Virus record (IMG/VR): IMGVR_UViG_2974694417_000001
Location: 60,580 to 124,579 of that record
Reading direction: 5' to 3' (one strand)
Length of the DNA stretch: 64,000 nucleotides
Origin: a virus
Shown here: positions 1-64,000 of the stretch, piece after piece
How positions within the stretch are numbered: position 1 is the stretch's first letter
Layout: every line of letters starts with the position of its first letter
The notes under the pieces: model-generated
Told to the model about the DNA's origin: nothing
Databases searched by the model: none
Seen by the model: only the letters and a program-made list of their open reading frames with translations
Position numbers and translations under genes: made by a program

Positions 1-1
1 A

Positions 2-379
2 ACGCTTTCTAAGGACACCAAATACGTTCTTTTGGGATTTGAAGACGGAAAGGTCGCTAAAGTCAACGTAGAGGCTTATAGGACGTCCACAAAGCGTTCT
101 AAACTTAAGAACGGTGTAGTTGGTAAAATGATAGTTTTACTGACGACATTGACTGACGATGTAGATATTATGTCTATCTCTGCAAGTGATAAAGCTATCG
201 TTACTAACACATCTATGATTTCTGCTAAAAATTCTAAAGCAACACAAGGTATTACCAACCAAAAATTGAAAGCAGGAGAATCAATTAAGAAATTGCTTGT
301 TCTTAAAGAAGGTGAAGAGGACAATCGAGAATATTATCGTGTACAATCAGCAGGTGCTGGTAAGAAATTTAAAGGATAA
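2..379 (+). CDS. Type II DNA topoisomerase subunit A (GyrA/ParC-like), C-terminal fragment, 5'-truncated by window
   Basis: Frame is open from base 2 (TLSKDTKYVLLGFEDGKVAKV...). KAIVTNTSMISAKNSKATQGITNQKLKAGESIK resembles GyrA/ParC beta-pinwheel blades. Confidence 0.65.
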   Translation, partial: TLSKDTKYVLLGFEDGKVAKVNVEAYRTSTKRSKLKNGVVGKMIVLLTTLTDDVDIMSISASDKAIVTNTSMISAKNSKATQGITNQKLKAGESIKKLLVLKEGEEDNREYYRVQSAGAGKKFKG

Positions 380-396
380 AAACAAGGAGAATTTAC

Positions 397-1239
397 ATGG
401 ATTTTATAAAATCACCACTGAATTATACAGGTGGAAAATTTAAACTATTGCCAAAAATAATGCCATTGTTTTATAAAGCAGAGACATTTATTGATTTGTT
501 TGGTGGTGGTGGCAATGTTGGAATTAATTCTAATAGTGAAAAAATTATTATCAATGATAGAGAAAAGGTTGTAATTGATTTTTTCAAAAAAATACAAAAA
601 CTCTCGATAGAAGATGTTCTTGAATCAATTGAAGGATATATTGAAAATTATGATTTAAGTAAAGTAAACCAAGAAGGCTTTTTAAAGATTAGAAAAGATT
701 ACAACACTTCAACAGAAAAAGACCCATTAATGTTCTATACGATGCTAATGTATTCTTTTAATTATCAAATTAGATTTAATTCTAAAGGTGAATATAATAT
801 GCCCTTTGGAAAAGACCGCAGTAGCTTCAATAAAAATACTGAAAAGAATATCCGTAATTTCCACAATGCAATTCTCTCTAAAAAAATTATTTTCACAAAT
901 AACGATTTTAGAGATATAAAAGTGGATAAAATTAATAGTGACACAATGGTCTATTGTGACCCTCCATATTTAATTACCACCGCTTCATACAATGAAAATG
1001 GTGGATGGACAGAAAAAGAAGAAATAGATTTATTGAATTTATTAGATGAATTAAATGATAAAAATATTAAATTTGCTTTATCAAATGTCCTTGAACATAA
1101 AAATAAAAAAAATACCACACTAATAGAATGGTCGAAAAAATATAATATACATTTCTTAGATATGAACTATAACAATAGTAATTACCAAAGCACAGCTAAT
1201 CAGGGTAAAACGGTAGAAGTACTTATAACAAACTATTAA
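397..1239 (+). CDS. N6-adenine DNA methyltransferase, D12/Dam family (T4 Dam / FokI-MTase-domain-like)
   Basis: SPLNYTGGK, DLFGGGG (SAM-binding motif I), DPPY catalytic motif IV, QIRFNSKGEYNMPFGK target-recognition region; RBS GGAG. Confidence 0.9.
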   Translation: MDFIKSPLNYTGGKFKLLPKIMPLFYKAETFIDLFGGGGNVGINSNSEKIIINDREKVVIDFFKKIQKLSIEDVLESIEGYIENYDLSKVNQEGFLKIRKDYNTSTEKDPLMFYTMLMYSFNYQIRFNSKGEYNMPFGKDRSSFNKNTEKNIRNFHNAILSKKIIFTNNDFRDIKVDKINSDTMVYCDPPYLITTASYNENGGWTEKEEIDLLNLLDELNDKNIKFALSNVLEHKNKKNTTLIEWSKKYNIHFLDMNYNNSNYQSTANQGKTVEVLITNY

Positions 1240-1264
1240 ATGTAAAAAATTTAAAGGATAAAAA

Positions 1265-1561
1265 ATGGAAAAAAGAATATTTAGTATTATCAGAGGGGTT
1301 TTGATAACAGTCATTACAATCAGCTTGCTATTGGGCTATATCTGGTTTGTCTTTGATTTAAACATGCTTGCATGGGGAACTATCCTTATGGGTGTTATGT
1401 TTCAGGGTACTGTAGTTATGTTTGTAATCGGTCTATGGTTAATAATGTTAAGTTGTATCTTCTTCTTTGTTTTAGGTATGGCATTAATATTCTGGATATC
1501 AGTTTTATTTGATAAAATTGAAGAATATATTTTTGAAGAAAGGGAAATACGAAATGATTAA
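1265..1561 (+). CDS. Hypothetical membrane protein
   Basis: 98 aa with long hydrophobic stretches; RBS AAGGA. Confidence 0.7.
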   Translation: MEKRIFSIIRGVLITVITISLLLGYIWFVFDLNMLAWGTILMGVMFQGTVVMFVIGLWLIMLSCIFFFVLGMALIFWISVLFDKIEEYIFEEREIRND

Positions 1562-1910
1562 AGTTTACCAATGTCGAGCACAAATTAATACACCCTACCT
1601 GACATCAAATTCACGTTCAGGGTTCTTTAAAAAAGGAGAAGACTTTCTCATGTATCGTAGCTCAAAAGGTACGTGGGTTGTAAGCTCTCCAAAGAACTCA
1701 ACAATGCACACAAATGCTATTCCAATCGAACATGCTTTGGATACTAAACACTCATGGCTCTTAAACCTTAATATCACGAGTATTGTGAATATTTTTGAAG
1801 CACCAAACAAGACACATCTACGTAACTCATTCGCTCTATTCAAATACCCTAGCTTTGCAAATTTTGTAAATATAGAGAATTTTGAACTAAATCTCAAAGG
1901 AGAACAATAA
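1554..1910 (+). CDS. Hypothetical protein
   Basis: ATG at 1554 after AGGGA overlaps the upstream stop; TAATG coupling to the next gene. Confidence 0.65.
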   Translation: MIKVYQCRAQINTPYLTSNSRSGFFKKGEDFLMYRSSKGTWVVSSPKNSTMHTNAIPIEHALDTKHSWLLNLNITSIVNIFEAPNKTHLRNSFALFKYPSFANFVNIENFELNLKGEQ

Positions 1911-2452
1911 TGGAAAAAGTTAAAATTTATTTCGCAAGCCCACTTTTCTCAGCAATGGAACAATCATTCAATCGTGATTTAGTTGAGGAATTGCGAGCAC
2001 AAATCTATTTCACACAACTTTCAGAACAGGTTGAGGTGGAAATCTATTTACCTCAAGAGAATGAGGCAATCAACGACAAGTCAGCTTATGCGGATTCTAA
2101 AATGATTGCTCAAGCTGACACAAAAGAGTTGCTGGAGTCTGACCTTGTATTAGCTATCCTTGACGGTGTTACAATTGATGCAGGTGTTGCGAGCGAAATT
2201 GGCATTGCTTATGCTACAGGTATTCCAGTTATTGGATTATATTCTGATGTTCGACAAGGTACACATAACAATCAACAAAAGATTAAAGCACTTGATGAAA
2301 TTGCTGAGTCTCAATTCTCTTATATCAATCTATACACAGCAGGATTAGTAAAATCTAATGGTGTTATTACTGGAACTGTTTCAGAATTTATTGATGTAGT
2401 AATGGATGATGTTGAAAAATTAATCAAAGACAAATTAGAAGAGGTAAAATAA
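1910..2452 (+). CDS. Nucleoside 2-deoxyribosyltransferase family protein
   Basis: IYFASPLF, YLPQE, D...SDLVLAILDG..IDAGVASEIGIAYA motifs. Confidence 0.88.
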   Translation: MEKVKIYFASPLFSAMEQSFNRDLVEELRAQIYFTQLSEQVEVEIYLPQENEAINDKSAYADSKMIAQADTKELLESDLVLAILDGVTIDAGVASEIGIAYATGIPVIGLYSDVRQGTHNNQQKIKALDEIAESQFSYINLYTAGLVKSNGVITGTVSEFIDVVMDDVEKLIKDKLEEVK

Positions 2453-2453
2453 A

Positions 2454-3113
2454 TTGAAAACACTAATTAACAAGCCAACATTTCAATATGCTTATATCTC
2501 GCTTATCGTACTTGCTCAATTAGCAGTGCTCTTCACAGTTAAAACACCTATTATTCAATGGGTATCAGGTCTTTCAGGTGCATTATACGTATCAACTCTA
2601 ACATTCAGCAAAAAATATACTTTCTTGGTTGCTCTTGTGTTTAATACGACAATGTTGTTTATTGGTATTAAACACGGTATCTTATCAGAAAGTATTCAAC
2701 AACCATTATTTATGGCAATGGGTATCATTGGATTCATTCACATGAACTTCAAAGGGCGATACAAATTTATCAATAACACTCTTCAACGAATTAAAAATAT
2801 TGAAGTTTGGAAAATTCTCTTACTTAGTGTAGTTGTTATGATAGTATGGACTTTCATCTCTAAAGGTCTCGGTTCTCCTATTTGGTGGAAAGATGGAATC
2901 CTCGGTGGTGTAGCTATCTCAGCACAGCTATTCTCTATTGCAGGAAACAAATACAGTTGGTTCTACTGGATGACACTCAATGCTCTTACGACTTGGACAT
3001 GGTTCACTTTAGCGACACCTAATGTTACTATGGGTGTTCTATATCTAATCTTTCTTGTGAACTCAATCTTTGGTTACATTTTCTGGAATGTATCTAATAA
3101 AGAAAGCCTTTAA
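2454..3113 (+). CDS. pnuC: PnuC-family nucleoside/vitamin transporter
   Basis: TTG start with GAGGT RBS; multi-TM protein with WKDG...AQLF...KYSWFYWMTLN motif typical of Pnu transporters. Confidence 0.75.
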   Translation: MKTLINKPTFQYAYISLIVLAQLAVLFTVKTPIIQWVSGLSGALYVSTLTFSKKYTFLVALVFNTTMLFIGIKHGILSESIQQPLFMAMGIIGFIHMNFKGRYKFINNTLQRIKNIEVWKILLLSVVVMIVWTFISKGLGSPIWWKDGILGGVAISAQLFSIAGNKYSWFYWMTLNALTTWTWFTLATPNVTMGVLYLIFLVNSIFGYIFWNVSNKESL

Positions 3114-3126
3114 TAGGCTTTTTATT
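3103..3126 (+). terminator. Intrinsic terminator
   Basis: AAAGCCT-ttaat-AGGCTTT followed by a T run at the pnuC stop. Confidence 0.7.
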
Positions 3127-3133
3127 GTGTCAC

Positions 3134-3162
3134 TTGACAAACCATGAAAAATATGGTATAAT
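3134..3162 (+). promoter_or_regulatory. sigmaA-type promoter (nrdD/nrdG)
   Basis: TTGACA-17 bp-TATAAT with TG extension. Confidence 0.9.
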
Positions 3163-3191
3163 ATAACTTGTATAGAAATTGGAGGAAATAG

Positions 3192-6019
3192 ATGGAAAAT
3201 TTATTTGTTGTTAAGAAAAGAACAGATGAGAAACAAGAAAGGGTGACGGAAGAATGGAACTTCGATAAGGTAATTTCTGCCTGTCAAAAGTCAGCCCAAC
3301 ACATAGATAAATCTCTAACTAAAGAACAAATTGAGAGTTTAGAATATTTAGTTGACAAATCTATTAACAAGCGTAGAACTAAAATATTAAATAATAGAGG
3401 TGTCCCATTCAGAGAAATTTTAAATAATATCCCTGTGGAAGAAGTCCACGAAATGGTGCAAGATGCTTTGAGATTGCTTGATGTTGATATATATAAGTCA
3501 TATCATGAATATCGAAATTATAAAATATCACAAGATAAGCATTACCGTGAACTATACAAAGATTTGGATAGTCTTAAGAATGGAATTTATACTGAGAATG
3601 CAAACAAAGATAGCTCTATTAATTCAACCAAGCGTTCTCTTCTTGCTGAAATGACTCAAAAGAAAATTGTGACTGACTTTATTCTTCAAAAGAACTGGGC
3701 TAAGGCTCATGAAGAAGGATGGATTTATATTCATGACTTAGGAGATTTGTACTGGAGAAGTTTCAATTGTGATAACGTTGATTTAGCAAATATCATTAAG
3801 ACTAAAAAGCAAAAAGATGGAGAATATGCTTTTACTTTAAATGGTATTAAATATCCTGAACCTAAATCAATTAGTTCAGCTTTTAACTTAGTGGCAGATT
3901 TGATTTTACAGATGTCTAGCCAACAGCATGGAGGTCTTAGTGTTCAGAACTTTGACCATTGCCTAGCACCTTATGCAAAATTAACTTACGATAAAGCATT
4001 CAAAAGATATATGGAAAAGGGAATTGCATATAATACAGCACGTGAAATGGCAGAAGAAGATACTCTTTATGCAATCAAACAAGGTGTTCAAGGGTTTGAA
4101 CTTGAAATAAGTACTATCTCTAATGCACTAGGACAAATTCCATTTACATCAATTGGTTTTGGATTGGATACCTCTAAATGGGGTCGTGAAATTACTCGTG
4201 CTTTCTTGCTCGAACGTTCTGAACCAGATTGTGTGCTTGTCTTTCCTAAATTAATATTTGCTAGTGCTAAAGAAGTTAACTTGAATCCTGATTCACCTAA
4301 CTATGATTTATTCCAATTGGCTATTAAATGCAGTTCAACTAAATTATATCCTGATTACGTTTCAATGGATAATGGTATTCTTGCACCTGCATATAGTCGT
4401 CATAAAGATGACTTAGACCAAATTTTATCAGTACCAATGGGTTAGTTGGTGAAAATGTAGCCCATTTAAAACCTTGTGAACCTCTCTTAGAGGGTGTGGA
4501 TTAATATAATCTGCTAACAGTTAGGTCTTATTGATGTTTGTAGCAATCTTTAAGATGAGACTGTGCCAAGCCAAAACTCTGTTTTGGAAGGTGCAACGAC
4601 TATCCGTGATGAGTGTAGCGGAGCTTAGAAATAAGATATGTTTTAAAAACATATAGACCATGAGATAAGAACATGGTCGGAGCGCAAGGCAACTTTATGT
4701 TGATGATATAGTCTGTCCCATTGGTGACAATGGATTTTAGAGAAAATCATAACTCTAAACAAAGTACGTGCAGAAGCTACAATAATGTTGAATTTATTAA
4801 TCCTTTAGAGGATTCAGAAGACTTCCAAAAGGAAGTTTATAAAGGACGTGGAAATGTTGGTGTAGTAACAATTAATTTCCCTAAAATTGCTATCGAATCA
4901 GGTGGTGACTGGAATAAATTCTATGAATTACTACATAAATATACAAATATGACGATGGATATCTTAGATTGGAGATATTATTATGCTGGAGAAGCTAGAG
5001 CAGAAAGCAATCCTCTAATGTGGATGGAAGGTGGAGCATGGAGACGACTCAACCATGATGAAAAAATCTCTAAAACAATCTTTAATTTTTCTTCATCTAT
5101 TGGATTGATTGGATTCAACGAAACTTTGAATTATATGTATTTAAATAATGGATATGAAATTAATAACTTACCAGATTATAAAAAAGGTGGTCAACGTCAA
5201 CAAGACCAAATGAAATTAATGGAAGTCCTTAATTCAATTAAAGAATTTAGAAACATCCATGACGCTGTTCGTATTGATGAAGATGGTGTTCAAACTCGTG
5301 TTTGGGATGAAGAAGGAAACTTTGTTCACCCAGACCCAGACAAGAAATACCTTGAAGTTTATGAAAAGTTAGACACCACACACAAAACAACTATTATACC
5401 TCGTATGTATTCTATCTATGGAACACCTGCTGAATCTCTTGTGTATAAAATGATGAAGCAATTACAAAAACAATATGGATTCATTAATGGTGTTACGGCT
5501 CAAGAAGATGGAAAAGGACGTAATTATATTACTAACTCATTCCACCAACCAGTGTGGGTAGAATCAAATGTGTTTGATAAGATTGATTTTGAAGCACCTT
5601 TTCATTTAGATAAAATGGCAAGTGGTGGACATATTAGTCAAAATGAATTTGCATTCGGAACAGCGGTGACAATTCTTGAACAAACTGTTAAATATGCAAT
5701 GGAGAAAGGGATGTATTACGGCATCAATATTGCATCTAGTCATTGCTTCGATTGTGGTTGGAGTGGAGAGACAGCAGATACTTGTGTTGAATGCAACTCA
5801 GAGAATGTCGTAACGATAAATAGAGTTTGCGGATATATGTCTATTACATCACGCAATGGACACAGTGTTGTCAATGCTGGTAAGACAGAGGAATTACTTG
5901 AACGTGTTAATCACTTTGGAAATGCTAAGAAAGAATATACTAAAAACTTTGAGAAAAAACATGACATACAAAGGGATGTTGTATCGAAAGAGTTCTCAAT
6001 GTTTGAATCAGGAGAATAA
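3192..6019 (+). CDS. nrdD: Anaerobic (class III) ribonucleotide reductase; exons 3192-4442 + 4769-6019, 833 aa spliced
   Basis: N-terminal ATP-cone-like region. Splicing restores PMG|CRS (thiyl-radical Cys). YGTPAESL, CxxC...CxxC and RVCGY glycyl-radical loop are present. Confidence 0.93.
4443..4768 (+). mobile_element. Group I intron in nrdD (326 nt, no ORF)
   Basis: Exon ends in U with P1 AUGGGU|UA...UAGCCCAU. Core GCAACGACUA and GAUAUAGUC (P7) present, terminal G4768, exons join in frame. Confidence 0.92.
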
Positions 6020-6615
6020 TGGCTTATATACATCAAATAAATGCTATGGACTTTGAGAATAGTTTCCAAGAGGGTGGATTTAGGCACGATAAACAATCTA
6101 AACTTCCTGTGGGAGCTGTTGTTTCAGTCTTTGTAAATTATTGTTCATTCCATTGCTTGGGATGTTGGAATAGTGATACGTGGGATAGGAAGGATGACCT
6201 TTACATTCCAGATGAGGAAGTTGCAGAACAAATCATTGAAGGACTAGACCAGTTTGAATTAGACCCACCGATAGGGTTATCACTACTTGGAGGCGATTGC
6301 ATCCTTCCTGACAATGCCGAGAGTACAGCTAATATAATTAGACTTGTTTTAGAGAAGAGACCTAATGTTGTTATTGGTTTATGGACTGGATACAAGTTTG
6401 AATATCTGTTAAAACATGCTGATGAGAACCAAAAATACATTTTAAAGCATATAGATGTTCTCATTGATGGCAGATTTATTGAAAAGAAAAAGATTGCTAA
6501 TAAACGCTATGGTTCTTACAATCAAAGAGTCATCAACGTCCCTAAATCATTAAAAGAAGGTAAGACAATAACCACAGAATCATATCAACAAGATATGAAA
6601 GATTTTCCAGTATAA
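6019..6615 (+). CDS. nrdG: Anaerobic RNR activase (radical SAM)
   Basis: CSFHCLGC CxxxCxxC motif, SLLGGD, DVLIDGRF, GSYNQR; TAATG-coupled to nrdD. Confidence 0.93.
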   Translation: MAYIHQINAMDFENSFQEGGFRHDKQSKLPVGAVVSVFVNYCSFHCLGCWNSDTWDRKDDLYIPDEEVAEQIIEGLDQFELDPPIGLSLLGGDCILPDNAESTANIIRLVLEKRPNVVIGLWTGYKFEYLLKHADENQKYILKHIDVLIDGRFIEKKKIANKRYGSYNQRVINVPKSLKEGKTITTESYQQDMKDFPV

Positions 6616-6619
6616 ATTA

Positions 6620-6660
6620 AAAAGCTATCTCTTGACCGAGATGGCTTTTTGTGGTATAAT
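6620..6660 (+). promoter_or_regulatory. Terminator-like hairpin whose loop is the -35 box of a sigmaA promoter
   Basis: AAAAGCTATCTC-[TTGACC]-GAGATGGCTTTT; TTGACC(6632)-17-TATAAT(6655). Confidence 0.75.
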
Positions 6661-6741
6661 TATATTAACATGAAATGGAAAGAAATGGGGAATGCCTAAA
6701 AACGAATAAACTAAAAGAATTAGATTTTATTTAACTACGAC

Positions 6742-6770
6742 TTGACAAATTAAAATAAATATGTTATAAT
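6742..6770 (+). promoter_or_regulatory. sigmaA-type promoter
   Basis: TTGACA-17-TGtTATAAT. Confidence 0.88.
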
Positions 6771-6791
6771 ATTATATAGAAGGAGATTAAT

Positions 6792-7010
6792 ATGAATTTA
6801 TTAGAAGAACATTATATTGTAGAAGTCATTCGTGAAAAACCTTTCAAGACTGACTGGACGCAACAACATAAAGATAAATTTATTAAAATTGAGATGATTG
6901 TAAATGTTCATGGTAGGGTATTTAGCACACATAAAATTTTTACAGTCGACAGATGGAAAGAAGTTTGGGAACAAGGCTTCTATATTGCCAATTACAAAGG
7001 AGGTGTATAA
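6792..7010 (+). CDS. Hypothetical protein
   Basis: 72 aa ORF with AGGAG RBS directly after a promoter. Confidence 0.75.
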   Translation: MNLLEEHYIVEVIREKPFKTDWTQQHKDKFIKIEMIVNVHGRVFSTHKIFTVDRWKEVWEQGFYIANYKGGV

Positions 7011-7261
7011 TGACATTAGGTTCAGTAACTTTTGAAATGAAAGGATTAGTCAAATCAGAATCAGATAACTTTGTCCTAGTTCAACATGACAATCTATATC
7101 AAGTATTTGAGAAAGATAGTGACAATCCATTTATCGTTTACGATGATAAAACAAAACAATTAAATTACCTAAACAAAAATGTTTATTCTGTTGACAATCA
7201 ACATAAAGCTCGTGCTATATACGAGAAATTACAGGTTATCAAAAATAACAGAACGTTTTAG
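7010..7261 (+). CDS. Hypothetical protein
   Basis: ATG at 7010 with GGAGGT RBS; TAATG overlap. Confidence 0.7.
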   Translation: MTLGSVTFEMKGLVKSESDNFVLVQHDNLYQVFEKDSDNPFIVYDDKTKQLNYLNKNVYSVDNQHKARAIYEKLQVIKNNRTF

Positions 7262-7299
7262 TTGACAAAATAAGACTATTGTGGTATAATAGTCTTATT
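7262..7299 (+). promoter_or_regulatory. sigmaA promoter of nrdHIE with a 12-bp inverted repeat around the -10
   Basis: TTGACA-17-TATAAT; AATAAGACTATT(7269-7280)...AATAGTCTTATT(7288-7299). Confidence 0.85.
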
Positions 7300-7324
7300 G
7301 CTTTATATAGAAGGAGATATAAAA

Positions 7325-7564
7325 ATGGTTAAAGTATACAGTAAATATAATTGTAAAAATTGTAAACAAGTCAAACGCTTACTCAAATTCTCAGGAATTG
7401 ATTATGTTGAGGTTAATGTTGAAGACGATGAAGAAGCTTTCAAATATGTTAAAGAAGCACTAGGGTTCTCTAATCTTCCAGTTATCGTAGCTCAGGATGT
7501 AGAACCATTTGAGTTCAACTCTATCAAAGTGAATGAATTTGTTAAGAGTCATACACATGGATAA
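7325..7564 (+). CDS. nrdH: NrdH-redoxin (glutaredoxin-like)
   Basis: VYSKYNCKNC (CxxC), LPVIV; position in the nrdHIE operon; RBS AAGGAG. Confidence 0.9.
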   Translation: MVKVYSKYNCKNCKQVKRLLKFSGIDYVEVNVEDDEEAFKYVKEALGFSNLPVIVAQDVEPFEFNSIKVNEFVKSHTHG

Positions 7565-7928
7565 TATTTTAATTGCTTACAAATCATTAGGTGGAAACTG
7601 TGATAGAGTAATTAAAAAACTGGGTATCGGAGGATTCAAGATTGATGGAGATAATATTTATGACTTCAATGAGGATAGTAAATTTTATCTCTTGATTCCC
7701 ACTTATGAGGAAGAGTGGATTGGAGATGCGTGGGATTTTATGGATGATTATCATGAGAACTGCTTAGGTATCATAGGGTCAGGAAACTTTAACTTTGGGG
7801 ATGATATGTTTATATTCACAGCAAACGATATGAGTAAGAAATATAATATTCCTGTAATCTATTCCATCGAGAACTTTGGAAACAAGAAAGATATCAACAA
7901 CATTAAAGAGTTATTGCAAATAAATTAA
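7557..7928 (+). CDS. nrdI: NrdI flavodoxin
   Basis: AYKSLGGNC, LLIPTY, GIIGSGNFNFG motifs. Confidence 0.9.
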   Translation: MDNILIAYKSLGGNCDRVIKKLGIGGFKIDGDNIYDFNEDSKFYLLIPTYEEEWIGDAWDFMDDYHENCLGIIGSGNFNFGDDMFIFTANDMSKKYNIPVIYSIENFGNKKDINNIKELLQIN

Positions 7929-7941
7929 TAGGAGGTTTCAC

Positions 7942-10900
7942 TTGACAGTCACAAAGATTGAAACAAAAGAATCAGTAACACCAGAGTATTTTATGCTCAA
8001 CAACCAACTAAATATCGTTAAAGACGGTAAAATTCAGTTGAACGCAGACAGAGAAGCTGTCCATAGCTATTTCATTGATTACGTAAACCCTCATACAGTC
8101 TATTTTGGAGACTTACGTGAGAAGCTTGACTATTTAGTGAAACACAAGTATATTAAAGGCGAAGTACTTGATAAATATACTTTCAAATTTATTAAAAAAT
8201 TATTTAAAACTTTGTACAACAAGAAATTTCGATTTACAACTTTCATGGGTGCTTATAAATTTTACACACAGTATGCTATGCGCACCACAGATAACAAGTC
8301 AATTCTTGAACGATATGAAGACCGCATTGCTTTTAATGCCTTAGTTATGGCTGATGGTGACGAACAATTGGCTCTTAACATTGCGCATGAAATGATTTCA
8401 CAAACCTATCAACCTGCAACACCAACATTCTCTAATGCTGGTAAGTTGCGTGGTGGTAATGCTGTATCATGTTTCCTTTTGAATATTGAAGATAATATGA
8501 CGTCTATTGGGCGCTCAGTAAATTCAGTTCTTCAATTGTCTAAAATGGGTGGTGGAGTTGGAATCAACTTAACTGATATCCGTCCGTCAGGAGACCCTAT
8601 CAAGGGTATTGAGAATATGGCTGATGGAGTTGTTCCAATCATGAAACTCTATGAAGATTCATTTTCATATGCCAATCAGTTGGGGACAAGAAATGGGGCA
8701 GGAGTAACTTATCTCAATGTATTCCATAAAGATATTGTTAAATTCCTCTCTACAAAAAAAGAAAATGCTGACGAAAAAGTTCGTGTTAAAACTCTTTCTC
8801 TCGGTGTTGTAGTTCCTGATAAATTCTATGAACTCATTGCTAAAGGTGAATCAATGTATTTGTTTAGCCCTTATGATATCTACAATGAGTATGGAAAACT
8901 AATGTCTGAAATCAACATCACAGAAATGTATGATGAATTAGTTGAAAACAAAAATATCAAGAAAGATAAAATCTTTGCTCGTGACCTTGAAGAAGAAATG
9001 TCTAAACTTATTCAAGAATCAGGATATCCATACATCATCAACATTGATACAGCAAACCAAGAAAATGCTGTTGACGGTGTAATTAAAATGTCTAACCTTT
9101 GCTCTGAAATCCTTCAAGTACAATCTCCATCAGAATTGAACTCAGACCAAACTTATAAGACTATTGGAACTGACGTATCATGTAACCTTGGTTCAACTAA
9201 TATTACACATCTTATGGAGTCATCTGACTTCGGAAGCTCTGTTAGAACAGCATTTCGTGCATTAGCCTATGTTGCAGATAGCTCTAACATTGAAGAAGTT
9301 CCTACTGTTAAGAACGCCAACGATAAGTATCACTCAGTAGGGTTGAAAATCGCCTAGCTCTACTATAAAATTTTGCTATATGCTGGAAACTCTTAAAGAT
9401 ATTGATACTTGAATCTTACCAATTCGCAAAAGTAAAAATTCAATATATAGATAGACAATCAGCAGGGAAGTCGTGGTTGACCCCTCAGAGACTACACGCA
9501 GAACAACTTAACCAAAAAAAAAAAAAAATACCCACTTAACTACTATTATAGAAAGGAGAACACATGGAAGAATTATGGTCTAATATTGATGGTTTTAATA
9601 GCAAATACCTTATAAGTTCTTTAGGTAGAATTAAAATTAAGGATAATACATCTAAAAGAATTAATAACGGTGTTTTGTGTAATTATCATCAAAAGGAAAT
9701 GATAAAATCTATAAAAATAAACGATAATAAAAATGAATATGTGAGAGTTTCTCTAGTTCATAATGGTGATAATAAAACAAAAACAGTTTATATACACAGA
9801 TTGGTTGCAAAGGCATTTATTCCTAATCCTAAAAACCTACCAGAAGTAAACCACATAAATGATAAGAAGAGTGACAATAGAGTTGAGAATCTTGAATGGT
9901 GCGATAAAAGCTATAACATGAAACATGCAATAGAATATCTTAGTTTCAAAGCTGACACCTCCAATTTACATGACAAAAGACCTGTTTATCAAATAGATAA
10001 AGACACTGATGAGATAATTAAATCTTTTGATAGTATCACTCAAGCTACCAGAGAAACAGGGGTTTTGCACATCTCTGGTGTTTGTTTGGATAACAGACGT
10101 ACAGCTGGTGGATTTAAATGGAAATATAAAGAATAACAACTAATGGTTAAGTTGAAGATATAGTCCAAACCCTAGACAAATATCTCGAAAGAGAGGGTAT
10201 TTTCATTGTAGGCGCAATGGGGCTACATGGATTCCTTGCTAAAAACGGAATCCTCTATGGTTCTCCTGAATCAATTGAGTTCACAGGTATGTACTTCCAA
10301 CTCCTAAACTATTGGACTTTGTTTGAAAGCAATCAAATTGCTATTGAACGCAATCAAGCCTTCTATAACTTTGATAAGTCAGAATATGCAAATGGTAAAT
10401 ACTTCAAACGCTATCTACCACGTGTTAAATTCAAAAACAATCTTTCTGATACAGTTAAAGATTTGTTTAAAGACATTGATATTCCAACTGTACAAGACTG
10501 GGCTGACTTACAATCTTCAATCGAAGAACATGGTTTATATAACTCTTATCGTTTGGCAGTTGCTCCTTAACAACCTAGGGCGCTTAAAAATTAATTTAAG
10601 TGTAAACCTCTTTGAACTGCTGGGAAACCTTACTGCGTAATGGCAAAGGCAATCAGCAACGAAGCTTTAGTAATTTAATTAAATTATTAAAGAACGCTCA
10701 ACGACTATTCCGTAGCTGGAAGTAGGTATCGAGTGATACCGAAGTGGAGAGGGTCTTACAATTGTAAGGCAAGATATAGTCTGCTCTATATAGAAATATA
10801 TAGCAGTTAAAGTTTCATAACGACTTTAACGGTGTGAGCCTAACGAACTCATGCGAACAAAAGGACAGGTTCTATTAGTTATGTTAATGAAGCTACAGCA

Positions 10901-11293
10901 TCTATTCATCCAATCGTACAAAAGATTGAGAAGCGTTCAGAAGGTAAACGTGGTGATGTGTTCTATCCAGCACCTTATCTCTCAGAAGGTCTTCCTTACT
11001 ACGAATCAGCTTATAACATTGACCAGCGTAGAGTTATTGACATCTACGCAGAAGCTCAAAAGCACGTTGACCAAGCTCTTTCGATGACACTCTTCATGAA
11101 TGCAGACAAAGGTAAAGAATTGTACGAATGGAAAATTGGAACAAGTGGTGAAGACTCATTCACTACACGTGATATCAATATCTTGCGTAACTATGCATGG
11201 GTAAAAAAAATTAAATCAATTTACTATGTTCGTACTTATCGTTCTGATGGTGAAGTTAGTTCAGTAAACGAATGTGAATCATGCTCAATTTAG
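7942..11293 (+). CDS. nrdE: Class Ib ribonucleotide reductase alpha subunit; exons 7942-9343 + 10209-10567 + 10865-11293, 729 aa spliced
   Basis: PATPTFSNAG, VSCFL, SNLCSEI. Splicing restores SVG|LGAMGLHG and AVAP|TGSISY. C-terminal ECESCSI. Confidence 0.95.
9344..10208 (+). mobile_element. Group I intron 1 of nrdE (865 nt) with HNH endonuclease in the P8 loop
   Basis: 5' exon ends in U, terminal G10208. IGS CGCCUA pairs with 3' exon UAGGCG. CAGAGACUAC and AAGAUAUAGUCC core; P8 stem CAACUUAACCA/UGGUUAAGUUG flanks the ORF. Confidence 0.93.
9564..10136 (+). CDS. Intron-encoded HNH homing endonuclease (NUMOD4-HNH-NUMOD1, I-HmuI-like)
   Basis: WSNIDGF..KYLISSLGRI (NUMOD4), HRLVAKAFIPNP...VNHINDKKSDNRVENLEW (HNH), C-terminal SITQATRETG...TAGGFKWKY. 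Confidence 0.92.
   Translation: MEELWSNIDGFNSKYLISSLGRIKIKDNTSKRINNGVLCNYHQKEMIKSIKINDNKNEYVRVSLVHNGDNKTKTVYIHRLVAKAFIPNPKNLPEVNHINDKKSDNRVENLEWCDKSYNMKHAIEYLSFKADTSNLHDKRPVYQIDKDTDEIIKSFDSITQATRETGVLHISGVCLDNRRTAGGFKWKYKE
10568..10864 (+). mobile_element. Group I intron 2 of nrdE (297 nt, no ORF)
   Basis: CCU| then TAA. GCUCAACGACUA and AAGAUAUAGUC core, IA2-like P7.1/P7.2 and P9 stems, terminal G10864. Restores APTGSISY. Confidence 0.93.
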
Positions 11294-11305
11294 AAAGAGG
11301 TTTGT

Positions 11306-11716
11306 ATGCCTAATAAATTAAATGTAGAAGATAAAAGTTTTGAAGATAAATGGTATATCTTTGATACATATCATGAAATCAGCAAGTGTGTTTATTATAA
11401 TGAAGAATTAAATAATCTAATGACATTCTACTCTGAAACAGAAGAAACACCTGTTGACGTTATTAACTGGGTTGTTAATAAAGATAGATTTTTAGAAACT
11501 TTAGATATTCTTGAAACAAATAAAAATACAGTTGTCAGTTTCTTTAGAGTTGAAGGAACTACGTCTGTTGTCACAATTCTTGAAACAACAAAAGATGTGA
11601 TTGATACGCTCAAAAGAAAAACAATGAGTGGTATCAACAAACACATTAATGATGTGATTTACAAAAAAGATAAAAAACTTTTGTATAAGAAATTTGCAAT
11701 AGTTAAAGATTTGTAA
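11306..11716 (+). CDS. Hypothetical protein
   Basis: 136 aa ORF with GAGG RBS. Confidence 0.7.
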   Translation: MPNKLNVEDKSFEDKWYIFDTYHEISKCVYYNEELNNLMTFYSETEETPVDVINWVVNKDRFLETLDILETNKNTVVSFFRVEGTTSVVTILETTKDVIDTLKRKTMSGINKHINDVIYKKDKKLLYKKFAIVKDL

Positions 11717-11728
11717 TATAAATTTAAA

Positions 11729-11767
11729 AAAGTATTTCTTGACAGGAATGCTTTTTTGTGTTATAAT
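11729..11767 (+). promoter_or_regulatory. sigmaA promoter with -35 embedded in a terminator-like hairpin
   Basis: TTGACA(11739)-17-TATAAT(11762); AAAGTATTTCT/AGGAATGCTTT stem followed by a T run. Confidence 0.8.
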
Positions 11768-11824
11768 ATATAATATAAAGAAATTATTTATACGTATAAC
11801 ATTCAAAGGAAAGAAGGTATTCAA

Positions 11825-12565
11825 ATGTATAATGATGAATTTTGGGATTTTTCAGTACCCTATGAACAAGAATATGTTGAGTTTTTCAATAACTTAAAAA
11901 ATTCTGTCAAAGAAGGTATCAAACAGGAACTTGAAGGTTTAAAAGATGAAAATAGTAGGTTACAAAAGATTGTTGATGGAATCAAAGAAAAGGAAGAAAA
12001 TATCAATCGTAGAGAACGAGATTTGCAAACTGCTATTGAAGTTTCAGCTCAATCTGCTAAAAGCCTAGCTTTAAAAGAGTTGCTTGAACCGCTCGAAGAT
12101 ATCTACTGGGATATTACATATAAGCATGAGCTAATGCCTCAATGTGATAAGTGTGACAGATATCGTAGACGAGAATACATTACACCTATGGGTCGAGAGG
12201 CTTACGAAAAATGCTCTTGTGATATTGGAAAGAATGTTTATTTTCCCAAAGCAATGACTCTACATAAAATATACAGAAAAAATAAACAACTAATTGGATA
12301 CTATACTATGAACACAAGAGATGAAGAACTTACTTATTATGGTGGAAGTGATGATAGATTCTTTGAAACTAAGACTCCTACGAAATTCTTAATTTCCAAA
12401 GAAGAAGACTTTAAAAACTATTCTCGTTTCAATTCTATGTTTGCTACAAAAGAACTTTGTGAAAAATATTGTGAAAAACTTCAAAAAGAAGAAGATATTA
12501 AACTTCAAAAAAGATTAGAAGAGGCACTTGAAGATGTAAGCCCCACAAGCACCGTGGAAATCTAA
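11825..12565 (+). CDS. Hypothetical protein (coiled coil plus Cys cluster)
   Basis: 246 aa; heptad-rich N-terminus, CDKC...CSC. Confidence 0.75.
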   Translation: MYNDEFWDFSVPYEQEYVEFFNNLKNSVKEGIKQELEGLKDENSRLQKIVDGIKEKEENINRRERDLQTAIEVSAQSAKSLALKELLEPLEDIYWDITYKHELMPQCDKCDRYRRREYITPMGREAYEKCSCDIGKNVYFPKAMTLHKIYRKNKQLIGYYTMNTRDEELTYYGGSDDRFFETKTPTKFLISKEEDFKNYSRFNSMFATKELCEKYCEKLQKEEDIKLQKRLEEALEDVSPTSTVEI

Positions 12566-12594
12566 ATAAAAATATTATTAGAAGAGGTTATAAA

Positions 12595-12702
12595 TTGAAC
12601 TGTTACTTATGTGGTAAAGAAATTCCAGAAGAAGAAATTCTCGAAGGAGAGAAATATCAAATTTGTTACGAGTGCGAACTCAGAGAGGAATATGGAATCT
12701 AA
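12595..12702 (+). CDS. Small zinc-ribbon protein, 35 aa (absent from ORF track)
   Basis: TTG start after GAGG; MNCYLCGKEIPEEEILEGEKYQICYECELREEYGI; TAATG overlap with the next ORF. Confidence 0.6.
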   Translation: MNCYLCGKEIPEEEILEGEKYQICYECELREEYGI

Positions 12703-12776
12703 TGGAATTAAGTGAGTTCTTAGATGTTCTTAAAGGTATTGGTCGGAAATTAAAAGAGAGTGAGGAAGAAGAATGA
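12702..12776 (+). CDS. Micro-ORF, 24 aa (absent from ORF track)
   Basis: MELSEFLDVLKGIGRKLKESEEEE; GAGG upstream; coupled on both sides. Confidence 0.45.
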   Translation: MELSEFLDVLKGIGRKLKESEEEE

Positions 12777-12919
12777 GAATAACTACGTGTGAGTTCTGCA
12801 ATAAACTTACACTCAATAAACTAGATTATATTGAAACGAATCCATATCTTCATATATCTGAGTTTTGTTATGTATGTGAAGAGTGTGGAAAAATTAAACA
12901 TAGAGGAATTGAAATATGA
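12773..12919 (+). CDS. Small zinc-ribbon protein, 48 aa (absent from ORF track)
   Basis: MRITTCEFCNK...YVCEECGKIKHRGIEI; GAGG RBS; ATGA overlaps at both ends. Confidence 0.6.
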   Translation: MRITTCEFCNKLTLNKLDYIETNPYLHISEFCYVCEECGKIKHRGIEI

Positions 12920-13137
12920 GATTTAAAGCAAAACCCAAAGAAGAATTAACAGAAGAAACGGTTGATGAAGATTTATGGTATTTCTTAAAAGAATACATTG
13001 ACGATGAGGGATATATCTATGGGTGGTATGTTGATGGATATATTGTAGGTGGAATGGTTGAAGCAAACGAAGAATACTGCTCACTTGAATATTGGGTGTC
13101 AGTTATTAAAGACACGGTAGTGTTAGTAGAGGAATAA
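12916..13137 (+). CDS. Hypothetical protein, possibly YopX-like
   Basis: MRFKAK...YIYGWYVDGYIVG pattern; GAGG RBS. Confidence 0.55.
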   Translation: MRFKAKPKEELTEETVDEDLWYFLKEYIDDEGYIYGWYVDGYIVGGMVEANEEYCSLEYWVSVIKDTVVLVEE

Positions 13138-13138
13138 T

Positions 13139-13534
13139 ATGTTTGAATTGATTGGGCTCCCAACAGAATGGATTTATTCGCCATCAATGTGTTTTATGTC
13201 AGATGGAGTAACACTTGAACAGCGTGAACATTATCATTATTATGATAATGCAGAGATTCTTGCAGAAGATGAAGAAGAAATTACTATGCGTGGGATTTGT
13301 GGAAAAGGACTAGCATTGAATTGGAGTATGGCAACTCTTGATAGAAACATTGCACATTTAGATTATCCTGCTATGTTCTGTCAGGATTGCATTGAAGTTA
13401 TGAATCGCAGAAAAGAAAGTACCCTTGCTGAGTTATCATACTTAAACATTTATGCAGAGAATCCAAATGAATATATTCTACAAGCTCTCGAAGATGAAAT
13501 GGAGTTCTATCAACCAACAAAAGATTATAAGTAG
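13139..13534 (+). CDS. Hypothetical protein (putative Zn-binding)
   Basis: H...CG...CQDC; GAGG RBS. Confidence 0.65.
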   Translation: MFELIGLPTEWIYSPSMCFMSDGVTLEQREHYHYYDNAEILAEDEEEITMRGICGKGLALNWSMATLDRNIAHLDYPAMFCQDCIEVMNRRKESTLAELSYLNIYAENPNEYILQALEDEMEFYQPTKDYK

Positions 13535-13543
13535 GAGAAAGAA

Positions 13544-13900
13544 ATGGAATTAGAAAACGTAACACTCAAACAATTGCAAAAGAAAGAAGTTGTTCCTTTA
13601 CGTGAACAAGCTTTGGAATATTTTAGAAACTTAGAAAAATCCAAAAGGAAATTACGTCAAGACGGACAAACTTACTATGGTGTTCTAACAACACCTGAAT
13701 ACTTTACCGCAGAAGTTGCTATAGTATTTTCTAATGATGAAGAAGTTGGTTTAGCACGTAAACAAATCTATTCACAATTAATGTACTTTGCAGATAATGA
13801 TATTGTATTCGCTAGTCAATTATTTTATAAATTGACATATGGTAAGATTAATTTTGTTAGTTTTGATAAAGAATTTACTTTAGAAGATGAGGAAAAATAA
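13544..13900 (+). CDS. Hypothetical protein
   Basis: 118 aa ORF with AGGAG RBS. Confidence 0.7.
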   Translation: MELENVTLKQLQKKEVVPLREQALEYFRNLEKSKRKLRQDGQTYYGVLTTPEYFTAEVAIVFSNDEEVGLARKQIYSQLMYFADNDIVFASQLFYKLTYGKINFVSFDKEFTLEDEEK

Positions 13901-13921
13901 TTAAAGATTATATTTGAAAAT

Positions 13922-13957
13922 AATCCTCTTGACAAACAAGGGGATTTGTGTTATAAT
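13922..13957 (+). promoter_or_regulatory. sigmaA promoter of nrdF with -35 embedded in a hairpin
   Basis: TTGACA(13929)-17-TATAAT(13952); AATCCTCTTG/CAAGGGGATT stem. Confidence 0.85.
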
Positions 13958-13979
13958 ATAATAATGAAGGAGGACTATA

Positions 13980-16400
13980 ATGTCAAAAGTAAAATTAGTA
14001 AAAGCTGTGAATTGGAATCGGCTGGAAGATAACATTGACCGTGCAACTTGGGATAAATTGATTTCGCAGTTCTGGGTCAGCTCACGTGTACCCGTTTCAA
14101 ATGACATGGGAGATTGGGGTAAATTGTCTGCCCCAGAGAAAGATTTGTTCAATAAAGTTTTTGGAGGGTTGACACTACTTGATACTTTGCAGGGTGAAGT
14201 CGGTAACAATGAGATTGCAAAAGATTCTCGTACTCAACATGAACTGGCTGTGTTCAGGAACATCTCATTTATGGAAGAGATAGAAAGCATTGTTTCTTTA
14301 GCTTAAAGAAATTTAAGCTTGGTAAAACCTATCTAAACAGGGGAACTCTGACCGTGTAAGACGAAGACAATCCTGTACTAAATTTATTGAAAGGAGACAA
14401 AATTGAAAATAATTGGAAGTAGAACTTATGAAAATATTTTATATAAAAGAATCTTTACTATACATAAAGGTATGCTAGGGCGGTGTTACAATCCTAATGA
14501 TACAAGTTATTCTACGTATGGTGCTAAAGGTGTTACAGTTGATGAACATTGGCACAATCTTGATAATTTTATCGAAGATATTGATAAAATCGATGGGTTT
14601 GATTACAATAAGTTCATTAAAGCTGAGATTCAACTTGATAAAGATTTTAAACAAATTGGTGTTAAAAATAAAGTATATTCATTAAATACATGTGTATTTT
14701 TAAGTCGTTCTGATAATTGTGGGAATAGAAATAACAATCAAGATATGATTATCATTGACCCTGACGGTAATAAATATGAATCACGTAATCGTGAAAAATT
14801 CTGTCGTGAACATAACTTAGACACACGTCATGCACATGCAGTTCTACAAGGTAAAAATCCACACCACAAAGGTTGGCAATTTTTCTATAAAGAAACATTC
14901 AATCCAGCAAATGTTGTACTTAAACAAATCATACTTGGTACAAATTCAGATGGCGATGAATTTTTGTTTAATAATATATCAACATTTGCTAAGGAACAGA
15001 ATCTTTCTGCCCCAAATATTTCAATGGTTTTGTCTGGTAAAAATAAAACTCACAAAGGATGGACTTTTAAAATTATCCAAAAGGGTTTTACTATTCAATA
15101 ATAAATGTGCAACGACTATCGAAAGGATAGCATTTCTCACAGTATAATTCTAGGGGAGATGTGAATAACCAAGTAGAGTAGAGTTTAAGTAAACTCGAAA
15201 TGGTAGGACATATCATTTACTTAAAAGTATGATATGTAAGATATAGTCTGAACTATATAGAAATATATAGAGTGTGAGTAACGAACACACACAACAGCAT
15301 TGACATGCGGAATCTTATTCAACAATCTTCTCAACTTTCTGTACTATGAAAGAGATTGATGGAATATTTGAGTGGACTGCAACAAATCCTTATATTGTTA
15401 AGAAAACAGAAATCGTTCAAGATATCTACGAAAATGGAACTCCTCTACAAAAGAAAATTGCATCAGTATTCTTGGAATCCTTCCTTTTCTACTCAGGATT
15501 CTTTACACCCTTGTATTATGCTGGACTCGGAAAGATGAAAAATACAGCCGAGATTATAAAATTAATTTTGAGGGATGAGTCGGTTTTGTAAGTGAGCTGA
15601 CTTAGGTATTTTGCCTTAGCGAAACCACAATCCTAAACAGGGAAACTCTCTCGCAGACAATCCTGTGTTAAATTATTGTAAAAACCTTTTGATAAACTCT
15701 TTATCTTTTTTAAGATGATGAAGATTGGGAGTTTATCAAAAAGGAAGAAGTACAATATAAAGACTCAACGACTATCGAAAGGCAGTTAATAGCTCTAGGG
15801 GCTATTAATGAAACCAAGTAGAGTACAGCCAAGTGGTAAGCAATGTATGTGAAAATGGCATGCAGATAAGTCTTTTAAATGGAAATGGAGTATGTGGGGT
15901 GTTGACTAACAACAACACTAAGATATAGTCTCAGCGTCCATAGTGATATGGAGAAGTTCATCAGAGAACTGCATAGAATTTACGACTCTATGTGAAGGTA
16001 CTATCACGGATATTACATTGGCTACAAGTTTCAAATTGGATATAATGAATTAACAGAAGCTGAACAAGAAGAGTTAGAAGAATGGACATTTGATTTACTT
16101 GATAAGCTATATCAAAATGAATTGAAATATACTGAACTTCTTTATGATACTGTGGGTTATACAGAGGATGTGAAACAATTCCTTAAATATAACGCAGATA
16201 AAGCTCTTATGAATCTTGGATTCGACACTTTATTTGAAGTTGGTCGTGAAGATATCAATCCACTTGTAATGAATGGTATCTCAACTGAAACAGCTAACCA
16301 TGATTTCTTCTCAGCGGTAGGTAATGGATATCTCCTTGGAGAAGTCGAAGCTATGAAAGACGATGACTACGCTTTGATTAAAGAAAAACTCAATAAATAA
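13980..16400 (+). CDS. nrdF: Class Ib ribonucleotide reductase beta subunit; exons 13980-14281 + 15303-15584 + 16004-16400, 326 aa spliced
   Basis: NWN..ED, QFW, GLTLLDTLQ. Splicing restores MEEI|HAESYS and RDESV|HGYYIG. ESFLFYSGF, KYNADKALMNLG, NHDFFS. Confidence 0.93.
14282..15302 (+). mobile_element. Group I intron 1 of nrdF (1021 nt) with HNH endonuclease in the P6 region
   Basis: P1 GAAGAGAU|...GUUUCUUU with U.G pair; GCAACGACUA and AAGAUAUAGUC core; terminal G15302. Confidence 0.93.
14403..15101 (+). CDS. Intron-encoded HNH-type homing endonuclease with two C-terminal NUMOD1/IENR1-like repeats
   Basis: GMLGRCYNPN..SYSTYGAKGVTV..W...F...LDKD...YSLNTCVF...DN; repeats FCREHNL...VLQGK..HHKGWQF and FAKEQNL...VLSGK..THKGWTF; TTG start with AAGGAG. 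Confidence 0.85.
   Translation: MKIIGSRTYENILYKRIFTIHKGMLGRCYNPNDTSYSTYGAKGVTVDEHWHNLDNFIEDIDKIDGFDYNKFIKAEIQLDKDFKQIGVKNKVYSLNTCVFLSRSDNCGNRNNNQDMIIIDPDGNKYESRNREKFCREHNLDTRHAHAVLQGKNPHHKGWQFFYKETFNPANVVLKQIILGTNSDGDEFLFNNISTFAKEQNLSAPNISMVLSGKNKTHKGWTFKIIQKGFTIQ
15585..16003 (+). mobile_element. Group I intron 2 of nrdF (419 nt, no ORF), apparent terminal A instead of G
   Basis: P1 GAGUCGGU|UU pairs with GAGCUGACUU (U.G at the splice site). P10 GUGA pairs with 3' exon UCAC. CUCAACGACUA and AAGAUAUAGUC core. Only this junction restores DESVHG. Confidence 0.85.
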
Positions 16401-16406
16401 AAATTC

Positions 16407-16442
16407 AGAGGACTTGACAAGTCCTCTTTTTTATGGTATAAT
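16407..16442 (+). promoter_or_regulatory. Terminator after nrdF fused with a sigmaA promoter
   Basis: Perfect inverted repeat AGAGGACTTG-A-CAAGTCCTCT centred on TTGACA(16414), followed by a T run; TATAAT at 16437. Confidence 0.88.
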
Positions 16443-16477
16443 ATTACTATCAAACATTTAAGGAGAATAAACATAAT

Positions 16478-17047
16478 ATGGGTTTACCAAACAATCAAAA
16501 CTATACCCCTACAGTACACTATTTAGAAAGGATGTCAGAACGATTTAATATTAAAACAAACTTAGAGTCTATGAACTTTTTCAAACAACAAGTTGATACT
16601 TTAGAATATGTCGGAAAAAATACAACTAAACTTGGTGTATGTGAAGTTTGGGCAAATGATAAGGCAACTTTCATTCTTGATGTGAAAAACAAGAGGATTG
16701 TGACAGTTTATCAAACTGGAAGCACTGAAATTCAGGCTGATGATACCCCTGTAGAAAAATCCGAACAATCTTTCGAAAATCCACTATCATTGTTCGGAAA
16801 TGAACAGATTAATAACATAATCTTTGATGAATTGTTCGGAAATGTCGAACAAACTTTTGAAAAAATCTCAAATTTCACAAGTAAAATCACGATTTTACAT
16901 GAGAAGATGCAAAAGACAAGTCGTAAAGATTATAAGGCTAAGCAAATGGATGAAGCTCATGAAATCATGTATGAACTTGCACGTCAAATTAAAGTATGTA
17001 ACCAAAAAGAAAACGAAATTAACAAATTTAAAGAAAGACTAGGGTGA
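16478..17047 (+). CDS. Hypothetical protein; N-terminus possibly DUF4258/RelE-like fold, C-terminal coiled coil
   Basis: TVHYLERMSERF...FILDVKNKRIVTVY; AAGGAG RBS. Confidence 0.6.
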   Translation: MGLPNNQNYTPTVHYLERMSERFNIKTNLESMNFFKQQVDTLEYVGKNTTKLGVCEVWANDKATFILDVKNKRIVTVYQTGSTEIQADDTPVEKSEQSFENPLSLFGNEQINNIIFDELFGNVEQTFEKISNFTSKITILHEKMQKTSRKDYKAKQMDEAHEIMYELARQIKVCNQKENEINKFKERLG

Positions 17048-17052
17048 TTATT

Positions 17053-17334
17053 ATGGAATCAATTGATGTTAAATTTACTATAGGAGTTGATGAAGACTGG
17101 GACGAAAAATTCCGATTGTTAGACATGAATTGTTATTACGATTTTGACATTTCTCAAAAACTAGAAATGCTCGATGTTATTCGCAAAGGACTTATTGAAA
17201 AAGAAATCTTCGAAGTAACAAAGATGATTAACAATTTACATCATTTACATCACTCAAGACAAAAGGCAGAATTAATAAAACTCATTGATGTGCAAACAAA
17301 ATTATTCGAAGGATTAAAAAATAATGGAAATTAA
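17053..17334 (+). CDS. Hypothetical protein
   Basis: ATG 17053 after GGGTGA; overlaps the trxB start. Confidence 0.65.
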   Translation: MESIDVKFTIGVDEDWDEKFRLLDMNCYYDFDISQKLEMLDVIRKGLIEKEIFEVTKMINNLHHLHHSRQKAELIKLIDVQTKLFEGLKNNGN

Positions 17335-18238
17335 AGATGTAGTAATTATTGGTGGTGGAGTCGCAGGTACAACTGTGGCTTTATATCTTGCTCGTGCAGG
17401 ATTCGAACCTCTCTTATTGACAGATGGTGAAATTGGTGGAAATCTTAATTCTATTGATACCATTCAAAATTACGTTGGAATTTATAACGCAAAAGGTAGC
17501 GATATTACAGAGGCAATCCGCTCTCAACTTTATCAAGCTGGAATCCTTAACAATGTTAAAGAAGATACTAAAGTAACCAATGTTTCCAAAGACAAGAATG
17601 GACTTTACATGATTACATATGAAAACCTTTTAGGTGCTGAAAACATTGTTATGTCTAAAAACCTTGTCATTGCAACAGGTCAACACAATCTCAAACTTCC
17701 AATTGATGTAGAACAACACAACTGTGTTTTGTGTGATGGTTTTATGTTTAAAGGTGAACCAGTAGTTGTAATTGGTGGTGGAAATTCTGCATTAACAGAA
17801 GCAATCGAACTAGCTAAAACATCAAGTAAAGTTTATCTTGTTACACGTAGACCTGAATTTCGTGCAGAACAACACTTACAAAATGAAATCAAAGAACATG
17901 ATAACATTGTTCATTCAGTAGGCAATCTTCAATCTGTGGTTGGGGATTCATATATCTTTGATACTCACACACTCATTGCAAAAGGACTTTTTGTTTATAT
18001 TGGTTCAAAACCTAATACACAGTTTATGGAAGACGAATTAATTCTAACAGATAGCGGACACATTGAAACGATGAATCATAACGCTCTTGTTGGTGTTAAA
18101 GGTAGTCGTCACATGAATATTGACCGTAATTTATATGTTGTTGGCGATGTGAATGGTGCGGTTGAAGCAAAACAATTTGGTATTGCTATTGGTCAAGCTA
18201 CAGAAGTTGCAGTCCAACTTATTAAAAAATTATCATAA
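17324..18238 (+). CDS. trxB: Thioredoxin reductase (FAD/NADPH)
   Basis: DVVIIGGGVAG, VIATG, CVLCDG redox motif, VVVIGGGNSALTEA, YVVGDV. Confidence 0.9.
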   Translation: MEIKDVVIIGGGVAGTTVALYLARAGFEPLLLTDGEIGGNLNSIDTIQNYVGIYNAKGSDITEAIRSQLYQAGILNNVKEDTKVTNVSKDKNGLYMITYENLLGAENIVMSKNLVIATGQHNLKLPIDVEQHNCVLCDGFMFKGEPVVVIGGGNSALTEAIELAKTSSKVYLVTRRPEFRAEQHLQNEIKEHDNIVHSVGNLQSVVGDSYIFDTHTLIAKGLFVYIGSKPNTQFMEDELILTDSGHIETMNHNALVGVKGSRHMNIDRNLYVVGDVNGAVEAKQFGIAIGQATEVAVQLIKKLS

Positions 18239-18252
18239 CTATGACCTAACTC

Positions 18253-18281
18253 TTGACATATGCTATTAATTATGATATAAT
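18253..18281 (+). promoter_or_regulatory. sigmaA-type promoter
   Basis: TTGACA-17-TGaTATAAT. Confidence 0.88.
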
Positions 18282-18316
18282 ATTATTAGTAATATGTTTA
18301 GAAAGGAGAACATTAA

Positions 18317-18997
18317 ATGAGTTTAAAAGGTGAACTGATATTTGATAATTTAGAAAATATGGACAATATCCTTATTTTTGTTGGTGCAAGTGGAAGTGGT
18401 AAATCAACTCTTGTAGAACACATAAGAAAAAACTTAGGCATTCCTCAGCTTGTCACTACTACAACACGTAATCAGAGATATAGCGAAAAAGAAGGAAAAG
18501 ATTATCATTTCATTGAGGTTGAAGAGTTTAACCGTTTAGCTGACAATAAGTCTTTTTTAGAAACTACAAGTTATTCTGGTAACCTATATGGTTTAACTAA
18601 AGAAGAAATTGATAAAAATTCTAATAATGTATCAACTATTATCACAGATATCAACGGTGCTCGTACATTGGCAAATCTATATCCAGACCGTGTTATGGTC
18701 TTTTGGATGAAAAGTACACCACTTAATCTTGTTAAGAGATTGAGAAAACGTGGTGAAAACTGGTTCACGATTATAACGAGACTATTTAATGCTTATCGCT
18801 GTGATGAATTTACCGTTCCATCATCAAAGTTTGTCGATGTAACATTTACGGTTATTCATTCGGAAGATGATATGGTTAATAATTTCGGAATAGTTTATTA
18901 TAAGCTATTGACAGATGAGTTCAAAAAGAACACAGACTATCTACAAAGACTAGAAAAAGAAAAGGAACTAAATAATGGCAGAAAGACGTTACTATAA
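18317..18997 (+). CDS. gmk: Guanylate kinase-like nucleoside monophosphate kinase
   Basis: GASGSGKST P-loop, TTTTR..RYSEKEGKDYHF, YSGNLYG. Confidence 0.85.
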   Translation: MSLKGELIFDNLENMDNILIFVGASGSGKSTLVEHIRKNLGIPQLVTTTTRNQRYSEKEGKDYHFIEVEEFNRLADNKSFLETTSYSGNLYGLTKEEIDKNSNNVSTIITDINGARTLANLYPDRVMVFWMKSTPLNLVKRLRKRGENWFTIITRLFNAYRCDEFTVPSSKFVDVTFTVIHSEDDMVNNFGIVYYKLLTDEFKKNTDYLQRLEKEKELNNGRKTLL

Positions 18998-19718
18998 AAC
19001 AGGAGAACAGGTATGGTCAAATAAAGACGGTACAGTTGCTATTGTCAAAAGTGTCGATACTGTAAATAAAGAAATGACAGTTTATCTTCTTGATGAAAAA
19101 GATAAGGCAACTACAGTTACACGCAACCTTTGGGAATTTGATAAACTTCGTGGATTCAATAAATATGAAGCTGGAACAATTGGTTTTGCTAAATTCCGCC
19201 CAACAGCTAAAATCCCAACTAAGAATCATTTTGAAGATGCAGGATTTGATGTTTACTTAGATATTCCTAAAGAACACAAATGGAAAGATTTATCAGGTCA
19301 AGAACATGACTCATGGAATAATGGAGTCCTTTCACTTCATATCTTCAAAGGTAAACCAACTCTACTACCAACTGGTGTTGGTGTAAAAGTTTCAGAAGAC
19401 TACTATACTGATTGGGCTAACGAACGTGGCTCAACTGGCTTACAAGGTATGGCTACACTTTCAGGTGTTGTTGATTCAGGGTATCGTGGTGAAGTATTCC
19501 TTGATATTGCTCCAACTTATAAAGATATTGTTATTACAAATGCCTATCAAGATGTCAAGGAAACTGATAATGAAATCTTCTTCCCAATTACAAAAGCTGT
19601 TGCTCAAATGATTGTACGTGATAACTTACATTTACGTGAATATGAATTATCTATTGATGATTTTAAAGATGATGTAACTAATCGTGGAGATTCTAAATTA
19701 GGTGCTTCTGGAAAATAA
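18975..19718 (+). CDS. dut: Trimeric dUTPase with ~70-aa N-terminal extension
   Basis: DAGFDV, LLPTGV, ERGSTG, GVVDSGYRGE, AQMIV, RGDSKLGASG motifs. Confidence 0.9.
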   Translation: MAERRYYKTGEQVWSNKDGTVAIVKSVDTVNKEMTVYLLDEKDKATTVTRNLWEFDKLRGFNKYEAGTIGFAKFRPTAKIPTKNHFEDAGFDVYLDIPKEHKWKDLSGQEHDSWNNGVLSLHIFKGKPTLLPTGVGVKVSEDYYTDWANERGSTGLQGMATLSGVVDSGYRGEVFLDIAPTYKDIVITNAYQDVKETDNEIFFPITKAVAQMIVRDNLHLREYELSIDDFKDDVTNRGDSKLGASGK

Positions 19719-19727
19719 TAATACATC

Positions 19728-19754
19728 AACTAGCTTCGGCTAGTTTTTGTTTTC
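19728..19754 (+). terminator. Intrinsic terminator
   Basis: AACTAGC-TTCG-GCTAGTT followed by a T run. Confidence 0.85.
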
Positions 19755-19756
19755 TC

Positions 19757-19785
19757 TTGACAAGTAAGGAAAATTATGATATAAT
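19757..19785 (+). promoter_or_regulatory. sigmaA-type promoter
   Basis: TTGACA-17-TGaTATAAT. Confidence 0.88.
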
Positions 19786-19812
19786 ATTATTATAATAAAA
19801 AAGGAGAAAATA

Positions 19813-20574
19813 ATGAATTTAGAGCAATACTTAAAATTAACTGGCTTTGATAATCCTGAGCCGAAAGGTATCAATATTGCAATTCTTGACAGTGGATTTA
19901 ATACACAAAATAAAAATGTAAAATATAGATTTAATGCCTTTGACAAATCAGATGACGTAAAGGATGAACGTGGACATGGTACTGCCATTTTTGATATTAT
20001 CAGTACAATTTCACCAAACTCAAACTTCTATTTATTCAAAGCTTTAGATAAAGACGGAAAAGGAACAATGTTATCAATTTATGAATCATTGATTCGTGTA
20101 CGTGATATTGAAGAGATTGATATTGTCTGTATGAGTTTTAGTAGTTTTCAAAAACTTAGCATTACAACAGATAAAGCAATCAAAGAATGCCTTGAAAATA
20201 AAAAGATTCTTGTGTCAGCATTGGGTAATGATGAACGAAAACAAGATACTTATCCAAGTGCTGTGGAAGGTGTATATAAAGTAGGTGCACTTTCTGAAAG
20301 TCTAATCTCACGTTACCACCTATCAAATTATTCTCCAACAACTCACTTTGTGGCATTAGGTGAAAATATTCTTGCCAATGAAGAACTACGTGAGGGCACA
20401 AGCTTTGCAACTGCTATTGTTGTTGGACAAATTGCAGAGATTATGGCTCATTATAAAATCAAAAAAGAAGAAGTTAATTATGAATTATTTGAAGATTCGT
20501 TCTTATCTAGTTCATCACGGACTATAGACATGGCTAGGGGTCATCTTCTTAAAGGAGGCAATGATGAGTTTTAG
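19813..20574 (+). CDS. Subtilisin-like serine protease (S8), no signal peptide or propeptide evident
   Basis: Catalytic triad IAILDSG / HGT / GTSFAT plus oxyanion ALGND. Confidence 0.88.
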   Translation: MNLEQYLKLTGFDNPEPKGINIAILDSGFNTQNKNVKYRFNAFDKSDDVKDERGHGTAIFDIISTISPNSNFYLFKALDKDGKGTMLSIYESLIRVRDIEEIDIVCMSFSSFQKLSITTDKAIKECLENKKILVSALGNDERKQDTYPSAVEGVYKVGALSESLISRYHLSNYSPTTHFVALGENILANEELREGTSFATAIVVGQIAEIMAHYKIKKEEVNYELFEDSFLSSSSRTIDMARGHLLKGGNDEF

Positions 20575-21085
20575 TGATGAATTTGAATTTAATTACCTAA
20601 AAACAATGTATGCTAGTGGATACAGTCTTGAAAACATCGATAAATATCTATCAGATTCAGGGCATACTGCACAGGATTTCATCAACGAACTAGTTTTGCG
20701 TGAAATCACAGTTAGTGAAACTAAAAAAACTGGTAAACGTTTATCAGAAGACTTGAAGAAATTAATTGCACAACGTGATGGAAATGGAATCTCTCGAACA
20801 GAAATACTTCAAGAACTCAATCTCAATTTTGTAACTGTTCGTAGAGCTTGTGAGAAATATGGTTCTGCAAATAAACACAATGGACGAGTGTCATATCGTG
20901 ACATTTATGAAGTTGTTCCTTTTGCCATTAAACATGTGACAGATGGAATCACTTGTCCCATATGTAGAGGACGAGCTAATAGTACAGAGGGTTCACCTAA
21001 TGTTTTCTTCTGTGTTAAATGCTTAGAGGAATATACTATTCGTCATAACAAATTGTATCGCACACGTTGGGAAAATGTAGACTAA
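20561..21085 (+). CDS. Putative DNA-binding protein (HTH-like segments plus C-terminal Zn ribbon)
   Basis: GYSLENIDKYL, GISRTEILQELNLNFVTVRRACEKYG, CPIC...CVKC. Confidence 0.6.
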   Translation: MMSFSDEFEFNYLKTMYASGYSLENIDKYLSDSGHTAQDFINELVLREITVSETKKTGKRLSEDLKKLIAQRDGNGISRTEILQELNLNFVTVRRACEKYGSANKHNGRVSYRDIYEVVPFAIKHVTDGITCPICRGRANSTEGSPNVFFCVKCLEEYTIRHNKLYRTRWENVD

Positions 21086-21126
21086 AAAAAATCAAAAGAA
21101 TAAAAAAGAACACAAGGAGAAATAAA

Positions 21127-21759
21127 ATGACATACCAATTGAAAGTAATTTACCCTAAACAAGAATCTATTGAATCGAATAAATTCACTGAACGTAGCCA
21201 TAACGAGTTAATTGATGATGTATCTGCTGAGGATGCAATTAAGACTTATAAAGATTTGCTAGTACAAGGATACTCTATCGCAACATCATTTACTCCACCA
21301 GAGATTGTAGAAGATGAAAATTTTGATGCATTTGTTGTGGCTAAAAATCTTGAATTGGCAGGGTTACCATATACAGCAACTATCAAACTTAAGAGTAAAA
21401 CAGATTACGAGGGCGCCAAAGATATTACTAGGGTTATTGAACAACAAGGGTTTGATTATTCAGTAACAGCCAAATTGAATATTAATGAAAATTCACCTGT
21501 AGACTTTGAAAAGGAAAGTACTTGGTTTGATTCTGAATACGCTTCATACTCTGTATTACCTAAAGCTAAAAGTTACGACATTATGGATTTAAAATCTCTA
21601 TATGAAACATTATCAGATATGAATCTAAAAGTATCAATCGGTCTTAAGATGCGTACTAAAAAAGATAATGATGAAGTCTTTGAACAACAACTGGATTCTT
21701 ATCCAGATGACACACTTATTATTTTAAAACTTAAGGATGCTGATATTTATGGAGAATAA
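21127..21759 (+). CDS. Hypothetical protein
   Basis: ATG 21127 with AAGGAG RBS; acidic, with repeated (G)Y-S/T-x-T-x-K strands. Confidence 0.75.
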   Translation: MTYQLKVIYPKQESIESNKFTERSHNELIDDVSAEDAIKTYKDLLVQGYSIATSFTPPEIVEDENFDAFVVAKNLELAGLPYTATIKLKSKTDYEGAKDITRVIEQQGFDYSVTAKLNINENSPVDFEKESTWFDSEYASYSVLPKAKSYDIMDLKSLYETLSDMNLKVSIGLKMRTKKDNDEVFEQQLDSYPDDTLIILKLKDADIYGE

Positions 21760-22084
21760 AGTATATGCTGATGCCATATTATTAAAGTATGAACAAGGTG
21801 AATATGAAGGTTATGAACTGGTAGTTTTTAATGTTTTAGATAAAAATTCAACACTACTAGAGATTACTGATGTTTCAAAGTTATTCTTAAAAGAGTATGT
21901 GCGTGATGAAGATTCCCTATCTTATACTGGAATGACGATATTTGCTGAACATTGGAAAAATGGAAAAGTGGTAAAGAGTATTAAAATAGGTAATGTTCAC
22001 GATGATGACGATAGAGATGGTTTACCAGTTTGGAAATGCGATTGGGAAATTGGTGAAACTGAATACTTTTATCCGTATGGTTGA
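21749..22084 (+). CDS. Hypothetical protein
   Basis: ATG 21749 after AAGGA; overlaps the upstream stop. Confidence 0.65.
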   Translation: MENKVYADAILLKYEQGEYEGYELVVFNVLDKNSTLLEITDVSKLFLKEYVRDEDSLSYTGMTIFAEHWKNGKVVKSIKIGNVHDDDDRDGLPVWKCDWEIGETEYFYPYG

Positions 22085-22090
22085 TGAATA

Positions 22091-22139
22091 AAAATAGTTG
22101 GGGCTTAGTCTTGACTATTTTTTTGTTTTATGATATAAT
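22091..22139 (+). promoter_or_regulatory. sigmaA promoter of dnaE with -35 in the 3' arm of a terminator-like hairpin
   Basis: TTGACT(22111)-17-TATAAT(22134); AAAATAGTTGGGG/TCTTGACTATTTT stem followed by a T run. Confidence 0.8.
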
Positions 22140-22179
22140 AGATATGTAATAAAATATTTAAAAATATAGGAGGAATTGA

Positions 22180-25100
22180 ATGACAGACTTAAACGCATTA
22201 ACATACCAAAACATTCACTCACACAGTTTTTATTCAAATATTTCAACACATGACTCAGTTATCTCTCGTACAGATGTAGCAGAGCGTGCTGTTGAGCTAG
22301 GGCATACAACCTTATCATGTATTGAGCATGGTTATATGGGGAACGTATTTGAAACTTATAGAATTGCTAAACAATTTAATCTTAAACTAATCTTTGGAAC
22401 AGAGTTCTATTATGTTAAAGACCGCTTCGAGAAAGACCGTACTAACTCTCACTTGCTCGTTGTAGCTAAGAATGAGAATGGGAAAGAGGCTATTACAGGG
22501 CTTATTTCAGAATCATATCAAACTGGATTCTATGGACGTAACCGTATTGACGAAGAATTATTATTCTCTCTTCCAAAAGATGATGTTATTGTAACGACTG
22601 CTTGTATTGCAAGCCCTATTAATCTTTATGAGGGATATGCTGAGTACTTCATTCCAAAAGCTAAAGCTTATTTTGGCGACAACTTCTTCTTGGAAGTTCA
22701 ACCACATTGGAATAAAAAGCAAGCTGACTTTAATAAAAAGTTAGTTGAATACCGTAAAGAATATAATGTTCCTTTTATCTTAGGTGTTGATACTCATTAT
22801 ATCAAAGAAGAAGATTATAAAATGCGTGACATCTATCTTAAATCTCGTAAAATTGTTTATGATAAAGAGGAGGGGTTCTTCATGGACTATCCTGAAACAA
22901 AAACAATCATTGAGAGATTTAACAAACAGGCTGTATTGAGTGACGAACAAATCACAGAAGCTTTTAATAACAGCCATATTGTTGATGAGTTTGATTCTAT
23001 TGAGATTACCGATGATATTAAAATGCCATCAGTTTACCCAGATAAAACAGAAGAAGAAAAGGTTGAGATTCTTAAAAAGCATATTAATAAAGCTTGGATT
23101 GAAGACCGTAAGCATATTCCGAAAGAACGTCATAAGGAGTATATCGAAGCTATTAAATCAGAGATGTCTATTGTAGAGAATACTCACATGACAGATTACT
23201 TCTTGATGAATGAAAAAATTATTAGTTTAGGAAAAGAGAAATATGGTGGAGTCTTGACTAAGACAGGAAGAGGGAGCGCACCTTCTTTCTACTTAAATAA
23301 ACTACTTGATTTTACAGCAGTAGACCGTGTCAATTCGCCATTAAAATTATATCCTACTCGATTTATGTCTGAATCACGTATACTAGAGGCAAAAAGTTTA
23401 CCAGATGTGGATTTTAATACGGCTAATCCAGAACCTTTTATGAGAGCTCAGAAAGAAATTTTGGGAGAAGATAATGCCTATCAAATGATTGCTTATGGTA
23501 CAATGCAAGAAAAAGATGCTTTCAAAACATATTGTCGTGGGTTAGATATACCAAAAAATGAATATTGGACAATTGCCGATGACCTTGAACGTTGGGTTAA
23601 AACTGATAAATGGCGAGATATCATTAAAACTAGCCAACAATTCATTGGTGTTGTCACTTCATTTTCACCTCACCCATGTTCATCATTACTTTTGTCAGAC
23701 CCTATCTCTCGCAAGATTGGTGTCATTAAGACAAAAGAAGGTGTAGATGTTGCTTTAATTGGTTCGTATGATTCAGATGTTTATAAATATCTTAAAAACG
23801 ACTTATTAGTTGTTACTGTTTGGGACATTATCGCTAAAGTATGTAAAGAATTAGATATTGAAATTCCTGATGTGCGTACTCTTACAAAACTAGTAGAGAA
23901 TAATGATAAAGTATGGGACTTGTATAAAGATGGAATGGTTGCAACTCTTAATCAAGCTGGAACACCTTCTGGCAAGCCACAAGTTATGCAATATAAACCT
24001 CAAAGTGTTCGTGAATTAAGTATGTGGGTTGCAGGTATTCGCCCTTCATTCGCAAGTATGAAATCCTATTTCTTAAATAGACAACCTTTTAGCTATAACA
24101 TCCCAGCCTTTGATAAACTTCTTAAGGATAGTGATAATTTCGTGCTCTTCCAAGAATCAATTATGGCAACCTTACAATTCGCTGGGTACGAAGAAGATGT
24201 TACTTATGGACTTCTTAAAGCTATTGCCAAGAAGAAAAAAGGTATTATTGAACCTATCCACGACAAATTTATTGAGGGATTCGTAGCTAAAACTGGTTCA
24301 GAAGAACAGGCTTTAAAAGTTTGGACTATCATTGAGAATGCCGTTGGGTAAACGGAGGTATCTTCAATGCAAAATAAAAAATTTAAAAACAATTATATTC
24401 TGACAGAAAAAGATAAAAAATTATTAATAGATTTATACTATCAAAACATCAAATTTAAAGAAATGAAAGAAATTACCAATTTTCCTTATCGAAAAATACG
24501 TGATTTCTTTAAAAACAATAATCTTAATTTGGTTAAAAGATATACTTTAAATGAAAATTATTTTGATAGTATTGACAATGCAAAGCAAGCTTATTGGTTA
24601 GGTTACTTATGGACTGATGGATTTGTTGGTTCTGGTAAATACAATAATATTGTACTTTCTAGTATTGATGAAAATGTAGTAGATGAATTTAACAAAGATA
24701 TATCACTAGTTGGTATAAATTTTAAGAAGGTTCATACTGATAGAAGTAATTCTTATGGTAACAAAACTTTATTTGAATCTCGATTTTCTTCATATAAAAT
24801 GGCTGAAAATCTAAGACACTATAATATTACAGCCAATAGAAAAGAAACTAATTTTTTACCAGTTGAAAATATTCCATCAAAAATTTTAAAATATGTACTC
24901 TTTGGGATGCTTGATGGAGATGGTAATCTTGGAGCTAGAGGTGGAAATCTAATTTCAGTAAACATATATGCAACTTCAAATAATTTAGATTCATATATAA
25001 ATTTTGTCAAACTATTAAATTTATCTTATTCTGTTAACTATCATAAAGAAAAAGAATGTAATTATATCCGTTTTCTTTTAAAAGATGATTTCACTAGAGA

Positions 25101-26439
25101 AATAATAAAAGAATATCTAGCCACATCTCTCATAAAAAGAAAATCTGCCCCTTTACTATCGTGAGATAGTGTCGAAAACAGTTTAAACTGCTGGAACTCC
25201 CTAAAGACATATTAACTACAACGTAACTAGAAATGGTAAGCGTGAATGTTGCGAAAGCAGAAAAAATAATATGTATGACCTATGTTGAAATAAAAGCCGA
25301 AAGGTACTAAGGGTTTGGACAATGGGAAATCAGCAACGAAATTCCTTCAAAGGAAGACGCTCAACGACTATAATAGCTGATAGATTATAAATCTATATTG
25401 TATAGTTCTACTCCGTAATAAATATGACGAAAGTCACGGTATAAAGGATAGTTTTAACTCATCACACGCTTACTCTGTAGCCCTTGATTCATTATATGGT
25501 GCATGGCTCAAAGCCAATCATCCATTAGAGTATTTCTCAGTGGTTTTGAATGTTTACAAAAACTCCAAAGATAAACAAGCTGAATTAATTAACGAACTAG
25601 AATACTTTGGAATAACTCTTAAAGGATTACAATTTGGTAAATCTAAATCTGATTATTCTTATGAAACAGAAACAAATACAATCTATAAGGGAATCTCTAC
25701 CGTTGCGTATCTTAATCAACAAGTCTCAGATAACCTCTACAATCTTGCAAACGAGAAACATTATGAAAAAGATGATATTGTTCAACTCTTTCTTGACATC
25801 TTAGATGGTGCTCTTGCCGACAATAGACAAATGAATATCTTGATTAAACTTGGATTCTTTAAAGAATTTGGTGAAGAATCAATACTTCTTGAACTCTACA
25901 ATACGATGACTGGATATCAAGCTAAGAAGCCCAACCCTATCTTTACAGATAACAAAAAGCTTGACGTCAAATACTCACGTACACACAAGGAGAAAACTAA
26001 GCTTGTACGTATTGAAAATATTAAAGAATATTATGGTTTAATCTTGAAAAATGCTCATTTACTTCCTACGACTAATCTATTTGATAGACTTACAAGTGAA
26101 GTTGAGTACATGGGATATGCTGAAACTCTTGACCAAAGTCTTGGAAAAAATGTTTACGTTGTTATGGATATCAATACTAAATATACACCAGTTTATACTC
26201 TATATAATATGTATGATGGACATATCTCTGTTGCCAAGATTGATAAGAAAAAAGCTTATCGTGATACAAAATCAACCAAAGATGGAGAATTAATCATCAA
26301 ACTTGGAGACCAGATTGAAGTTATGGAATTTGCTCAAAGACCTAAAATGGCTTTAGTTGATGGTAAATGGGAATCAAACTATGACCAAATGCAAGATTAC
26401 ATCGAACATGTTCGAATGATTAAACGTTATGAAGATTAA
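22180..26439 (+). CDS. dnaE: DNA polymerase III alpha subunit (DnaE-type, family C); exons 22180-24349 + 25448-26439, 1053 aa spliced
   Basis: PHP domain HSHS/EHG/DTHY, GRGSA, PDVDF, KNDLL. Splicing restores NAVG|YSFNSSHAYS. Confidence 0.93.
24350..25447 (+). mobile_element. Group I intron in dnaE (1098 nt) with LAGLIDADG endonuclease in the P1 loop
   Basis: GGGU| exon end; candidate IGS GCCC at 25147; P2 ACUAUC-GUGA-GAUAGU; P3 CAGUU/AGCUG; CUCAACGACUA core; terminal G25447. Confidence 0.9.
24367..25164 (+). CDS. Intron-encoded LAGLIDADG homing endonuclease (two motifs)
   Basis: AYWLGYLWTDGFV and YVLFGMLDGDGNL; preceded by RYTLNENYFDSID; GGAGG RBS. Confidence 0.88.
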   Translation: MQNKKFKNNYILTEKDKKLLIDLYYQNIKFKEMKEITNFPYRKIRDFFKNNNLNLVKRYTLNENYFDSIDNAKQAYWLGYLWTDGFVGSGKYNNIVLSSIDENVVDEFNKDISLVGINFKKVHTDRSNSYGNKTLFESRFSSYKMAENLRHYNITANRKETNFLPVENIPSKILKYVLFGMLDGDGNLGARGGNLISVNIYATSNNLDSYINFVKLLNLSYSVNYHKEKECNYIRFLLKDDFTREIIKEYLATSLIKRKSAPLLS

Positions 26440-26449
26440 ATATATTTGT

Positions 26450-26491
26450 AATACACCTGTAATTGACTTTATGGGTGTATTTTGGTATAAT
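26450..26491 (+). promoter_or_regulatory. Terminator-like hairpin after dnaE whose loop is the -35 box of a sigmaA promoter
   Basis: AATACACCTGTAA-[TTGACT]-TTATGGGTGTATT; TTGACT(26463)-17-TATAAT(26486). Confidence 0.82.
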
Positions 26492-26522
26492 TAATATATA
26501 GAAAATGTAAGGAGAAAATAAC

Positions 26523-26855
26523 ATGAAAATTAATTTAAATAACGAAGAACTTTTACAATCGACGCTTGAACCACAAGAATTTAAAGATGTTAATTTAATA
26601 TTTGTTCGTCTTGCATCAGAAGGGTTGTCACCAGAAGACTGGTATCTCACAGAAATTCCTTCTGAACGTGTTTATCTTTTTGAGAACACAAGTGGTGATA
26701 AATTCTTTGATATTTATTTCTTAAATGATAATATCGTTCGTCCACAGTACTTTAAATCACCAGAGAACTGGAATGGTAAAGAAGGAACATATATCAATAT
26801 TCATGATGCACAAACAATCAAAGAAGCTGTTGAAAAATATGAAGTAGGAGAATAA
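26523..26855 (+). CDS. Hypothetical protein
   Basis: 110 aa with AAGGAG RBS. Confidence 0.72.
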   Translation: MKINLNNEELLQSTLEPQEFKDVNLIFVRLASEGLSPEDWYLTEIPSERVYLFENTSGDKFFDIYFLNDNIVRPQYFKSPENWNGKEGTYINIHDAQTIKEAVEKYEVGE

Positions 26856-26857
26856 CC

Positions 26858-27142
26858 ATGAATAAAGAAATAGAATCACAACTAAAAAGAATCGAACCTG
26901 TTATTAAAAAGGTAGATTCTTACACTCAAGAACAAATGATTGAGTTTGCAAAATTTGTTTCTGGGTACACAGCAGAATATGTTTCGCAAGAACTTGATAA
27001 AGATTGTTTTGAAATGCACGGATATGGTATCGGTACATGGTATAGTGCTGAAAATGCAATTGCAGAGTTATTCGAAGATGATGATGATAAAAAAGAATCT
27101 GTAGATAGCCATTCAAAACTTACTCTCGAAGATTTTATGTAA
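26858..27142 (+). CDS. Hypothetical protein
   Basis: 94 aa with AGGAG RBS. Confidence 0.72.
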   Translation: MNKEIESQLKRIEPVIKKVDSYTQEQMIEFAKFVSGYTAEYVSQELDKDCFEMHGYGIGTWYSAENAIAELFEDDDDKKESVDSHSKLTLEDFM

Positions 27143-27185
27143 AATCCGTCAGTATTATGATTGATTAAAAAAACACACTTATCTC

Positions 27186-27214
27186 TTGACAATTATCTGT
27201 CATTATGATATAAT
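27186..27214 (+). promoter_or_regulatory. sigmaA-type promoter
   Basis: TTGACA-17-TGaTATAAT. Confidence 0.88.
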
Positions 27215-27277
27215 ATATATATAGGTTAAAGCAATAGCCTAAACAATAAAACTTAATTCCAAAAGGAGAAAAACACT

Positions 27278-27523
27278 ATGGCTAAAACAAAATTCTACGC
27301 ACTCTACAACGGTACTCGTAAAGAAAAAAATGTAGGAACTGAACGTGTCTTCGATAAGAAGTCTGGGAAACGTGTTCAAAAACAAGTTGAACGTGAAGTT
27401 TCTGTTGGAACTTCTTACGTGTTTGATTTGTTGTCTGAAACACGCATTGGTGCTCGTCAAGAAGCATTGGCAATTGCTCGTGAAGAAGGACTTAAATTTG
27501 CAGGTTTGCATTTGTATAAGTAA
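27278..27523 (+). CDS. Small basic hypothetical protein, monocistronic
   Basis: 81 aa, AAGGAG RBS, own promoter and terminator. Confidence 0.8.
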   Translation: MAKTKFYALYNGTRKEKNVGTERVFDKKSGKRVQKQVEREVSVGTSYVFDLLSETRIGARQEALAIAREEGLKFAGLHLYK

Positions 27524-27557
27524 AAAAAAAGAGAGAAATTAATTCTCTCTTTTTTTT
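27522..27557. terminator. Bidirectional intrinsic terminator at the junction of the two convergent arms
   Basis: A9-GAGAGAA-attaa-TTCTCTC-T8. Confidence 0.85.
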
Positions 27558-28219
27558 GCAATATTTTCAAGGTCTTTAAACATCTTATCAACATCAAATT
27601 CTTTAGGAACTTTTGCTTCTTTAACGATTGTCTTTTTAGCAGTCGTTTTCTTTTTAGTTCCAGTTGCTTTTTTCTTAGTGCCCTTCTTAGGCTTTTTCAG
27701 AGCTTCAATCTCTTTCTTAGTATAAGCTTTAGGCTTAGTCCATTCAAGTCCATTCTTGACGAGATAAGCGTATGCAACAGCCATTGCATCAGACTCATCA
27801 TCAGAATTAAATGTTATATTTAAATGTTTACTTAAGATGTCTGCAACTTCTTCTTTACTTGCATTTCCTTTATATAGCGTTTCACGTATTGTTTTTGCTG
27901 GATAATAAATATTGTCAACCTCAGAGAATACTAGGTTAAATATTCCATGAACACAGAACACTACCTGAGTAGATTTGTTAAATCGTGTGAATCCTCTTTC
28001 AATTACAGCGACACTGGGTGGATATTTTCTTGTAAGTTTGGTTAATTCTTCATAGATAAATCTTAATTTCTTTGGATTCCTCATTTCCTCTGGAAGATTC
28101 TTATAATCTTTGATGTTGTCCGTTCTTATACTGCCAACATATACTACCTCTTTAGTATCTTTGTCTATAATAACAATGCCAGAGTTCTTCAACGAAGGGT
28201 CTAGTCCATATATATACAT
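27539..28219 (-). CDS. ruvC: RuvC-like Holliday junction resolvase with Lys-rich C-terminal tail
   Basis: IYGLDPSL..SG, AVIE, SDDESDAMAVA catalytic acidic motifs. Confidence 0.85.
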   Translation of the reverse strand: MYIYGLDPSLKNSGIVIIDKDTKEVVYVGSIRTDNIKDYKNLPEEMRNPKKLRFIYEELTKLTRKYPPSVAVIERGFTRFNKSTQVVFCVHGIFNLVFSEVDNIYYPAKTIRETLYKGNASKEEVADILSKHLNITFNSDDESDAMAVAYAYLVKNGLEWTKPKAYTKKEIEALKKPKKGTKKKATGTKKKTTAKKTIVKEAKVPKEFDVDKMFKDLENIAKKREN

Positions 28220-28272
28220 AAATAACTCCTTAACTCAAAAAATGGTGAGTATTTCACCCACCATGTTAAATC

Positions 28273-28680
28273 TTATTCTTTAATTTTATCTGCAACTTCT
28301 GATGCTGTAACATTTGCCTGAATAGATGGAGCTTCAAATTTTACTGTCTCTGTCATACCTTTTTTAAAGTTAGCGACAGATGCTTCAATCAACATGTTCA
28401 ATTCAGCGTCTGTAATTTTGATTCCTTTTTCAGATAGAATTTCAAGAGCTTTATTTTTCGCTTCATTATATTTAGTTTGATTATCAGCTTCATTAAATAC
28501 TTGTTGAACATATTTTACAGCAAGGTCTACAATTGTTTTATTTGCATCTAACTTAGCTTTGATTGCATATTTATCTGCAACTCGTTGTACTTGTATTCCT
28601 GCAATTTTTGCAAGATATCCAATAATAGCTACCAATAGAGCTAAGAGTATTGGTGTGATTGCTTGTACTAATTCATTCAT
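28273..28680 (-). CDS. Holin (LL-H family-like)
   Basis: Single N-terminal TM, then AVKYVQQ...KYNEA...LIEASV pattern. Confidence 0.7.
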   Translation of the reverse strand: MNELVQAITPILLALLVAIIGYLAKIAGIQVQRVADKYAIKAKLDANKTIVDLAVKYVQQVFNEADNQTKYNEAKNKALEILSEKGIKITDAELNMLIEASVANFKKGMTETVKFEAPSIQANVTASEVADKIKE

Positions 28681-28820
28681 TATTTATTTTCTCCTTTTTC
28701 AACTTTTATTTCATCAATTCTTTTAATCACTTGTTCTTTGAACATTGCTGGGACTTTTTCAAGTTTCCATCGACCTGCAATAATACTTGTTGCATATAAT
28801 TCGATAATTGCTTTGTACAT
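28680..28820 (-). CDS. XkdX-like small tail-associated protein, 46 aa (absent from ORF track)
   Basis: MYKAIIELYATSIIAGRWKLEKVPAMFKEQV...; GGAG RBS; TAATG overlap with the holin. Confidence 0.65.
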   Translation of the reverse strand: MYKAIIELYATSIIAGRWKLEKVPAMFKEQVIKRIDEIKVEKGENK

Positions 28821-28822
28821 AT

Positions 28823-29113
28823 TTATTCTCCTTTACTGTTAGAAATTAACCCTAGAGCTTCCATGAGAGCTACTTCATTATTTCCTAATCTAAATGACAA
28901 ATCTTTAATTGTTTCGTCTTGTTGTTTGATAATTGAATCTTTATCTTCAATCCATTTACTTATTGTATAGTCCCACTTAGGAAACTTCATATCTTCTGGT
29001 GGTGCTTCGTTAAGTAGAGTTCCATTGAGTGGTACTCCGTCTGGCACTTCATATGTTTTATAGAATTTACCAGTTGTTTCATCGGGTTTTGTTAACGGTT
29101 CATATACTTGCAT
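28823..29113 (-). CDS. Putative tail fibre assembly chaperone
   Basis: PPEDMKFPKWD...WIED followed by a short coiled coil; directly downstream of the RBP. Confidence 0.55.
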   Translation of the reverse strand: MQVYEPLTKPDETTGKFYKTYEVPDGVPLNGTLLNEAPPEDMKFPKWDYTISKWIEDKDSIIKQQDETIKDLSFRLGNNEVALMEALGLISNSKGE

Positions 29114-29127
29114 CTTAATCTCTCTTT

Positions 29128-30918
29128 CTATTGTGGTAATGGGTCACGTGTGTACCACATTGCCCCTGTCATTAACATTGCGTCTTCTGTATTCTTAAAT
29201 CCCCCGTTGAAAAGAAACATATCTGACATTCTTCCATCTGATAGAAGTTGTAACCTGAAAACTTTATCTCCGTTACGTGCTGTCCTTAAAAATCCTGCAA
29301 CGTCAACTGTCCATGGTGGGCGATATCCATAAGGTATTGTTTCTGTTGCATATGCTCCACCTGATAATAATGCACCAGCAGGTTTAACATAAGAAGCATT
29401 AAAAGCACCATCTATCCAACAGAAGTTTCCCACTCGGTTAACATAGCTACCATTCTCACAATAAGGAAACTTAATAGCTACACGATGGACTGGTTGTTCA
29501 AATCCTTTTAATACCTTTAAATAGTCTATCGCTGATGTTCCAGAAACTTGGAAATTTTCTTTACCCTCTTCAAATACTTTCCCTACTGACGCACCAGTTG
29601 TACCCCAAGACATAGGAACTTGTGCAACAGGAATAACTGTAGTTGATACAGTTGACATAAATTCATCGTACATTGTAATTCTAATATTATATACTTTATC
29701 TATATCTATCGCATCTTTAACTATTTTTCCTCCCCAATGTTCCTGAGTAGCACTGCTATTTTGCTCTAATAAAATCCAACTTTTATTTATCGGTTGATAT
29801 TCTATTTTATACCCCATAACATTATCAACGCTAATTGCTTTTGAAGTGCCTGACCATGTGATATCTACAATTTCTTGAGCATCTTTTCTTCTTAGAGCGG
29901 ATATCGTAGTTGTTGGGTTTCTATAAGGTGCTAGATTGATAGTCTTAGATGATGTAGCTTTATATCCACGGCTATCAGTCACAGTGACTACGATATTTAA
30001 GTTTCCAGATTCTGCAACAAACCCTGAAACTATAGAGCTTCCTGTATATGTTGCATTACCAACTTTAGTTTCAATCTTTGAAATAGTGCTGTACATTTTA
30101 GAACTAGCATTTGTAGCAACTTTTAATTTTGACTTAGATTGAACATAGACAGCGCCCACTGACGTGGTTACTGATGGGTTTCCTTCTGATATCGTAAACC
30201 CATGAATAACTGGTTGAAATCTACTATCATTAACCGTATTTATTGTTAACCTTGCACTAGAAGAACCTATTTTTGTTCCACCACTATAGGTGTCACAGAT
30301 TATCGTTCCCCAGCCAGAAGTTCCATTCGGAATATACCTCGACAAATCTATGCTTGGGGTAAAATCATAATCAACATAATTAATTTTGCTTGCAAAAGTA
30401 TTATTGCTACTTGAAAACTTAAATGTTAATGTATGAGTAAATCTTCCACTAGCCCTATTGATATGTATTCTTGTTTTTTCTCCAAATTTAATTGTTGATG
30501 GATGAATAGATATTGAACTTGTACGGGGAATAGTGTTTAATGTACCAAATCCCTCCCAGACTGTAGTACCATAGTAAACTCCTGCAAAAGTAACATTCAC
30601 ATTATAGCTACATGTTACTTTAAAATCTTTTGTTCCGTCTGCATTGTGACCTACGACCCAGTTAGCGGCAAAGAGAAGTTTCTTTTGATTAGCAGACAAA
30701 TCAGATGTTGCTGTGAAATTTTTTCTCTCTCCATTTAGTGTTACATACCCCTGATTGACCGCAGGAGCATACATAGCTCCATATTGGTCTACAGATTGTA
30801 AAAATACTTTACATGTAACTGTACTGTTATTGCTTGGAATACTTTGAAATGCTATATTCCATTCATAAATTAGTCGATGTCTTGCAAAGGCATGTGTACC
30901 TGAGCCAATTGAAGCCAT
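29128..30918 (-). CDS. Baseplate/receptor-binding protein (DUF859-like N-terminus)
   Basis: SIPSNNSTVTCK, LNTIPRTS, FTHTLTF, Ig-like middle, C-terminal RVGN...IPYGYRP head domain. Confidence 0.75.
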   Translation of the reverse strand: MASIGSGTHAFARHRLIYEWNIAFQSIPSNNSTVTCKVFLQSVDQYGAMYAPAVNQGYVTLNGERKNFTATSDLSANQKKLLFAANWVVGHNADGTKDFKVTCSYNVNVTFAGVYYGTTVWEGFGTLNTIPRTSSISIHPSTIKFGEKTRIHINRASGRFTHTLTFKFSSSNNTFASKINYVDYDFTPSIDLSRYIPNGTSGWGTIICDTYSGGTKIGSSSARLTINTVNDSRFQPVIHGFTISEGNPSVTTSVGAVYVQSKSKLKVATNASSKMYSTISKIETKVGNATYTGSSIVSGFVAESGNLNIVVTVTDSRGYKATSSKTINLAPYRNPTTTISALRRKDAQEIVDITWSGTSKAISVDNVMGYKIEYQPINKSWILLEQNSSATQEHWGGKIVKDAIDIDKVYNIRITMYDEFMSTVSTTVIPVAQVPMSWGTTGASVGKVFEEGKENFQVSGTSAIDYLKVLKGFEQPVHRVAIKFPYCENGSYVNRVGNFCWIDGAFNASYVKPAGALLSGGAYATETIPYGYRPPWTVDVAGFLRTARNGDKVFRLQLLSDGRMSDMFLFNGGFKNTEDAMLMTGAMWYTRDPLPQ

Positions 30919-33900
30919 TAAGTAATTCCTCCTACATATCTTATAATTGTTACTGGTGATTCATTTGAGAATTTAGTAATTAAGTGATTACCTATTGTTG
31001 CTGATTCAAGGAAGACCCCTTTTTGGATATTAAGAACCTCTCCTGTAATAAACGCTACATCAACGTTATTATCCCAGAATACAATTTTATCACTTGTTAC
31101 TTGAATTGCCATTTTAGATTGTTCGTTGGAAATGAACATCCCTTCTTCACTAAATGTAAATGATTCATTAATGAAGTTCCATTTGACTTTCATTCTATCG
31201 TAGAATCCTTCAACAATAGTTGTTCTATCATTTACATTATTTATATCTTCTTTGTTTTGAGTTGAAACATCTTGAAGATTGTTAATTGTAGTTTGATAAT
31301 CGTGTTCTAACCAAGAGGTGTAATCTTCATTAGAGACTGCATTTTGAGCTTGGACTAGGGCATCATTAACTGTATCAGCAACCGATGCTAAATCATCGAG
31401 TCCTGCTTTACTTGATAGACCATTATCAGAACTAGCTTGAACATACCTTGGATTTAATTGCCATCTATAATCTGATGGATTTTGAGAGTCTTTTTCTCCA
31501 ACACCAACATACATAGGTATTGCATTTTGCCATTGTTCTTGAGCTTCGCTTTGGCTTGGTGTCCTAGGGGTGGCGATTGAGCCTTCTTCTATCTTTAAGT
31601 CCCATATACTAAATGTACCTACTTTATTAACAAACCCATTAATATATAGTTGTTGGTCTGACTCACTTGGAATACTAGAACTGGTTCTTAGTTGAATAAC
31701 AACTTTTTGGTCTCCATTGCTAGATAAAATTGTAGGATTATTAAGTCGATTAACAAAATTATGTTGAGCTGGGGCATTGGCGAATAATACACCAGGTTTT
31801 ATATCTGTTGATACGTTTGCCATGAAGCTTAGTACATAATCAGTATCAGGCTTAAATTTATCCTTTTGAAGACCTGAAAACATATAAACAGCCCAATTAG
31901 TAGAAGCTCTGGTGTAAGTAAAATTATATTTATAGCCACTATTAAAAGGTACATATTGTGCCGTGTATGCACCATTTCCGCCCAGTAGCCAACTTTTATC
32001 ATTTGAATTACTTCCTTCTAACAAATTCAAACTAGGATAAACAGTACTGAATCTATCAACCCCATCTGCACTCCAAGAATAAGCAGTATACGCATTTGAA
32101 TCCTGTCCTTTGAATATTGCCCATTGATATTTACTGTAGTCTAAGCTTGATTCAACATTATCATCTGAATATGTTCCGATATAACTCGGATAATCACTAG
32201 TTTTTACTTCACTTTCACTAAGCATGTATGGAGTAGCAATTGAACCTTTTGTAAAAAGAAAATTAGATATAGTTAGCACGCTGTCAGTTGGTAAATTGTC
32301 AAGCCTTACTTGCACACCATTAGCTATTCCTGACAAAAAACTAGAGTCTACAACGAAACTAAATTCGCTATGACCACTCTTGTTTTCGCTTGTGATTGAT
32401 ATTATTTTGGATAGATACTGCCAATTAAACTCATTAAGTTGAACTAAAAAACTACCGCTAGTTGGATTAGTAACCGTCCAGTCAAATGTACAAGTAAGGG
32501 TATCTCCGACCGATAAACCTTGATTTTGTACATTTTTACCGTTATCAAATTGCCACAACAGTTCTCTCTGGTTAGTTTCATTTTTTCCAGTCCGTGAGAT
32601 AGGAACTCTCGTTCCTTTCAACAAATTCAAGTTCGGATAAACCGTAGTGAAACCATCTTTTCCGTCAGCAGACCATGAATATGCGGTGTGAGTATATGCT
32701 TTATTTCTATCAATAATAACTGGCAAGATTTGTTCGTCAATTAAATTAAGTGTGCTTCCTGCAAGATAAAATTGTAATTTTACATGTGTTATATCATTAT
32801 CGAATGGTTTATATGTTACTATAGATTCATCGGAAGATGAAGTGTATTTAAGAAAATAATTCAACCCACCGTCTTTTGATTCATAAATTTTATATCTACC
32901 CAGATATTCTGTTGTACTTCCACCTACTAATTCTTGATTCCCTATTACAGTTATCGGTGTATTTACCCATTCGTTATAAGGTGTTTTTCGTAGAGAATCA
33001 GAAGTCATCATCCAACGATTTATGTTTCCTGATATATCTCGATATTTTTTTATTTTAAACTCTTTTTTTAGAGTTTCTTTTCCTAAGGTTGCAACTATAA
33101 CTATCGTTTCAGAATCAGTTTTTGTTGATAAAACTTTTACTGTATTTTTTGAAACTGTATAAACTACATTGTTATTTCTCTCTACAGAGAAAGTCCAATT
33201 ACTTGTATCTAAGACACCATCTCTATATACATTCATTTCTGTTGAAGCATAGTCATAATTTCCTGATGAACCATTAGGGTCTGTGAAAATTGTAATGAAG
33301 TCGTTTGATAAAGTTGAAACTATATTTCCTTTTAGATGAGCTACATCATCTTCTGTAACAAGATTAGAGTTAGCTCCAATTGTAACTTTCTTATTAAGTT
33401 TTATTTCACCTGTATTAAGGTCAATGATGATTCCATCATCTTTTCCTTTAATAACACCTGCATTCATTACTAAGTCAGCATTGAACTCTGTTTTACTATT
33501 AATCTCTAATAGCTTACCATCAATCTTGACACCCCCCTCAGAGAGATTTAATGCAGTAACAACATTATCATTTTTTACATAGTTCAAAGAAATTCCAGTT
33601 TCAAGAGTTTTTATTTCAGACTTAGTATAATCAAATGATATAATTGATTCTAATGCTTGTTTCTTTTTATCATAATTGATAAACTTCTCTTTAAACACTT
33701 CTGGGTCAATCGTTGTTGTTTTTGTGATGTTAGAATCATCTAAGATTGAATATCCATCTAATTGTTTTGTTTGATTTAAATATTTATTCAAATCTTCATA
33801 TGCTATAACATAATCATTATACTCATCAGGATAAGGATTTTCTTTAGTAGGTTTTCCTCTTCCTTTCATGAAAGAAGAAATCATAGAGCTGTGTATATCT

Positions 33901-36011
33901 GTAATTTTAGTCCATTGATTCTTTAATTGTTTCTTTTCATACTCATTGATTAAATTATCATTTGCAATCTCATCATAAGTAAGTAATAATTTATTCCATG
34001 ATTCGATAACATTCTTAGGGTTTCCCTCATGACCACTCATGATTTTAATTGAATCCATATTAACTGTCAGACCAGTATTGTCAATTACAAAGCTACCTGA
34101 ATCGTTTGTAATAATAAGATTATTACCTGCTAAAATTTTACCGATAAGTGTTTCAGCAATAACTCCATTAGGTGTAATTGATGTATTCCATGTCTTACCA
34201 TTGTCTTTAGAAAGAGCTACGACACCTGATTGAATAATAATTACTTCGTTTGGAAAATCTGGGTTACGAACCATCATACCATGATTATCAAGAGTGATTG
34301 ATTCATTTGCACCAGCGACAATGCGATTATCAACCGCTTTAATTTCTTTATCTCTCCAAGCTGTAACTTCATCTTTAACTTCTACAATATTATTCCATTT
34401 GTATTTGTTATTTTCTAAGATTGAAGACGACGACTCTGCTTGATAAATGATTGTTGCTAATCTATCAAGAGCATCAATATCATCCATATTGTCAGATATT
34501 TCAAGTTGGAAATCACCAGAAATTAAATCGCCACTATAACCAATAATAATTGATGTATATTCTTCTTCTAATTTATTAGATTTAATCTTGACTTCTTCAC
34601 CAATTTCTAATCTTCCATGATACTTCTTAGATTCAATAGAATTAATGAACGATGCTAAATCTGTTTTAAATGAGCGTGTTGGTTTTTGATATTTCTCAAA
34701 TTCATCTACGGTTGCTTTATATAGTTCTTTTGCATCAATATATCTATCATCTGAGAAATCTTTCTCATAAACAAATAGTTTTAACTCTTCAACTAAATCT
34801 GTTCTAAAAGAGTTTGTTGAGATAATTTCTTGATAATCAACTATTGTCTTATTCCAAACTTCAATAGTTTTATTTATAGAATCAATTTCTGAGTTTTTGT
34901 CATCAACTTGTTTTTGTTTTGCAATGATTTCAGACTCTCTTTGAGCGGTCAAAGATTTATTGTTTGTTGACTTTGCAGTATCCAACAGGGCTTGCAGAGT
35001 AATCATTTCTCCATCAAGGTCAGCTTTTTCAGACATTTTTTTCGTTAAATCAACATATCCTTGATTGATTAATTTTTGTAGATTATCAATTTTTGGATTA
35101 TAGACTTTTTGTAATTCCATTAAATCCAATAAAGCATGAGCTAAATCATCAGACATATAGTCTGAATGGTGTAATACATTTTTATGTTCATCACGCTTAA
35201 ATGGTTGTATGAAATATGAAAAATCTTCAATATATCTCATGCCAGTTGGATTAGCAGATGAAATATCTAAATCTTCATTCCCTTTTGCATACATTCTTGT
35301 AACTATTTCTTCTGATGTTGATGAAATATCTATAGAATTTGCATAGTTTTCACGTTTAAGAATAACACCACGAAAAACTCTTAATTCATCAATTGTTAAA
35401 AGATTTAATGTTCGTGTTTCTCCATCAAAATCGGTTATTGCTCCATAAGCTTCAATACCACTTTGAATAGCTTCATATCTTGTTTGCTTATCTTGTTCTG
35501 AAAATGTTCTATATGTATTTTTTAATTTATTTGAAACATGTCCTAATTTCCAAGGTGACTGTTCAAGAGTTTTTTTGAAATATTCTTCTGCCCCAATACC
35601 TGTTCCATCTATCGTAACATTTGTTGTTCTAAGTTCACTCTCTAAACTATCACAGGATATTTTAGTTGTAATTCCGTCACTTGAATCATTTTTTTCAATG
35701 GTTATGATTCTAAACCAATTTACTCTACCTCCATACCACGTTAATTTAATCAGTTTTTCTTCTTTGATGCTATCTAAGTCAGGATTTTTGATGTATTCAA
35801 TCTCATCAGCAATACCTTTACTTTTAGATTCTACCAAATAAGGTATTTCAAATTCAAAATGTGGGAGTGAGTTTAGTTTAACATCTGATATATTAGCTGT
35901 GTTAATATTTGAGATGTTCTGTGTTATGACTTTACTAGGAAGAGCAAGTTGAACCTTAAATGGTCTCTTACTTCTAGTTAGGTCTAGGTCTAACCCTAAA
36001 TCTTTCAACAT
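30918..36011 (-). CDS. Tal / host-specificity tail protein, 1697 aa, with two carbohydrate-binding-like modules
   Basis: Phage minor-structural N-terminus (ITRMYAKG), coiled coils, GITPNGVIA..LIG, two YSWSADG...NLL...EGSIATP modules. Confidence 0.8.
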   Translation of the reverse strand: MLKDLGLDLDLTRSKRPFKVQLALPSKVITQNISNINTANISDVKLNSLPHFEFEIPYLVESKSKGIADEIEYIKNPDLDSIKEEKLIKLTWYGGRVNWFRIITIEKNDSSDGITTKISCDSLESELRTTNVTIDGTGIGAEEYFKKTLEQSPWKLGHVSNKLKNTYRTFSEQDKQTRYEAIQSGIEAYGAITDFDGETRTLNLLTIDELRVFRGVILKRENYANSIDISSTSEEIVTRMYAKGNEDLDISSANPTGMRYIEDFSYFIQPFKRDEHKNVLHHSDYMSDDLAHALLDLMELQKVYNPKIDNLQKLINQGYVDLTKKMSEKADLDGEMITLQALLDTAKSTNNKSLTAQRESEIIAKQKQVDDKNSEIDSINKTIEVWNKTIVDYQEIISTNSFRTDLVEELKLFVYEKDFSDDRYIDAKELYKATVDEFEKYQKPTRSFKTDLASFINSIESKKYHGRLEIGEEVKIKSNKLEEEYTSIIIGYSGDLISGDFQLEISDNMDDIDALDRLATIIYQAESSSSILENNKYKWNNIVEVKDEVTAWRDKEIKAVDNRIVAGANESITLDNHGMMVRNPDFPNEVIIIQSGVVALSKDNGKTWNTSITPNGVIAETLIGKILAGNNLIITNDSGSFVIDNTGLTVNMDSIKIMSGHEGNPKNVIESWNKLLLTYDEIANDNLINEYEKKQLKNQWTKITDIHSSMISSFMKGRGKPTKENPYPDEYNDYVIAYEDLNKYLNQTKQLDGYSILDDSNITKTTTIDPEVFKEKFINYDKKKQALESIISFDYTKSEIKTLETGISLNYVKNDNVVTALNLSEGGVKIDGKLLEINSKTEFNADLVMNAGVIKGKDDGIIIDLNTGEIKLNKKVTIGANSNLVTEDDVAHLKGNIVSTLSNDFITIFTDPNGSSGNYDYASTEMNVYRDGVLDTSNWTFSVERNNNVVYTVSKNTVKVLSTKTDSETIVIVATLGKETLKKEFKIKKYRDISGNINRWMMTSDSLRKTPYNEWVNTPITVIGNQELVGGSTTEYLGRYKIYESKDGGLNYFLKYTSSSDESIVTYKPFDNDITHVKLQFYLAGSTLNLIDEQILPVIIDRNKAYTHTAYSWSADGKDGFTTVYPNLNLLKGTRVPISRTGKNETNQRELLWQFDNGKNVQNQGLSVGDTLTCTFDWTVTNPTSGSFLVQLNEFNWQYLSKIISITSENKSGHSEFSFVVDSSFLSGIANGVQVRLDNLPTDSVLTISNFLFTKGSIATPYMLSESEVKTSDYPSYIGTYSDDNVESSLDYSKYQWAIFKGQDSNAYTAYSWSADGVDRFSTVYPSLNLLEGSNSNDKSWLLGGNGAYTAQYVPFNSGYKYNFTYTRASTNWAVYMFSGLQKDKFKPDTDYVLSFMANVSTDIKPGVLFANAPAQHNFVNRLNNPTILSSNGDQKVVIQLRTSSSIPSESDQQLYINGFVNKVGTFSIWDLKIEEGSIATPRTPSQSEAQEQWQNAIPMYVGVGEKDSQNPSDYRWQLNPRYVQASSDNGLSSKAGLDDLASVADTVNDALVQAQNAVSNEDYTSWLEHDYQTTINNLQDVSTQNKEDINNVNDRTTIVEGFYDRMKVKWNFINESFTFSEEGMFISNEQSKMAIQVTSDKIVFWDNNVDVAFITGEVLNIQKGVFLESATIGNHLITKFSNESPVTIIRYVGGIT
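31455..32699 (-). repeat. Two tandem modules in Tal with conserved borders and divergent cores
   Basis: AYTHTAYSWSADGKDGFTTVYPNLNLL (from 32699) versus AYTAYSWSADGVDRFSTVYPSLNLL (from 32093); both end in GSIATP...Y(I/V)G...Y.W. Confidence 0.75.
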
Positions 36012-36046
36012 AGTGTTTACTCCTCTATATATTTCCTTTATACTCT

Positions 36047-36075
36047 ATTATACCATAATTTTTAACAAAGCGCAA
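36047..36075 (-). promoter_or_regulatory. Late-arm promoter, TTGCGC-17-TGgTATAAT, upstream of tal
   Basis: Reverse complement reads TTGCGC tttgttaaaaattatgg TATAAT; same design at 50308-50336. Confidence 0.75.
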
Positions 36076-36093
36076 GTGAAAAGTTATATATAT

Positions 36094-36125
36094 AAAAAAA
36101 AATAAGATGCCTAAGCATCTTATTT
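36094..36125 (-). terminator. Intrinsic terminator after dit
   Basis: AAATAAGATGC-ttag-GCATCTTATTT followed by a long T run on the minus strand. Confidence 0.8.
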
Positions 36126-36884
36126 AATATAGTATGGTTGATAGGTAATAATGACCTTGAGGTTTTGACTTGCTGGGGCACTAACTGTATTTACCTTTTT
36201 CAAAAAACTTAATTTAGATAAATCTCCTACATAATCTGAGTAATGATATATGTTATCTAAATTACTAGAAATTTCTTCCTCGTAGGGATTTATTGTAACA
36301 ATTTCATTTGCTTTCAAATTCTTTATCTGTAGTGTATATCCATTTACCGTTATTGAATATGTTCCATCTTTTAATGGATATAAATCAATATTCATCTCTG
36401 GATTTATTTTACCATCCAACGTAATACTAATTGAATCCTTGCTTGCCCCTTTTTCAAAAGACAAAATATTTCCATACACATATGGGGAGTTCGTTATCAT
36501 AGAAACAACTATATAACCTCTTCCAGTCCCTGTATGTACTATCCTAGATTCTCCGTTTGGCATTGCATAGACAAATTTATTCAATCCTTCAAATTGCAAT
36601 TTACTGTAGTACTCTTTACCATAGAGCCAATCAATTACTTTGTTGATTAATTCATCTGTGAAATCTTTCTCGAAAGCCAAATTTAATTCAAATGACAAAT
36701 CTTCATAAGTCACACCATTAAATAGTGATTTTCGCACATCTTTCACCGTCTCTGAATTGACAGTTCGATTTGCAACAAATGTCTCGTCAAACATTCCGTT
36801 ATCCATAGAAACGTTTATAATTCCAAATTCGCTAGTATTCTTTCCGTTGTATGTAAAACTCATCTTATCTTTGATAGTGTTCAT
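36120..36884 (-). CDS. Distal tail protein (Dit)
   Basis: SFTYNGKNTSEFGI..., YMITNSPY; position between TMP and Tal. Confidence 0.8.
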   Translation of the reverse strand: MNTIKDKMSFTYNGKNTSEFGIINVSMDNGMFDETFVANRTVNSETVKDVRKSLFNGVTYEDLSFELNLAFEKDFTDELINKVIDWLYGKEYYSKLQFEGLNKFVYAMPNGESRIVHTGTGRGYIVVSMITNSPYVYGNILSFEKGASKDSISITLDGKINPEMNIDLYPLKDGTYSITVNGYTLQIKNLKANEIVTINPYEEEISSNLDNIYHYSDYVGDLSKLSFLKKVNTVSAPASQNLKVIITYQPYYIK

Positions 36885-36935
36885 TTTACCAACTTTCTAT
36901 AAAAATAATTGAAGGGTGGGTTACACCCTATCCAA

Positions 36936-39900
36936 TTATCTCCGTGATTTCAACCTATCCATAACTTCGTCTGCAAATCTAACAGCACCTTCTTTGTCAC
37001 CACGATAATTTTCAAAGTTGAATTGCATATCGCCTACAACTAAGCTATTACCAGACTTAGAGGCTTGTATTGATTTTATAAAGTCATTGAGTTGATTTTT
37101 AGTCTTGTCTACAATTGATACTGTTTTTAAAATATCGCTTGTTTGATTTTTATTTAAGACCATTTCTTTCTTGTGGAGCATGGCAACTTTTCCTTGATTG
37201 CCGAACCAATCACCTGTATCACGTATATTCAACTCAATTCGCTAGACTGAGCCAGTTCTCTTATGAACTTCTCTATATCTCTATAGAGGTTAGACTATAT
37301 CTTGTAGTGTATCTACCTCTCCGTTTCCACTGCGCTTGCAATGTACACTCTTGCGAGTTAGTCGTTGAAGCTTAAACCAATAATTTTATGAAATAATAAT
37401 TGATTCTAAATTAGAATCTCTGAAATTATTCTCAGATAACCAGTCTGAAATAATTTTTGTATCAAATTTTAAATCTTTTGTGTTCACAATTCTTAACACT
37501 TTATATCCATTCTCTATAAGTTTAAAATTTCTTTTGTTTTCTTTTCTATCAAACTCATCTTGAGAAATTTTCCCCATCTTTACTGATAGATTGTGTCCAC
37601 CACCATCATATTCTATACAGATGTCATTGCCAATCAATATGTCTATATAGCCAACATCTAATATTGGAAAATTTATTTTTCCACCTAATTGATTTGCTAT
37701 TGCAATCTGCATTTTACTGGCTGGAACACCGTTGTAAAATCCTATATCACCGTTTGGCTTATATCCTTGATTGTTTTTAACTCTGTTTTTCATTGACAGT
37801 CTTCTTATTTCTCTATTTTGCTGAGGATATTCAACACCATATTTATTGAGATTTGTCTTTTTAATCTTATCTTTTATTTCATCTGATTGGAAAACATTTT
37901 CTACTCCATATTTATTTTTTATAGATTCGGTGGCTTTATCTTGAAATTCTTTTAATTCAAAAACATTCTTAACACCATATCTCTCTAAATTTGTTTGAGC
38001 TATTTTAGTTTTACCTTCATTTGATGAAAGATAGCTTTCATAACCTTTAAGTTCTAAATTGGACTCTACAACCTTTAATGTGATACATTCTTTACAACAA
38101 TCTTTCCCAATCTTTTTTCTTCTCTTGTTGTATACATCATATTTATTGTTTAATTCTGTTCCACAATAGTCACAGGTATACTGAACTACAAAATCACTTC
38201 CTTTAGATAAATCTTCAATTTTTACGATAAACTTATCTTTATATTTGGTGAATTGATAGCCTAAAGATTCATATCTTTTTCTTGTCTTTGCGTGCCAAGC
38301 TATCTCAATTTCTTCCGTAATCAACATGATTATTCTCCTTTCTTAGTAGTTTATATTTGGTTTATTTCATTATTGGTTTCTTGCCTGCTGATTGTCCAAT
38401 CCTCTCAATTTTTGAGCATTCGCACTTATCATTGCTGATTATGCTGTAGCTTGAAAGGCTCTAAGGAGTTTCCAGCAATTAGAAGAGTTTTTCTGGTGAA
38501 CTAACATTAATCCACCTGTGTCAAAGGGAATCAACAACTTTCTACCAATTGGCACTGTGTAAGGATTCAAATTACCATTAGCCCTTTGAATCTTAGTCCA
38601 TTGGTAATAATTTCCATAATACTTCTTAGCTAAATCCCAAAGTGTATCTCCATTAACAACTGTGTGTGTTGCTTTTACTCCTGTTTGTCTTGCAGGTCTT
38701 GGTGCAGGTTTTGGTTCAGGTGGAAGATAAGGATTCACATCTCTATGTGCTATAAACGAACTTGTTGCACCAGTAGTATAGTTAGGGTTGTTGACGTTGT
38801 TTCCTTTTTGTTGACTTGCATTCAAGTCGTCTAAATTTTTATTTATACTATTGAGTTCTGTTAATTGGTCTTTTATGCCCAACCAGATATTTGATACATC
38901 AGTTAGATTGTCTCCTACAATTGATTTAATATCATCAGGACTCAAGTTTTCTGTCCCCATGATTCCTTTTCCATTGCCACTCATCAATTCAGATAGTTCA
39001 TCTTGCATATCATTCATCATTTGAGTTAAGACATTTGTATCACCTGCATTCCATTTGTCTACTGCATTTTTCCATGATGCATCATCATTGATTAACTTAT
39101 CATAATAATCTTGAATTTGTTTAGATTTATCGTTGATTTCACTGACATTATTATCATAATTTGTGTTTTCATTATCTTTATTTCTATTTACTTGGTCAAG
39201 CTGTTCTTGTTTTTGTTTATCAAGTTGTTCTTTCCAGAGTGTATCTTGTCTCTCTAACTGAGCATCTGTGATATCTTTATTCAGGTCTGTCAGTTGTTTT
39301 TGGAGGTCTGCTAAAGCCTTTTTACCCTCTAACGAATTATCTCTTGAGGCTAATGATATTTTTTGCATAAAGTCTGCACGTTTAGCATTAAAGTCTTCCA
39401 TCTTCTTAGCATATGTTTCTTCGGCTTTTTCTGAATCACGTTCTTTAACTTTTACATCGTAGACTTCATTTATTTTTGAAATCTCATCATCATATGATTT
39501 TATTTTTGCGTCATGTGTAGTTTTTAAGTTTTCAAGTTCTTTTTCAGTAGATTGCTTGCTTAATGTTTGCATTTGTTTATAATAGTTTTTGAGTGAAGAT
39601 ACTTCGTCTTGTGCAACTTTTTCACGAGCATCGGCAACAGCTTTTTGTTCTTTCAAGGTGTCAAGAACAGCACTATTATAATTCTTTTGAGCTTCTTCGA
39701 GCATCTTTTGCATTTCAATAGCTTGTTTAGATGAAGCACCATATTTCTTGCTTGCACTATTATATTCAGCTTGATATTTGGCAACTTGATTCTTGTACGT
39801 AAGTTCAAGTTTTTGTTGTTGTTCTATCATATCATATTGAATCTTAAGCTGTTGACCTACATCATTAGGGTTAGTGTATTGAAGTTTCTCATTCTTGAAG

Positions 39901-42900
39901 CTTAATGCATCTTTAGCTTTTTGAATAGAAACAATTGTCTTATCCCAATTATTTCCAATATCAGCAATATAATCAAGATAAATATCAATGTTACTTTGTC
40001 TAACTTCGTTATTAAGATTTTCGATTTGTGTTTCAAGTTTCCACAAGTTTCCTGAATTTGTGTCATACTCTTGTTGTAATTCATTGTATCTCTTACGTTG
40101 TGCTTCTGTATGTTTATTTGTATGTCTCAAACCTTCAAGTTCTTTAGCAATTGCATTTTGACGTCTAATCATTGCTTGATACTGGGCTTGTTGTTGATTT
40201 AATAAGTTTTTATTTAAGTTTTGAATACCAAGTAATTGGTTACGATATGCAACTGTATTCTCAATTAAGCGTTTCAAGACTGCTTCTGATTTATCAATCT
40301 TAGTTTGAGTTTGGTCAATTGTTAGACCTGCTGTGTCTCTATGATAGAGAGCATCTAATGAGCTACCAGCACTTTCTCCAAAGATAGGAACAAATTCTTG
40401 CATTGTTTGAATAGCTGGGGTGATACTAGGAACATAAGTACCTGCTCCACCTTCGCTTGAACTACTAGAACCAGATTCGCCTTCACTTCCTGAAAATCCT
40501 CCACCTAGTGCACCCATTCCATTAGTTCCCTTTATTCCAAAGAGACTGCCTAGACCGAGTTTTTGAGCTGTTTGTAACCACAAATCAATACCACGGTCTC
40601 TGCGTTGTGGGATAAGTGGAATGATTGCTTCTTCACCTTCTTCCCCATGCCATGCAAGTTCAGGTGTATCAACAAATCCACCATTATAGTATCCATGTCC
40701 ACTATAAGCATTAACTAATGAACCATACCTACCGAGTGCATATCTGATTGAAGCAAGAATGTTATCGAGAGGGGAGTAGATATTATTATATCCTGGCATT
40801 TTATTCGCTTGGAAAGTTGGGTCAATAACTTGCATAAGACCTTTAGATGGTGTTCCATTCACAGCATTAACATCCCAACCATTGATTGCCATTGGGTTAC
40901 CACCAGACTCAGTTTGCATTTGATATAGCAATGCTTGCAAGTTTTGTGGTGTGAATTGACCAGTCATCATCAAAGCTTGTGAAGCTACACCAGTCCATTG
41001 TTGAACACCTGCACCAGCAACACCGCCTCCACCTCCGCCAAATGCACCTGCCAAAGCAGAGAAGTCACCTGAAACGTAAGCTTTTATTTTGTCTAGTGTA
41101 TCAAACACTCCACCACCAAAATCTTTAAATACTTCTTTACCAAGTTCTTTGAGGTTTCCACCTGTCAAACCATTACTCAAACCTGCAATTACATACCCAC
41201 CCAATTCCTCGAATACACGAGATGGTGAGTGAATACCCAATGCTGATTTGAATCTTGATACCATATCATCAGCAAGTCTTTGGAGAGGACTTGAAGCTGA
41301 ACTCATGTTGTCACTAATACCCTTACCAATCTGAGCAGGAATTGTGCTTGCGATTCCATATAGTCCAGCAGTTCCAGCACGCAAAGCGTGTTGCATAGCT
41401 GTTGACATATTATTGACTGCACTGACGGAACTGGCACCCATTTCTCGTATTTCACGAACGACATTCTGTCTAGTCCACTCACCACGAGAAACAATATTTT
41501 GTGTTCCACTATTCCAGCTACCAACCATTGAAGATGTAGTTTGACTTATTATAGATGGCAATGTTTGTCTTACGGTATTCCAAATTCCAGTCAAAGATTG
41601 CACTACCGCAATAGATGTATTTTGATAGTTAATAAGTGAACTTGCATCAAACACCATTTGTGCATTTGCTTGAGAAACTGCTGTTGCAACAAGAGAACCA
41701 AAGTTAGATAAAATTCCAGCAGTCTCGTTCATTTTTGCTTGAACTTGACCTTTCATAGTATCCATTGCTGATGTATCTATTGCCCCTATTTTTAGATTAG
41801 TTGCCAAGACAGTCCGAATAGAACTCATGTATCCAGAAGCATCATCTCTTAATGTCTTAAGAGCATCTGATATAACTTGAGTATCTGCTTTGAAATTTTT
41901 AGGAATTTCAAATGAACCACTAACAGAGAATTTTATATCTCCTGCTTTTGAGGTTAAATCACTGATTGATTGAGATGCTTTACCAGCGCTATCTGCTATC
42001 TTATTTAGTTCACCTGCTAAACTTGCTATTTTATCATTTTTACCAAATAGCTTAGAGTCCATCAATGTAATGGTTTTATTTACTCCATCTTGTACGGTTG
42101 TAATATTTCCAGATAATTCAGAAACCCTCTTTTGTGTTGTTTCTATTGTTCCGTCAGCTTCAGTAAGAGCTTTCGTATCAATTTTGTTGATTTTTATATC
42201 AACACCTTCTGCACCAGCCTGTTTCATTGCTACAATATCTTTAGATGGTTGTATCAATCCAGTGGTATCACCAGTAACTTTTGTAGTGACGGTTTCTCCA
42301 CCTGATTGTTTAAATGCTACAACATCTTTGGATGGCTGTATTAAACCAGTAGTGTCGGCAGTAACTTTCGTAGTAACTGTAGTATTTGCTGACTTATTCA
42401 GTTCATCAGATGATGTTTTTGCGCCATCTATTTTTCCTTTAGCTTCATCAGCTTTTGAGCCAGTTTGAGAGAACAAAGTGTATTCTGAACCATTTGGCAT
42501 TTGGATTTTATAAGTAAATCCATTAACAGCATCTCCTGTTTGTACGATTTTTCCGCCAAGAGCTTCTACTTGTTTATTTACACCTACTAACCAAGAGTTT
42601 GAATCTCCACCACCATTTTCTAGTTGAAATTTCAAACCAGTTACATTATCTGTTGTGGTCTCTACTCTATCTCCAATAGCTTGATATTGATTTGCGATAC
42701 CAGTCAACCATTGTGTTCTTGACTCATCACTTTTGTTACTATTAAGGAAATTTTGGAAGTTTGTAGCTAAGAAACCAGTAGATACATTTACTGCATCAAC
42801 AGAACCACCTAACGAATCTGTTGCTTTTTGAAGGGTATACAGACCTCTTTCATTTTTATCTGCATCAACATATCCTAACCTCATAGAACCATCAGGATTT

Positions 42901-45900
42901 TCAATATAGGTCAACTTAATTCCCATTGTTTCTAGTTGTTCATTTATTGTATCAAGATAAGCTGATTTAGAACCGTCAAGCATAGAAATACTTTTAACAA
43001 AATCGCTATTTTCATCTTTGGTGACAACTATTTGACTTTGGAGTTGACTTAAGTTTTCTTTCAGGCCATTATAAAGATTATTTTCCTTATTTCCATCTTT
43101 TGGAGCTTCTTTTAGTTCTGCTAATTTTTTCTTCAAGTCATCAACATGGTCATCGACTTTAGATTTACTAGAAGATAGAGATGCTATAAGCTGATTGTCA
43201 ATCCCTAAGACACCTTGTTTAGCAAAATTAAGCATAGATACTAATAAGTTGAATCCTTCTTGACTCATGTCTTTATTAGATTCTCTGAGTTTATCTACTG
43301 GCGTATTTGCCATCTGAGTTATTTCATCTAGTGATTTAGAACTCATTAGCTTATAAGCTTCATAGATTCCTTGGGTATTATTTTGAATATCTTTTTTTGC
43401 AATTCCTGTCTTAGAAGATATTTCTGCAATCATGTTTTGAATGTCTGATGAGGTATTAAACACATCAGCATTTAATTTTTTGCTTGAAGCTAAATATTCT
43501 AGTTTTGAGTTTATTTCTTCTGCTTCACCATCTTGAAGTTTCAAGAATTTCTTCTTAGCATCAATAGCTTCATATGTTGCAGTTGTGTTATCTAATATGG
43601 TGTCAGTGTATGCGGTCATTTCATCACTAGCAACCATCGCTTTTATTTTTTGATTTTCAAGTTCTGTTCCTAAGTTGATTGTTGCTTGTTTAGCATCATT
43701 TTCACTCATACCAAGAGCTTCTAATCTACCTATAAAATCTTCTGGAACAAAATCTTTTGAATTAGTTGACATTTCAGCTATAGCAGTTGATACAGCTTTT
43801 ATTTGATTTGGAAAATCTTTTGATTTTTTAGCACTATCACTAAAGCTTGCAGTTAAATCATCAAAAGTTTTAATTGCCTTGTTACCAGCATCTCCACCAA
43901 TAGATTTCAATTGGTCATATGAGCCAGCAAGTGCTTCTGCAACTGCCTTTGTTCTATCTTCTAAAGTTTGTTGTGATTTAGCATAATCATTAGTAACTTC
44001 TTTACTATCTATAGCATATTGATTGACTTTAGCATAAGAATCAATCAGCCCTTTACCTGCATCGGAAACATTTTTCATCTTTCCTTCTGCACTCATCCAT
44101 GCTGTAGTATTCTCAGCAATCTTAGAAGAGGAGTTAGTGAGAGCTTTCGACATTTCTGCTTGAGTTTGAGCAATACCAGCACTAGCTATTTTAGACCTTT
44201 TTTCAAAGTCTTCCATAGCATTTTCTTTATGATTTCCTCTACCATAGACATCTACATTTTTTGCAACTTCATTATATTCTTTTAAGTCTGATTGATACTG
44301 TTTTAATTCTTTTCTTAACTTAGCATATTTTTCTGCGCCTTTTTCTGTATCTGCATCAAATTTTTGTTCAATATCTTTGACTTTTACTTTATTTAGTTCT
44401 TTAATAGCTTCGGCTTCTTTTTTAATCTCTTGCGTAGATTTCATGTGAGCCTTACCATTCGCATCAACATAAGCTACTGCATTAGGTAGAATATTTGAAA
44501 GTTCTTTAACTGTGTTATTATATTCTTCTTGACCTTTAGCATCTAAAGTTCCATTTTTTTGTTTAGTTTCTAATTCATCATATTTTTTAATAACATCATC
44601 AAAGTTATTGCCATATTTATTGAACTGTTCAATTGATTTGTCAATATTTGAATTATATGCTTTTAAAAGAGAATCTTGTTTTTCTTTATATTTAATGAAT
44701 TTTTCAGCGAGGAATCCAGCAACAGCAGCTACCCCTGCTAGTGCTAAAGTTATACCTCCTACAGTCCCCATAAATCCTAAGAATGCTGTTTTAAGACCTG
44801 CTAGTGTTGCCTTACTAAAAATCATTGCACTAGTAAAGACACCTTGTGTTGCAGTTAACCCTTTTGTTACAGCTTGATATTCTAGCGAAGCTGTTTTTAC
44901 TTTATTAAAACCATCACCAAAGTCTTTGAAGACTTTAATATTTTTAAATGACCCTCCAATCTTGCCTCCTAGGGTATCAAAACCTTCATTTAGTGCTTTT
45001 AAAGGTTTATCTGCATCGAGGATTGGTTTTATAATACCACTAATAGATTTACCAAGTCCACCAAATTTAGTAGCTAAACCAACAATGATTCCGAAAGAGG
45101 CTGGTAAAACTCCAATTTTATTAATGATATTAACGATTCCATCTGCCATAGAAGCCATAGCATCTATTCCCAACATCATTCCATCAGATAAGAACGCTTT
45201 ACCTATAGCTAATGAAAGTTCTGTGAATCTAGTTTTCAGCGCATTCACTTTAGCTTCAAATGATTGCATGTAAATTCCTTGTTCTTTCATTGCTGAATTA
45301 CTAGAATTTAAACCTGCATTTGTAGCATCAAGACCCATTTGCCAGTTGTTCATATAAGCTAAGAAACGAGACAATTGGTTACGACCAGCAATTGTAACAC
45401 CAATATTTTGTTGTTGTTCTGCTGTAAGACCTTTCCATTTTCCTGCTAATTCACCCAAGATATCATTAACAGGTTTCATTTCCATTCCATTATCACCCAT
45501 TTTTCGAATAGAGACTCCTACTGAATCTAAAATATCAATAGAAGGTTGCATTGTTGTTATACGTGAATAAATTGTTTTTAAAGAGTTACCAATTATAGCA
45601 CCCGATTCTTGAGTAACTGCACCGATTGCGGTTGTAGCGCCTGCAACTTCTTCCATTGAAACCCCAAAGGTTTGAGCTGTTGCCCCTGCTTTTGATAGAG
45701 ATTCAGCGAGTTGTTTAGTTGAAATTGAGTAATTATTATCTATTTCATTTAATGCATCAACAATATGAAGAGAATCTCCCGCAGATATGTTGAAAGCATT
45801 CATCGTTCCGACTAAACTAGATACTGATTCATCAAGTTTAAGGTCAGATACATTTGACATAATTACTGCTGTTTTTGTTACAGTCAATAATTGTTGTTCT

Positions 45901-48080
45901 GATAAGCTGTCAAATGTACGTGAATATTCACCTAATGCATCAAGAATATCATGAACGTTATTTCCTAACTCTTTAGATTGCGTTAAAGCACCAGTTAGAA
46001 GGTTATCTGTATTAATTCCTGCACCAGCAACACGTTGGATTTCAATCATTTGTTTATTGATTTCCATTATTTCACTACTGATACCTTTAAACCCATTAAC
46101 AACAGCATATATCCCTTGCATAGATAAGATATAGCCTGGGATGCGTTTCATTGCAATTCCCATTTGTTCCATGAATCCTAATGATTTATTCTCATTATCA
46201 ACAATGGCTTTTCCAGTTTCTTTAACAGCCATTTGAGTTGCTGTTTGGGATTTATTCATTTGGAAGGTGTAGGCTTCTACAGTTTTTCCTGTCCCAGCCA
46301 TTTTAACTTTTACTTCATTTACAGCTTGTCCAAATTGATTTGTTTTTTCTGTTACCGAAATAGTGTTGACTTCGCCTTGTTTTAATTCTCCAAAATATCT
46401 CTTTAAAGCAGAAGTATCAACTGTTCCACCATTTAAAGCTCCAAAAATTCCACTTTGAATATTCTTTAGTTTAGGATTACTAGCACTTGCACTAATCAAT
46501 TCAAAGTTACGAATCATATCTTTTTGGTCACGTTTTGCTTCATCTAATTCTAGTGATAAAGTCCGACCTAATTGTTTTACTGCTTCAACAGATGTTTTTG
46601 ATGCCTTACCCAGTTGGTCAATAGCACTGCTTGCTTCTCCATTGCCATATCTTCCAATATCTTTTAAGCTTTGAATTAGTTTCTCTACAGCACGTTGTTG
46701 TTGAGCCATATCAGTAACTGCACTTGAATTACTAGAAGCCATTTGAATCTCTTTAAGAGAAAGTTGTACAGTTTTTAACTTCATCATAGATTCTGTTAAT
46801 TCTTGGACACTATTCGATTGATGCTTAATTGCATTTATCTGACCAAGAATATCACTTGTACGACTCATTGCTTGCTGTTGATTTGCGCCACCTGACATAT
46901 TATTTCTAATACGATTATATTGTGCTTCTGTTTCCTGTAATGATTTAATGAGCTTTTCACGAGTTTTGAATACTTGTTCATCACTCTTGTATTGTGCCTG
47001 TAATGATTTTAATCTTGAAGATGTCGCATCTAACTGATGTGAATCCATACCCTTTAGATTTGCACCTAGCTTCTGAATTTCTGCCGATGCTTTAGAAATA
47101 TCTGGAATCATTGATGATACTGTTTGATTCAGGTTTCTTTGTAGAGCTTCACGTTTTTGTTGAGCAACTACAAGTTCTTTTTCAGCGCTGATAGCTTTCT
47201 TTAGACTTTCAATTTCACCAGTAGAGATGAATTTTTGGTCTTTAAGTTTGTCAAACATCCCAACTGAATTAGAGTCTTTGAGGTTTGTTTTCAGAACTTT
47301 AACAGTTTCACTAAGAGATTCCATTTGTCTACGAGCTTTATTTGTTTGAGCTTCCATCTTATTGACTTCTGACTCTTTCATTAACTCAAATCCACCAGTA
47401 TCTTTGAGTTTAAACATAGCTGTATACATTTCGCCAGTTTCTCTTTTAACTGTAGCTGACATTGTTTCTACATTTGTTGTATAATCACGAAATACTTTGG
47501 TAGAAAATTCTCCTCCACCGAAAGCTTCCGTCATGTATTTTTTAACATCTGTAAGATTGTTTTTGATGTTAGCCGTAGTCTTATCACTCATGATATTACC
47601 AGCTTCACTATCAGAAACTGCTTTTACTTTTTTAAGAGCTGTTGCATAGTCTTTTTCAAAATCATTAATAATCTTTTTAATTTTACCAAGTTCACCTGCA
47701 ATGCGAAGAGCAGAGCCATTGACGTCAACATCAACATCTAACTTGATAGGTCTAATGCTAGGAGACTTCTGAATCTTTGCTTGAATTTGTTGAATTTGAT
47801 TACTTAGATTTTTAATAGAACTATCAATAGTAACATCAAGCTTAATAGCATTTTGAATTGAAGAAGAAGTATTAATTTTGTTTTGTAATTCTTTAAGTTT
47901 AGAGTTGATATCTTTAATGTTGTCTGATAACTCTACACCAATTTTAATAGAGAGGTCTTTATTTCCATTGATTAAAGACTGCAATCCTTTTTTGATTTCT
48001 TCTGCCGAACGTTGTTTGTCTATACCAACAGCAATATCTATTTTGTTGGATTTTAATATTGCTTGTAATTGATTTGCCAA
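36936..48080 (-). CDS. Tape measure protein with SLT lytic transglycosylase and LysM domains; exons 48080-38510 + 37219-36936, 3284 aa spliced
   Basis: TP901-type TMP core, ESGGNPMA...SKGLMQVIDPTF (SLT), HTVVNGDTLWDLAKKYYG (LysM). Splicing restores FDTGG|YTGDW...AMLHKKE. Confidence 0.92.
37220..38509 (-). mobile_element. Group I intron in the tape measure gene (1290 nt) with endonuclease ORF
   Basis: P1 GGUGGAU|UAA-UG-UUAGUUCACC with U.G pair; UUGCUGGAAA/AAUCAGCAG (P4); CUUCAACGACUA and AAGAUAUAGUC; terminal G37220. Confidence 0.93.
37386..38327 (-). CDS. Intron-encoded putative homing endonuclease, Vsr-like/EDxHD (DUF559-type) with Zn ribbon and KYGVEN repeats
   Basis: CDYC...CCKEC; RYGVKN/KYGVEN/KYGVEY repeats; IDILI..ICIEYDGGGH...DRKENKR...GYKVLRI; AAGGAG RBS. 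Confidence 0.8.
   Translation of the reverse strand: MLITEEIEIAWHAKTRKRYESLGYQFTKYKDKFIVKIEDLSKGSDFVVQYTCDYCGTELNNKYDVYNKRRKKIGKDCCKECITLKVVESNLELKGYESYLSSNEGKTKIAQTNLERYGVKNVFELKEFQDKATESIKNKYGVENVFQSDEIKDKIKKTNLNKYGVEYPQQNREIRRLSMKNRVKNNQGYKPNGDIGFYNGVPASKMQIAIANQLGGKINFPILDVGYIDILIGNDICIEYDGGGHNLSVKMGKISQDEFDRKENKRNFKLIENGYKVLRIVNTKDLKFDTKIISDWLSENNFRDSNLESIIIS
42204..42377 (-). repeat. Tandem 87-nt (29-aa) duplication within TMP
   Basis: VTTKVTADTTGLIQPSKDVVAFKQSGGET / VTTKVTGDTTGLIQPSKDIVAMKQAGAEG. Confidence 0.85.
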
Positions 48081-48097
48081 GTTTCACTCTCCTTTAA

Positions 48098-49090
48098 TTA
48101 AAATAATGCGTCTATCTCATCTTCATCATCTCTTACGATATATATTTCTGTTGTGCTAGACGAATTATGTCCTAGTAATTGCTGAACAGCTTTGATGTCT
48201 TTTCCATCCTCAACAACACTGTTAGTCGCCCTAGAGCTTCTAAGTAAGTGAGGGTGAACTTTTTTACCGAGGAATTTACCCCATTGTGTACACCAAGCGT
48301 TAAACATGTCTGGTGAAATTTGTTTATATTCACCTGTTTCTTTGGAGCGAGAAACGAACATGTATTCACAATCATCTTCTCCACGTTCTTCAATCCATTT
48401 TTGAAGAGCAACCATTGCATCTTCACCGAATTGGAATTTTCTTATTTTTCCTGCCTTACCACGACCTTTAGCACGTATGCTGTGAGTCATATAATAGTTT
48501 TTCTCAACCCCTTTTGGATTGACATACTTATTGTATTCAACTACTTCTTTCTTGAGCTGACGTGACTCTTCTCGTCTACAGCCAGTTTGATAAGTATAGG
48601 TAAGATAGGCTAATTGTTGCCATCTTTTAGTATCCATTAAATGTTGAGTTAATTTTTTAATCTCAGCACTTGTCAATGGAATTTTTTCTTTTTTCTTCTG
48701 ATTGCCTACGTTTGGAACGGCTTTTGTAAATATGTTCCGCACATTAGGATACTCATCAGACCAGAATGCTTCAATGTGTAAGTAGAATGCACTCACAACA
48801 CTTCGTTTAAATTTAATAGCTGAGTCACTAAGACCAATATCTACTAATTTATTTTGATATCGCATTGCATCACGAATTTTTAATTCTGTAACAGGTTTAT
48901 TACCTAGTTCGTCATAAACAAACTTACAAAAGATATATAGACCAGATTTATATTGTTTCAAAGTCTGGTCACTCTTTTGTGATTGTCGTAAGAAATCTTC
49001 TACTAATTCAACTGTGATAGGGTCTGCGAGTTTCTTAAATTCCTCATCTGAGAAACCAAGAATCTTTGCATTTTTTTCGTAAAGCTTCAT
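48098..49090 (-). CDS. Tyrosine recombinase (XerC/D-like)
   Basis: TGCRREE, KGRGK, HPHLLRSSRAT, LLGH, TTEIY; N-terminal SAM-like domain. Confidence 0.92.
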   Translation of the reverse strand: MKLYEKNAKILGFSDEEFKKLADPITVELVEDFLRQSQKSDQTLKQYKSGLYIFCKFVYDELGNKPVTELKIRDAMRYQNKLVDIGLSDSAIKFKRSVVSAFYLHIEAFWSDEYPNVRNIFTKAVPNVGNQKKKEKIPLTSAEIKKLTQHLMDTKRWQQLAYLTYTYQTGCRREESRQLKKEVVEYNKYVNPKGVEKNYYMTHSIRAKGRGKAGKIRKFQFGEDAMVALQKWIEERGEDDCEYMFVSRSKETGEYKQISPDMFNAWCTQWGKFLGKKVHPHLLRSSRATNSVVEDGKDIKAVQQLLGHNSSSTTEIYIVRDDEDEIDALF

Positions 49091-49566
49091 TGTTTACCAC
49101 CAGTCCATTTTATTTTTAATTTTATATTATCAGGTAAAGTTCTACTTATTTCAGCCTCAACTCTCTCTATAATATGCAACGGTGGTGAATAAGCGAACCT
49201 ATCAGGTTTAGCACCAAAAGAACCCCAACCATCATTCATTGCCATGAATACGTTACGCTTACCACCTTTGTTAAAATCATATTGTTTCATATAGCTGTCT
49301 TCAAATTGAACGCTGATTTCAAGAGTACCATCATGTTTTAAAGCAACCTTTCTATCAAGTTTTATACCTTGACGTGTTCTGCCCGTTCTGACATATTGCT
49401 TTGGAGTATATGAATGAAGGTACTCATCCCATTTACTAAGAAATGATTTATGCAAGTCTTGACCTAATTTATTTAATTCTTTTTTGTAGTATTTTTTGGC
49501 TTCATCCTCAAGTTCTTTTTTTAGAGATTCTGCAACTTGGTTAGCCCAAACATCAATATTTTCCAT
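49087..49566 (-). CDS. Putative tail/neck component
   Basis: YTPKQYVRTG motif; ATG 49566 after GGAG; position in the tail module. Confidence 0.6.
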   Translation of the reverse strand: MENIDVWANQVAESLKKELEDEAKKYYKKELNKLGQDLHKSFLSKWDEYLHSYTPKQYVRTGRTRQGIKLDRKVALKHDGTLEISVQFEDSYMKQYDFNKGGKRNVFMAMNDGWGSFGAKPDRFAYSPPLHIIERVEAEISRTLPDNIKLKIKWTGGKQ

Positions 49567-49657
49567 TCTTACACTCCAAAACAAAAAAATGATTGAACTA
49601 AAAATCCAACCATTTTTATTAATTTTTCACTTAAATGTTAGTTATTTAGTGGTTATC

Positions 49658-50275
49658 TTATTTTTTGTTATCTTTTTCAATTTTTTCAATTTGCAAACGA
49701 AGTTCTTCTGTTTTTTTAGTAATTTCATCTGTTTCACGAGAAATTTTATCTGTAATTTCCTTAATCAAAGATTGAATAGATTCAGGAAGATTTTCAGAAA
49801 TATCATTAAAAATTCCAACATCCATTAAGTCAATTAAGAAGTTTTGTTTGTCTTCAATTGTTTCACCGACTTCAAAATCAGAGAACACAGCGAGGATGTC
49901 TACAACTACAAATGAACCTGCAATAATATCAAACTCATTTTTGAATCCTTCATTTTGTTTGTATAGCTCCATAATGAGACCATCTTGCTTTTCATCTTCC
50001 GAAAGAAAATATGAAAGAGTTTCTCGAATTTTAGTCTCAATTTCTAGTTTTTTACTTTCAGTAGGTATAGTATCGATGTTGTAGTAGAACTCTTCACCAT
50101 CAATCGTAACTCCAACTTTCATAATTCCACGAGACTTTTTAATTTTCGCTTGAATCTGAGCGGGTGTTAAATGCTTAGCTGTTTCTTTTTTGGCTGTAGT
50201 TTTAGTGGTTTTGGCTTTGGTAGTTTTTTTAGGTTTTTCCTCTTGTGTGATGTCAACTATTTTTTTATCTGTCAA
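49658..50275 (-). CDS. Putative tail assembly chaperone
   Basis: 205 aa acidic helical protein with Lys/Thr-rich N-terminus; GTG start with AAGGAG; own promoter. Confidence 0.5.
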   Translation of the reverse strand: MTDKKIVDITQEEKPKKTTKAKTTKTTAKKETAKHLTPAQIQAKIKKSRGIMKVGVTIDGEEFYYNIDTIPTESKKLEIETKIRETLSYFLSEDEKQDGLIMELYKQNEGFKNEFDIIAGSFVVVDILAVFSDFEVGETIEDKQNFLIDLMDVGIFNDISENLPESIQSLIKEITDKISRETDEITKKTEELRLQIEKIEKDNKK

Positions 50276-50307
50276 AGTGATTTCTCCTTTAATTCTTTCT
50301 TATTACT

Positions 50308-50336
50308 ATTATACCATAAAATAAGGAAAAGCGCAA
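50308..50336 (-). promoter_or_regulatory. Late-arm promoter, TTGCGC-17-TGgTATAAT
   Basis: Reverse complement reads TTGCGC ttttccttattttatgg TATAAT. Confidence 0.75.
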
Positions 50337-50343
50337 GTATAAA

Positions 50344-50733
50344 TTATGCACTTCCCCCATTTTCTTTTAACTGGGATTCTAATTCTTTTATTCTTTTCTT
50401 TAAATATCTGTTCTCTTTGGTTAATATTTCAATCTTATCAGCTAATTCCTTTTCCATCCTATCTTTTTCAGCGATGATTTGAGTCTTATCATACCTTATT
50501 GTCATGTTATCATTCTTTAGGATTTCATTCTCTTTTTCAATCTTATCAACTCTTTCTACTAAATGGTTGTATCTTTCATCTGATAAATTGATTTGAGCTG
50601 TCATTTTATCTATCAAACCATGTTCAGCTGTCTTTCTTGAATTGAACTGATTAAATAATAACCCTAAGAGTGCAACACCACCAGCACCACCAGCCCACTG
50701 TAATATATCAATCAGTTTCATATAGGAATACAC
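50344..50733 (-). CDS. Membrane-anchored coiled-coil protein (holin/antiholin-like)
   Basis: N-terminal TM (WAGGAGGVALLGLLF) followed by a long heptad repeat. Confidence 0.6.
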   Translation of the reverse strand: MYSYMKLIDILQWAGGAGGVALLGLLFNQFNSRKTAEHGLIDKMTAQINLSDERYNHLVERVDKIEKENEILKNDNMTIRYDKTQIIAEKDRMEKELADKIEILTKENRYLKKRIKELESQLKENGGSA

Positions 50734-51127
50734 TCGCTTTCATCATATATATTAATTGAACGATTATAGGTATAATTAGTATATGTTTTACATTCGGTGT
50801 TTGTGATAGTCCTAAAATTAATTGGTTAAGGTATATCCAGACCCAAGCAACAGTAAGTAAAGATACTACTTTTCTATATGTCTGTGTTTTATTAATATAC
50901 ACAATGGCGAGAACTCCTAAAGATATAAAAAGAAGAGAAAAAAGAATGTCGAAGATTCTATTCTCAGAAAAAGTAATAACAAATACCTTGGTATTGACAA
51001 AGTCTTTCAGAAGACTAATTATTCCAACCACTACGGTAACGAATGAAACTGTCCAATTAAACATCATTAAACTTTTAATCTTTGAATCTCTGTATGCTTT
51101 AATAATTTTGGAAAAATCGTCATTCAT
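50708..51127 (-). CDS. Four-TM membrane protein
   Basis: Four hydrophobic segments; AAGGAGG RBS. Confidence 0.7.
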   Translation of the reverse strand: MNDDFSKIIKAYRDSKIKSLMMFNWTVSFVTVVVGIISLLKDFVNTKVFVITFSENRIFDILFSLLFISLGVLAIVYINKTQTYRKVVSLLTVAWVWIYLNQLILGLSQTPNVKHILIIPIIVQLIYMMKASVFLYETD

Positions 51128-51145
51128 ATCTTCCTCCTTTCAAAC

Positions 51146-51180
51146 AAAAAAAGACTGAGCTACTTAACAGCCCAGTCTTT
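51146..51180 (-). terminator. Intrinsic terminator after the major tail protein gene
   Basis: AAAGACTGGGCT...AGCTCAGTCTTT followed by a T run on the minus strand. Confidence 0.8.
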
Positions 51181-51197
51181 ATGTAGCGTATTATCTA

Positions 51198-51902
51198 TTA
51201 GACAATAGTGATAGAATACAAGTCAGTTGATTCACCGTCACGAAGAATGTCAAGGTTGAAGTCAAATGTAGAAACATTTTCAGCATCCATTGTAAATGTG
51301 AAACCAGCTTGAAGTTGTGCTTTAGGAATCATGAATTGTGCGACACGGTCTTTACCAGTAGCATTATCACGTACAATTGTATCACCAATTACACGGTAAG
51401 CGCTAGGGAATTTATCAGATACGAATTTAACTGTTTTAGCAGAAACAGGTGCTTTGTATTCATAGTATGCTGAAACGGTTGTTTGACCATCCAAACCTGT
51501 AACGTTAACACCTGAAACTTTAGCAGTAGACACTTCTTTACCATCTTTATCAACGATTGTTACTTTTGTGCTTTCTGATGGAGTTTCAGATAGAGTTGCT
51601 GTATTAGTCTTAACATCAAGTTTTTCACGTTTGTACAAAGTTGTACCAGCTACAACTTCTGTACCAGCAAGAACAGCCATTGACTCTAGTGAAAGCAAAG
51701 CATCTTGCATTTGAAGTGTTGCTGTACGAGAGTAGTTCCAAGTCATAAGTTTTGCATTACCACGACCACCAGTAGCATCAGTTGTTTCGGAAGCGTTTTC
51801 GATACTTGAAGTTTTCAAAGTATCGAAAAACAATACTGGTTTACCAGTTGCGATATCGAAAAAGATTACGTCTGCGACTTCTTTAATACCAAATTTACTC
51901 AT
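51198..51902 (-). CDS. Major tail (tube) protein
   Basis: FGIKEVADV, DTLKTSSIE, GGRGNAKL..W, SDKFP..Y.VIGDT, FDFNLD; GGAGG RBS. Confidence 0.8.
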   Translation of the reverse strand: MSKFGIKEVADVIFFDIATGKPVLFFDTLKTSSIENASETTDATGGRGNAKLMTWNYSRTATLQMQDALLSLESMAVLAGTEVVAGTTLYKREKLDVKTNTATLSETPSESTKVTIVDKDGKEVSTAKVSGVNVTGLDGQTTVSAYYEYKAPVSAKTVKFVSDKFPSAYRVIGDTIVRDNATGKDRVAQFMIPKAQLQAGFTFTMDAENVSTFDFNLDILRDGESTDLYSITIV

Positions 51903-51921
51903 TATTTAGTTCCTCCTAGGA

Positions 51922-52683
51922 TTATTGGGGTGCTCCCCAATCTGAAATTTCATTACCGCCATACATTGATGCTTTGACGGACATCTTATATCCTTCAATT
52001 GCATATAGGCGAGAATGTTCATCGTATAATTGATAGAGAGTATATTCTAAAACATTAAGTTTATTTGTTGAGGGACTCATTGCAGTTACAGCACTAATAA
52101 TATCCGCAATATCACGGCTACTGTCGGCTTTTTCTTTTGCTTTGATTTGTTCAACTTTTTCTCTGTTTCTTCTAAGTTTCTCTAACATTTTTTTAGCTTT
52201 CTCATCATAAGGATTTTCTTCGTTATCAGTTTTGCTATCTGCAAATCCATTAATTACTTTGACTTTAGTTATGATTGTGGAGAAAGTTTCTTTGTCTATA
52301 AGTTTAACGTCTTCATCGGACGAGAGATTTTTATATAATAATCTATCGTACTCTACCTCAATAGACCCCTCTGGCAAGCCAAGGACAAACTCTAGTGAGC
52401 TTGTAAAAATTTTTTTATACTCATCATCAGTACAAACCATCAGTTGCATATCTAGAGCTGTTAGCTGATTACGTTGCTGATATAAATCCATATAATTAGG
52501 TGAGTCAATAAACATTTTCATAAAATCATCAACATCTCTCAAGATGTTGCTGACACGAAACAAGTACTCACTAAATCCAATATTGGAAATTTCTTTGAGT
52601 TTAAATTGTTTCAGGGATAAAAAATCGTTGACTCGAATACTGTTTCCTAGTATTAAATTTAGTTTATCATCTACTTGAATCAA
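51922..52683 (-). CDS. Putative tail assembly/neck protein
   Basis: Likely TTG start at 52683 after GGGTGGTGA; position just upstream of the major tail protein gene. Confidence 0.6.
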   Translation of the reverse strand: MIQVDDKLNLILGNSIRVNDFLSLKQFKLKEISNIGFSEYLFRVSNILRDVDDFMKMFIDSPNYMDLYQQRNQLTALDMQLMVCTDDEYKKIFTSSLEFVLGLPEGSIEVEYDRLLYKNLSSDEDVKLIDKETFSTIITKVKVINGFADSKTDNEENPYDEKAKKMLEKLRRNREKVEQIKAKEKADSSRDIADIISAVTAMSPSTNKLNVLEYTLYQLYDEHSRLYAIEGYKMSVKASMYGGNEISDWGAPQ

Positions 52684-53272
52684 CTTTATCACCACCCTTT
52701 TCGATAGCAATAGTGTCTAAGTAAACTCTTATACATTCAAATTTGCTATTTACTGTAAGATGTGTAAAACCAATTGGTACAGGTAGCTTATCTATTCTTT
52801 CTTTTGTCAAAATTTTATTAATTCTGTTCATTAAACCATAGGGTCTAATTATTTTGACTTTTGATTCAGAATCAGAAGTCAACCACATATCGTGAGAACA
52901 AATTATATCTAAGTTTAACTGACTCTTAGAATAAACCCCATCTTTACTTAACGTACCATCTGAAAAATATATGCGAACAAAAATTCCTTCGGATATTGCA
53001 GGTTCTGGGTCAAATGGGTAAGCTTTGATTTTTTGATTATCATCTTTATCTTTGATAATAAGTCCATTTTCAAAGATTTCTTTTGCCTTCGTATCGAGTG
53101 GTCTCCCTAAAGCTTTAGCATCTTTAAAATATAATAACTTAAAGATATCTTCATCTTCTTTGAGAGCATCCATAATACGAACAATAGCTGTACTCATTTT
53201 ATCAATTGTATACGCTTGGATTTCAGCTTGTTCATCCAACATCATTTGATAATTTTTAGTAGGCATTCCCAT
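52667..53272 (-). CDS. Putative tail terminator / head-tail joining protein
   Basis: 201 aa; position in the neck module. Confidence 0.55.
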   Translation of the reverse strand: MGMPTKNYQMMLDEQAEIQAYTIDKMSTAIVRIMDALKEDEDIFKLLYFKDAKALGRPLDTKAKEIFENGLIIKDKDDNQKIKAYPFDPEPAISEGIFVRIYFSDGTLSKDGVYSKSQLNLDIICSHDMWLTSDSESKVKIIRPYGLMNRINKILTKERIDKLPVPIGFTHLTVNSKFECIRVYLDTIAIEKGGDKVDSSR

Positions 53273-54024
53273 TACCAGCCACCCCTTTCATTTTCCTCTT
53301 CGTCCTTTTCATTCCATATATCTTGATACGCTATTCCAGTTTCAAAGTTATCTTTCGCATCATTTCTTATATCTTCTTTGAGTGTAAGTTGTAGAACACC
53401 ATAGTAATCACTATCGACATAACTGATATCGTCAACATGCTCAAGTTTATATGCTTTGCTACCACAAATAAATCTTTGACCTAATCTCAAAGTAGTTGTT
53501 AACTCATTTAATTCTACTGCAACGAGTATTTTTCCAACTGGTGTTTTGACGTCAAAGACATTATAGGCTAGTCCAGCATCATTTGCTTTAGAACCTGAAC
53601 CTAAATATGAAGTAGATGTTATTGAGGGAATATCAATTATCTTCCCAGAAGTATCTTTCCATCTTAGGGTGTCATTTATCTTACCTACTCTTAGTTTGAT
53701 ATCATCAACAGTCGAACCAAAGGTATCATAAGCAAGCCATCTATCTCCATCGAACTCTAGGATATTTCCGACTTTATGCAATACATTTGGTTTGAAAAGG
53801 ATATTTCTCAACGTTCCTTGTCTGTCAATTTCAATTACACGAATATCTTCTTCAACAAAGTTTTCTTTATCAGTACCCATATTAGTAAAGATTTTAGACC
53901 TTCTGTAAGTTGTTGAAGCTTTGAACTTTTTATCTTTAAAGTAATGAGTGTTCTTACGAAGGGAATCTCCTACGTCAGTACCATTAGCTTCCAACCTCTT
54001 TTTATATACTTCAAAGTAGTCCAT
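53272..54024 (-). CDS. Putative head closure / head-tail adaptor
   Basis: 250 aa beta-rich protein in the neck module. Confidence 0.55.
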   Translation of the reverse strand: MDYFEVYKKRLEANGTDVGDSLRKNTHYFKDKKFKASTTYRRSKIFTNMGTDKENFVEEDIRVIEIDRQGTLRNILFKPNVLHKVGNILEFDGDRWLAYDTFGSTVDDIKLRVGKINDTLRWKDTSGKIIDIPSITSTSYLGSGSKANDAGLAYNVFDVKTPVGKILVAVELNELTTTLRLGQRFICGSKAYKLEHVDDISYVDSDYYGVLQLTLKEDIRNDAKDNFETGIAYQDIWNEKDEEENERGGW

Positions 54025-54025
54025 A

Positions 54026-54343
54026 TTAGTCCACCATTTTCGAAGCTAAAGATTTGGAAATCTCTATCGCTTTAAAAACCTCTCTTTTTACTGTATCCTG
54101 ATTCGCAGTTTTTTTGGTCTCATTTTGAAGACTAGAGATAACTGCAATAAGTGTTACAAACTCTGACAGCTTATAATTAATGTAAGATTCAAGACCATCT
54201 AATTCGATTATTAGAGATGAGATATAAGAATCTAAGTTAGCGTTATTTTCTTCATACAATGGTAGTATTTTAAAAATACTATTCACATTTTTTACTTCAA
54301 AATATTCTACTAATCTTTTGTTATCTTTTATCATATACTGCAC
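54026..54343 (-). CDS. Hypothetical protein (start may be 54334)
   Basis: ORF coupled to both neighbours. Confidence 0.6.
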   Translation of the reverse strand: MQYMIKDNKRLVEYFEVKNVNSIFKILPLYEENNANLDSYISSLIIELDGLESYINYKLSEFVTLIAVISSLQNETKKTANQDTVKREVFKAIEISKSLASKMVD

Positions 54344-54761
54344 CTACAAACGTATATTTTGTAATTTTTACCGCTGTCTCTCTTTTAATCTCTTTATAAA
54401 AATCTTTTAATTGGTTGATTTGATTTGCTTGCGAAAGTATCTTGAAATCAGAATCACTAAGAGCTTGCTCAAGAGTCTCATTACGAATCATGATTTGTTT
54501 GAAGTACTCTACAATCATAAGCATTGCTATGATTTCAACTTCTAAGTTAGTGAGGTCTGCGTTGATATTGACTACTTTTGGTAAAGTTTTTTCTCCATCA
54601 GCATCTGTAGACAAGTCTTTCGGACATTGTACAAACTCAGCACTTGCTGTTCTGTAATATCCGAATAAAACTGATTCTACATAGTCTTTATCATCGATGA
54701 ACTTATAGTCTGAAATCTTCTGCAAGAAACTACCATAGACCCTTGTGATGTTAGTTGACAT
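54321..54761 (-). CDS. Putative head-tail connector
   Basis: Helical; FLQKISDY...LTNLEVEIIAMLM...DFKILSQANQINQL. Confidence 0.6.
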   Translation of the reverse strand: MSTNITRVYGSFLQKISDYKFIDDKDYVESVLFGYYRTASAEFVQCPKDLSTDADGEKTLPKVVNINADLTNLEVEIIAMLMIVEYFKQIMIRNETLEQALSDSDFKILSQANQINQLKDFYKEIKRETAVKITKYTFVGAVYDKR

Positions 54762-54781
54762 ATTTTATTTCCTTTCGATTA

Positions 54782-55444
54782 TTATTTGATTGGCAAATTG
54801 TCCTCGAATGAAATATCATACTCATCTTCAAAAGTTTTAATAATGAAAGAACTATCTAACTCACCAGTATTGTAACGTCTTTTAGCCTCGTCGAAAAGTG
54901 TAGTACGCATTTCGTTTGGAAGTGATTGAATTACTTCACGAATATCGTCTGTTCGCATTTCTAAGATTTGTTTTACACGTGCTGGTGTTAAGAAGTGTGT
55001 ATAAGCAGATTCAAGATTGAACTCTTTAATAAGGTCTTTATTAAGAATAATAATCCATCCATCAGTAAGAGCTTCACGGGCTAAATTATTCATAGACTTC
55101 AATTCTTTATAAGGCATTTTGTTCTTTTGACCAAAACCACGAAACTCAAAAACACCATTTCCTGCTTGTGAGGTATGTAGCAAACGCCCGTTAATACCAG
55201 CCATGACCATAATCAAATCATCATCTTTAAATTTACTTTTTTCTTCCACTATAGCTTCTAAATCGAACTCATCTAATGATGTGTCTCCAGATTTTTCGAC
55301 AGCATTTGCTTTAGCCTTTTCTTTTTTTAATACAGATTCTAATTGCTTAAAATTTAAAGGTTTTCCATCTTCATTAGTAAAGTCTGCTTTACTGTAAGAA
55401 TAATCTCTAACCAATTCTTCTTTGATTTCTTTAATTGTTGCCAT
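54782..55444 (-). CDS. Hypothetical virion-module protein
   Basis: 220 aa with AAGGAG RBS, after the capsid terminator. Confidence 0.7.
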   Translation of the reverse strand: MATIKEIKEELVRDYSYSKADFTNEDGKPLNFKQLESVLKKEKAKANAVEKSGDTSLDEFDLEAIVEEKSKFKDDDLIMVMAGINGRLLHTSQAGNGVFEFRGFGQKNKMPYKELKSMNNLAREALTDGWIIILNKDLIKEFNLESAYTHFLTPARVKQILEMRTDDIREVIQSLPNEMRTTLFDEAKRRYNTGELDSSFIIKTFEDEYDISFEDNLPIK

Positions 55445-55478
55445 TGTTTGTAATCTCCTTATTCTCTCTTAAAACATA

Positions 55479-55502
55479 TTAAAAGGGGAATAATCCCCCT
55501 CC
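55479..55502 (-). terminator. Intrinsic terminator after the major capsid gene
   Basis: GGGG-attatt-CCCC followed by TTTT on the minus strand. Confidence 0.65.
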
Positions 55503-55506
55503 AATA

Positions 55507-56526
55507 TTATTTAGCTTTAAATTTGATGTAACCAAATTGACTTGATGGTACTGTGGCAATACCAAGTTTTTGAGTCAAAAGGTATTCTTTTTGAAGGTCA
55601 TCACGATTTACTGATTCGCTTTCTTCAACGTATGCTTCACCTTCATTAACTACTTTAACGAATTTATCATTAGTTTGTGGCAAGAGCAAGATAGCATCGT
55701 CTTCGAAGATGAAAGTATTAGTTCCTTCTTGGTGCAAAGCTGGAAGTTCTTTAGCTTCAATACCAGCAATACGACCATAAAAAGCTTGTTGGTTACGTTG
55801 GTTATTTGAAGCGTCAGATGGGAATTTGATATCAAGATTGCTCAAAGCAAGAGCAGTACCATAGATAACAACTTCTGCACCAGTACGTGCTTCCAAGTGT
55901 TTTGCAACTTCTAAAATTTGTTTCTCAGTTGGAAGACCACCAGACAAAGTAAGACGGTAAGGTTCACCTGCACCACCTGCACGGAAGTTTTTAAGAATTG
56001 CATCATAAATATCTTCCTGAATAGATTTAACCATTGACTCACCAACTTTACGAGCCATTTCTACGAAGTCTACACGACCAGCCATGAAACGGTCAAATTC
56101 TTCATAGATTTTAACTCCACGACGTACAGTTGGAACAGAGAAGCGTTCACCTTCACGGTGACGTTGACGTCTAAGGTTACCGTTACCATCTGAAATTACA
56201 GATACACGGAAATTAGAGTTATCTGGGATATAAAATTCATTTTTATCCCCAAGTGCAAGGTTGCGGTAGTCAATCAAACCGTCAAGGATATTTGTAAATC
56301 CTTCGTTGACTGTGACTTCAATAACTTCTTCAATAACTTCAAAGACTTCATTTTTGTGTTTACGGAAAGTCTTAGGAGAGATTGGTTGCCCAACTTCTAC
56401 TTCGAGCAATTCATAAAATCCTTTACGAAGTGCTTCTGACGGTGTTACATCTTTAGCTGAGAAATCTTTTGGCAAAGTGCCATTTACATACATTTTAGCT
56501 AATTCTACAAGAGCTTTTGTTTCCAT
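55507..56526 (-). CDS. Major capsid protein
   Basis: 339 aa downstream of scaffold and decoration genes; GGAGG RBS; followed by a terminator. Confidence 0.8.
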   Translation of the reverse strand: METKALVELAKMYVNGTLPKDFSAKDVTPSEALRKGFYELLEVEVGQPISPKTFRKHKNEVFEVIEEVIEVTVNEGFTNILDGLIDYRNLALGDKNEFYIPDNSNFRVSVISDGNGNLRRQRHREGERFSVPTVRRGVKIYEEFDRFMAGRVDFVEMARKVGESMVKSIQEDIYDAILKNFRAGGAGEPYRLTLSGGLPTEKQILEVAKHLEARTGAEVVIYGTALALSNLDIKFPSDASNNQRNQQAFYGRIAGIEAKELPALHQEGTNTFIFEDDAILLLPQTNDKFVKVVNEGEAYVEESESVNRDDLQKEYLLTQKLGIATVPSSQFGYIKFKAK

Positions 56527-56564
56527 TAAAATTTTCCTCCTAGGTATCTTGGTTTCTTATATTC

Positions 56565-57086
56565 TTACTGAACTTGAAGAGTCCAAGCTTTTTCAACAGT
56601 GTCGAGTGTGTTTCCAGCATCTTCAATAACTTTAAGTGTAAGTTGTCCTGCTTTTGGTGAATCTTCTTTAGCCAATCTACCATTTTTAACTGTAAGTGTA
56701 TTACCTACTGCTAAATCTCCATGAGAACCAACTGTGATTGATTGGTCAGTCATTGTCAAAATGTCTCCACGTTGAAGACGGTATCCACGAACGACTTTAC
56801 CTTCTTCGTTTTTGAAATTACGCAAAGGGCTACGTTCATCATATTGAAGTTCTGGTGCATGCAACATAACTGTATCTTTAGTGCCGTCTGTTGAAATTAC
56901 ACCTTTTTTAACTTCGCCTTTACGACCAGTCCATTTTCCAGCAGAGTCTGGAAGAAGCACATCAACATCAACAAACAATCCATTTGCATAGTCTTTTACA
57001 AGGTTTTCACCTGAGTCATATGCAACGATAGATTCCAAGTTACCATTTACACCACTTAATACTTTATCTAAATTAACGATTGCCAT
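56565..57086 (-). CDS. Capsid decoration/stabilising protein
   Basis: PELQYDE...F.NE.G.VVRGYRL..GDI; position between scaffold and MCP. Confidence 0.65.
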   Translation of the reverse strand: MAIVNLDKVLSGVNGNLESIVAYDSGENLVKDYANGLFVDVDVLLPDSAGKWTGRKGEVKKGVISTDGTKDTVMLHAPELQYDERSPLRNFKNEEGKVVRGYRLQRGDILTMTDQSITVGSHGDLAVGNTLTVKNGRLAKEDSPKAGQLTLKVIEDAGNTLDTVEKAWTLQVQ

Positions 57087-57114
57087 TAATTATTCCTCCT
57101 ATTAATGTCTTTTC

Positions 57115-58374
57115 TTAGTTAAACAAATCTTCAAATGAATATTGTTTTTTATTTCCTTGTTCTGGTTTAATTGTGATTTTAGCAAATTCTTTTGAAATAT
57201 TTTTTTCTACTGGTTTAGCCATACGACCAAGCATTTCGAATAATTTCACTTCAAGAGCATCTGTGTTTTCAAACGCAGAATAATCAAGTTCTTTTACAGC
57301 AGATTCATCTAAACCATAAGTTTCAATGAATGCTTCAACTTTATCGTTGCATTCACGAACATGATTGTCTAATTCAAATTTACCATTTTTAGCTTTCAAA
57401 CCTTTGATTTCCTCTTTGAGTTTTTCATTTTCTGATTTCAACTCTTCGATTTGTTTTTCTAACTTTGCAATAGTTGCATTGTCAGATGTCTCAGATTTTT
57501 TTGCTTTTTTAGGTTCATCCTCTTTGGCTTTAGCTTTAGCTTTTTTATCTGCATCAGCTTCTGCTTTAGCAAATTCTGCCAATTCTTTTTCAACCTCTTC
57601 AACAGGAATTTCTGCGTAATTTTTAACTTTAGCTGAAAGTTCTTCTTCTGTCAAAGAAAATTTTGCGAGTAAGTCTTCTAATTTCAACTTTGGTTCTCCC
57701 TTCTCGATAGTTTCGATTTCGTTTAAAGCAAATTTTAAATCTTTAAACATGTTCTGCATACTTTCAGTAAGTGAATCATCTTTTGAGTATGTTTGAACTT
57801 TGGCATCGTCAAATGCTGGTCTTACATATCCAGCTCCGTTCTTGTCGATGCCAAGCACACATAGTGCTGTGAAGTAAAAATCAGTAATGTAATCAATACC
57901 ATCAAGAGTATAATATTCATTAACTGTGATTTCCATTGACTGACCAAAATCATCTGTAGATAAAGCAGAAACAAGTTTCTCATCTCTATTCCAGATTAAA
58001 GCGTTATCAATAACAAGATATTCTCTTCGGATTCCGTCTTTATCTACAATATTTTCCCAAGAAAAAACTGCACTTTCGGGCACAACACCGATTGGAACTG
58101 TTTTTGTTTTAACAACAATCTTATCATCTTCTACAACAAGACTACGTTCATGTCCACCAAAATTTTCATCTTCTTCGCTAAAATAACCAACGATTGGAAT
58201 ATTTTTTAATGAAGGAACAGCCTTTTCAACATCCCACTTACTAAAAGAAGAACGGTTTGGGTTTTCTCCATGATACATAACCGTTACTCTAGCTTTTGAG
58301 AATAGTGGACTTAAACTCTCCGTGATTTCAAAGTTAATCATTTTAGAGTTTAGGATTTTAGTATTATCTACCAT
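57115..58374 (-). CDS. Prohead protease-scaffold fusion
   Basis: MYHGENPNRS, IPIVG, GQSMEI, FTALCVLG, PAF; C-terminal charged coiled coil. Confidence 0.75.
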   Translation of the reverse strand: MVDNTKILNSKMINFEITESLSPLFSKARVTVMYHGENPNRSSFSKWDVEKAVPSLKNIPIVGYFSEEDENFGGHERSLVVEDDKIVVKTKTVPIGVVPESAVFSWENIVDKDGIRREYLVIDNALIWNRDEKLVSALSTDDFGQSMEITVNEYYTLDGIDYITDFYFTALCVLGIDKNGAGYVRPAFDDAKVQTYSKDDSLTESMQNMFKDLKFALNEIETIEKGEPKLKLEDLLAKFSLTEEELSAKVKNYAEIPVEEVEKELAEFAKAEADADKKAKAKAKEDEPKKAKKSETSDNATIAKLEKQIEELKSENEKLKEEIKGLKAKNGKFELDNHVRECNDKVEAFIETYGLDESAVKELDYSAFENTDALEVKLFEMLGRMAKPVEKNISKEFAKITIKPEQGNKKQYSFEDLFN

Positions 58375-58385
58375 TTCTTATCTCC

Positions 58386-59927
58386 TTACTGCGTATTTGC
58401 TGGCTTATCTTTAGACCTCTGCGTCTCATCGCTGTCTTTATTGCCAGTAGTTTCGTTAGTAGGTCTTCCGTTTTCTTTTCCTGTTTCCTTTATTGCTTCT
58501 CCTGCAATATCAGAACCACTCGTGTTAAACGAAGAACTTAATGGAGTCATAATTTCTGGTAGGTCAAGTATTTCATTCTCAACTTTAAGCAATCCAGTAA
58601 ATGCTACTGGGTCAATTCCCATGAGAGATGCAAGATAAACCTTAACTGGGAATCCATATTGAGCATCTGTGATGTATTTATCGTGGGCTTCTTTTTTGCT
58701 AAAGTGTGTTACTTCTAACATTGTCGCTTTAAAGTATTTAGACATGCCATTCAACAACATATATCTATTCAGCCAACGCTCAAGTTGATTGAGGATTCCG
58801 AAAATAAACTGTTCATCAGTTGCAATACTCATTGCAATACCTTGTGAAGTTTTATTATCGGAAGAGAATAAAATTTGACTTACTCCTGCATTATCCCAAA
58901 AGTTTTTAGTTGCCTTTTCAACACTGTCGTCTGTTGAACTATCTTTATCAAATGACACAGTATCAATTTCCATTGGAGATGTTACAACACCAACATTGTC
59001 AGGAACTGTCATTGATAATGCTTCATGGAAATAATTCATCATCGGCATATCCAATGTGAAGTCATTATTATCATTACTAGAACGTGTTTCAAGTTTTTGA
59101 ATCAATAACTTATAATTTTGGAGTTCTGCTTTGTCATTTCGCAAATCTTTAAATGAATGAATATCATAAATACTATCAAATGTTCCTGCAAATGGTGGCA
59201 CAGGAATCAAACTAGACTCATTGATTTTAATACAGATACTATTTTTATCTTGAATTTCATACCAGTTGGAAGCACTTTTGTTATTTCCTTTTTTCATGGT
59301 ATTATATTTATTAACCGCATCTTGAATTTCTTGAGGGTAATAATCTACTATATCTGCACTAATCAATGCATCCAAGTCAATTACATAGTTATAAACACCA
59401 CCACTAACTGAACTAATTTTGCATATATCATTAGGAAATTGTTGAATCATGACTGACTCTTTATCGTCAATAACATATCCATAGAAGATATCTACCGTCA
59501 TCGCTAATTTAACTATTTTACTAAAGTTATATTTAGGATTTAGACGAGATAGAAATTCTGTAACTGTTGCTAGTTCCTTTTTTAATTTATTTTCATTTGC
59601 TGTTGAAATATCTTTAAATGGAACTACTGAATAAGCATACAAAGGCATGTTTGCATAGAAGTTTAATAATCTTTGATATTGTTGACTTTGAACTGCTAAG
59701 TCTTCACTTACTTTTCGTAATGTCTTTTGATTTCCTTCTTTTCGGTATTCTTTGACTATCTTACGAACTTTACTTTGACTTGAAGTTAGTGAGCCTACTG
59801 GTGCTCCAAAGACAGGTGTTCTATTGTCATCACGCAATATTGAAATTCTGTTATTTCTCTTATTACTATAAGAACTAATAGATTCAACATCAATCATACT
59901 AAGTCTTTTCTTCTTATTTTTAGCCAA
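58386..59927 (-). CDS. Portal protein
   Basis: 513 aa directly after the terminase large subunit; helical, acidic C-terminal tail GRP. Confidence 0.8.
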   Translation of the reverse strand: MAKNKKKRLSMIDVESISSYSNKRNNRISILRDDNRTPVFGAPVGSLTSSQSKVRKIVKEYRKEGNQKTLRKVSEDLAVQSQQYQRLLNFYANMPLYAYSVVPFKDISTANENKLKKELATVTEFLSRLNPKYNFSKIVKLAMTVDIFYGYVIDDKESVMIQQFPNDICKISSVSGGVYNYVIDLDALISADIVDYYPQEIQDAVNKYNTMKKGNNKSASNWYEIQDKNSICIKINESSLIPVPPFAGTFDSIYDIHSFKDLRNDKAELQNYKLLIQKLETRSSNDNNDFTLDMPMMNYFHEALSMTVPDNVGVVTSPMEIDTVSFDKDSSTDDSVEKATKNFWDNAGVSQILFSSDNKTSQGIAMSIATDEQFIFGILNQLERWLNRYMLLNGMSKYFKATMLEVTHFSKKEAHDKYITDAQYGFPVKVYLASLMGIDPVAFTGLLKVENEILDLPEIMTPLSSSFNTSGSDIAGEAIKETGKENGRPTNETTGNKDSDETQRSKDKPANTQ

Positions 59928-59950
59928 ACTTATCTCCTTTCTATCTTATT

Positions 59951-61648
59951 TTATTTGAATCTTTTATAAACAGGTGCTTTAATTTTCATGAAGCCATATG
60001 CATCATCATCTGGTTTCTTTCTCTTTCTTTTGCTTTCTGATTCTTCTAAATAAATCCAATAGAGACCATAAGCAAAAGCAGAGTACCTATCTTTTTGTAT
60101 TTTTTGAGATACCTGTTTAACAGTACCTGTATTACCATTATTTACATATTCGAGGTTCATGATTTCATCAACTAATCGGTCTGTCTGAATAAATGGTAAT
60201 AATTTATCAGCTTCTTTTCGTGGGTCTTTTTCTTTGATACTTGCTTGAATCTTAGACTCGGAAGTTAATATTTTAACATCATTGTTCGCAAATGTAGCCA
60301 TGAAGTGGTTAATGATGTTTGAGTTCTTAGTGCCTTTCTTTTGAGCGGATACTGCGAAAATCATAGGAATACTATTTGGTTTCTTATACTCAGCATAACC
60401 ATCATCATTTACAACACTATAAGGAGGGTTGTCATCGATTTCACTTGTTAAGTAATCGACCAATCCCCAACCCATACCATTAATATCGACACAGAGGATT
60501 GTCGCATTGAACTCGTTTACTTTTTGTTTCAAGAACTTGGCTTGATTCTCAAAGTGACTACCTTGCATTGTGAAAATATTAACTAAATGCTTAGTATAAG
60601 TTCCATCTCCTCTATCCTCAATACGTATTACTGCCAAAGAACTATTGGCTGTGTTGCCAGTTGTTGCTCTAGCTACGTCGTATGATAGAACGAATCTTAC
60701 ATTAGGATTCTTTTTATCTTCACTATTAATTTTCCACATTGGTTTCTCTAAAACACGAGCTTTACTTATTTCGTCTGCTGAGACTAATGATTTTTCACTA
60801 GAACCAGTAAAGACTGACCTAAACTCACGTTCAAATGAAAGTGGGCTATATGTAGGGTCTTCAAGTTTTTCATTAACATCATCTATATCAAGCGTTCCAA
60901 AATGTGTTCCCATCTCGTAACTCGTCCCAAGAACAATTGTCGGTTTACCCTGCTCCATCTCTTCATATAATGCCCTAAACTTATCATAACAATAAGATTG
61001 CTTATGAGAAGCCGTTGTAACATAAGCTTCTGTTTTAGAGTATTCGTTTTCTTTGTCAACACCATGACCAACAACGTTACGTGCTTGTGCAAGCATTGGA
61101 CGTATAACTTCATTAATTGTTTTTGCGTCCATACGTTCGTCAACTATTTCCTCTAGGGTAATTCCTTGTGCACGTAAACCACGTGAACTTTCACCTACTG
61201 TAAGAGTATCTAGTGTTGAACCGTTTTTGAAGACTAGCTTAACATAATCTTTTTCGAATTTACATTTATTGAAGATTAATTCATTTTTGAGTAATGGATA
61301 ATCTCTCCAAAACTCTTCGAACTTAGACTTAACTACTTTTGCAGATTGTTCTTTAGTTGGCATTGCGACTGCCAAGGCATTATTTGGATATAGAATACAT
61401 TTAACATAATTTGAAAGAAGTTCAATATATGTTTTAGAAATACCACGACTAGCTACAATTCCTACTCTCTTATAACGAAAGAAAGTTCGCATATAAACTC
61501 TTTGGAATGGAAGTAAATCAAACATTGTGGATTCTGTCTTGATATAATCTATGAATCTGTCTGGATACATTCTGAAATATGAAATCATATCTCTAAAACC
61601 ATCTTTAACATCTCCAAAATTATCATTAAATTCTTTAACTGATAACAT
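59951..61648 (-). CDS. Terminase large subunit
   Basis: Walker A-like ASRGISKT, RGLRAQGITLEE (Walker B), VTTA, SYDVAR and KDRYSAFAYG nuclease motifs. Confidence 0.92.
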   Translation of the reverse strand: MLSVKEFNDNFGDVKDGFRDMISYFRMYPDRFIDYIKTESTMFDLLPFQRVYMRTFFRYKRVGIVASRGISKTYIELLSNYVKCILYPNNALAVAMPTKEQSAKVVKSKFEEFWRDYPLLKNELIFNKCKFEKDYVKLVFKNGSTLDTLTVGESSRGLRAQGITLEEIVDERMDAKTINEVIRPMLAQARNVVGHGVDKENEYSKTEAYVTTASHKQSYCYDKFRALYEEMEQGKPTIVLGTSYEMGTHFGTLDIDDVNEKLEDPTYSPLSFEREFRSVFTGSSEKSLVSADEISKARVLEKPMWKINSEDKKNPNVRFVLSYDVARATTGNTANSSLAVIRIEDRGDGTYTKHLVNIFTMQGSHFENQAKFLKQKVNEFNATILCVDINGMGWGLVDYLTSEIDDNPPYSVVNDDGYAEYKKPNSIPMIFAVSAQKKGTKNSNIINHFMATFANNDVKILTSESKIQASIKEKDPRKEADKLLPFIQTDRLVDEIMNLEYVNNGNTGTVKQVSQKIQKDRYSAFAYGLYWIYLEESESKRKRKKPDDDAYGFMKIKAPVYKRFK

Positions 61649-61650
61649 TC

Positions 61651-62679
61651 TTAATTCTCCTCGTCATCAGCTACAATCTCAGGTTCTCCTTCTGACGTAT
61701 CATGGACACTAAAATCAATATCTTCCGATTTGATGTCTTCTCTCCAAGTATGGTCAACTTCAACATCTACTGGTTGGTCAGTAAACCTTTGTGCCCATTG
61801 TTTGTACCGCATCAACATAAGGTCAATGTCATCAGGATTTGTTTCGACAAGATTTGGTGGAATAAAACCTGAGTCACGTTCGATTTGAGCAACAATTTGA
61901 CCAAAACTTGTAACACCTGTTTTCTCTAAACTATCCTTCTCATCAATAGGTTGGAATCCAGAAACTTTTAATTTGTTCTGAAATGATTTGTCTAGTTTGT
62001 CATAATCACCAATGTTATCATCACTCAGAGCCCTTTGCTTCTTAACAGACAAAACAGACAATTCATACAAGAGATTAATAGCGCTTGTATTTTCAATAGT
62101 GAAATCATTTTTCATGTCAACGAAATATTTCTCTAGTTCAAGTATTTCATCGTCATCAAAGCTTGAATCTTTTCTGAGCCACTTTTTACGCAACTCATCA
62201 GTCAGCATAATTTTTTTACCATTGTTAGCTAAAATAAATACTGTTCCGTCCTCTTGTGAATCAAAGAGCTTTTCAAGGTCTTTAGATTCTTTTTCAGTAG
62301 CACGTTCTTCTTTGTTGAAGGCTAAGTATTCATCTTCTAATTTAAATTTGTTGTCTTTCTTGACTTCTAAAGTCAACTCTGAGTCGTTGTATGAAAGCTT
62401 TTTATATCTTACTTGATTCATAATCTTAAGATATTCTAAGATTGTTTCTCCTTTGCGTTTAATAGCGGAAGCCCAAGGGGTCTTCATAAGAGGAACATCA
62501 ACTTCATATAGCAACTTGGAAACATCAACGCTAAGGTCATTGCCGACAACGCTTACAATACATTCGTTACAGAGGTGATAATATCCATCAGGAAATCTAA
62601 CATTACTTTTTGTTTGATAGAAATTCTTTAAAGGTTTTTCTATTTTACAATTGAAACATTTTTTAGTATCAGCAATCAT
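61651..62679 (-). CDS. Zn-finger protein, putative terminase small subunit
   Basis: CFNC...CNEC at the N-terminus; directly upstream of terL. Confidence 0.55.
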   Translation of the reverse strand: MIADTKKCFNCKIEKPLKNFYQTKSNVRFPDGYYHLCNECIVSVVGNDLSVDVSKLLYEVDVPLMKTPWASAIKRKGETILEYLKIMNQVRYKKLSYNDSELTLEVKKDNKFKLEDEYLAFNKEERATEKESKDLEKLFDSQEDGTVFILANNGKKIMLTDELRKKWLRKDSSFDDDEILELEKYFVDMKNDFTIENTSAINLLYELSVLSVKKQRALSDDNIGDYDKLDKSFQNKLKVSGFQPIDEKDSLEKTGVTSFGQIVAQIERDSGFIPPNLVETNPDDIDLMLMRYKQWAQRFTDQPVDVEVDHTWREDIKSEDIDFSVHDTSEGEPEIVADDEEN

Positions 62680-62703
62680 TAAAAATCCTTTCTAAAATAT
62701 AAT

Positions 62704-62737
62704 AACCCTCTCATAGTATAAACCTTTTGAGAGGGAA
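62704..62737 (-). terminator. Terminator-like hairpin after the phosphoesterase gene
   Basis: CCCTCTCA...TGAGAGGG followed by TTATT on the minus strand. Confidence 0.55.
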
Positions 62738-62776
62738 ATCAACGTGTTTTTTAATTTTTTTTAACAAATTAGTTTG

Positions 62777-64000
62777 TTATTTTTCTCGAATATGTTCTAA
62801 GTCAATGTTGATTGGTTGTGCACCATGTTCATCAACCAAGATTATCATTTGAGAACCATTAGTGTAGAACCCTAAATTGCGAGAGTAATCATTGCTAAAA
62901 TTAAGACTTCCACTTGTAAATACTTTACGACCATGATTTTCTGTCTCCACTCGGAAGTTGTGAATATGACCTGTGAGAACATATGAAATCTTTTTATCAA
63001 GTGCACTAGAGTATCGAGTAAGCTTCGTAGTTCCTTGTTTAGAGAGGTCTCCGTGTTCCGCCAAGAAAGTATACCCTTTAACCGTAAACGTTCCGTGAGT
63101 ATGTTCATATCCAGATAAATCATAGTTCAAGTTAGGGTTGTCAATGCTATCAATCAATGTTGTTAGCATATTTGTAGCCATTTTAGAATATGAGTCTCCA
63201 TTAAGATTTTCACCCTTTTCACCTAGTCGTGAGTGATTACCCATTATATTACCAACATAAGTCACTTTAAACTCTGCTGATAATTTTGTCATATACTCAA
63301 AAATCCATTTAACGTATGTAGCAAACTGGTCTGAATTATGACCCCATGTTGTGGCTGTTGACGTTGGTTTATGCAATAGAGAATTTTCAATCTCATCTCC
63401 TAAGTCAAGAATCGTTACATGTTGAACATTAAACAATTTGTAATATTTAATTGTTTCTTGAAGAAGATAATCAAGTCTCATTTTCTGAGTTTCTTTTCCC
63501 ATATTATCAGTTGAGTTCAAACCAATGTGTAAATCTGACAAAACCGATACTGCTTCCGTACCAGAAATTTCTGGTGTTGGAAGTGGTTTGATATCAGTAA
63601 CATCAATTGAAATGTTAGAGATTGCTTCTACAATTTCTTCGTGAATAACAAGATTATCCGTCACATCACGTTTCATTTTGTTCAAAAGTTGTCTTTCTCT
63701 TGCAAGCTGTCGTTTAGACATGTAATTTTCGCCAATTACACTCTTAAGAGATTCTAATTTTTTATCAGTAACAAAGTCGACATATTTTTGATTACTTGGT
63801 AATAAGTCACGTTTCTTTTGTTCTGATTTTATGATTTGACGATATGCTTCTGAATTTTCAGACCCATAGAAACCTTCACGCTCCATGAGTTCTTTATGTT
63901 GTTTCCAGCTACAACGTTGAGATGGACTAGCATTTTGAAGTTCTATTTTGATTCGGATAGCAGTCTCAATGTGTTCGTCTGAAAGTTCTACTATTTCGCC
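62777..64000 (-). CDS. Calcineurin-like metallophosphoesterase with N-terminal helical domain; 5' end beyond the window
   Basis: SDLHIG, DLGDEIE, GNHSR, EHGD, GHIH. The frame stays open from 63886 to 64000 (GEIVELSDEHIETAIR...). Confidence 0.85.
   Translation of the reverse strand, partial: GEIVELSDEHIETAIRIKIELQNASPSQRCSWKQHKELMEREGFYGSENSEAYRQIIKSEQKKRDLLPSNQKYVDFVTDKKLESLKSVIGENYMSKRQLARERQLLNKMKRDVTDNLVIHEEIVEAISNISIDVTDIKPLPTPEISGTEAVSVLSDLHIGLNSTDNMGKETQKMRLDYLLQETIKYYKLFNVQHVTILDLGDEIENSLLHKPTSTATTWGHNSDQFATYVKWIFEYMTKLSAEFKVTYVGNIMGNHSRLGEKGENLNGDSYSKMATNMLTTLIDSIDNPNLNYDLSGYEHTHGTFTVKGYTFLAEHGDLSKQGTTKLTRYSSALDKKISYVLTGHIHNFRVETENHGRKVFTSGSLNFSNDYSRNLGFYTNGSQMIILVDEHGAQPINIDLEHIREK

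Follow-up and report, generated by a model that had tools for sequence, protein, structure and literature searches.

Two group I introns in the two ExxH motifs of a Lactococcus phage nrdF gene: probable origin from separate site-specific lineages

[quoted passage not shown] The analysis covered the window, that is, the whole 64,000 nucleotide stretch of viral DNA containing this gene. The two introns probably represent two separate, old site-specific group I lineages, which would have come together in this gene secondarily by independent homing. The idea that had made the finding exciting, a direct copy of one intron to the other motif, does not hold.

Layout of nrdF and of the two introns

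The exons and the intron elements are all located on the plus strand (positions in the window):

13980-14281, plus strand: nrdF exon 1, ends GAA GAG AT, first ExxH motif (tblastn to intronless relatives)
14282-15302, plus strand: intron 1, group I, 1021 nt, at site 1, ends with G15302 (intronless alleles, orthologues)
14292-14298, plus strand: internal guide of intron 1, GTTTCTT, pairs with exon AAGAGAT (14275-14281), U-G at the splice site (inspection)
14328-14383, plus strand: 5′ core of intron 1 with the P3-P4-P5-P6 strands (alignments; P3 covaries with 15202-15207)
14403-15101, plus strand: homing-endonuclease gene, 232 aa, in the P6 loop of intron 1 (PF22083, phrog_2081, homologues)
15110-15302, plus strand: 3′ core of intron 1 (P7, P7.1/P7.2, P3′, P8, P7′, P9)
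15303-15584, plus strand: nrdF exon 2, ends GAG TCG GT, second ExxH motif
15585-16003, plus strand: intron 2, group I, ORF-less, 419 nt, at site 2 (orthologues, intronless alleles)
15592-15603, plus strand: guide of intron 2, GTGA (P10) pairing with TCAC of exon 3 (16004-16007), followed by GCTGACTT (inspection)
15766-16003, plus strand: 3′ core of intron 2 with the long P7.2 extension and the P9.1 hairpin common to the Enterococcus and Brochothrix site-2 introns
16003, plus strand: last nucleotide of intron 2, an A (G in the orthologues)
16004-16400, plus strand: nrdF exon 3

At site 1 the last base of exon 1 is T14281 (GAA GAG AT) and the first base of exon 2 is A15303 (A CAT); at site 2 exon 2 ends with T15584 (GAG TCG GT) and exon 3 starts with T16004 (T CAC). 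Joining the three exons yields an open frame of 981 nt coding for a full NrdF with E99-E-I-H102 and E193-S-V-H196. Both junctions are confirmed, since intronless alleles exist: in phages phiL47 and L140 nrdF is uninterrupted at both sites, in P1048 site 1 is intact and reads E-C-I-H, and metagenome contigs span sites 1 and 2 intron-free. The preliminary description was right that the codon upstream of the His ligand is interrupted after its second nucleotide by both introns, at exactly equivalent positions of the two motifs. It was also right in placing them in one subfamily.

The P7 strands of the group I catalytic core (GACUA/UAGUC), with the G-binding pair, were found in both introns. Covariation within the family is seen between the P3 strands (CCTATC/GGTAGG, CCACA/TGTGG, CCCATC/GATGGG, CGTAG/CTACG) and, in 11 orthologues, between guide and exon. 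P1 is formed by AAGAGAU with GUUUCUU in intron 1 and, written as RNA, by GAGUCGGU with GCUGACUU in intron 2, each with a U-G at the 5′ splice site. In the DNA the latter corresponds to GAGTCGGT of the exon (15577-15584) and GCTGACTT of the intron, a pairing found by inspection, with P1 aligned by cmscan. The Rfam model RF00028, which contains neither the P7.1/P7.2 insert nor an endonuclease gene, scored 36.2 bits (E 4e-7) with intron 2 and 27.4 bits (E 2e-4) with the 3′ part of intron 1, at a gathering score of 50 and only when the search was confined to 1.9 kb. Searching the whole window at the gathering score found one of its seven introns and neither nrdF intron, and an E-value search of the whole window missed the nrdF introns as well.

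Intron 2 terminates with A16003 in the window, in WRP3 and in P1048; all orthologues have a G here. The 3′ junction is fixed by P10 (UCAC/GUGA) together with the intronless E-S-V-H alleles. Other splice sites that would give a terminal G were rejected, as reasoning from the sequence each of them breaks the frame or the ExxH motif. Metagenome contigs had no variant of position 16003 among the matches listed, which is uninformative either way. Exon 3 of the intron-2-bearing phages compared is under purifying selection (11 synonymous versus one to two non-synonymous codon differences), which lends indirect support to intron 2 being self-splicing.

The endonuclease encoded in intron 1 matches PF22083 in two stretches (E 8.5e-14) and carries a C-terminal NUMOD-like DNA-binding domain, as expected of an I-HmuI-like or 'HNH' homing endonuclease. 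It also matches phrog_2081, annotated as 'HNH endonuclease' (E 3e-107); none of the Pfam HNH families matched it.

Six strings had been described as distinctive and shared by the two cores. Each of them indeed occurs once per intron and in the same order in both, and four of the six are absent from the rest of the window. When 22 other introns, from recA, uvsX, gyrB, terL, nrdE and DNA polymerase genes, were compared, each string turned up in 1-10 of them. These strings represent core motifs of an extensive intron family, which occupies many different genes in phages of Firmicutes. The 5′ core motif was detected in approximately 40 further introns on viral and bacterial contigs; a 16-mer scan of genome contigs returned mostly chance matches, with intron features in only about seven. 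Among the seven introns of the window, the two in nrdF are the most alike pair. Introns A, C and G belong to the other major clade, and a P4 of the UGCUGG type is found in introns B, F and G.

Distribution and relationships of the two introns

In the 949 group, both introns are missing from phiL47 and L140, only intron 2 is present in P1048, and WRP3, AM4, AM5 and the window have both. Intron 2 of the window and that of P1048 are 97.4% identical. If one intron had been copied from the other in this lineage, the two would therefore be almost the same, but the cores of introns 1 and 2 share only 65%. Orthologues of intron 1 are located exactly at site 1 in six metagenomic nrdF genes (L224, L223, L225, L227, L229, L230), the proteins of which are 51-81% identical to that of the window in the aligned exon stretches; all six lack the site-2 intron. 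Site 2 in turn is occupied by related introns in four phage groups, and all these orthologues interrupt GT^A CAT or AT^A CAT (^ marks the insertion point). Each intron is thus found without the other in many genomes. The same insertion point in divergent hosts, combined with related ribozymes and endonucleases, is what a site-specific homing intron lineage is predicted to show.

Comparison of the cores from P7 to P7′ revealed that intron 2 is 83% identical to the introns of the Enterococcus phages Carl and 156 and 79% to that of Brochothrix phage A9; intron 1 follows at rank 10. The best match of intron 1 in this comparison is the recA intron of EFP01 (72%), with intron 2 only at rank 12. The two introns differ in the P3, P8 and P9 regions, and intron 1 lacks the P7.2 extension. 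A blastn search with either intron against 50,697 phage records never returned the other WRP3 intron.

In a tree of 29 cores the site-2 introns form a clade (100/100), in which intron 2 is nested with those of Enterococcus and Brochothrix phages. Intron 1 groups with the L224 intron (99/96), and the site-1 clade has an SH-aLRT of 98 but an ultrafast bootstrap of only 64%. Introns from recA, uvsX, polymerase and nrdE genes emerge from the same polytomy as these two clades. AU tests rejected an exclusive clade of intron 1, intron 2 and the P1048 intron (p 1.8e-45) as well as the grouping of intron 1 and L224 with intron 2 and P1048 (p 3e-18); the site-1 and site-2 clades as sisters were not rejected (p-AU 0.30). 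AU tests run without the site-1 orthologues were unstable on the direct copy (p 0.29, 0.008 and 0.165 in three alignments) and were not relied on.

Closer homologues of the intron 1 endonuclease (81, 62, 57, 55, 53 and 40% identity) are all encoded inside nrdF, and the enzyme is 43% identical to the site-2 enzyme of Carl. In both site lineages the endonuclease gene is located in P6. The motif-2 enzymes of Carl, 156, P0019 and P0020 group at 93/87. Together with the site-1 enzymes, and with enzymes of polymerase introns nested among them, they form a 95/93 clade that leaves out the Staphylococcus-phage nrdF enzymes and the free-standing enzymes; the root of this tree is assumed. An earlier tree of 10 endonucleases was an unresolved polytomy.

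The preliminary description had proposed that a copy of one intron gave rise to the other inside this gene, and this is contradicted by the AU test, the identity ranks, the clades and the six site-1 orthologues. It had suggested a phylogeny of the cores as a check on whether the two are closer to each other than to the other five introns: they are the closest pair in the window, but fall into separate clades, each tied to its own site. Unrelated clades long associated with their sites had been named as the outcome speaking against a copy. This is essentially what we found, except that the separate, site-bound clades are not unrelated: their endonucleases are near relatives and their guides can be identical.

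We therefore favour two lineages with the following history. In phages of Enterococcus, Brochothrix and Lactococcus the intron 2 lineage holds site 2, located in the V/I codon that precedes the His of motif 2; its endonuclease gene was probably lost in the 949 group, where the window and P1048 share the intron. The intron 1 lineage, with its endonuclease in P6, holds site 1 of nrdF in many uncultured phages and within the 949 group is found in the WRP3-like phages only. The boundaries, the clades to which the introns belong and the rejection of a direct copy were demonstrated here; that the introns arrived by homing, and in what order, is inferred. The likeness of the introns would reflect a shared subfamily (IA-type core, P7.1/P7.2) and a shared endonuclease family. 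Their common phase would follow from the local code, since GAR-NNN-(G/A)T^N-CAY provides an invariant U for the U-G of P1 and then, for P10, the conserved His codon. The two motifs even consist of exactly the same 13-mer in many hosts.

Possible origins of the equivalent positions

How each lineage came to its site is a separate question. The lineages could have been recruited independently from the pool of a promiscuous family, with the equal position arising from constraints only: an invariant U in a hydrophobic codon, a conserved His codon and endonucleases favouring the most conserved DNA. The family is found in at least eight different genes, and there are few U positions within GAR NNN RTN CAY. 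Both ExxH motifs are insertion hot spots, with four intron sites and one intein site near motif 2 and two intron sites and one intein site near motif 1. The two motifs are the target of several other elements at other positions, including IVS6 of Bacillus cereus (PMC2248736). Pure convergence does not readily account for the grouping of the endonuclease clades of the two sites, nor for the endonuclease gene being in the same place in both ribozymes. We consider it a plausible origin, though one short of probable.

Another origin would be an ancient jump of an intron, with or without its endonuclease, between the two ExxH motifs when one of the lineages arose, followed by fidelity of each lineage to its own site. 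The intron might have moved by reverse splicing, with one internal guide sequence serving both sites, or through relaxed recognition by the endonuclease. It is compatible with two lineages meeting in this phage, and it is possible because the endonucleases are near relatives, with the gene in P6 on both sides, and because guides can be identical. Site 1 of L225 is GAGTCGGT^ACATG with the guide GCTGACTT, identical to site 2 of A9 and of the window, and L225, L223, L227 and L230 have a site-1 target and a guide that match those of site 2 exactly or with one base difference. The empty site 2 of L225 is one base different and could form 8 bp with the L225 guide. Several hosts have GAGTCGGT^ACATG at both sites, paired by the same guide. 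The 95/93 endonuclease clade, the 43% identity to the Carl enzyme and the sister clades left unrejected by the AU test are consistent with a jump. A parallel is seen in one phage nrdF gene, in which E^CVH and E^SVH each hold an intein and the two inteins are homologous.

Against this, the ribozyme polytomy gives no positive support for sister clades, and identical guides can be convergent since a guide must complement its exon. Endonucleases of polymerase introns nest inside the site-1 group, which indicates that retargeting is general and not specific to paralogous sites; the assumed root of that tree weighs here as well. Moreover, site 2 is empty in L225, L224, L227 and L229 although compatible. 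A jump between the pseudo-symmetric motifs, enabled by the 13 shared nucleotides and the same guide, is a tentative proposal, possible but short of probable. If true, it would be a natural group I transposition to a paralogous site within one gene. Irrespective of this, two pseudo-symmetric metal-ligand motifs can offer identical target and guide pairing, and with such a natural pair of sites the question of how group I introns reach new sites becomes experimentally testable.

That one of the present introns is a copy of the other, made in the nrdF of this phage lineage, would fit their common subfamily and phase, the equivalent motifs, the six strings and their likeness within the window, but it is hardly credible given the rejected exclusive clade, the closer relatives of intron 2 in other phage families, the divergent P3, P8, P9 and P7.2 regions, the current guides, which do not fit each other's sites, and the many genomes with only one of the introns.

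Comparison with known introns in nrdF

[quoted passage not shown] The nrdF intron of Mammaliicoccus phage phi116, which may be linked to the SPbeta nrdF intron, is inserted at site 2 (AT^A CAT) like intron 2. In the database its 5′ core matched the 5′ core of intron 1 best (76.5%), but phi116 as nearest kin of intron 1 was unsupported once the site-1 orthologues were added. The phi116 intron is ORF-less with a short P7.2 and lies outside the main site-2 clade and the site-1 clade. The nrdF intron of the Staphylococcus Twort-like phages PSU6 and 184DA interrupts the first ExxH motif and shares the ribozyme subfamily of intron 1 and an endonuclease in P6 (39% identical). It is, however, inserted 4 nt downstream of site 1 (CAT^GCT) and forms a separate clade in the ribozyme and endonuclease trees.

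[quoted passage not shown] It is inserted 7 nt downstream of the cut at nt 572 of the published coordinates (PMC2248736), which would correspond to the R^D junction, located 11 nt before site 2 and also used in Listeria phage LMLPA3. Like the present introns it is located in nrdF, beside the second ExxH motif, whereas its endonuclease is of the GIY-YIG type and does not belong to the family of the intron 1 enzyme.

The introns of A9, Carl and 156 share with intron 2 the gene, the exact site (GT^A CAT), 79-83% core identity, the P7.2 extension, the P9.1 hairpin and the guide GCTGAC. They end in G and intron 2 in A, and the Enterococcus copies (Kochikohdavirus Carl and 156) carry an endonuclease gene in P6, whereas intron 2 has none. 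The split nrdF of Brochothrix phage A9 has been described (PMC3653736). The metagenomic introns share with intron 1 the exact site and a homologous endonuclease in P6 (40-81%), and the L224 core is 89% identical. Most of them interrupt E-S-V-H with a guide of the GCTGACTT type, whereas intron 1 and the L224 intron are located in E-E-I/V-H with the guide G(T/C)TTCTT. This lineage of introns and endonucleases at the first ExxH motif of nrdF is widespread and has apparently not been described before.

Two group I introns in nrdF

The nrdF region of the window shares 99.4% identity with the Lactococcus phages WRP3, AM4 and AM5 (Audreyjarvisvirus, 949 group), whose nrdF is listed in public annotation as three separate ORFs, together with an 'HNH endonuclease'. 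Exon and intron coordinates were read from the sequence and then verified by script.

Exons, introns and P1 helices of nrdF
13980-14281, exon 1
14282-15302, intron 1 (1021 nt); P1: exon AAGAGAU with guide GUUUCUU at 14292-14298, U-G pair at the splice site
15303-15584, exon 2
15585-16003, intron 2 (419 nt); P1: exon GAGUCGGU with guide GCUGACUU at 15596-15603, U-G pair at the splice site
16004-16400, exon 3

The three exons join into an open frame of 981 nt; the encoded NrdF is complete and contains E99-E-I-H102 and E193-S-V-H196. Intron 1 breaks the first ExxH motif at GAA GAG AT|A CAT (site 1) and intron 2 the second at GAG TCG GT|T CAC (site 2), each time behind the second nucleotide of the codon that precedes the His ligand, so that the equivalence proposed in the preliminary description is exact. 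Natural alleles that lack the introns fix the boundaries: nrdF is uninterrupted at both sites in phage phiL47 and contig L140, metagenome contigs span both without introns, and the intronless site 1 of phage P1048 reads E-C-I-H. The P7 strands GACUA/UAGUC are found in both introns, and a restricted search with Rfam RF00028 gave 36.2 and 27.4 bits, both below threshold. At the sequence level, nrdF is confirmed to be interrupted by two genuine group I introns whose positions are exactly equivalent.

The last base of intron 2 (16003) is an A, common to WRP3 and P1048, and a G in all orthologues (Carl, 156, A9, phi116, L055). The 3′ junction is fixed by P10 (UCAC/GUGA) and by intronless E-S-V-H alleles, and the G-binding pair in P7 is a normal G-C. 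Exon 3 shows 11 synonymous versus 1-2 non-synonymous codon differences among the intron-2-bearing phages compared, which suggests that nrdF carrying the terminal-A intron seems to be expressed in frame.

Other group I introns of the window
4433-4734, between ORFs 3192-4445 and 4721-6019
9358-10216, in nrdE
10558-10853, in nrdE
about 25165-25540, plus strand, in gene 24367-26439
37222-about 38470, minus strand, in the tape-measure gene, with a DUF7487 ORF

Only one of these five reached the Rfam gathering score (10558-10803).

Separate lineages at site 1 and site 2

The site of intron 2 is also occupied in the nrdF of Enterococcus Kochikohdavirus phages (Carl, 156) and Brochothrix phage A9 (GAG TCG GT|A CAT) and of Mammaliicoccus phage phi116 (GAG TCG AT|A CAT). 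Over the P7-P7′ core, the identity of intron 2 reaches 83% with the Enterococcus introns and 79% with A9, compared with only 65% with intron 1 (rank 10). A long P7.2 extension and a P9.1 hairpin are present in intron 2, the Enterococcus introns and A9, whereas intron 1 has neither.

The endonuclease of intron 1 has nearer homologues in metagenome assemblies (81, 62, 57, 55, 53 and 40% identity) than in cultured phages. All homologues whose context was examined lie in nrdF, downstream of a first exon that encodes about 100 residues, or about 128 in L229. Six of the introns are located exactly at site 1.

Metagenome contigs with an intron at site 1
L224, GAA GAG GT|A CAT
L223, GAG TCG AT|T CAT
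L225, GAG TCG GT|A CAT
L227, GAG TCG GT|G CAC
L229, GAG AGC GT|A CAC
L230, GAA TCG GT|A CAT

All six carry an endonuclease gene in P6 and end in G; a site-2 intron was found in none of the six nrdF genes. These orthologues are the turning point for judging whether one nrdF intron was copied from the other in the same gene, as had been proposed. A maximum likelihood tree was calculated from 29 concatenated ribozyme cores (302 columns, P1-P2 and inserts excluded). It recovered a site-2 clade (intron 2, P1048, Carl, 156, A9; support 100/100), intron 1 with L224 (99/96) and a five-member site-1 clade (64/98, ultrafast bootstrap/SH-aLRT); together with introns of recA, uvsX, polymerase and nrdE genes, these two clades formed a polytomy. 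The AU test rejected an exclusive clade of intron 1, intron 2 and the P1048 intron (log-likelihood difference 92.8, p 1.8e-45) and also (intron 1, L224) with (intron 2, P1048) (p 3e-18); AU tests lacking the site-1 orthologues were unstable and were disregarded. The window and P1048 copies of intron 2 show 11 differences over 419 positions, thus a copy made within this lineage would be expected to be nearly identical to its source, and the 65% core identity of intron 1 is far from that. The two introns fall into different clades, and direct copying is refuted by the pattern that the preliminary description itself had named as refuting it: separate lineages, each faithful to its own site.

The six strings that had been regarded as distinctive occur once per intron and in identical order, but each is also present in 1 to 10 of 22 other introns. 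The 5′ motif CTAAACAGGGRAACTC followed by AATCCTGT was found in about 40 further introns from viral and bacterial contigs and many host genes. CAACGACTATCGAAAGG and the GTAGAGTA element are parts of a P7.1/P7.2 region, which recurs in recA/uvsX introns (Enterococcus EFP01 and phiEF17H, Staphylococcus 184DA) and in introns of gyrB (PALS_2), a terminase gene (Machias), nrdE, DNA polymerase and others. In blastn searches of 50,697 phage records, either nrdF intron returned introns from other genera, but never the other intron of WRP3.

The 949 group includes members without either intron (phiL47, L140), one with intron 2 only (P1048) and others with both (WRP3, AM4, AM5 and the window). The two introns met secondarily in nrdF of WRP3-like phages; they belong to two old lineages, each faithful to its site, within one promiscuous family.

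A possible ancient switch between the sites

What survives of the copying idea is an ancient switch between the site-1 and site-2 lineages, which we consider possible, though less likely than not. In L225, L223, L227 and L230, where motif 1 reads E-S-V/I-H, target and guide of site 1 (GCTGACTT type) match those of site 2 in A9, Carl and the window exactly or with a one-base difference. At the empty site 2 of L225 (3662-3682, GAGTCAGTACATGG), which has a single-base difference, the guide of the site-1 intron of the same gene would form 8 bp. However, guides necessarily complement exons, so guide identity can be convergent, and compatible second sites such as this one stay empty. The enzymes encoded by intron 1 and by the Enterococcus site-2 intron share 43% identity. 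In a tree of 31 endonucleases, the motif-2 enzymes (Carl, 156, P0019, P0020; 93/87) share a 95/93 clade with the site-1 enzymes, but polymerase-intron enzymes are nested within it, and this retargeting shows that site change is family-wide. Sisterhood of the site-1 and site-2 clades is not rejected by the AU test (p 0.30), but has no positive support in the ribozyme tree.

Outside the 95/93 clade are the Staphylococcus-phage nrdF enzymes and free-standing enzymes, whose genes lie between the nrdF promoter and nrdF in P1048 (L002:743-1510) and phiL47 (L003:564-1274). In the domain common to both, these free-standing enzymes show 28-43% identity with the intron-1 enzyme. The phiL47 nrdF aligns in three frames, corresponding to two apparent frameshifts.

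A protein-level parallel of the intron pair, which favours a switch, is found in L142 (IMG/VR contig, 210,885 bp). Its nrdF contains two homologous inteins (2433-3497 and 3777-4727) at equivalent positions of motifs 1 and 2, E|CVH and E|SVH; they are 24% identical over the whole length and about half identical over the first 55 residues (E 2e-17).

ExxH motifs as insertion hot spots

The equal phase of the two introns can be viewed against the status of both ExxH motifs of nrdF as insertion hot spots. Four intron sites (I^L, A-Y^, R|D and site 2) and one intein site lie at or near motif 2.

Further insertion sites around motif 2
I^L and A-Y^, twin introns of contig L141
R|D, intron of Listeria phage LMLPA3
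E|S, intein of contig L142

The 949-like nrdF of L141 (3774-5147) has two introns, one on either side of a 29-nt mini-exon (about 4079-4107) coding for L-R-D-E-S-V-H-G-A. Neither insertion point coincides with site 2: one interrupts the Ile codon that precedes L-R-D-E, the other the Tyr codon that follows H-G-A. The nrdF intron of L228 (1477-2979) has its 5′ splice site at R|D, its 3′ end adjoins T CAT GG (a site-2-type 3′ exon), and 11 nt coding for D-E-x-V are absent; it is possibly a chimera of two neighbouring introns that left the gene broken.

Around motif 1 are site 1, an intein site (E|C) and, 4 nt downstream of site 1 (CAT|GCT), a Staphylococcus-phage intron site. In GAR NNN RTN CAY, no U is invariant except that at position 2 of the hydrophobic codon. 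The U-G pair of both lineages would use this U, and the next His codon may offer the P10 pairing.

The literature searched contained no description of the site-1 lineage or of a target and guide common to both ExxH motifs; group I introns of this kind are already well known (PMC2248736, PMC2504315, PMC3653736). In the Staphylococcus phages PSU6 (L218:1893-3121) and 184DA (L220:1389-2621), the nrdF intron follows the motif-1 His codon (ATC CAT|GCT), encodes an endonuclease 39% identical to that of intron 1 and has a similar P5 loop. The B. cereus IVS6 intron, according to its published coordinates (PMC2248736), is probably also located at R|D.

Follow-up and report, generated by a model that had tools for sequence, protein, structure and literature searches.

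With fair confidence, we propose that the second intron in the nrdF gene of a Lactococcus phage functions as a self-splicing group I intron and that its last nucleotide changed from G to A in an ancestor of the intron-carrying phages of the 949 group. Nearly all group I introns end in G, and this terminal nucleotide (omega-G) is among their most constant features and is essential for exon ligation in textbook mechanisms. The intron described here is probably removed despite missing its terminal G, as suggested by the observation that nrdF still evolves like a working gene. An earlier note on this DNA had placed an intron ending in omega-A at positions 15571-16010. Such an intron is indeed present, but it spans 15585-16003, and a start at 15571 includes 14 bases of exon.

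The splice junction of nrdF

The window, by which we mean the whole stretch of 64,000 nucleotides that was analyzed, comes from a Lactococcus phage of the 949 group (genus Audreyjarvisvirus) and in this region is 98.6% identical to phages WRP3, AM4 and AM5 and 96% identical to P1048. A ribonucleotide reductase (RNR) cluster fills its left part and comprises nrdD, which is split between 3192-4445 and 4721-6019, nrdG (6019-6615), nrdI (7533-7928), nrdE and nrdF with three exons each, and a thioredoxin-reductase-like gene. Intron content differs within the 949 group: phiL47 has neither of the nrdF introns, P1048 has only intron 2, and the others have both.

NrdF is the beta (small) subunit of class Ib RNR. 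Joining 13980-14281, 15303-15584 and 16004-16400 on the plus strand gives a protein of 326 amino acids that is interrupted by no stop and contains both ExxH motifs, EEIHAESY and RDESVHG. The Pfam profile Ribonuc_red_sm (PF00268) is covered at positions 2-92, 95-194 and 195-280 by the three exons. Intron 2 sits inside the second ExxH iron-ligand motif: exon 2 (15303-15584) ends with AGG GAU GAG UCG GU (R-D-E-S and the first two bases of the V codon), and exon 3 (16004-16400, stop codon included) starts with U CAC GGA, which completes V and continues with H-G.

Three independent checks fix the sequence of the mature protein at this junction. In phiL47, whose nrdF lacks the intron, the codons are cgt gat gaa tct gtc cac ggt, which encode RDESVHG. 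The pattern RDE[S/A]xHG is found in 80 of 80 NrdF loci from IMG/VR, wherever the sequence is continuous. Finally, the match to PF00268 runs on without a gap, since exon 2 stops at position 194 of the profile and exon 3 begins at 195, and the closest solved structure, 4n83, reads IIRDESVHGTYIGYK.

When candidate joins were translated, cutting after A16003 gave LILRDESVHGYYIGYK, cutting after G15997 gave ESVYYHG with two extra Tyr, and cutting after G15998 gave a frameshift leading to a stop. RDESVHG is restored only by joining ...GAGUCGGU to UCACGG..., in agreement with the earlier note, or by an equivalent register in which both cuts fall after a U. The predicted exon 2/exon 3 junction in the spliced mRNA is GAGUCGGUUCACGG, and the predicted NrdF peptide across it is DESVHGYYIGYK. 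The second register, which the earlier note had missed, reflects the identity of the bases U15585 and U16004: shifting both cuts downstream by one base leaves the mRNA unchanged. The last base of the intron is therefore A or, less likely, U, and it is G in neither register. Another combination, in which the 5' cut follows G15579 and the 3' cut follows G15998, would give DEYYHG and was rejected: it has no U.G pair at the 5' site, and S or A follows the Glu in every homologue.

Intron anatomy and the base at the omega position

Intron 2 (15585-16003, plus strand) is 419 nucleotides long, contains no ORF, and can be aligned from end to end with introns that interrupt this codon in Brochothrix phage A9 and Enterococcus phage 156. 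These homologues reinforce the structural reading of the sequence as a group I intron of the phage IA type with P7.1 and P7.2. P3 (CCACA/UGUGG), P8, P7.1 and P7.2 are visible in its folds. The Rfam covariance model RF00028 found no match over 13900-16500 even at E <= 10, and nrdF intron 1 was missed as well; the model may not bridge the long insertions, which include a P6 extension of approximately 100 nucleotides as well as P7.1 and P7.2. RF00028 does match intron 2 of nrdE in the same window (87.9 bits).

The 5' splice site is fixed by P1, as the earlier note had stated. The exon strand GAGUCGGU (15577-15584) is complementary to the internal guide sequence GCUGACUU (15596-15603), ending in a U.G pair at the splice site (U15584.G15596), and the same arrangement is kept in phages 156 and A9. 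The proposed P10 was likewise borne out: GUGA (15592-15595), immediately 5' of the guide G, forms four Watson-Crick pairs with UCAC, the first bases of exon 3 (U16004-C16007). P7 consists of GACUA (15770-15774) and UAGUC (15926-15930). Within it, G15770 pairs with C15930, which we take from established group I models to be the guanosine-binding pair. The sequences UCAACGACUA and AAGAUAUAGUCU, which contain the two P7 strands, are identical in the G-ending relatives and in the RF00028-aligned nrdE intron 2, in agreement with the earlier description of this pair as canonical. Given this identity between A-ending and G-ending introns, the presumed G-binding pair has not co-varied with the A.

The 3' part of the intron, from the P7 3' strand through P9, P9.1 and P9.2 to the tail, is common to a large family of phage introns, with more than 100 stretches in IMG/VR and members in many GenBank phages. 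We collected this family with a 19-base motif from the 3' domain and analyzed 110 unique introns. The second base of J7/9 and the base following the GAA of the tail form a Watson-Crick pair in 105 of the 110. The third, and often the fourth, base of J7/9 pairs with one or two bases directly before the terminal G in 99, and three more fit on inspection. The pairs in the latter position include AA/UU, AG/CU, GG/CC, CU/AG, GU/AC, CC/GG and others, a range that indicates genuine covariation; we take this pairing to be P9.0 as described for T4 sunY.

In nrdF intron 2, J7/9 is UCAG (15931-15934), the hairpins P9 (15937-15952), P9.1 (15956-15969) and P9.2 (15971-15993) are supported by local folds and by alignment, and the tail that follows is GAAG-GUA-CU (15994-16002). 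The family scheme is matched exactly by C15932-G15997 and by a P9.0 consisting of A15933-U16002 and G15934-C16001, except that the next base, at the omega position (16003), is A. The only other family members that fall outside the scheme are a group with J7/9 UGUG in intergenic DNA. The layout of the tail is also that of nrdE intron 2, whose tail GCGAAC-AAA-AG-G (10853-10864) aligns base for base with GUGAAG-GUA-CU-A in nrdF, as the earlier note had noticed in placing A at omega.

These pairings bear on two other placements of the 3' splice site. One possibility is that the intron is cut in the alternative register introduced above, with a 5' site after U15585, paired with A15595, and a 3' site after U16004, so that its last base is U. 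The mRNA and protein would be the same, and P1 can be extended by the U15585-A15595 pair, but this register loses the U.G pair that homologues keep at the same position, moves the splice site a further base away from P9.0, against the family pattern, and cuts P10 to 3 bp; we regard it as quite improbable. Another possibility is that the true 3' site follows a nearby G, either G15997, with ESVYYHG as the product, or G15998, with a truncated protein. These are the closest guanosines, G15997 preserves the frame, and cryptic sites can be used when omega is mutated in other introns. However, neither the 80 NrdF loci nor solved NrdF structures show any variation in the spacing of ExxH, G15997 covaries with C15932 as its partner and is not the omega position, and P10 and P9.0 both point to 16003/16004, leaving this placement very improbable.

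Introns inserted at the same codon occur in Enterococcus phages of the genus Kochikohdavirus (156, LG1, Carl and others) and in Brochothrix phages of the genus Klumppvirus (A9, ADU4 and BtpYZU04). They share with the window the insertion point GAG UCG GU/N CAY GG (the slash marks the splice site), the guide GCUGAC, the core (76-81% identity) and the P9-P9.2 domain, and their 5' site likewise follows GAGUCGGU. Their 3' ends are ...GUGAAGAUAUUG/ACAUGG in Enterococcus phages and ...UUGAAGAUUACUG/ACAYGG in Brochothrix phages, and both restore ESVHG. The end in the window, ...GUGAAGGUACUA/UCACGG, aligns in register with these ends (UUG/ACAUGG and CUG/ACAYGG), placing A16003 beneath the terminal G of the homologues. 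In all six of the homologues named here (156, LG1, Carl, A9, ADU4 and BtpYZU04), omega is G. The homologues differ from the window not only in this G end but also in a weaker P10, which has 2 bp in phage 156 and approximately 1 bp in A9, compared to 4 bp in the window. The stronger P10, the one change close to the reaction site, is consistent with compensation for the lost G but falls short of demonstrating it. The Enterococcus intron additionally carries an ORF in a peripheral loop, unlike the lactococcal intron.

Within the 949 group, the A is shared. The tail GAAGGTACTA/TCACGG is the same in the window, WRP3, AM4, AM5 and P1048, which were independently sequenced and deposited by different groups, and in IMG/VR copies, so the base at 16003, which the earlier note had suggested checking in related phages, is A in each of them. 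The five genomes represent at least three species as classified and have different recorded sources. This agreement already refutes a sequencing or assembly error or a mutation private to one isolate, an explanation for which no supporting point was found and to which we assign a negligible probability. Public food-metagenome runs cover 70-80% of the locus. Pattern and profile scans of JGI, IMG/VR, and genome and metagenome contigs listed neither G-bearing lactococcal variants nor further introns at the same site. Specifically, the exact tail pattern with any base at omega had no match in JGI metagenome contigs; a degenerate pattern of tail plus exon matched only the known lactococcal phages and intron-less genes in IMG/VR, and gave chance matches only in genome and metagenome contigs; and a profile search of IMG/VR with NrdF exon 3 returned intron-less genes, inteins, one different intron and three known lactococcal genomes.

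Evolution of nrdF and of its intron

Translation of exon 3 requires that splicing be in frame. A comparison of nrdF from the window with that of P1048 shows 41.2 synonymous and 16.8 non-synonymous differences (pN/pS 0.105); pN/pS is 0.056 between the window and WRP3, and WRP3 and AM4 differ by 4 synonymous and 0 non-synonymous changes. In exon 3, 12 of the 13 differences between the window and P1048 are at third codon positions. The exons of nrdF contain no stops or frameshifts in any of the five A-carrying genomes.

These data are relevant to the suggestion, made in the earlier note, that the intron makes nrdF a defective allele, tolerated thanks to NrdD or host NrdF. On this interpretation, the change from G to A blocks or nearly blocks ligation, no NrdF is made, the phage uses its class III RNR and the NrdEF of its host, and the gene looks intact only because too little time has passed since the mutation arose or the mutated intron spread. 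The phage does encode nrdD and nrdG (class III RNR), and its host possesses an nrdEF of its own; loss of NrdF might therefore be tolerated. The canonical G pocket is kept with no compensating change. In addition, contigs from four public runs labeled as RNA that cover parts of the locus contain no spliced RNA joined across the intron; these contigs are short, many belong to relatives or to other introns of the family that shares the 3' domain, and their lack of a join speaks neither for nor against splicing. However, pN/pS of 0.06-0.11 among carriers, a sign of strong purifying selection, together with the preponderance of third-position changes in exon 3, argues against a dead allele, as do the lack of disabling mutations (0 of 5 genomes) and the retention of nrdI and nrdE. 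We therefore disfavor this interpretation and consider it unlikely.

The intron itself has diverged less than the exons around it. The window and P1048 have different bases at 11 of the 419 intron positions (2.6%), compared to approximately 20% at synonymous exon sites, and intron divergence among carriers is 0.2-2.6%. This low divergence may reflect constraint on the RNA or may mean that the intron spread through these phages recently, and it also fits the young or recently spread element that a dead allele would require. If the spread was recent, part of the exon divergence is older than the A, which weakens the argument from selection. The closest exon differences lie only 28 nucleotides upstream and 16 nucleotides downstream of the intron, indicating that there is no long co-converted tract; this, with the synonymous divergence between carriers, counts against a large recent conversion and hence against a dead allele. 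No double compensatory change is seen among the 11 intron differences: several are interchanges of G.U and Watson-Crick pairs or lie in loops, and three break pairs in a peripheral hairpin. We therefore claim no covariation within the lactococcal clade.

Proposed ligation without a terminal G

We envision that nrdF intron 2 would begin splicing in the ordinary way, with an exogenous guanosine bound in the unchanged P7 pocket (G15770-C15930) attacking after U15584, at the U.G pair of P1. In the second step, A16003 would be a poor fit for the G pocket, and placement of the 3' splice site would depend instead on three sets of pairings: it would be set by C15932-G15997, by P9.0 (A15933-U16002 and G15934-C16001) and by the 4-bp P10 (GUGA/UCAC). 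Exon ligation would then join ...GAGUCGGU to UCACGG... and thereby rebuild the iron-ligand motif E-S-V-H. Compared to the relatives that end in G, this step is probably slower or less complete, and a protein may help. That ligation takes place we infer from the selection on the exons described above.

Our caution about ligation of an A-ending intron comes mainly from omega mutants of Tetrahymena and sunY introns, and from the P7 pair being unchanged here. Mutants of the terminal G in the Tetrahymena and T4 sunY introns, from work by Price and Cech in 1988, Michel et al. in 1989 and 1990, and Been and Perrotta in 1991, reportedly ligate poorly unless the P7 pair is also changed. Engineered Tetrahymena introns with a terminal A are likewise said to have been ligated only with the matching change of the P7 G-C pair (Michel et al. 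in 1989; Been and Perrotta in 1991). The nrdF intron has the same A at omega, but the P7 pair that was changed in those mutants is an ordinary G-C here. We give about even weight to the specific proposal that the phage ribozyme ligates at a useful efficiency with omega-A and an ordinary guanosine pocket, the second step being specified only by P9.0 and the strengthened P10. With a defective allele disfavored, splicing may be noncanonical or protein-assisted, or slow splicing may act as a throttle on NrdF.

Natural group I introns without a terminal G are rare, and the only precedent that we found is the mitochondrial ND5-717 intron of hexacorals and corallimorphs, in line with the coral example given in the earlier note. 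The corallimorph intron has no terminal G, and its exons are perfectly ligated in vivo, less efficiently than those of a neighboring intron (PMC6545197). It has been discussed as dependent on host factors (PMC3679873). Unlike the phage intron, a small and compact member of a self-splicing phage type, ND5-717 is organellar, obligatory and inherited vertically; it is giant, with other genes inside it, and is removed by back-splicing.

Closer in architecture are the phage group IA2 introns in genes of nucleotide metabolism, such as those in T4 td, nrdB and nrdD/sunY, Twort nrdE, and SPbeta bnrdE and bnrdF (papers cited in PMC3888941). Like nrdF intron 2, they have a self-splicing architecture with P7.1 and P7.2 and a 3' site specified by P9.0 and P10, and they are inserted at the most conserved RNR codons, with a stop codon just inside the intron. 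None of these T4, Twort and SPbeta introns is known to end in a base other than G. In a literature search on omega-A in phage introns and on introns of 949-group phages, we found no mention of the feature; the phiL47 genome paper offers a general remark only, on group I introns among the RNR genes.

The intron has also escaped annotation: nrdF is entered as separate ORFs in all five GenBank records, and the intron is missed by Rfam. If our interpretation is correct, it would be the first group I ribozyme of a bacterial virus to ligate exons with omega-A. A compact, ORF-less intron that ends in A and interrupts a gene under purifying selection would mean either that RNA pairings alone carry the second step of splicing in vivo or that a helper exists. 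The G-ending relatives at the same codon constitute natural controls. The lactococcal intron could thus provide a small and tractable natural system for studying how dispensable omega-G is, and whether a weak second step limits NrdF in these phages.

Annotation of nrdF in related phages

The nrdF exons are not annotated as one joined coding sequence in any of the GenBank records of the lactococcal phages WRP3, AM4, AM5 and P1048 (L003-L006). Exon 2 is entered in these records as a separate small protein, and the reading frame of exon 3 is given an internal TTG or ATG as its start codon. In phiL47 (locus L001), nrdF has an apparent start near L001:1906 (region about L001 1906-2265) and, compared to its relatives, carries one extra base in GGACTTACTCCTTCTTGATACA, for which reason the annotation in its record is confined to the 207 C-terminal residues of NrdF. 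Either the gene is frameshifted here or the extra base is a sequencing error.

Other introns, a probable intron and group I-like elements

The P9.1 motif GAAGTTCATAAGAGAACTG is shared by a third intron in the window, on the minus strand at about 37250-37275. Its J7/9 bases (UAAC) and tail (GAAU-AUAC-G) obey the pairing rule of the intron family, with a final G, and it matches the intron that the earlier note had placed in the tape-measure gene. Five IMG/VR contigs (L023, L037, L040, L044 and L060) contain group I-like elements with J7/9 UGUG and the tail GAAC-GACAACCUC, in which A or C, not G, comes next after the candidate P9.0 bases (CA). These elements have a stop codon 5' of them and terminator-like hairpins 3', and may end at the G directly after GAAC or else represent a second lineage without omega-G.

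The nrdD gene in the window is divided into two open reading frames, one (3192-4445) covering positions 1-246 of the Pfam NRDD profile and the other (4721-6019) matching it best at 407-562. The intervening gap of approximately 275 nt (4446-4720), for which Rfam reported nothing at gathering score, is probably another small intron.

Insertions in and near the ExxH motifs of NrdF

The first ExxH motif of NrdF (EEI|HAESY) is split by nrdF intron 1 (14282-15302) at a codon position equivalent to the site in the second motif. Intron 1 ends in G (...GCAUUG|ACAUGCGG) and contains an HNH endonuclease open reading frame (14403-15101). It is absent in P1048 and phiL47, phages in which the HNH gene lies upstream of nrdF.

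The few codons around the RDESVHG site in the second motif are a hot spot for insertions. A 949-like contig (L119, IMGVR_UViG_3300033072_000448) has a different nrdF intron, with the tail GAAC-AUAAA-G, three codons downstream within HGAY|IGYK, and in four large viral contigs (L130, L134, L142 and L143) an intein ending in ...VITGN|SVHG separates the Glu of RDESVHG from its Ser.

Follow-up and report, generated by a model that had tools for sequence, protein, structure and literature searches.

We found that dnaE of a 949-like Lactococcus phage, a dairy phage, is split by a 1098-nt group I intron that is predicted to be self-splicing and whose P1 loop houses the gene for a predicted LAGLIDADG homing endonuclease. 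Folding prediction and comparison further revealed a compact, conserved 15-bp hairpin (40 nt), in which the end of exon 1 pairs with the intron leader, and which is predicted to bury the SD sequence and AUG of the nuclease while keeping the 5′ splice site in its loop. From these features we posit, at somewhat better than even confidence, that this is a mobile P1-loop LAGLIDADG intron in which exon 1 itself represses the nuclease, the spliced-out intron acts as the nuclease mRNA and re-initiation on the precursor is a leak. The relevant features, numbered by the window (the whole stretch of 64,000 nucleotides analysed), are as follows:

22111..22139, + strand: sigma70-type promoter ahead of dnaE, TTGACT-17-TG-TATAAT (11/12 matches; consensus match only), the likely source of the precursor transcript
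22180..24349, + strand: dnaE exon 1 (PHP, NTPase/palm, fingers), ending in ...ENAVG plus the first base of Tyr
24330..24346, + strand: exon strand of the predicted junction hairpin (codons IIENAVG), from folding and covariation
24346..24350, + strand: P1 exon strand GGGU/A; the 5′ splice site follows U24349 and lies within the hairpin loop or at its edge
24350..25447, + strand: group I intron, from exon restoration against intronless phages and a partial Rfam RF00028 match (E 0.0036; 22.6 bits, below the 50-bit gathering score)
24353..24369, + strand: intron strand of the predicted junction hairpin, comprising the SD GGAGG (24354-24358), a spacer and the AUG (24367-24369)
24367..25164, + strand: gene in the P1 loop for the predicted two-motif LAGLIDADG endonuclease (265 aa), with an N-terminal three-helix domain
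24908..24917, + strand: decoy guide-like stretch inside the ORF, matching the end of the exon over 10 bp and conserved in the window and L005 only
25141..25150, + strand: internal guide sequence (IGS), made up of the P10 strand (25141-25146), the wobble G25147 and CCC, and coding for K-S-A-P
25155..25170, + strand: P2, which covaries, with a GUGA tetraloop (25161-25164) holding the ORF stop
25179..25447, + strand: ribozyme core with P3, P4, extended P5 domain, P6, P7, P8, P9 elements and omega-G 25447
25179-83/25375-79, + strand: P3, read by eye from the alignment
25189-94/25331-35, + strand: P4
25366-70/25403-08, + strand: P7
25359..25366, + strand: core stretch (P6 3′ strand, J6/7) able to mispair with the last 8 exon nucleotides
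25448..26439, + strand: dnaE exon 2 (Y-SFNSSHAYS...)

Excision of 24350-25447 in silico restores a 1053-aa DnaE without a stop, which is identical at 1024 of 1053 positions (97%) to the DnaE of the intronless phage AM4. All six described relatives (6/6) are without the intron, the intronless alleles including a phiL47/PMBT69 type and an AM4/949 type, and the exon sequence departs from the AM4-like one within 5 nt upstream of the insertion and for ~190 nt downstream; this patchy presence and exon sequence switch hint, indirectly, at homing. A junction-pattern scan of viral contigs for ORF-less copies at the same dnaE site returned seven matches, all unrelated, and no close relatives turned up in viral (single query), metagenome or GTDB contigs. 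Rfam missed nearly all introns of the comparison set, and their cores were accordingly assigned by motif and alignment. The literature covered, which included few subscription papers, contains no description of this dnaE intron or of exon-gated HEG initiation. As the first-pass annotation had it, the unspliced junction itself makes a stop: exon 1 ends in GGG T at 24349, the unspliced frame runs into TAA at 24349-24351, and GGAGG and the ATG at 24367 follow. Bacterial group I introns usually have such a stop at the junction (PMC3073962).

The nuclease ORF ends in RKSAPLLS, and 7 bases separate its GGAGG from the ATG on the excised intron. A candidate circle junction follows U24359. The prediction of a homing endonuclease draws on D84 and D185, the catalytic acidic residues of the two LAGLIDADG helices, which are invariant in 15 sequences; on a Pfam LAGLIDADG_3 match just under the cut-off (E 5e-4); and on a structure model (pLDDT 87) with the LAGLIDADG fold, whose top PDB matches are the TliVMA intein EN, I-Tsp061I, PI-SceI, bI3, I-AniI and I-DmoI. 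The reviews consulted do not give the LAGLIDADG family as typical of phage introns (PMC3984707). About nine other lineages of phage introns share this placement of the nuclease gene in the P1 loop, and in one branch the stop precedes the guide.

The core spans P3-P9 with P, Q, R and S elements, and 43 of its 71 predicted pairs show two-sided changes, the covariation of P3 being read from the alignment. At the guanosine-binding pair of P7, canonically G-C, the window, L008 and L009 have an extra U in the 3′ strand, giving a G.U pair or a bulged U. P7.1/P7.2 (subgroup IA2, of the T4/SPO1/Twort type) are absent from this core, the P3 3′ strand starting 4 nt after P7, and the large P5 extension is IB-like by our own informal reading of the subgroup. 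We confirmed that the ORF end encodes both the guide GCCC and the 5′ strand of P2 (SAPLLS), with the TGA stop at 25162-25164 in the GUGA loop. Across lineages, the position of the stop varies between 21 nt upstream and 37 nt downstream of the IGS G, a variability that ‘core creep’ predicts (PMC3073962). The overlap of ORF and IGS is missing in L030, and it is dispensable, the ORF of L015 and L060 ending ahead of the IGS; we propose that it is tolerated core creep. Likewise, since the ORF-less relative L057 also has a GUGA loop, this loop is best seen as an RNA requirement and not as a placed stop. A stop in the GNRA loop as a designed feature was rejected on this ground, and GAAA variants either read through or stop earlier.

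Four lines place the IGS at G25147, which forms the U.G pair at the 5′ splice site with U24349, an assignment backed by positional homology and one compensatory change. This G precedes the P2 GNRA loop by 14 nt, a spacing shared by three core relatives with a short local P1 (L056, L057 and L058); L013 shows the compensatory change, at position -4 (exon AGGU, guide GCCU); the 25141-25146 strand pairs with exon 2 as P10 in most homologs, weakly in the window itself; and 5/6 synonymous sites are frozen in the last nuclease codons versus 8/52 in the ORF body (p ~5e-4). The first-pass annotation had the right guide, but by pairing alone GCCC is not the sole IGS-like partner: G24909 (-10.4 kcal/mol) and G25359 (-10.3) out-pair the true IGS (-6.2) in raw pairing with the exon end. 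We rejected both as guides: G24909 lies 250 nt from P2 and is confined to the two introns that keep the decoy, G25359 is part of the core, and both lose once the hairpin is counted. With the cost of freeing the P1 strand included, and guide-side costs and loop closure ignored, the true IGS comes out as the strongest net partner in 10/10 introns, whereas decoys win the raw pairing in five; L059, with no G at the expected IGS position, was left out. In keeping with the earlier reading, a local P1 near 24350 was also rejected: a U.G-closed duplex is not favourable with any G within 80 nt of the splice site (+0.8 kcal/mol at best). The local helix predicted at this place is another one, the exon-1/leader hairpin.

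In the window, this hairpin has a predicted MFE of -14.9 kcal/mol at 37 C (z -3.0), and in L005-L011 one of -20 to -24 at 30 C; about 15 exon-leader pairs persist in every context size folded. The predicted cost of opening the RBS is 12-15 kcal/mol in the precursor versus 3-4.5 in the excised intron, and the nuclease start is the costliest to open (~12 kcal/mol) of the 44 starts tested in the window. Of the cells of the hairpin alignment, 91% are paired and four pairs show two-sided changes, which is reached by 0-3 of 500 shuffles and exceeds all slid registers, with the caveats that six of the homologs are close kin and that the protein fixes the exon side; shuffling the leader gives p 0.023 for the window and 0.003 combined over five lineages. 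By the tree, an exon-leader helix comes back in three clades (the window group, L047 and L015), whose leader sequences differ, and the leader of L047 prefers its own exon by a wide margin (-13.6 versus -3.8 to -7.5). Freeing the P1 strand costs just 0-3.4 kcal/mol in the hairpin clades. The helix is absent in L013; L014 and L061 have a leader/ORF hairpin in its place (an exon-leader hairpin in L014 vanished with more context and was not counted), and in L015 the SD falls in an internal loop of the helix. A scan for sigma70-type promoters starting inside the hairpin, other promoter types being possible, found best matches of 6-8 of 12, which is chance level; we accordingly rejected an internal promoter that releases the RBS, and transcription from a site at 24110-24138 would begin ahead of the hairpin. 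In relatives with long leaders, the leader itself contains promoter-like sites (L051 10/12, L054 9/12).

Sequence and comparison indicate pairing of the last stretch of exon 1 with the intron leader (17 nt) and the AUG, an arrangement that would hide the RBS and hold GGGU/A in the loop. In the nascent precursor, the hairpin would block fresh initiation while RNA polymerase travels the 800 nt that lie before the guide; in Bacillota, polymerase moves ahead of the ribosomes (PMC13323073), an assignment made at the level of the phylum. By shielding exon positions -5 to -20 from the longer decoys, it may let the 5-bp P1 form with the loop and the intron splice. Splicing would then take away the exon half of the hairpin, ribosomes on the spliced junction would strip any trans pairing, and the excised intron, beginning with an open GGAGG, would serve as nuclease mRNA, on which reading through the IGS and P2 would cost nothing. 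On the unspliced precursor, an exon-1 ribosome reaching the junction stop would melt the hairpin and some would re-initiate, as a kinetic leak and no regulated switch. Because half of the hairpin is exon, splicing would unmask the RBS on the excised intron, so that both products could come in sequence from one transcript; for the same reason, and with no promoter in place, release would have to come from splicing or from the exon ribosome. Translational coupling, in its textbook design, likewise uses a hairpin that spans a stop and the RBS behind it, and sequence cannot rank these two routes. More tentatively, with confidence short of even, we suggest splicing-activated translation, with exon 1 as the repressor strand, the excised intron as the main nuclease mRNA and the hairpin both filtering out decoys and offering the splice site, in a loop-guide pseudoknot, to the guide 800 nt downstream. 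A point against the main reading is that splicing can also be inhibited by a hairpin in the exon close to the 5′ splice site (PMC3017892).

The first-pass annotation had ribosomes finishing exon 1, re-initiating on the nuclease and unwinding P1/P2, and from this competition it derived a built-in switch on the replicase, an interpretation that is partly supported. Translating the ORF to its end does require the ribosome to unwind P1/P2, and the stop-to-start gap of 15 nt (12-21 nt across ten same-site introns) is well sized for re-initiation; what had been missed is the hairpin that hides the SD and AUG in the precursor. Coupling might even dominate, with most nuclease made from unspliced precursor by ribosomes ending at the junction stop, each passage delaying splicing and thereby dividing output between nuclease and polymerase in a kinetically fixed ratio. 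In favour of this, a ribosome that terminates at the junction has to melt the hairpin, which extends over the stop and the final codons of the exon; td splicing suffers when a HEG is translated through core elements (PMC2988022); and exon translation helps T4 introns to fold (PMC3017892). We nevertheless hold dominant coupling to be rather unlikely: the excised intron, with its complete ORF and open, strong RBS, should be translated too, exon 1, at 2170 nt, has double the length of the intron and polymerase leading the ribosomes in this phylum would probably leave time to splice first, and selection should act against blocking the mRNA of an essential replicase again and again. That the nuclease/full-length DnaE ratio is tuned by ribosome load or growth state to the benefit of the phage is very improbable. 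The geometry permits mutually exclusive states on one precursor and most lineages keep the overlap, but we found no signal input or sensing element (Rfam shows only the intron core near the site), the overlap is absent from L015, L060 and L030, the intronless relatives imply that the phage does not need the intron, and the GNRA loop and junction stop have ordinary explanations.

The hairpin could instead act mainly in splicing, presenting the 5′ splice site, blocking decoys and possibly, as P1 has only 5 bp, tethering the cut exon, with RBS hiding as a by-product and the nuclease made by leak or from an unrecognised phage promoter. L015, which keeps the helix with its SD unpaired, the decoys that out-pair the IGS when the hairpin is left out and the promoter-like leader sites of L051 and L054 point this way. 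We think it quite improbable, given that the window-clade helix spans SD, spacer and AUG, beyond what shielding a splice site needs, that the alternative hairpin of L014 and L061 also hides the RBS and so points to selection on repression, and that no promoter match lies in place. The absence of the hairpin in L013, its weakness in L014 (p 0.13) and its weakening in the window by a new exon background would also fit a chance by-product of a G-rich SD beside a protein-constrained exon, with no role; the preference of the L047 and L015 leaders for their cognate exons, z values of -2.5 to -5.5 and the highest opening cost of all tested starts make this barely credible.

Taken singly, the parts of this layout have precedent in junction stops, ORF/core overlap and the P1-loop ORF of Synechocystis. 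We know of no exon/RBS hairpin in that case, the tRNA-fMet intron of Synechocystis PCC 6803. Likewise a bacterial group I intron whose endonuclease ORF lies in P1 and overlaps P1/P2 (by 61 nt; PMC3073962 Table 1), it differs in its PD-(D/E)XK endonuclease and its tRNA host, which entails no upstream translation and no junction stop. The T4 td intron with I-TevI shares an ORF 3′ end that forms ribozyme helices, a strong SD hidden by a hairpin and a junction stop (PMC2988022, PMC3073962); there, untimely I-TevI translation impairs splicing, and removal of the RBS hairpin lowers it (PMC2988022). Its ORF, however, is a GIY-YIG one in P6, its subgroup has P7.1/P7.2, and its hairpin is wholly intronic and freed by a late promoter, whereas the dnaE intron has a hairpin that is half exon and no sigma70-type internal start in place. 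A hairpin masking the RBS, predicted in the dnaE intron, is common to both. Closer in host gene, the dnaE intron of Bacillus phage 0305phi8-36 (EF583821, ORF240/ORF036 ‘mobile intron protein’), known from annotation, encodes a related LAGLIDADG protein (28%) between the 5′ splice site and the core, with the IGS wobble G within the stop codon, but has another insertion site (PD/ID motif) and a 73-nt leader with an intron-internal hairpin. ORF-less introns of Staphylococcus and Enterococcus phages (phiSA_BS2 lysin, phiEF7H nrdE and SEP1) have the same core (67-75% identity), the 14-nt spacing from IGS to L2, the extended P5 and no P7.1/P7.2, and differ in a short local P1 with no ORF in its loop. 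Nuclear introns such as Ppo.L1925 (I-PpoI) and the twin-ribozyme Dir.S956-1 also place the HEG in a 5′ peripheral loop (P1/P2), and in twin-ribozyme introns excision switches on HEG mRNA formation (PMC3679873); these lie in eukaryotic rRNA, encode His-Cys nucleases and use a capping ribozyme instead of RBS unmasking. The c-di-GMP allosteric intron (PMC3984707) is a regulated splicing switch with a sensing element, of which the Rfam search found none near the dnaE site.

These introns point to a recurrent class of phage mRNA introns carrying LAGLIDADG genes in the P1 loop, with natural variants that have, lack or replace the hairpin. None of this is evidence for a phage regulating its replicase. 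The selection of a long-range P1 across an 800-nt loop may be of use in ribozyme and circular-RNA design. T4, with its internal hairpin and late promoter, is the main case in which it is understood how a HEG nested in a ribozyme can be translated while splicing still proceeds, and the dnaE intron family suggests a second solution, in which the exon represses and splicing releases; if true, this would give a phage mRNA intron a promoter-free means of postponing its homing enzyme until the host gene has been spliced.

The window belongs to a 128-kb virus record related to the Lactococcus 949-group phages AM4, AM5, WRP3, P1048, 949, phiL47 and PMBT69, all of which align to both flanks of the insert region only and therefore lack the insert. 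The flanks encode DnaE, with the PHP, palm and fingers domains upstream and a weak HhH match downstream, and deleting 24350-25447 in silico restores 1053 stop-free codons (1024 identical to AM4 DnaE), which locates the 5′ splice site at U24349 and the 3′ one at G25447. Group I elements noted in the window are:

24350-25447: 1098-nt intron in dnaE
24367-25164: its LAGLIDADG endonuclease ORF (265 aa), in the P1 loop
~9357-10210: first nrdE intron, of the type with P7.1/P7.2, with an HNH-like ORF of 190 aa toward the end of the core
~10570-10850: second nrdE intron, of the same type, ORF-less (Rfam, 87.9 bits)

The dnaE intron is not of the IA2 class; its ribozyme core lacks P7.1/P7.2, carries a long P5 extension and scores under the Rfam threshold, with covariation in 43 of 71 predicted core pairs across 11 relatives. 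In the 3′ strand of P7 (25403-25408), an extra U at the guanosine-binding pair (UAGUUC, not UAGUC) recurs in two related introns (L008 and L009) and is thus no sequencing slip. The endonuclease has a pair of LAGLIDADG motifs in which D84 and D185 are invariant, and its modeled fold resembles I-Tsp061I, PI-SceI and I-DmoI. Re-reading the sequence bore out every coordinate of the first-pass annotation (junction TAA, GGAGG at 24354, ATG at 24367), as well as the ORF end, RKSAPLLS followed by a TGA within the P2 GUGA loop. Stop codons at such junctions are said to be the norm (PMC3073962), and the second nrdE intron likewise has TAA at its junction. Further insertions lie upstream in related dnaE genes:

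L007, 1-2485: intein (949 ORF116 is longer as well)
L009, 1863-2414: NUMOD4-HNH ORF
L011, 1193-1574, and L013, 1105-1437: ORF-less gaps

[quoted passage not shown] A pairing search for a local P1 near the 5′ splice site (24350), the arrangement that would speak against the distant guide of the first-pass annotation, found none; G25147 sits 14 nt ahead of the L2 tetraloop, exactly as in three core relatives with short P1s; exon position -4 and the guide are altered together in the homolog L013; in most homologs, P10 forms between exon 2 and the bases directly upstream of the guide; and synonymous sites are frozen in the last ORF codons (5/6 vs 8/52). L059 (~960-990), a core relative from Staphylococcus phage DELF3, lacks a G where the IGS should carry one, and its local P1 seems to be closed by U-A.

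The layout proposed earlier stands, but it overlooked a predicted hairpin of ~15 bp (MFE -14.9 kcal/mol, z -3.0), formed by the final 20 bases of exon 1 together with the intron leader and AUG. Folding predicts it to be stronger in close homologs and to recur in L047 and L015, whose leader sequences differ, and leaders from these distant clades pair better with exons of their own type. Two-sided changes in the alignment exceed those in shuffles and slid registers. The related sequences are not independent; a leader-shuffle test combined over five lineages gives p 0.003. The exceptions are L013, whose leader is long and open, and the pair L014 and L061, where a leader/ORF hairpin hides the start instead. 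Of 44 window starts tested, this one has the ribosome-binding site (RBS) that is costliest to open, at a predicted 12-15 kcal/mol in the precursor; removing the exon lowers the figure to 3-4.5 kcal/mol. The P1 exon strand is placed within the hairpin loop or at its edge and would take 0-3.4 kcal/mol to free, so that hairpin and P1 can coexist as far as base pairing goes. With this cost counted, a crude estimate makes the true guide the top partner in 10/10 introns, whereas raw pairing favors decoys in five. Sequence comparison and folding prediction thus show a hairpin that covers the AUG and the Shine-Dalgarno (SD), a distant guide, and an ORF that overlaps this guide. The window SD (GGAGGU|A, 24354-24360) also pairs with IGS 25146-25152 about as strongly as the true exon end does (-7.2 vs -7.3 kcal/mol), a pairing not conserved in L047 that could reflect circularization or a cryptic site; a circle formed there, if it occurs, would place the intron 3′ end (AAAGG) before the AUG as a new SD.

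We somewhat favor a reading in which the RBS is hidden in the precursor, the intron is excised, and the nuclease is translated afterwards. The hairpin would stop fresh initiation on nascent RNA; RNA polymerase outpaces ribosomes in Bacillota (PMC13323073), and could reach the end of the 1.1-kb intron while the leading ribosome is still on the 2.2-kb exon, such that the intron could splice first. The excised intron, its GGAGG open seven bases 5′ of the AUG, would then be translated, and ribosomal unwinding of IGS/P2 would do no harm. On slow-splicing precursors, a terminating ribosome would melt the hairpin and may re-initiate 15 nt downstream, as the first-pass annotation had proposed; the share of this route is not fixed by sequence alone, because such hairpins are also a classic translational-coupling design. 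A partition between nuclease and polymerase dominated by coupling is a credible, if lesser, prospect. That the hairpin mainly serves the splice site appears unlikely, the regulated replicase switch envisaged earlier more doubtful still, and a chance hairpin very improbable.

Exon 1 matches AM4 through position -6 and differs at -5 to -2 (four changes, 24345-24348), and exon 2 diverges over ~190 nt (25449-25640), making the sequence switch asymmetric around the intron. The pattern suggests that the intron arrived recently, with co-conversion; in line with this, the window leader pairs better with the relatives' GAGGAT exon than with its own (-24.4 vs -17.6). Pairing with the window IGS would not be possible for the AM4/949 allele (GTG AAT T), which may be resistant to the nuclease.

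Nuclease homologs of 44-98% identity share the dnaE site wherever flanks were fetched. Their ORFs mostly stop in the L2 loop; those of L014 and L061 continue through P2, and those of L015 and L060 end just ahead of the guide. More distant family members occupy the P1 loops of introns at other sites, including two further dnaE positions:

dnaE, PD|ID motif: 0305phi8-36, RQ1, LC76P1, L030, L042
dnaE, six bases downstream of the window's site: L034, L023
Other members: gyrA of Goe21; a phi127 gene; L046

One nuclease family spans P1 loops at several other phage sites (L048, L051, L054, L030, L042, L034, L023, L052, L055 and L046), where the IGS-to-L2 spacing is 13-14 nt in most. Stop positions at other sites run from 21 nt ahead of the wobble G to 37 nt past it, and in the phiSA_BS1 recA intron a member of this family lies close to the core's 3′ end; this spread of stops and placements is what 'core creep' predicts. 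In L046 (~3250-3320), the ORF is apparently frameshifted near its end, the alternate frame holding the family's RKY motif and passing through the IGS.

Among long-leader introns located elsewhere, intron-internal hairpins predominate and promoter-like sites occur in some, matching the T4 solution of internal hairpin plus promoter (PMC2988022). The leaders of L054 (TTGACT-17-TATGCT) and L051 (TTAAAA-16-TATAAT, within the RBS hairpin) suggest T4-like release in these lineages. The dnaE intron departs from this scheme in its hairpin make-up and missing promoter, no suitable internal promoter-like site having been found in it. It resembles T4 td in its working (ORF/core overlap and hidden RBS) and a Synechocystis tRNA-fMet intron in its build, the P1 ORF of the latter being tabulated as overlapping P1/P2 (PMC3073962). 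A literature search, in which subscription journals were thinly covered, found no paper on the dnaE intron, the P1-loop LAGLIDADG class or an exon as the RBS repressor strand. Given its recurrence at several sites and these precedents, the architecture is real, recurrent and assembled from known parts; as Rfam misses nearly all P1-loop nuclease introns, the class is probably under-annotated.
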